Source of the DNA: Escherichia coli
Lineage (GTDB): Bacteria > Pseudomonadota > Gammaproteobacteria > Enterobacterales > Enterobacteriaceae
Length of the DNA stretch: 407 bases
NCBI RefSeq assembly: GCF_003334255.1
Contig: NZ_QOWU01000246.1
Strand: one strand, 5' to 3'
Program-made: the position numbers and the translations under genes
The notes under the pieces: model-generated
What the model was told of the DNA's origin: nothing
The model's input: the letters and a program-made list of their open reading frames with translations, nothing else
The model's database searches: none
Shown: one piece after another, positions 1-407 of the stretch
How positions within the stretch are numbered: position 1 is the first letter of the stretch
Layout: each line of letters begins with the position of its first letter

Positions 1-72
1 TTGTAAATCCCCGTGAAGGCAGATGCGTGCCAGTGGCGGTGACGCCAGACAGAATGCGTTCGTCGTTGCCAT
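1..72 (-). CDS. I: Phage tail assembly protein I homolog (lambda gpI family), N-terminal 24 codons only; continues beyond window position 1
   Basis: An ATG at + 72..70 (minus strand) opens a frame reading MATTNAFCLASPPLARICLHGDLQ up to the window edge. This resembles the N-terminus of lambda gpI as I recall it (roughly MAATHTLPLASPGMARICLYGDLQ...). It is in a different frame from K and overlaps K's 3' end, as in phage lambda. A purine-rich Shine-Dalgarno-like tract lies upstream. Confidence 0.75.
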   Translation of the reverse strand, partial: MATTNAFCLASPPLARICLHGDLQ

Positions 73-407
73 TTTTCGGAATACCTCTCCCGTTTACTCA
101 GTTGTTCAGGCAGATGGTGAAGCAGCTCACCGTTGCCGCAGTAAATGGCGGCATGGTTGGCCACCGATGCGCCAAAGCAGCACAGCAGAATATCGCCCGC
201 CTGTGCAGAGGACAGGGGCACCCGGTAAAAGCCCGTGGCCTCCATATTGTCCAGGTACAGGTTCTGGCCGTTGCGCCACCACTCATCCTCGCGGTGAAAA
301 TCCGGCATCTCAGTCCCCGCCAGATGGTAGGCATCCCGGAACAGCGTGTAACAGTCCGTCACCCCGTGCTCAAAGCGCCGTCCTGTCAGATGTGGCACAC
401 AGCGGAA
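1..407 (-). CDS. K: Phage tail(-tip) assembly protein K homolog (lambda gpK family), C-terminal NlpC/P60 (C40 peptidase-like) domain; internal fragment, truncated at both window edges
   Basis: Reverse-complement frame beginning at + position 407 is open for all 135 codons: FRCVPHLTGRRFEHGVTDCYTLFRDAYHLAGTEMPDFHREDEWWRNGQNLYLDNMEATGFYRVPLSSAQAGDILLCCFGASVANHAAIYCGNGELLHHLPEQLSKRERYSEKWQRRTHSVWRHRHWHASAFTGIY. It contains an NlpC/P60-like arrangement: Cys in TDCYTLF (+351..353), His in ANHAAIYCG (+153..155), and a second His 12 residues later in ELLHHLP (+117..119). The sequence closely resembles the C-terminal part of lambda gpK as I recall it. Neither start nor stop lies in the window, which is why the ORF track did not report it. 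Confidence 0.85.
84..91 (-). promoter_or_regulatory. Shine-Dalgarno-like ribosome-binding site (GGGAGAGG on the minus strand) for the I start codon
   Basis: The minus strand reads ...aaacGGGAGAGGtattccgaaaaATGgca..., placing the purine tract 11 nt upstream of the I ATG. The spacing is on the long side for a canonical SD, and the tract lies inside the K coding sequence, so it is constrained by K codons as well. Confidence 0.45.

Follow-up and report, generated by a model that had tools for sequence, protein, structure and literature searches.

Positions 1-91 on the minus strand of the 407-nt stretch of Escherichia coli DNA analysed here (the window) very probably represent the junction of genes K and I in the tail operon of a lambda-like prophage, where both reading frames are translated and the two genes overlap by 103 nt. 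This K/I overlap is already known, having stood in the lambda record since its deposition, and biologically there is nothing new in it; the sole practical finding is a truncated start of gpI in the RefSeq annotation of a very common E. coli prophage gene.

Read on the minus strand from 407, the window is free of stops for 135 codons, to position 3, and the translation of this frame (FRCVPHLTGRRFEHGVTDCYTLF...SEKWQRRTHSVWRHRHWHASAFTGIY, ending in ...WHASAFTGIY) corresponds to a gpK-like protein with an NlpC/P60 domain. The frame beginning at 405 is closed by a TAA at 96..94, after which come the residues TGEVFRK and then the ATG at 72..70, from which 24 codons run to position 1 with the gpI-like N-terminal translation MATTNAFCLASPPLARICLHGDLQ. 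The I frame is -1 relative to K, third positions of K codons thus being first positions of I codons. The two-frame overlap inside the window (positions 1..72, minus strand) amounts to 72 nt, and the last ~11 residues of the K NlpC/P60 domain fall within the overlap. Plus-strand ORFs of the window reach 20-27 codons only. The features of the window are the following.

1..407, minus strand: 3' part of a gpK-type gene, K residues 103-237 of 247 aa, with the stop outside the window
42..383, minus strand: NlpC/P60 (C40 peptidase) domain of K, residues 111-224 (Pfam PF00877)
94..96, minus strand: TAA, the stop in the I frame that forms the upstream limit of the I ORF (frame translation)
83..89, minus strand: putative Shine-Dalgarno sequence GAGAGGT of gene I, within the K codons GAG-AGG-T(AT)
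70..72, minus strand: putative ATG start of gene I (tail tip assembly protein I), from conservation and alignment with the lambda I start at 14773
1..72, minus strand: dual-coding stretch, I codons 1-24 over K codons 214-237, the in-window part of the 103-nt overlap
16..33, minus strand: I residues 14-19 (ARICLH), predicted beta1 of a ubiquitin/MoaD-like beta-grasp domain (Pfam, AlphaFold2 and Foldseek)

The attribution of both frames to a lambdoid tail operon, proposed in an earlier note from the letters of the window, was confirmed by homology. Of 5426 complete E. coli genomes, 3947 have lambdoid prophages that match the window, at up to 98.0% identity, and the genes concerned bear the annotation 'C40 family peptidase' (the E. 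coli prophage K, at 98% DNA identity); matches also occur in 227 phage records, mainly Stx-converting phages (best identity 96.3%), where the match sits under 'phage tail assembly protein (x2)'. Positions 1-69 of the window recur at an identity of at least 99% in 914 E. coli records, and the closest locus, an E. coli prophage (L001), is identical to the window over positions 1-125. Gene order is H-M-L-K-I-J, H being the tape measure gene, in L001, in a Stx-phage locus (L002) and in lambda. K of L001 matched Pfam NLPC_P60 (PF00877) over residues 111-224 (model 1-105 of 105, E = 3.3e-13) and Prok-JAB (PF14464) over residues 3-105 (E = 9.7e-15), the latter lying outside the window, while TIGR02219 gave a weak match to the K fragment within it. 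The second frame likewise has gpI homology by Pfam, tblastn and phmmer. Since the window holds only I residues 1-24, these searches were made with I of L001, which equals the window over the shared part of I; against lambda gpI in the PDB (8iyk_I) it gave E = 3.5e-96 over residues 1-224 (phmmer), and its Gly-rich linker and C-terminal plug domain (homologous to lambda gpI 135-223) lie outside the window. NCBIfam holds no model matching gpI.

In the lambda record J02459, K occupies 14276-14875 and I 14773-15444, so that 103 nt are shared, and in both L001 and L002 the K stop at 2936-2938 and the aligned ATG at 2836 give the same length. The overlap measured 103 nt in every intact lambda-group locus examined (through L099), and 97 nt in a Providencia phage whose proteins are only 59% (K) and 46% (I) identical. 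Among 134 distinct lambda-group sequences, covering both E. coli clades, the K stop is found at the same site as TGA in 126 and as TAA in seven, the remaining one carrying an indel. Window-specific exact patterns of 41 nt and 27 nt for the window's own left flank matched nothing in viral_contigs or genome_contigs. By extension through the relatives identical over window positions 1-125, the K stop of the window would lie 31 nt past position 1, as it does in L001, L002, lambda and other lambda-group loci, and the full overlap would be 103 nt. The earlier note had expected a true overlap longer than 72 nt and had put that of lambda at roughly 100 nt, and this agrees with lambda and with the closest relatives.

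The ATG at 72..70 is invariant in all 134 distinct sequences, coincides in the alignment with position 14773, where I is annotated to begin in lambda, and with an ATG of the Providencia phage, and is the only ATG, GTG or TTG between the TAA of the I frame and beta1; in L001, the I ORF is open from 2815 with an ATG at 2836 and a GTG at 2935 as the only start candidates. The sequence GAGAGGT stands 10 nt before the ATG and includes the rare Arg codon AGG of K (86..84). It is invariant in the 134 sequences save for one A-to-G change, its two K wobble positions included, and its predicted pairing with the 16S 3' end amounts to -8.6 kcal/mol here, -9.4 in lambda and -6.9 in the Providencia phage. 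Lambda has a second in-frame ATG at codon 14, which was rejected as a start: this codon is CTG in the clade of the window, and the Shine-Dalgarno pairing in front of it in lambda is -2.5 kcal/mol. The length of the I ORF was also set aside as evidence, being uninformative, since the same frame further upstream, with six stops in 104 codons, contains a 51-codon stop-free run by chance; the significance of the I frame accordingly comes from homology and conservation and not from ORF length. These comparisons support a start of I translation at the ATG inside K, and the earlier reading of an I start at 72 with its ribosome-binding site inside a K frame still open at position 1, overlapping out of frame by at least 72 nt, agrees with the coordinates as well as with homology, conservation and the Shine-Dalgarno sequence. 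A literature search for the gpI N-terminus found neither direct protein nor ribosome data, a single mass-spectrometry entry being one unnamed peptide, and a search for lambda ribosome-profiling results covering K/I gave nothing usable. The tryptic peptide of the predicted gpI N-terminus is (M)ATTNAFCLASPPLAR, and its lambda counterpart is AATHTLPLASPGMAR.

At the protein level, Pfam Lambda_tail_I (PF06805, TAPI) matched I of L001 over residues 15-97 (model 3-83 of 83, E = 5.2e-16). With I as a query, tblastn gave matches in 1716 phage records, and the distant ones (30-38% identity), from Klebsiella, T1-like, Pseudomonas, Acinetobacter, Synechococcus and other phages, begin at query residues 13-24. 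These alignments begin upstream of residue 34, where a GTG codon at the K stop serves as the start of I in RefSeq, and consequently the residues before this codon are homologous protein. Where I genes stand free of K, as in mEp235/HK022-type, Mannheimia, Synechococcus S-CBS4 and Vibrio pVa-8 phages, their start precedes the part aligning with ARICLHGDL (beta1) by 0-4 codons; in the mEp235/HK022-type and Mannheimia phages, a moron and a terminator stand between K and I. An AlphaFold2 model of I, built on an input alignment of 16 sequences, places strands at residues 14-19 and 29-33 and a helix behind them at 37-47, with a pLDDT of about 77-84, and Foldseek matched it to full-length MoaD, CysO, SAMP1, Urm1 and ubiquitin (target-normalised TM 0.69-0.74). 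The part of I within the overlap (34 residues) is thus predicted to comprise a 13-residue leader and the first two beta-strands of a Ub/MoaD-like domain. As to the other frame, an FTGIYNDL-like motif of the K C-terminal tail (...WQRRTHSVWRHRHWHASAFTGIYNDL...) is kept in the Mannheimia phage, where there is no overlap with I, and by this conservation the K tail is a genuine protein segment; the other frames at the Mannheimia site, which has the moron between K and I, show no clear remnant of an overlap. Among close relatives, the I frame is alike in part because the DNA of the K gene is conserved.

The Ub-like domain of the gpI N-terminus has been described before, together with a proposal that the JAB domain of gpK cleaves it off (Iyer et al. 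2006). Hence, the overlap encodes the C-terminus of a putative protease, gpK, and the N-terminus of its putative substrate, gpI, which is neat and not new. The long overlap could itself be functional, tying the gpK peptidase in cis to the Ub domain proposed as its substrate in gpI and fixing the ratio of the two, with ribosomes on K modulating the initiation of I and, optionally, with the GTGA at the K stop yielding a gpI isoform devoid of the Ub domain; such a role is considered unlikely. The support for it goes no further than the conserved geometry.

The earlier note had also expected strong sequence constraint on the shared stretch, and a comparison of substitution inside and outside the overlap found both the codon-position and the N:S patterns shifted towards the I frame. 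These figures cover 100 overlap sites, are dominated by two clades and carry no phylogenetic correction. In the 315 nt belonging to K only, 30%, 15% and 68% of sites are variable at K positions 1, 2 and 3 respectively, and in the overlap the values are 21%, 45% and 41%. Variability thus rises from 15% to 45% at K position 2, which is I position 3 (Fisher p = 6e-4), and falls from 68% to 41% at K position 3, which is I position 1 (Fisher p = 8e-3). By I codon position, these overlap values are 41%, 21% and 45%, the usual ordering for a coding frame with I position 2 the least variable. A tally of single-base variants of the overlap gave 45 distinct ones: 16 leave only the K protein unchanged, 19 leave only the I protein unchanged, 10 alter K and I alike, and not one leaves both unaltered. 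For I, the N:S ratio amounts to 1.37 inside the overlap versus 1.33 downstream of it, and for K it goes from 0.58 outside to 1.8 inside, variant density per nt being 0.46 in the overlap, 0.51 in the K-only and 0.99 in the I-only part. Judged by these patterns and by the independent homologues of both segments, the overlap is truly dual-coding with constraint in both frames, this constraint being redistributed rather than simply raised: the wobble freedom of K is mostly lost, and its tail takes more amino-acid changes. The expectation of strong constraint holds in part, in that K wobble variability drops and I varies half as much in the overlap as downstream; it fails in that K position 2 becomes more variable and the overlap as a whole shows no higher conservation than K elsewhere. 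In practice, the last 103 nt of K are to be treated as dual-coding when synonymous rates, codon usage or the design of 'silent' mutations are concerned. A structured RNA or a regulatory site behind the conservation was rejected, as searches of the K/I junction for Rfam families, promoters and terminators gave no match and its folding is like that of shuffled sequences.

With regard to expression, the most likely mode for I, deduced from sequence, is a Shine-Dalgarno-dependent internal initiation. Ribosomes would initiate at the ATG 72..70 by means of GAGAGGU (89..83), which is written into codons of K, and this would be a direct internal initiation on the late mRNA instead of termination-reinitiation, ribosomes translating K presumably just passing through the I start site. 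From the ATG of I it is another 100 nt downstream to the K stop, and not a few nt as in a coupled pair; because of this distance, termination-reinitiation cannot serve I. Moreover, the 101 nt around the I start fold at -20.5 kcal/mol versus a mean of -24.6 for shuffles (z = +1.18), and an equal or more stable fold was obtained for 180 of 200 shuffles. The I start region folding no better than shuffles, nothing points to a masked site that translation of K would have to open. In classical genetics, K and I formed two distinct complementation groups, which argues against a strict dependence of I on the translation of K. A probable translational coupling of I to K, which the earlier note had put forward, is therefore not sustained given the distance from the K stop, the own Shine-Dalgarno sequence of I and the lack of unusual structure.

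The annotations of I disagree with one another. The start is set at the ATG in lambda and in Stx-phage records such as L002, while in L001 the RefSeq/PGAP gene for I extends over 2935-3516 and begins with the GTG, so that the two genes share 4 nt at the K stop. Phage records are inconsistent, some using the GTG (PhiR49_1) or still later codons, and in an evenly spaced sample of 60 E. coli RefSeq records, all 60 have only K annotated over I codons 2-24. The GTG and the K stop form a GTGA in 126 of the 134 distinct sequences, the GTG is a GTA in the seven with a TAA stop of K, and it is missing in the Providencia phage. Its predicted pairing with the 16S 3' end is -1.5 kcal/mol, or -2.7 for the GTG of lambda. 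A conserved Val codon is sufficient to account for this GTG, its third base G being forced by the TGA of K.

It could be supposed that both starts are used, the ATG giving a full gpI with Ub-like and plug parts and a K-coupled GTG giving an isoform without an intact Ub-like domain. Along with the presence of GTGA in most sequences, the virion is compatible with an N-terminally shorter form: cryo-EM papers describe gpI as a trimeric plug in the tail tip of which only residues 134/135-223 are resolved, as for the F-pyocin homologue, where only the C-terminal part is seen as well. The missing N-terminus would however be equally explained by disorder or by cleavage by gpK (Iyer et al. 2006), virion structure papers reporting gpK itself to be absent from the virion, and the GTG, which has no Shine-Dalgarno sequence and is lost in seven of the 134 sequences and in the Providencia phage, is accounted for by the two-frame constraint. 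A use of both starts is consequently held to be very unlikely.

A K stop just to the left of the window combined with an I start further downstream corresponds to the PGAP annotation; on this model, translation of I would begin ~28 nt left of the window with the GTG on the K stop, coupled to K termination, the ORF from the ATG would be untranslated, and nothing inside the window would be dual-coding. This type of gene model is the one found in all 60 sampled E. coli records, in L001 and in phage PhiR49_1, its GTGA is the arrangement typical of coupled genes, and in the GC-rich K gene a -1 frame that stays open this long is no rarity. Nevertheless, a start at residue 34 drops beta1 and beta2 of the beta-grasp domain seen by Pfam and AlphaFold, both of which are encoded by all the distant I genes that do not overlap K; the GTG is preceded by no Shine-Dalgarno sequence and is not retained throughout the group; and variability by codon position in the overlap tracks the I frame. 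Homology, structure, Shine-Dalgarno sequence and substitutions thus all reject this arrangement, which is regarded as highly improbable. Prodigal-type gene finders penalise long same-strand overlaps, and this would explain the short PGAP call of I. With translation from the ATG preferred, the RefSeq/PGAP models of gpI appear systematically short by 33 codons, which removes the first two Ub-like strands.

There is next to no chance that K and I are fused by a programmed -1 frameshift in the overlap in the manner of lambda G/GT, for although the I frame is -1 of K as such a shift requires, an A5 run occurs at the I start (76..72, within GAAAAAT 77..71) and K-I or JAB-I fusions are reported in the literature for some prophages, the K frame of the overlap contains no X_XXY_YYZ heptamer in either L001 or lambda, the lambda clade (71 of 134 sequences) has GACAAA in place of the A run, a fusion would have no need of an invariant ATG and Shine-Dalgarno sequence, and the local RNA has no stimulatory structure.

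The K/I junction, read as two translated frames with a start of I inside K, can be compared with other overlapping pairs. Most of the K/I pairs compared overlap by 4-26 nt or not at all. In T1-like and other siphophages (Tls, Sweeny, Over9000, Acinetobacter qsb1 and Pseudomonas UAntarctica), homologous genes for K (peptidase) and I (Ub-like plus plug) are adjacent and usually overlap out of frame by 4-26 nt, the usual range of coupling; there, K is without the C-terminal tail of ~20 residues and I without the 13-residue leader. Coupled pairs of the ATGA or TAATG type such as lambda H/M and M/L are, like K and I, same-strand neighbours in one late operon, but in contrast to them I has its own Shine-Dalgarno sequence and starts 100 nt upstream of the K stop. 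In phiX174 D/E and A/B/K and in lambda Rz/Rz1, whole genes are embedded in others and are often of de novo origin. The K/I overlap resembles these in that one stretch is read in two frames and has no freely synonymous sites; it differs from them in being restricted to the gene ends and in joining two ancient domain proteins whose segments are encoded elsewhere without overlap.

The C-terminal extension of K by ~20 residues is present in lambda and in Providencia, Pasteurella, Mannheimia and Serratia (Swain) phages. In the Pasteurella phage Pmp12, it lies over beta1-beta2 of I for 58 nt and I starts directly at beta1, while in the Providencia and E. coli phages I has the extra leader of 13 residues (MA-T--L-LA-P) and the overlap reaches 97-103 nt. 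This distribution suggests that the long overlap arose in the lambda/Pasteurellaceae lineage, where K would have gained its extension of ~20 residues over beta1-beta2 of I and the start of I would then have moved 13 codons upstream, bringing the overlap to 97-103 nt.

Compared with lambda, the junction is the same in gene order (L-K-I-J), in the -1 frame, in the position of the ATG, in the Shine-Dalgarno sequence GAGAGGT and in the overlap of 103 nt. The DNA is ~80% identical to that of lambda, with 86% identity for K over the aligned part and 67% for I. The difference at I codon 14, ATG in lambda and CTG here, leaves the window without a second in-frame ATG, and the A5 run at the I start is confined to the clade of the window. 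The lambda reference K is annotated with 199 aa instead of 247 owing to a frame break upstream.

The core of the Shine-Dalgarno sequence of gene I is formed by a codon of K itself, namely AGG, a rare arginine codon located at window positions 84..86 on the minus strand and invariant in the 134 distinct sequences of lambda-group K/I junctions, so that codon choice in K is dictated at this point by the ribosome-binding site of the downstream gene. Next to the I start codon, one further element is found:

Window 72..76, minus strand: A5 run (GAAAAATGG), ending in the I start codon.

This run is confined to the clade of the window, and GACAAATGG is found in the lambda clade.

With regard to existing annotations, RefSeq/PGAP places the gpI start at a GTG overlapping the K stop (2935-3516 in L001, the closest E. 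coli prophage locus, that is from 28 nt left of window position 1), giving a protein of 194 aa as compared with 226/227 aa. In all 60 evenly sampled E. coli records (ecoli_genomes matches H106-H165), K is the sole gene annotated over I codons 2-24. The gpI start also varies between phage records, being ATG in LC567818 and GTG in PhiR49_1, and the annotated I start lies approximately 120-160 nt too late in Providencia PSTCR8lys and Salmonella phage 36.

No exact database match to the window was found, the best reaching 98.0%. All 8 differences from the closest locus fall within positions 126-315, with 7 of them within 237-315, while positions 1-125 are identical; this clustering points to a mosaic or recombinant K allele.

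The K gene of the lambda reference is annotated as 199 aa, compared with 247 aa for its homologues. The missing N-terminal part was located as follows:

Right of the window, L003 (lambda J02459) locus 1135-1280, record 14134-14279: lambda K N-terminal region.

These 45 N-terminal residues (MTQTESAILAHARRCAPAESCGF...) begin at an ATG at record position 14134, and their reading frame is not that of the annotated K, which implies that either a 1-nt frameshift or an error in sequencing lies near GAGGCTATTTCCG. Such an event would split the JAB domain.

The K/I arrangement was also compared in other phages. In HK022-like and Mannheimia phages, a moron (a small additional gene that comes with a rho-independent terminator) intervenes between K and I, which are consequently separate and non-overlapping there:

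L011 915-1177: moron between K and I in mEp235.
L007 954-1189: moron between K and I in Mannheimia phage 1152AP2.

In Salmonella phage 36 (L018 541-1818), the regions homologous to K and I share one frame, which is interrupted by a stop at 1231-1233, within the I-like segment. In the related phage Tls, the K/I overlap is out of frame and 8 nt long. An indel or an error in sequencing is the probable cause of the same-frame arrangement of phage 36. Finally, in Stenotrophomonas phage SBP3.1phi2 (L014 1057-1217), the I-frame ORF stays open over 161 nt of K and offers several candidate starts. The annotated one, which gives an 8-nt overlap, falls inside the stretch aligning with gpI from residue 7 onward.

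Follow-up and report, generated by a model that had tools for sequence, protein, structure and literature searches.

The window, by which we mean the whole 407-nt stretch of Escherichia coli DNA analyzed here, carries parts of two overlapping genes, both on the minus strand. Frame 1 of its reverse complement is open over the whole window (135 codons, window 407 to 3) and encodes an internal fragment of the tail tip assembly protein K, which extends past both window ends and matches phrog_30 (tail) in PHROGs (E = 1.5e-87). The beginning of tail tip assembly protein I is encoded by some of the same bases in another frame. The features, all on the minus strand, are as follows.

1 to 407, minus strand: internal fragment of K (gpK/TAPK, tail tip assembly protein), residues 103 to 237 of 247 aa; open frame, 98.0% identity to WP_062903348.1
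42 to 383, minus strand: NlpC/P60 (C40) papain-like peptidase domain of K, from a Pfam PF00877 match
351 to 353, minus strand: catalytic Cys codon of NlpC/P60, C121 of full-length K, in the motif VTDCYTLF; Cys in 69 of 70 aligned K open reading frames (ORFs)
153 to 155, minus strand: catalytic His codon of NlpC/P60, H187, in the motif ANHAAIY; His in 71 of 71 aligned K ORFs
114 to 119, minus strand: His-His pair H199 and H200 in the motif LLHHLP, providing the third polar residue of the NlpC/P60 triad; His in 71 of 72 aligned K ORFs at each position
84 to 91, minus strand: gene I candidate Shine-Dalgarno-like site GGGAGAGG, inside the K codons Arg-Glu-Arg and 11 nt before the I ATG
70 to 72, minus strand: ATG start of the long form of tail tip assembly protein I (gpI/TAPI), matching the lambda gpI start in NC_001416 and in PDB entries
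34 to 71 (approximate to the codon grid 72 to 34), minus strand: lineage-specific N-terminal leader of I, residues 1 to 13, from AlphaFold2 and homologue starts
1 to 33, minus strand: I residues 14 to 24 (LARICLHGDLQ), strand β1 and the next turn of the ubiquitin-like (Ubl) domain, from Pfam, AlphaFold2 and conservation
1 to 72, minus strand: dual-coding segment in which the same bases encode K residues 214 to 237 (frame 1) and I residues 1 to 24 (frame 3)

The best megablast matches of the window DNA were to E. coli genomes (98.0% identity), plasmids (96.6%) and phages (96.3%), and a 49-mer spanning window-specific variants had no exact match in viral_contigs or genome_contigs. The closest relative is an E. 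coli prophage locus (L001, 98.0% DNA identity) with the gene order H-M-L-K-I-J, whose K coding sequence (WP_062903348.1, "C40 family peptidase") differs from the window fragment by four amino-acid substitutions. Its 12.4-kb neighborhood consists of tail genes only (U, V, G, T, H, M, L, K, I, J and a tail-fibre gene). Judged by its sequence, the window derives from the tail-tip assembly block (H-M-L-K-I-J) of a lambda-like prophage of E. coli type and is an ordinary example of such DNA. It encodes the NlpC/P60 domain of K with most of the C-terminal tail, and the start of I is overprinted on this tail. A first-pass annotation of the same DNA had called the region otherwise ordinary and not a new system, and this description holds: it is the known lambda-type K/I pair, predicted in 2006. 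An Rfam search of the window gave no match at E <= 1, and inverted repeats and promoter-like or terminator-like sites were not found in it; non-coding features of these kinds were rejected.

The 135-aa translation of the window matches PF00877 (NLPC_P60) over model positions 1 to 105 of 105 (E = 6.1e-14), and the Cys, His and third polar residue of the peptidase all lie within the window in the correct order. With a full-length domain match and the Cys/His/His-His set intact, the window does hold most of the NlpC/P60 half of K, the half that the first-pass annotation had placed here. These residues are kept in all but one of approximately 70 intact K homologues. The NCBIfam model "phage cell wall peptidase" matched K below its cutoff (25.6 bits against 81.9). 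Given the near-invariant active site, the absence of K from virions and the action of K in the peptidoglycan-free cytoplasm, we tentatively raise the possibility that this domain is a second dedicated assembly protease with a tail-protein substrate of its own and not a cell-wall hydrolase.

The JAB half of K had been expected to the right of the window, past position 407, which is the correct side for a minus-strand gene. It was assessed in relatives 96 to 98% identical at the DNA level, from which we infer its presence in the source of the window. Full-length K of a 98%-identical relative comprises a Prok-JAB domain (PF14464, residues 3 to 105, E = 9.7e-15) followed by NLPC_P60 (residues 111 to 224), and the predicted JAB/MPN motif is there as E19 (in AESCG), H68-S-H70, S78 and D81. 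Across 78 distinct K ORFs, E19, H68, H70, S78 and D81 showed no substitution wherever the position was present (68 to 73 ORFs per position), and the ORFs without JAMM positions were truncated. An AlphaFold2 model of the domain had a pLDDT of approximately 90 to 97 over residues 1 to 105, and its top Foldseek matches were Pyrococcus furiosus JAMM1, Rpn11, CSN5 and AMSH (probability 1.00 each); the matched PfJAMM1 structure is a complex with the Ubl protein SAMP2. The NCBIfam "desampylase" model matched K weakly (30 bits against a cutoff of 130). The lambda reference record cuts gene K short and so loses the catalytic Glu of the JAB domain.

Gene I enters the window through the ATG at 72 to 70; after the last in-frame stop, no other ATG, GTG or TTG occurs before the window edge. 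This ATG opens MATTNAFCLASPPLARICLHGDLQ, which provides exactly 24 codons up to that edge. The 24 encoded residues are identical to those of I in the closest relative and align with lambda gpI residues 1 to 24 in PDB (full-length match E = 3.5e-96). The ATG itself follows automatically from the conserved Lys-Trp codons (AAA TGG) of K, so its presence is not independent evidence of its use, and we infer that it serves as the I start. Codon 14, a second in-frame ATG in lambda, is CTG (Leu) in the lineage of the window, which leaves only the upstream ATG available. The overlap of K and I totals 103 nt, 31 bases of it past the window, and 48 of 84 loci have this register (K frame = I frame +1) in common. 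Loci fall into overlap classes (+42, +36, +4 and approximately -18), and the dual-coding arrangement spans 57 to 103 nt. Regarding the origin of the overlap, alternative-frame translation of the K tail and I start in two non-overlapping loci (L008 and L009) gave no trace of the other motif.

Residues 1 to 13 of I form a leader with no secondary structure in the AlphaFold2 model, in which the block of residues 1 to 10 has a lower pLDDT (74). Residue 1 of homologues falls on I residue 12 to 14 in approximately 73 of 100 representatives and on residue 1 in only 13. The first-pass annotation took the 24 residues in the window as the start of the Ubl domain: the count of 24 codons from the ATG was right, but the conserved-domain part is residues 14 to 24 only, preceded by the non-conserved leader.

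RefSeq/PGAP and some phage records instead take as the I start a GTG that overlaps the K stop codon, 28 nt past the left window edge. Were this short form (190 to 193 aa) the true protein, the window would contain no I coding at all and its frame-3 ORF would be a by-product of K codons, a reading we consider extremely improbable. RefSeq WP_062864131.1 and the entries of several phages use this start, 9 of approximately 100 representative clusters begin at residue 34, and the window ATG is created by the Lys-Trp codons of K. Yet starting at the GTG would remove strands β1 and β2 from a domain whose Pfam, PHROG and homologue alignments begin at residue 13 to 15, and would leave Gly21, Leu23 and Gly27, all invariant or nearly so, upstream of the start codon. 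AlphaFold2 pLDDT is approximately 97 over I residues 11 to 40. The short-form representatives are moreover all close relatives with K-overlapping genes, which points to a gene-caller artefact. Automated annotation often shortens gene I, with loss of the first two strands of the Ubl domain.

Structure prediction on the long form of I places a beta-grasp domain directly after the leader. Pfam Lambda_tail_I (PF06805) matches I residues 15 to 97 (model positions 3 to 83 of 83, E = 5.2e-16), of which residues 15 to 24 are encoded in the window, and the phrog_32 alignment begins at residue 13. The AlphaFold2 model of residues 1 to 112 had a mean pLDDT of 86.5, rising to 93 to 98 over residues 11 to 90, with strands at 14 to 19 (pLDDT ~97, as for residues 11 to 40), 29 to 33, 59 to 64 and 87 to 92 and helices at 37 to 47 and 71 to 78. 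Its best PDB matches were MoaD, SAMP1, CysO, Urm1, ThiS, ubiquitin and NEDD8 (Foldseek probability 1.00, target TM <=0.76). The N-terminal domain of I is thus predicted with high confidence to be a beta-grasp of the ThiS/MoaD/ubiquitin type, in agreement with the fold that the first-pass annotation had anticipated. Within the part encoded by the window, Gly21 (window 12 to 10) is invariant (73 of 73 sequences), and Leu23 is nearly so (70 of 73). Conservation at the other end of the domain centers on the motif H-I-V-P92-x-x-x-G96-A97 (P92 in 73/73, G96 in 71/73, A97 in 59/73 and G101 in 64/73), and the scissile bond of I probably lies next to G96.

As a proxy for docking, the JAB domain, a 25-aa linker and I(1-112) were modeled as one fusion from a locus-paired alignment and read from pTM, pLDDT and DSSP. 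The fusion had a pTM of 0.74, with approximately 38 residues disordered. I was ordered to approximately residue 97, pLDDT dropped below 50 from residue 98 onward, and a new beta-bridge appeared at I residues 94 to 95; the pLDDT of the Ubl tail showed no clear rise over the isolated domain. The model is consistent with docking of JAB on the Ubl domain and is not proof of it.

The two genes are tightly linked. Using a 12-sequence full-length sub-alignment for the related-locus search, we found that in 83 of 84 loci a K homologue runs up to the I start or overlaps it; both the JAB-Ubl pairing and the P-x3-G-A site are near-universal across these diverse loci. In one clade, K is reduced to its JAB domain through loss of NlpC/P60 and is still paired with a Ubl-bearing I. 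An E1 or E2 gene was absent from the 12.4-kb neighborhood of the closest relative, and likewise from L009. This suggests that the pair works as a Ubl-fusion/deubiquitinase (DUB) processing module and not as a conjugation system. The description of K and I as an analog of a ubiquitin-like system is therefore kept here in the sense of fusion processing and dropped in the sense of conjugation signalling.

The gene identities, the domain folds, the conserved catalytic and cleavage-site residues and the K-I linkage observed here fit a tail-tip module in which the JAB domain of K cuts the Ubl domain off I during assembly, an overall reading that we regard as likely. I would be made as a precursor composed of the Ubl domain (residues ~14 to 96), a glycine-rich/hydrophobic linker and a C-terminal plug domain, and would enter the J/L tip complex in this form. 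The N-terminal JAB/JAMM zinc metalloprotease domain of K, encoded just past position 407, could then dock on the Ubl domain and cut I at H-I-V-P92-x-x-x-G96-A97, much as a deubiquitinase frees ubiquitin from a linear fusion. After cleavage, the Ubl domain and K would be discarded. The C-terminal part of I (resolved from approximately residue 134) would be kept in the virion as a trimeric plug holding the C terminus of the tape measure protein.

Cleavage by K, its timing and the absence of K and of the I N terminus from virions are taken from the literature, and the biology of the K/I pair is already known. Iyer, Burroughs and Aravind (2006) described TAPK as JAB plus NlpC/P60 and TAPI as having an N-terminal ThiS/MoaD-like Ubl with a C-terminal glycine, and predicted release of the Ubl by JAB (PMC1779556); the first-pass annotation described this work accurately. 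In lambda virions, gpI is resolved at residues 134/135 to 223 only and gpK was undetected by mass spectrometry (PMC10721106, PMC12617516). PDB entry 9e7m likewise deposits gpI as a 90-residue C-terminal chain. The mass-spectrometry supplement for lambda virions lists gpI by one peptide that is not named (9.87% coverage) and is uninformative on the N terminus. In F-pyocins, the N terminus of the gpI homologue PA0640 is found in stalled precursors and is gone from mature particles, and a deletion mutant of the gpK homologue PA0639 is without tips (bioRxiv 10.64898/2026.02.24.707460). According to the conference summary of a 2025 plenary from the Davidson laboratory, gpK cleaves the Ubl domain off gpI, and the deubiquitinating domain is named. 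The view that processing of I by K is mechanistically unresolved is therefore partly out of date. A search of the accessible literature for K-dependent I cleavage gave this conference summary and no primary paper, and according to the F-pyocin preprint the protease acting on PA0640 is not established (bioRxiv 10.64898/2026.02.24.707460).

Removal of the I N terminus could in principle fall to the NlpC/P60 domain of K or to host proteases, with JAB acting as a non-catalytic binder of the Ubl domain. The near-invariance of the NlpC/P60 Cys/His/His-His set would suit such a role, and PA0640 expressed alone in E. coli loses its N terminus to unknown host proteases (bioRxiv 10.64898/2026.02.24.707460). 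We nevertheless consider this unlikely. The five JAMM catalytic residues never vary, a constraint to which a pseudo-enzyme that only binds would not be subject, and JAB-only variants of K adjoin normal Ubl-bearing I genes. Cleavage after the C-terminal Gly of a MoaD/SAMP-type Ubl is also what JAMM enzymes as a class perform (compare the PfJAMM1-SAMP2 match), and it is the deubiquitinating domain to which the conference summary refers.

Alternatively, JAB might serve mainly in counter-defence, stripping host-conjugated Ubls (Bil- or ISG15-like) from the central tail fibre J without processing I. Hor, Wolf and Sorek speculate along these lines for DUB domains of siphophage tail assembly proteins, and the central tail fibre, to which Bil attaches its Ubl, is also the complex that K acts on (bioRxiv 10.1101/2023.09.04.556158). 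Against such a role, 83 of 84 loci have K next to a Ubl-bearing I, JAB and Ubl stay together even where NlpC/P60 has been lost, and the Ubl domain of I ends in a highly conserved P-x3-G-A motif of its own. Lambda genetics also counts against it, K being required for tail assembly in hosts without a Bil system. With the summary of the Davidson laboratory report also giving I cleavage to K, counter-defence as the main role of JAB appears rather improbable, and a secondary anti-Bil activity could exist alongside processing of I.

Processing of I by the JAB domain, the reading we prefer, would make the K/I pair a non-eukaryotic case of a ubiquitin fold and a JAMM "deubiquitinase" acting together, here as a checkpoint built into virus assembly. 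Prediction of the pairing dates from 2006 and experiments are beginning to confirm it; the window adds nothing new to it.

Among known systems, lambda gpK/gpI is the same module: it has the same genes in the order H-M-L-K-I-J, the same two-domain 247-aa K (JAB plus NlpC/P60), the same Ubl, Gly-rich linker and plug architecture of I, and a K/I overlap that is likewise 103 nt long and out of frame. A comparison of the window DNA with resequenced lambda shows 64 differences over the 407 positions. The F-type pyocin of Pseudomonas aeruginosa encodes the gpK and gpI homologues PA0639 and PA0640, and PDB chain 25vf_9 matches I with an E value of 2e-13. Its mature particle has only the C-terminal plug of PA0640 (residues 127 to 200). 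Unlike the lambda-type system, the pyocin is a tailocin and not a phage.

The best structural matches for both partners come from archaeal JAMM1/SAMP (desampylase) and Rpn11/ubiquitin, in which the substrate of a JAMM zinc metalloprotease is likewise a beta-grasp protein of MoaD/ThiS type, attacked at its C-terminal glycine. In contrast to these systems, the Ubl of I is translated already fused to its partner, without an E1 or E2 gene, and the bond cut in I would be a linear-fusion peptide bond and not an isopeptide bond. K also has an extra NlpC/P60 domain. In the eukaryotic ubiquitin-ribosomal protein fusions (such as Ubi1-3, UBA52 and RPS27A), a structural protein is similarly synthesized with a ubiquitin fold at its N terminus, which a DUB takes off after the fold has played its part in assembly. 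Those fusions belong to an unrelated lineage, however, and the eukaryotic DUBs are cysteine proteases. The Bil system (BilABCD) resembles K/I in combining a Ubl with a DUB and in acting on the siphophage tail tip. Bil differs in being encoded by the host and in conjugating its Ubl to J, by means of E1 and E2 enzymes, so as to block assembly. The K/I pair belongs to the phage, works without conjugation and is required for assembly.

Reverse-complement frame 1 is open across the whole window (135/135 codons) and encodes a fragment of K (gpK), the lambda-type tail tip assembly protein. The fragment matches phrog_30 (tail; E = 1.5e-87) and on its own covers the entire Pfam NLPC_P60 model (positions 1-105 of 105; E = 6e-14), with the catalytic codons of that domain present. 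Both coding frames lie on the minus strand, the second supplying the first 24 codons of I (gpI); the first-pass annotation described the contents and orientation correctly. Searches of both strands of the window gave no match to an RNA family and showed no inverted repeat and no promoter-like or terminator-like site.

Coding features of the window and of the start of I
Window 1-407, minus strand: K fragment, reading FRCVPHLTGRRFEHGVTDCYTLF...ANHAAIYCGNGELLHHLPEQLSKRERYSEKWQRRTHSVWRHRHWHASAFTGIY
Window 353-351, minus strand: NlpC/P60 catalytic Cys codon
Window 155-153, minus strand: NlpC/P60 catalytic His codon
Window 119-114, minus strand: NlpC/P60 His-His codons
Window 72-70, minus strand, frame 3: ATG start of the long form of I, opening MATTNAFCLASPPLARICLHGDLQ, 24 codons to the window edge
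Window 1-72, minus strand, running on to L001:6438: dual-coding K/I segment (junction compared across loci L011-L090)
L001:6435, lying 28 nt past window position 1 (likewise L002:4435, L006:2140): GTG start of the short form of I

The exact window sequence was absent from 5,426 complete E. coli genomes, 50,697 phage records and 72,556 plasmids, where the best DNA identities were 98.0%, 96.3% and 96.6%, respectively, and an exact 49-mer from it was not found in IMG/VR viral contigs or GTDB representative genomes. Window-related sequence occurs in 3,947 of the 5,426 E. coli genomes, at a median of two places per genome. The nearest relative, an E. coli prophage locus (L001) with gene order U-V-G-T-H-M-L-K-I-J, differs at 8 of 407 positions, none within the K/I overlap; its K is 247 aa long, and residues 103-237 of it correspond to the window. 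Of the eight differences, five are grouped at window 282-315, inside the NlpC/P60 domain, a pattern that suggests a local mosaic patch. In every feature examined, the window belongs to the lambda gpK/gpI family.

A JAB metalloprotease domain had been expected upstream in full-length K, and it is present in relatives of the window. In K of L001, residues 3-105 match Pfam Prok-JAB (E = 1e-14) and residues 111-224 match NLPC_P60, and the JAMM motif consists of E19 (AESCG), H68-S-H70, S78 and D81; nearly all of the nearest K homologues are 245-247 aa long with both domains. Foldseek matched the modeled JAB part to PfJAMM1 (solved with SAMP2), Rpn11, CSN5 and AMSH. We compared 84 loci, made up of 80 diverse viral contigs and two metagenomic loci together with L001 and lambda; in 83 of them a K homologue ended at or over the start of I. 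Among 78 distinct K open reading frames (ORFs), none had a substitution at the JAMM E, H, H, S or D, positions without alignment being those of ORFs cut at contig ends or otherwise truncated, and the NlpC/P60 Cys, His and His-His were kept in every K ORF but one.

Several K variants were also encountered. Two lambdas that were resequenced independently (LC730321, PV340536) and the E. coli relatives all have one G (GAGGC[G]TATTTC) that the lambda reference (J02459/NC_001416) lacks. The missing G splits K, which is therefore annotated as a 199-aa protein starting MSPEDW, with the first 48 JAB residues gone, including the catalytic Glu (AESCG); restoring the G yields a lambda K of 247 aa. An old sequencing error is the probable cause, passed on to derived records and to thousands of 199-aa "NlpC/P60 only" database proteins. 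In a small clade, K is JAB-only (~130 aa), with its E, HxH, S and D all retained, and is followed immediately by a normal I bearing the ubiquitin-like (Ubl) domain; K versions with NlpC/P60 alone were recorded in 2006 (PMC1779556). Some predicted proteins are fusions, either of L with K (PF05100 + JAB + NlpC/P60) or of K with I (JAB and/or NlpC/P60 + PF06805). Natural TAPI (gpI) fusions are mentioned in the same 2006 paper (PMC1779556); those predicted here may just as well be artefacts of frameshifts or gene calling where the genes overlap.

K variants
L004:1135-1280 (lambda reference, NC_001416 14134-14279), compared with resequenced lambdas L005 and L006: missing-G region
L035:1264-1671, L038:2068-2475, L042:2101-2487, L043:2068-2475: JAB-only K clade
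P0024, P0026, P0027, P0038, P0044, P0112, P0113: fused predicted proteins

Where I begins determines whether its Ubl domain is intact. From the last in-frame stop to the window edge, the ATG at window 72-70 is the sole canonical start codon, with GGGAGAGG located 11 nt upstream. In the lambda reference and PDB entries gpI has 223 aa and starts 103 nt inside K; in PGAP and several phage records its start is a GTG that shares bases with the K stop codon (GTGA), which shortens I to 190-193 aa and puts it outside the window. A full-library search returned 3,251 homologues of I (E <= 0.001). When residue 1 of ~100 top representatives covering the I N-terminal domain was mapped onto the query, it fell at residue 14 in ~55 (M-x-x-[VI]-x-[LF]-[YH]-G-x-L), at residues 12-13 in ~18, at residue 1 in 13, which form the enterobacterial lambda-like group, and at residue 34 in just 9, all close relatives whose I gene overlaps K. 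The profiles Lambda_tail_I (Pfam) and phrog_32 begin at residues 15 and 13, and the invariant Gly21 and nearly invariant Leu23 and Gly27 lie upstream of the GTG. Since all of these precede the GTG, we reject the short form as a gene-calling artefact; it would remove strands β1 and β2, whose position upstream of the GTG is agreed on by homologue alignments, Pfam, PHROGs and the AlphaFold2 model. The mis-annotation is systematic where the I gene overlaps K. Codon 14 of I is CTG (Leu) in the window versus ATG in lambda, whose second ATG coincides with the point where most distant homologues begin. In the window, the sole canonical route to an intact Ubl domain is therefore the ATG at 72-70.

This ATG is also a by-product of the conserved Lys-Trp codons of K (window 70-75, minus strand; AAA TGG read as A-ATG-G). 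Start codon and K sequence therefore constrain each other, and the presence or conservation of the ATG is thus no independent sign of initiation there. In 48 of the 84 loci the bases at the K/I junction code for both proteins, always in the same register (K frame = I frame +1), with the last 19-34 codons of K co-encoding the start, β1 and turn of I. Common bases specify the K tail motif N[DS]L and the conserved [QK][RQ]FG of I, and the codons TTY GGN for Phe26-Gly27 of I leave only Leu or Ser possible at the matching K codon. At ~20 loci the same two conserved segments are consecutive, with 0-8 nt of overlap. A tandem duplication resolving an ancestral overlap would explain this arrangement; no relic of one was found at the K/I junctions of two non-overlapping loci, L008 and L009.

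The beta-grasp fold proposed earlier for the N-terminus of I is upheld by prediction. An AlphaFold2 model of residues 1-112 (alignment of 73 sequences, 34% mean column identity) reached a mean pLDDT of 86.5, and 93-98 over residues 11-90, with strands at 14-19, 29-33, 59-64 and 87-92 and helices at 37-47 and 71-78. Its best PDB matches in Foldseek were MoaD, SAMP1, CysO, Urm1, ThiS, ubiquitin and NEDD8 (probability 1.00; target TM up to 0.76). The first-pass reading of the 24 I residues in the window as the start of this domain holds for residues 14-24 (β1 and the turn), while residues 1-13 are a non-conserved, unstructured leader. The domain ends in the motif H-I-V-P92 (73/73)-x-x-x-G96 (71/73)-A97 (59/73)-[GK]-x-x-G101 (64/73). 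None of the Foldseek matches was a PDB chain with an experimentally resolved I Ubl domain, consistent with papers resolving gpI 134/135-223 only (PMC10721106, PMC12617516).

Iyer, Burroughs and Aravind predicted that JAB frees the Ubl domain by cutting after its last glycine (PMC1779556). In lambda virions, only gpI 134/135-223 is seen, as a trimeric plug holding the gpH C-terminus, and gpK was not detected by mass spectrometry (PMC10721106, PMC12617516). In F-pyocins, stalled tip precursors contain the N-terminus of PA0640, the gpI homologue, and mature particles lack it; tubes form without tips when the gpK homologue is deleted, and the protease was left unassigned (bioRxiv 10.64898/2026.02.24.707460). 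We modeled JAB(1-108) fused through a 25-aa linker to I(1-112), using a locus-paired alignment of 35 sequences. The model reached a pTM of 0.74 despite ~38 disordered residues; I was ordered to about residue 97, with pLDDT < 50 from residue 98 on, and a new beta-bridge formed at I residues 94-95. Together with the JAB matches, these predictions fit a mechanism in which the Ubl tail would dock into the JAMM cleft of K and be cut adjoining G96.

The NlpC/P60 domain is the part of K that fills the window. Its active site is conserved, yet K is absent from virions and acts in the cytoplasm, and a role as a cell-wall lysin is therefore unlikely. It is a reasonable conjecture that the domain would perform a second cut, either within the linker of I or as the unassigned gpH to gpH* cleavage (PMC10721106, PMC12617516). 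For the JAB half, Hor et al. speculated that phage deubiquitinase (DUB) domains counter the Bil defence system (bioRxiv 10.1101/2023.09.04.556158). Anti-Bil activity could be a secondary role of K, but it leaves the near-obligate pairing of K with a Ubl-bearing I without explanation.

We agree with the first-pass annotation that this is not a new system: the K/I pair was described in 2006 (PMC1779556), and experimental confirmation is now under way. No E1 or E2 gene was found in the neighbourhoods of L001 and L009, a further K/I locus, which rules out a ubiquitin-like conjugation or signalling system. As an enzyme acting on a linear Ubl fusion, the K/I pair is like a JAMM desampylase or deubiquitinase. 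Its nearest eukaryotic analogy is the ubiquitin-ribosomal protein fusions.

Follow-up and report, generated by a model that had tools for sequence, protein, structure and literature searches.

The stretch of DNA studied here, 407 nt long and called the window in the following, is very probably part of an operon for tail-tip assembly from a temperate, lambda-like siphovirus, and its most probable source is a prophage of E. coli or of a very close relative. It contains the C-terminal part of a gpK-like gene and the beginning of a gpI-like gene overlapping with it (Table 1). The lambda-like K/I tail genes of the window are already known and ordinary. About three quarters of the complete E. coli genomes contain the same pair, as do hundreds of sequenced lambdoid phages, and the window adds one more allele to it.

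Reading frames and the peptidase domain of gpK

The coding content of the window lies on the minus strand; the strand had not been given in the preliminary description. Frame 0 of this strand is free of stop codons through 407/407 bases. It begins with FRCVPHLTGRRFEHGVTDCYTLF, ends with ASAFTGIY, and its whole translation, the K fragment of 135 codons, reads FRCVPHLTGRRFEHGVTDCYTLFRDAYHLAGTEMPDFHREDEWWRNGQNLYLDNMEATGFYRVPLSSAQAGDILLCCFGASVANHAAIYCGNGELLHHLPEQLSKRERYSEKWQRRTHSVWRHRHWHASAFTGIY; the ORF exceeds the window at both ends. In frame 2 a stop is followed by an ATG at window 72..70, from which MATTNAFCLASPPLARICLHGDLQ is translated and the frame stays open to the window end, so that I follows K inside the window. 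Since both frames run off the window ends, they were missing from the program-made ORF list. In a BLASTN comparison the window aligns over 407/407 bases and with 0 gaps to lambda J02459 (positions 14438-14844), in which K is located at 14276-14875 and I at 14773-15444. In lambda K, which is annotated with 199 codons, the K fragment corresponds to codons 55-189.

Table 1. Features of the window (407 nt). Positions refer to the window.
Feature	Position	Strand	Basis
gpK-like tail-tip assembly protein gene, C-terminal part	1..407	-	open frame, lambda identity, PHROG 30
NlpC/P60 (C40) papain-like peptidase domain, complete	42..383	-	PF00877, fragment residues 9-122
Codon of predicted catalytic Cys19, motif TDCYTLF	351..353	-	motif position
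Codon of predicted catalytic His85, motif NHAAIY	153..155	-	aligned to the THVGIY histidine of 9ubf and 4hpe
Codon of predicted third triad residue His98, motif LLHH	114..116	-	weak alignment, inferred
gpI-like gene start, first 24 codons (MATTNAFCLASPPLARICLHGDLQ), equal to the K/I overlap	1..72	-	-1 frame relative to K
Possible Shine-Dalgarno-like site GGGAGAGG	84..91	-	sequence reading; inference only

The computed G+C content of the window is 58.5%, in agreement with the earlier hand count of about 58%. Similar values are found for the equivalent region of lambda (57.7%), the lambda tail region from 11.0 to 19.5 kb (57.4%) and the head-tail module of the closest E. coli prophage (56.7%), while the host flank prfC/osmY of the latter has 51.5%. 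By itself the high G+C content is only weakly diagnostic of a phage tail origin. The K and I translations had been described as similar yet not identical to lambda gpK and gpI. This was borne out by the alignments, in which 118/135 residues of K (87%) and, against residues 1-24 of lambda I, 16/24 residues of I are identical.

The Pfam model PF00877 matches the K fragment over its entire length (model positions 1-105/105) with an E-value of 6.1e-14, and PHROG 30, described as 'minor tail protein', is matched with an E-value of 1.5e-87. The K proteins of the relatives are labelled 'C40 family peptidase' by PGAP. All motifs of a Cys-His-His triad occur in the K fragment, and from what is known of this triad in NlpC/P60 proteins we take Cys19 to be the nucleophile. 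His85 is aligned with the corresponding histidine of the solved NlpC/P60 hydrolases 9ubf and 4hpe, in weak matches with E-values of 0.004 and above. His98 aligns with the H of 'YHA' in the same two structures, a weak match, and would be the third residue. Cys19, His85 and His98 are thus the predicted catalytic triad of K. No solved structure of gpK or of a close protein was present in the PDB copy searched. The JAB/MPN metallopeptidase domain (HxHx7Sx2D) is located upstream of the window; the 247-aa K proteins of the nearest relatives carry it as HSHPGGLPWLSEAD.

For a population comparison 88 relatives without gaps were used, which amount to 52 distinct sequences in the alignment. In the part of K outside the overlap with I, variable columns were counted at 21, 5 and 67 of 111 sites each for the first, second and third codon positions, as is typical of a gene under purifying selection. 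Between the window and lambda the same part of K shows 33 synonymous and 14 non-synonymous codon differences.

One observation concerns the annotation of K in lambda itself. Near position 14266 the classic record J02459 reads GGAGGCTATTTCC, whereas the sequence is GGAGGCGTATTTCC in resequenced lambda (LC730321), in phage O276 and in other relatives. The G lacking in J02459 splits the K ORF, and lambda K is therefore annotated as a protein of 199 aa starting from an internal Met. The 247-aa K of the relatives begins directly behind L with MTQTESAILAHARRC... and has the N-terminal part of the JAB domain as well. A difference of one base is thus what divides K in the classic lambda record.

The start of gpI and other signals in the overlap

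The ATG of I is kept in 88/88 ungapped relatives and, as judged by eye, also in Fels-1; it aligns with lambda position 14773. The K stop is found at the same codon in all 88 ungapped relatives, 145 codons from the window start, and 72 of the 103 bases of the K/I overlap are contained in the window. The full I protein of the nearest relative starts with the same 24 residues as that of the window. PF06805 (Lambda_tail_I) was detected in a relative with the same 24 residues at I residues 15-97 (model 3-83/83, E 5.2e-16), and the share of the window in the ubiquitin-like beta-grasp domain of I would amount to the first ~10 residues of that domain. The full I of the nearest relative matches PHROG tail families with an E-value of 1e-87. 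Beyond the window the I proteins of the relatives have a Gly-Gly end (AGAGKGG...), a hydrophobic linker and a C-terminal plug domain.

Within the overlap the variable columns are distributed over the three K codon positions as 4/24, 5/24 and 9/23. Third positions of K, which are first positions of I, are less variable here than outside the overlap (9/23 versus 67/111, P=0.07), and second positions of K, which are third positions of I, are more variable (5/24 versus 5/111, P=0.016). This pattern, based on small numbers, fits dual coding. As a possible Shine-Dalgarno-like site of I, the sequence GGGAGAGG ends 11 nt 5' of the start codon, a spacing above the optimal one.

Annotators do not agree on the start of I. 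It is placed 103 nt inside K in lambda J02459, in Stx-phage records and in BP-4795, ASU11 and Fels-1, whereas in PGAP and some other annotations it coincides with the K stop codon or lies further downstream, resulting in proteins of 193 aa or fewer. At locus L001, for example, I extends over 12336-13016 and is annotated as 12435-13016; a similar discrepancy is seen at L008, L009 and L092. The conserved ATG, the start of PF06805 and the shift in variable codon positions favour the long I, begun inside K, as the probable coherent form. It is coherent because the PF06805 domain begins at I residue 15, and with the short-form start the first strand of the ubiquitin-like domain would be lost. For annotation this means that automated pipelines often let gene I begin some 100 nt too far downstream.

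Other signals were looked for in the window. No Rfam family was found at E-values up to 1, inverted repeats are absent, the direct repeats consist of two short ones attributable to chance, and no promoter-like or terminator-like sites were detected. A K-I fusion by programmed -1 frameshifting was considered because the profile of PHROG 28576 spans both K and I. This family of 'unknown function' has 399 positions, of which 67-200 are matched by the K fragment and 193-393 by I, and it looks like a K-I fusion family, whose members could be either real fusions or frameshifted gene calls in the overlap. Fusions of TAPI to TAPK or TAPJ have been described for some prophages (Iyer et al., PMC1779556). 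The frameshift candidate was rejected, as no canonical X XXY YYZ heptamer occurs in the K frame of the overlap, be it in the window, in lambda or in Fels-1. The A-run at the start of I is not conserved in lambda. The further mechanically detected ORFs of 51, 27 and 20 aa were rejected as well, their starts being lost or stops being gained in the relatives.

Relatives, gene order and alternative origins

A megablast search against the phage collection returned 227 matching records, and for hundreds of phage records the E-value was 0, a similarity well above chance level. The top phage matches share 96.3% identity with the window and comprise Stx1a- and Stx2a-converting phages, PPompW-type prophages and induced temperate phages of E. 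coli; the annotation under the phage matches names tail assembly proteins or tail tip assembly protein K. A more sensitive search of the phages added the lambda-group phages (84-86%) and Salmonella Fels-1 (78%). Of the 5,426 complete E. coli genomes 3,947 are matched, at a median of 2 and a maximum of 14 places per genome, and 12,732 of these 12,771 places are chromosomal, the other 39 being on plasmid records. The best E. coli match (98.0%) is a chromosomal prophage beside prfC in NZ_CP116067. It differs from the window at 8 positions, which cause 3 synonymous and 4 non-synonymous codon differences. In PLSDB 47 plasmid records match with identities of up to 96.6%. An exact copy of the window was not found in the BLAST collections, where 98.0% is the best value, and an exact 200-base piece of it is absent from IMG/VR, the GTDB representative genomes and the JGI metagenomes.

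Compared with the 88 ungapped relatives the window has 0 private bases. It can be tiled by exact segments of four different relatives, covering minus-strand positions 1-92, 93-113, 114-281 and 282-407, and is thus a new mosaic combination of known alleles from the pool of its relatives. Such mosaics are an expected product of recombination between lambdoid prophages that reside in the same cell.

Two records deserve a separate remark. Aeromonas phage AP1 (MT713136, 253762-253844) contains a 96.4% match to 83 nt of the window (query 302-384, minus strand), which is located at the end of a 254-kb jumbo-phage record. Such a match is unexpected for a lambdoid sequence of E. coli and could stem from contamination or from a chimeric end of the record. 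In ON470597 (vB_EcoS-569R3, 1501-1921) the region equivalent to the window has an insertion of 14 nt; K is annotated there with 285 aa and I is shortened by a later start, pointing either to disruption of the K/I junction or to an assembly error in this partial genome.

In the relatives K and I stand in a lambda-type tail module. In NZ_CP116067 the block starts with a head-tail joining protein, portal, S49 peptidase, decoration protein, major capsid protein and FI, continues with a head-tail joining protein, tail proteins, G, T, the tape measure and an M-like protein, and ends with L, K (a 247-aa C40 peptidase), I, J and a tail fibre; next come DinI and the host genes prfC and osmY. Eight of the 10 annotated relatives cover both sides and have L upstream of K and J downstream of I; in 7 of those 8 M lies upstream of L, and Fels-1 has a Lom-like gene at this place. 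The 689R5 record stops inside J and has the same gene order up to that end. We also retrieved 80 IMG/VR loci with the K fragment. All 80 are colinear, 56 with the full M-L-K-I-J order and the others shortened only by contig ends. The intergenic gap between I and J is an insertion point for cargo in the relatives. The Stx2a phage Stx2_EH1846 (L006, 2707-3234) carries sodC, a Cu/Zn superoxide dismutase gene, there on the opposite strand, and hypothetical genes occupy the gap in Fels-1 (L010, 2567-3091) and ASU11 (L005, 2678-2878).

The preliminary description had assigned the window to a lambdoid tail module related to, but different from, lambda, and had proposed to check this by database searches and by inspection of the flanking genes. 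The assignment is supported, with 84.3% identity to lambda against 96-98% to other prophages and phages. The best BLAST matches all lie in tail regions of lambdoid phages or prophages (K/I or C40 family peptidase), and the relatives show L, J and mostly M at the expected sides, with no context outside a tail operon.

That the window is phage lambda itself, derived from a laboratory strain, from cloning-vector carry-over or from contamination, would agree with its genes, frame arrangement and ungapped colinearity, which are as in lambda K/I. However, 64 mismatches separate the 407 bases from J02459, the resequenced lambda and lambda-like isolates give the same 84.3%, and the level of the species Lambdavirus lambda (about 95% or more) is not reached, while many other phages and prophages are far closer. 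Because of this identity we regard lambda itself as excluded, with a negligible probability. Scarcely more credible is a housekeeping gene of the host for an NlpC/P60 cell-wall hydrolase of the MepS/NlpC type. The PGAP name of the relatives is 'C40 family peptidase' only, and there are weak sequence matches to solved cell-wall hydrolases. Yet the best PDB match of the K fragment to such NlpC/P60 hydrolases has an E-value of just 0.004 over ~60 residues. The NCBIfam model for phage proteins of this family, TIGR02219 (putative phage cell wall peptidase, NlpC/P60 family), gave 25.6 bits and did not reach its cut-off of 81.9, the query being the K fragment, though with the entire domain, and no host-hydrolase family was returned. 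The host hydrolase is excluded because K is found between L and I/J in the tail operon of every relative, because PHROG tail families are matched at E 1e-87, and because the start of I overlaps the 3' end of K.

A tail-operon fragment of a lambda-like phage could also belong to the remnant of a decayed, cryptic prophage, or be carried by a plasmid or phage-plasmid, instead of residing in an intact inducible chromosomal prophage. Many lambdoid prophages are defective, up to 14 copies of the K/I region occur per E. coli genome, and the plasmid matches mentioned above (39 places in the E. coli set and 47 PLSDB records) point in the same direction. Against this, both the K and the I frame are intact within the window, the substitutions in K show purifying selection, and nearly all places in the E. 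coli genome set (12,732/12,771) are chromosomal. We consider such a location the less likely one, though of appreciable probability. A different type of alternative is a separate hidden gene in the +1 frame of K, where a minus-strand ORF of 78 codons extends over window 98..334. This ORF and its start codon are intact in 52/52 distinct sequences, lambda included. When K was recoded synonymously with the local codon usage, however, the longest stop-free +1 run had a mean of 92 codons, and a run of at least the observed 86 was obtained with P=0.59. In addition, the ORF products of window and lambda share only 58% identity, compared with 85% for the K proteins in the span of the ORF, as expected if the K frame alone is under selection. 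Chance and sequence composition account for the ORF, and a hidden gene is highly improbable. The preferred reading therefore remains that of a K/I fragment from the tail operon of a lambda-like phage, and the copy would sit in a prophage.

Function and comparison with known systems

By cryo-EM and mass spectrometry gpI of lambda was found in the virion (PMC10721106). Its C-terminal part (lambda residues ~135-223) forms a trimeric plug in the lumen of the tail tip, and this plug keeps hold of the tape-measure protein at its C-terminus; virions contain no gpK (PMC10721106, PMC12617516). According to the Ur-lambda study gpK is needed for tail assembly, its location being unknown (PMC12617516). 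Iyer, Burroughs and Aravind described gpK as a double peptidase composed of a JAB/MPN metallopeptidase and a papain-like NlpC/P60 domain, recognised at the N-terminus of gpI a ubiquitin-like beta-grasp domain that has a glycine at its C-terminal end, and proposed in 2006 that gpI is processed by gpK (PMC1779556). This published prediction fits the observation that the N-terminal 134 residues of gpI are unseen in the structure.

Applied to the window, the peptidase domains of K would process gpI during assembly of the tip, for example by releasing the ubiquitin-like domain. That the K/I overlap matters for stoichiometric or coupled expression and that processing of gpI by gpK is real is a speculative combination, to which we assign a low probability. 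If true, coupled expression and processing would apply to the whole family and would not be special to the window. In practical terms the window can serve as a marker of a lambda-like siphovirus with a J-type tail tip, which the source DNA either contains or represents.

Three known systems can be compared with the window. Lambda shares with it K and I in the same order, with the same relative frames and the same start position of I inside K. Conserved in both are the motifs of the NlpC/P60 triad and, where the ubiquitin-like domain of I begins, the sequence ARICL(H/Y)GDLQ. Differences concern 17/135 residues of K and 8/24 residues of I; most of the latter fall into the first 13 residues, while ARICLYGDLQ of lambda is nearly unchanged as ARICLHGDLQ in the window. 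Much closer are the lambdoid prophages of E. coli and the Stx-converting and PPompW-type phages (NZ_CP116067, LC567818, BP-4795), which have a nucleotide identity of 96-98%, first 24 I residues identical to those of the window and the full M-L-K-I-J module; none of them is identical to the window. In the system of a JAB and NlpC type K with a ubiquitin-like I (PMC1779556), the window contributes the papain-like NlpC/P60 domain of K and the predicted beginning of the ubiquitin-like beta-grasp domain of I, with both genes adjacent, whereas the JAB domain of K, the Gly-Gly end of I and its C-terminal plug domain lie beyond the window and are seen in the relatives.

Follow-up and report, generated by a model that had tools for sequence, protein, structure and literature searches.

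Iyer, Burroughs and Aravind (2006; PMC1779556) described the lambda tail tip assembly protein K as a JAB domain followed by an NlpC/P60 domain, an architecture which dates to 2003-2006 and for which they cite Anantharaman and Aravind 2003. A 2003 paper (PMC300881) pointed out a JAMM motif in lambda K, a peptidase domain of gpK was reported in 2020 from HHpred (PMC7291167), and RefSeq now labels both lambda K and its E. coli prophage copies, across thousands of prophages, as 'C40 family peptidase'. In Spr (MepS) of E. coli, the triad is Cys-His-His (Aramini et al. 2008, as cited in PMC3423380) and Cys68 is essential for catalysis (PMC7774453). The peptidase g14 of RcGTA also has a Cys-His-His triad and cleared peptidoglycan in a zymogram (PMC3423380); the lumen of the RcGTA tail contains density consistent with one g14 monomer, and deletion of g14 gave heads without tails (both PMC7296036), which indicates an assembly role for this distant relative of K. 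The peptidase of roseophage R4C has been counted as a virion component (PMC10276861). For lambda, the enzyme which opens the peptidoglycan has not yet been identified (PMC11101478), and gpK was neither detected in virions by mass spectrometry (PMC10721106) nor resolved in Ur-lambda by cryo-EM (PMC12617516). The preliminary description of the DNA studied here, made from its letters alone, considered the protein family not to be novel, with which the literature of 2003-2006 and the RefSeq annotation agree; given the published architecture and the RefSeq label, the finding of an intact triad at this locus is a correct re-derivation of existing annotation.

The window (the whole stretch of DNA that was analysed, 407 nucleotides) was found on translation to be open on its minus strand from base 407 for 135 codons, with no stop across its length. 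The encoded fragment was 87.4% identical in amino acids to phage lambda K over 135 residues (tblastn, E 6e-80) and matched PHROG 30, 'minor tail protein' (E 1.5e-87). At the DNA level, 96-98% identity was seen to the K genes of Stx-converting phages and E. coli prophages. When 5,426 complete E. coli genomes were searched, the closest match was a prophage K gene (98.0%) annotated 'C40 family peptidase' and the exact allele of the window was absent from all of them, while K homologs were present in 3,947 of the 5,426, with a median of two copies. K lies within the tail-tip module H (tape measure)-M-L-K-I-J in lambda and in the nearest relatives (96-98% DNA identity), the 407-base window itself being without flanking genes. 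The earlier identification of the gene as a K homolog is thereby upheld, both by the identity to lambda K and by the module in which its relatives lie. Comparison of the frame with lambda K gave a dS of 0.74, a dN of 0.066 and a dN/dS of 0.089, which marks it as a genuine coding sequence subject to strong purifying selection. Open reading frames of 78, 51, 27 and 20 amino acids in other frames were dismissed, as they are nested within the K frame which is under this selection, and an Rfam scan of both strands of the window matched no RNA family. The features of the window are as follows, with residues numbered along the translated fragment.

Positions 3 to 407, minus strand: interior part of a K gene (tail tip assembly protein, lambda type) coding for residues 103-237 of 247, with both gene ends outside the window.
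Positions 42 to 383, minus strand: papain-like peptidase domain of NlpC/P60 type (MEROPS C40), placed at fragment residues 9-122 by PF00877 and supported by AlphaFold2 and Foldseek.
Positions 351 to 353, minus strand: Cys19 (TGT), predicted nucleophile in the motif TDCYTLF, aligned to MepS Cys68 and starting helix 19-29.
Positions 234 to 320, minus strand: segment of residues 30-58 between the Cys helix and the His strand, carrying the family-conserved Arg39 and Trp44, with helices at 43-46 and 50-57.
Positions 153 to 155, minus strand: His85 (CAT), predicted general base in the motif ANHAAIYCG, aligned to MepS His119 and to the catalytic His of RipA.
Positions 117 to 119, minus strand: His97 (CAC), predicted third triad residue and first His of the motif ELLHHLP, aligned to MepS His131 and to a Glu of RipA.
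Positions 114 to 116, minus strand: His98 (CAT), a family-specific conserved neighbour outside the canonical triad, aligned to MepS Ala132.

The fragment matched the Pfam NLPC_P60 model (PF00877) with an E-value of 6.1e-14, across model positions 1-105 of 105, and in a full-length relative with 98% identity the same domain was matched at residues 111-224 (E 3.3e-13). A search against this Pfam family was among the checks proposed in the preliminary description, and it returned a significant match for fragment and full-length relative alike. That description had also put a Cys at 351-353 and His residues at 153-155 and 117-119, separated by 66 and 12 residues; a script placed the motifs and codons at exactly these positions and reproduced both spacings (Cys19-His85, 66 residues; His85-His97, 12 residues). 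In the numbering of the 247-residue protein the three are Cys121, His187 and His199. This arrangement of the predicted Cys/His/His site is far beyond chance. Past the domain, in the C-terminal tail, residues 118-127 (HSVWRHRHWH; window 27-56, minus strand) contain four His in ten residues, an unusual richness for this allele. Lambda differs at two positions of this His-rich tail (H125A and H127R), and in the family only Arg122 of the tail is at least 90% conserved, with His123 being the majority residue.

The conservation of these residues was followed in diverged members of the family. A word-indexed homolog search returned nearly exclusively close E. coli and Salmonella fragments, which are unsuited to judging conservation, and the family was instead sampled by exhaustive comparison with 1.84 billion cluster representatives, which gave 1,874 matches at E <= 0.001, the best 150 of which were taken forward. 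Counts were made over the 99 homologs among the best 150 of 1,874 that cover the domain with less than 60% identity to the fragment, and more distant members beyond these best 150 could behave differently. Within this set Cys19 was kept in 98/99, His85 in 99/99 and His97 in 98/99 homologs, the triad being nearly invariant among relatives which are otherwise diverged to about 40% identity, and the family profile showed the triad-flanking residues Asp18 and Asp72 to be nearly invariant as well. His98 was kept in 96 of the same 99 homologs (Gln in the three exceptions); Cys3, His28, His38, Cys76, Cys77 and Cys90 of the fragment were not conserved among them. Outside the general NlpC/P60 motifs, the K family keeps Arg10, Gly15, Asp25, Arg39, Trp44, Phe60, Ser104 and Arg122 at a level of 90% or more, and several of these lie in the added segment to which the 66-residue Cys-His spacing is due. 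Such K-family-specific residues may line a family-specific substrate groove. As a separate observation on relatives of the fragment, Aeromonas phage AP1 (MT713136.1, 254 kb) carries at 253759-253845, near the end of the record, an isolated and unannotated 29-residue piece with 86% identity to fragment residues 101-129, which resembles a stray piece of lambdoid DNA or contamination of the assembly.

When a family profile (A1) built from 81 of the diverged homologs was compared with solved structures, E. coli Spr/MepS ranked first (2K1G, E 1.1e-6), and 8XUD and 7V6S were also matched. The profile alignment put Asp18-Cys19 on Asp67-Cys68 of MepS (motif IDC(68)SGF), His85 on His119 and His97 on His131, and hmmalign gave the same pairing of His85 with His119 and of His97 with His131, together with His98 on Ala132 and Asp72 on Asp107. 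The equivalence of Cys19 with MepS Cys68 rests on the local profile alignments, hmmalign of a truncated Spr fragment having put the Cys segment in an insert state. When aligned with RipA, His85 fell on the catalytic His and His97 on the Glu that is the third residue of RipA, at the same spacing of 12 residues. From the profile alignments and the predicted secondary-structure placement, Cys19, His85 and His97 occupy the triad positions of MepS Cys68, His119 and His131. One gapped PDB alignment had suggested His98 as a triad residue; this was ruled out by the family profile and hmmalign, which both gave His97, and the alignment of His98 to Ala132 of MepS means that it is not a triad residue. The conservation of His98, coupled with the presence of Ala in MepS and Thr in R4C at its position, marks the His97-His98 doublet ('HH') as an apparent signature of the K family, and, given its place on a strand, His98 would be expected to turn its side chain away from His85.

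An AlphaFold2 model of the fragment, made with alignment A1, had a mean pLDDT of 95.4 and a pTM of 0.89. In this model helix 19-29 begins with Cys19, strand 85-91 begins with His85 and the next strand, 94-97, ends with His97, a predicted placement of Cys helix and His strand that is as expected for a papain-like peptidase. Foldseek against the PDB returned E. coli MepS chains as its best matches (8XUP, 8XUD, 7V6T and 2K1G; TM 0.60, rmsd 2.6-3.3 Å over 119 columns), followed by other peptidoglycan NlpC/P60 enzymes, all of the top matches being NlpC/P60 enzymes. In the comparison of a model with Spr/MepS, which the preliminary description had recommended, MepS was the best solved match at the level of the overall fold, and the 12-residue His-His spacing which it had given for Spr/MepS equals that of the aligned His119 and His131. 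It had named misaligned Cys and His residues, or the lack of a significant NlpC/P60 match, as results that would speak against it, and neither occurred. Among the structural neighbours there were also NlpC/P60-fold domains from the baseplates of diffocin (a contractile tailocin of C. difficile, 8v3w_H) and of the staphylococcal myophage phi812 (9eug_A/9euf_A), showing that tail tips far outside the siphophages use this fold too.

The other half of K lies outside the window and was followed in the full-length 98%-identical relative, where Prok-JAB was matched at residues 3-105 (E 9.7e-15) ahead of NLPC_P60 at 111-224. The JAB/MPN domain of this nearest relative, which lies beyond the window at L001 2695-3000, carries an intact JAMM motif, HSHPGGLPWLSEAD, and its best NCBIfam match was to desampylase (E 3.9e-7, below the cut-off); judged by their motifs, neither peptidase domain of K appears to have lost its catalytic residues. 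The fusion of JAB to NlpC/P60 was dominant in the family: in 82/99 diverged homologs (among the best 150 of 1,874 matches) the domain is preceded by 90 residues or more, and 69 of these 82 have a strict JAMM. The N-terminus of the full-length relative, MTQTESAILAHARR, has no apparent hydrophobic signal, and there is no room for a signal peptide in K because JAB begins at residue 3. The annotation of the K start differs between lambda records. In the RefSeq record NC_001416 (L004 477-1076) K is 199 amino acids long and begins at an internal Met (MSPEDW...), a start which lies inside the JAB domain and cuts away its first 48 residues, gene I then overlapping K by about 100 bases. In the newer lambda record PV340536 (L003 895-1638), as in prophage annotations, K has 247 amino acids, starts just after L and includes the whole JAB domain.

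The best NCBIfam match to the K peptidase domain was TIGR02219 (GTA-type phage cell wall peptidase), for which the fragment scored 25.6 bits against a cut-off of 81.9, the full-length relative 23.0 bits and NlpC/P60-only relatives of K no more than 21, with R4C gp015 scoring 90. Membership of K in TIGR02219 was rejected on these scores, the NlpC/P60-only relatives also falling below the cut-off, and K is to be seen as a distant relative of that family. Alignment of the K family with R4C gp015 by hhalign (82% probability, E 1e-5, 22% identity) put the Asp-Cys pair on Asp-Cys and both His on His, and gp015 has the same Cys-His spacing of 66 residues as the K domain. The alignment and the common spacing suggest that K and the R4C peptidase have a shared origin more specific than membership of one superfamily. 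The tail modules of RcGTA and R4C also have a single-domain NlpC/P60 peptidase at the position of K, between the hub gene and a J-like gene.

The NlpC/P60 domain of K is very probably a working cysteine peptidase, as judged from its sequence, an intact triad being necessary for activity though not sufficient for it. No report of enzymatic activity of gpK was found in the searched literature. In the proposed mechanism His85, oriented by His97, would deprotonate Cys19, and the Cys19 thiolate would attack an amide bond to give an acyl-enzyme that is then hydrolysed. By analogy with the GTA-type peptidases, the substrate could be the peptide stem of host peptidoglycan, an assignment which we make tentatively and rate at slightly under an even chance. 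Small quantities of K would then travel in the tail tip or close to it and be set free during infection, a scheme already put forward for RcGTA g14 and the R4C peptidase. What counts for this leaning are the zymogram and the tail lumen density of g14, the status of the R4C peptidase as a virion component, the synteny at the K position, the 66-residue spacing and the lambda peptidoglycan-opening enzyme that has yet to be named. Against it count the failure to detect gpK in virions, the lack of a signal peptide, the low TIGR02219 score and the invariant residues specific to K. The explanation as a whole, that the window holds the complete C-terminal NlpC/P60 domain of K and that this is a working peptidase with a leaning towards peptidoglycan, is one that we hold with good confidence.

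An active cysteine peptidase could instead be directed at a phage protein, which we regard as an appreciable possibility, if not the expected one. Here the domain would work in the cytoplasm with the JAB metalloprotease, processing the ubiquitin-like N-terminal domain of gpI, or for instance the tape measure gpH, during tail-tip assembly, and would then leave. That the K peptidase domains process the ubiquitin-like gpI was the proposal of Iyer, Burroughs and Aravind (PMC1779556), and the dominance of the JAB-NlpC/P60 fusion among diverged homologs and the best score of JAB against the desampylase model are in keeping with it, as is the absence of gpK from lambda virions by mass spectrometry (PMC10721106). 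In virions gpI is resolved only from residue 101 on (PMC11101478), although the missing N-terminus may be mere flexibility, and gpH is cut to gpH* once the tail has assembled (PMC12617516), with no protease named for this there or elsewhere in the literature found. However, processing of gpI is a contextual prediction and no cleavage of gpI was reported in the literature found. NlpC/P60-only versions of K also adjoin gpI, and JAB can travel with gpI instead (PMC1779556), which suggests that the NlpC/P60 domain is independent of the pairing of JAB with the ubiquitin-like domain. The syntenic peptidases of RcGTA and R4C, moreover, occur without a gpI-like gene, and g14 degrades peptidoglycan (PMC3423380).

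It is much less probable that the triad has been retained in a domain which acts as a non-catalytic scaffold or chaperone of assembly, with the triad residues serving in binding or folding. Non-catalytic NlpC/P60 domains do exist, RipD (4jxb) being one among the fold matches; K is known genetically as a tail assembly factor without a known location (PMC12617516), and the deletion of g14 in RcGTA blocks tail formation (PMC7296036). The known inactive members have, however, lost triad residues, whereas all three persist here in 98-99% of the homologs, whose identity is about 40% (among the best 150 of 1,874 matches), Asp18 and Asp72 are near-invariant and the dN/dS is 0.089. A near-invariant triad with near-invariant flanking Asp residues is the pattern predicted by selection on catalysis, which makes a purely non-catalytic role unlikely. 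The reading of the three residues as a chance pattern, with no genuine NlpC/P60 domain in the frame, is refuted by the results, for while single-sequence matches to solved structures were weak (E 0.004-0.4), PF00877 was matched over the whole model at E 6.1e-14, the profile found MepS at E 1e-6, the confident structural model had MepS as its top match, the residues are near-invariant, the other frames hold only short nested ORFs and no RNA family was matched.

Returning to the K domain as a working peptidase, we think it somewhat more likely than not that it is one of two enzymes that are missing from lambda biology, either a peptidoglycan opener delivered by the virion, or a papain-like protease acting on the ubiquitin-like domain of gpI or in the conversion of gpH to gpH*. 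As a peptidoglycan opener, K would be present at about one copy per tail and would have been overlooked by proteomics, as RcGTA g14 initially was. If K does process gpI or gpH, bacterial viruses would have their own equivalent of deubiquitinase-type processing. The discovery value of the present analysis is small and its use is practical: the conserved Cys-His-His site gives a point-mutant handle on the role of gpK, on the passage of lambda through peptidoglycan and on the cleavage of gpH. To the existing annotation it adds His98 as a family-specific conserved residue outside the triad, a long Cys-His spacer common to the K domain and the GTA/R4C tail peptidases, and the start of the classical 199-residue annotation of lambda K within the JAB domain.

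Of the known systems, lambda K (RefSeq NP_040598, 'C40 family peptidase') is the most directly comparable, with the same Cys/His/His/His residues as the fragment; 17 of the 135 amino acids differ between the two, all of them conservatively and none at the conserved positions of the family, and the two-domain JAB and NlpC/P60 architecture is common to lambda K and the nearest relative of the fragment. MepS/Spr (PDB 2K1G, 7V6S and 8XUD; peptidoglycan DD-endopeptidase / LD-carboxypeptidase) shares with the K domain the fold, the Cys-His-His residues, the Asp before the Cys and a Gly-Asp motif before the His strand, but identity between the two is only about 20%, and the Cys-His spacing is 66 residues in the K domain against 51 in MepS because of an extra helical segment in the former. 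MepS is also a periplasmic lipoprotein, whereas K is predicted to be a cytoplasmic phage protein, fused to JAB and lacking a signal peptide. Several of the invariant residues specific to K (Arg10, Asp25, Arg39, Trp44, His98, Ser104 and Arg122) have no counterpart in MepS-type enzymes, a possible sign of a different substrate. The GTA-type tail peptidases resemble the K domain in the length of their Cys-His spacer, as seen in R4C gp015, but the His-His spacing of gp015 is 11 residues where that of K is 12, and gp015 has Thr113 at the position of His98. The peptidases of RcGTA and R4C have no JAB domain, and no gpI-like (ubiquitin-like) gene lies between them and the J-like gene; it is to these GTA-type enzymes, not to gpK, that the structural hints of presence in the virion and the peptidoglycan zymogram belong.
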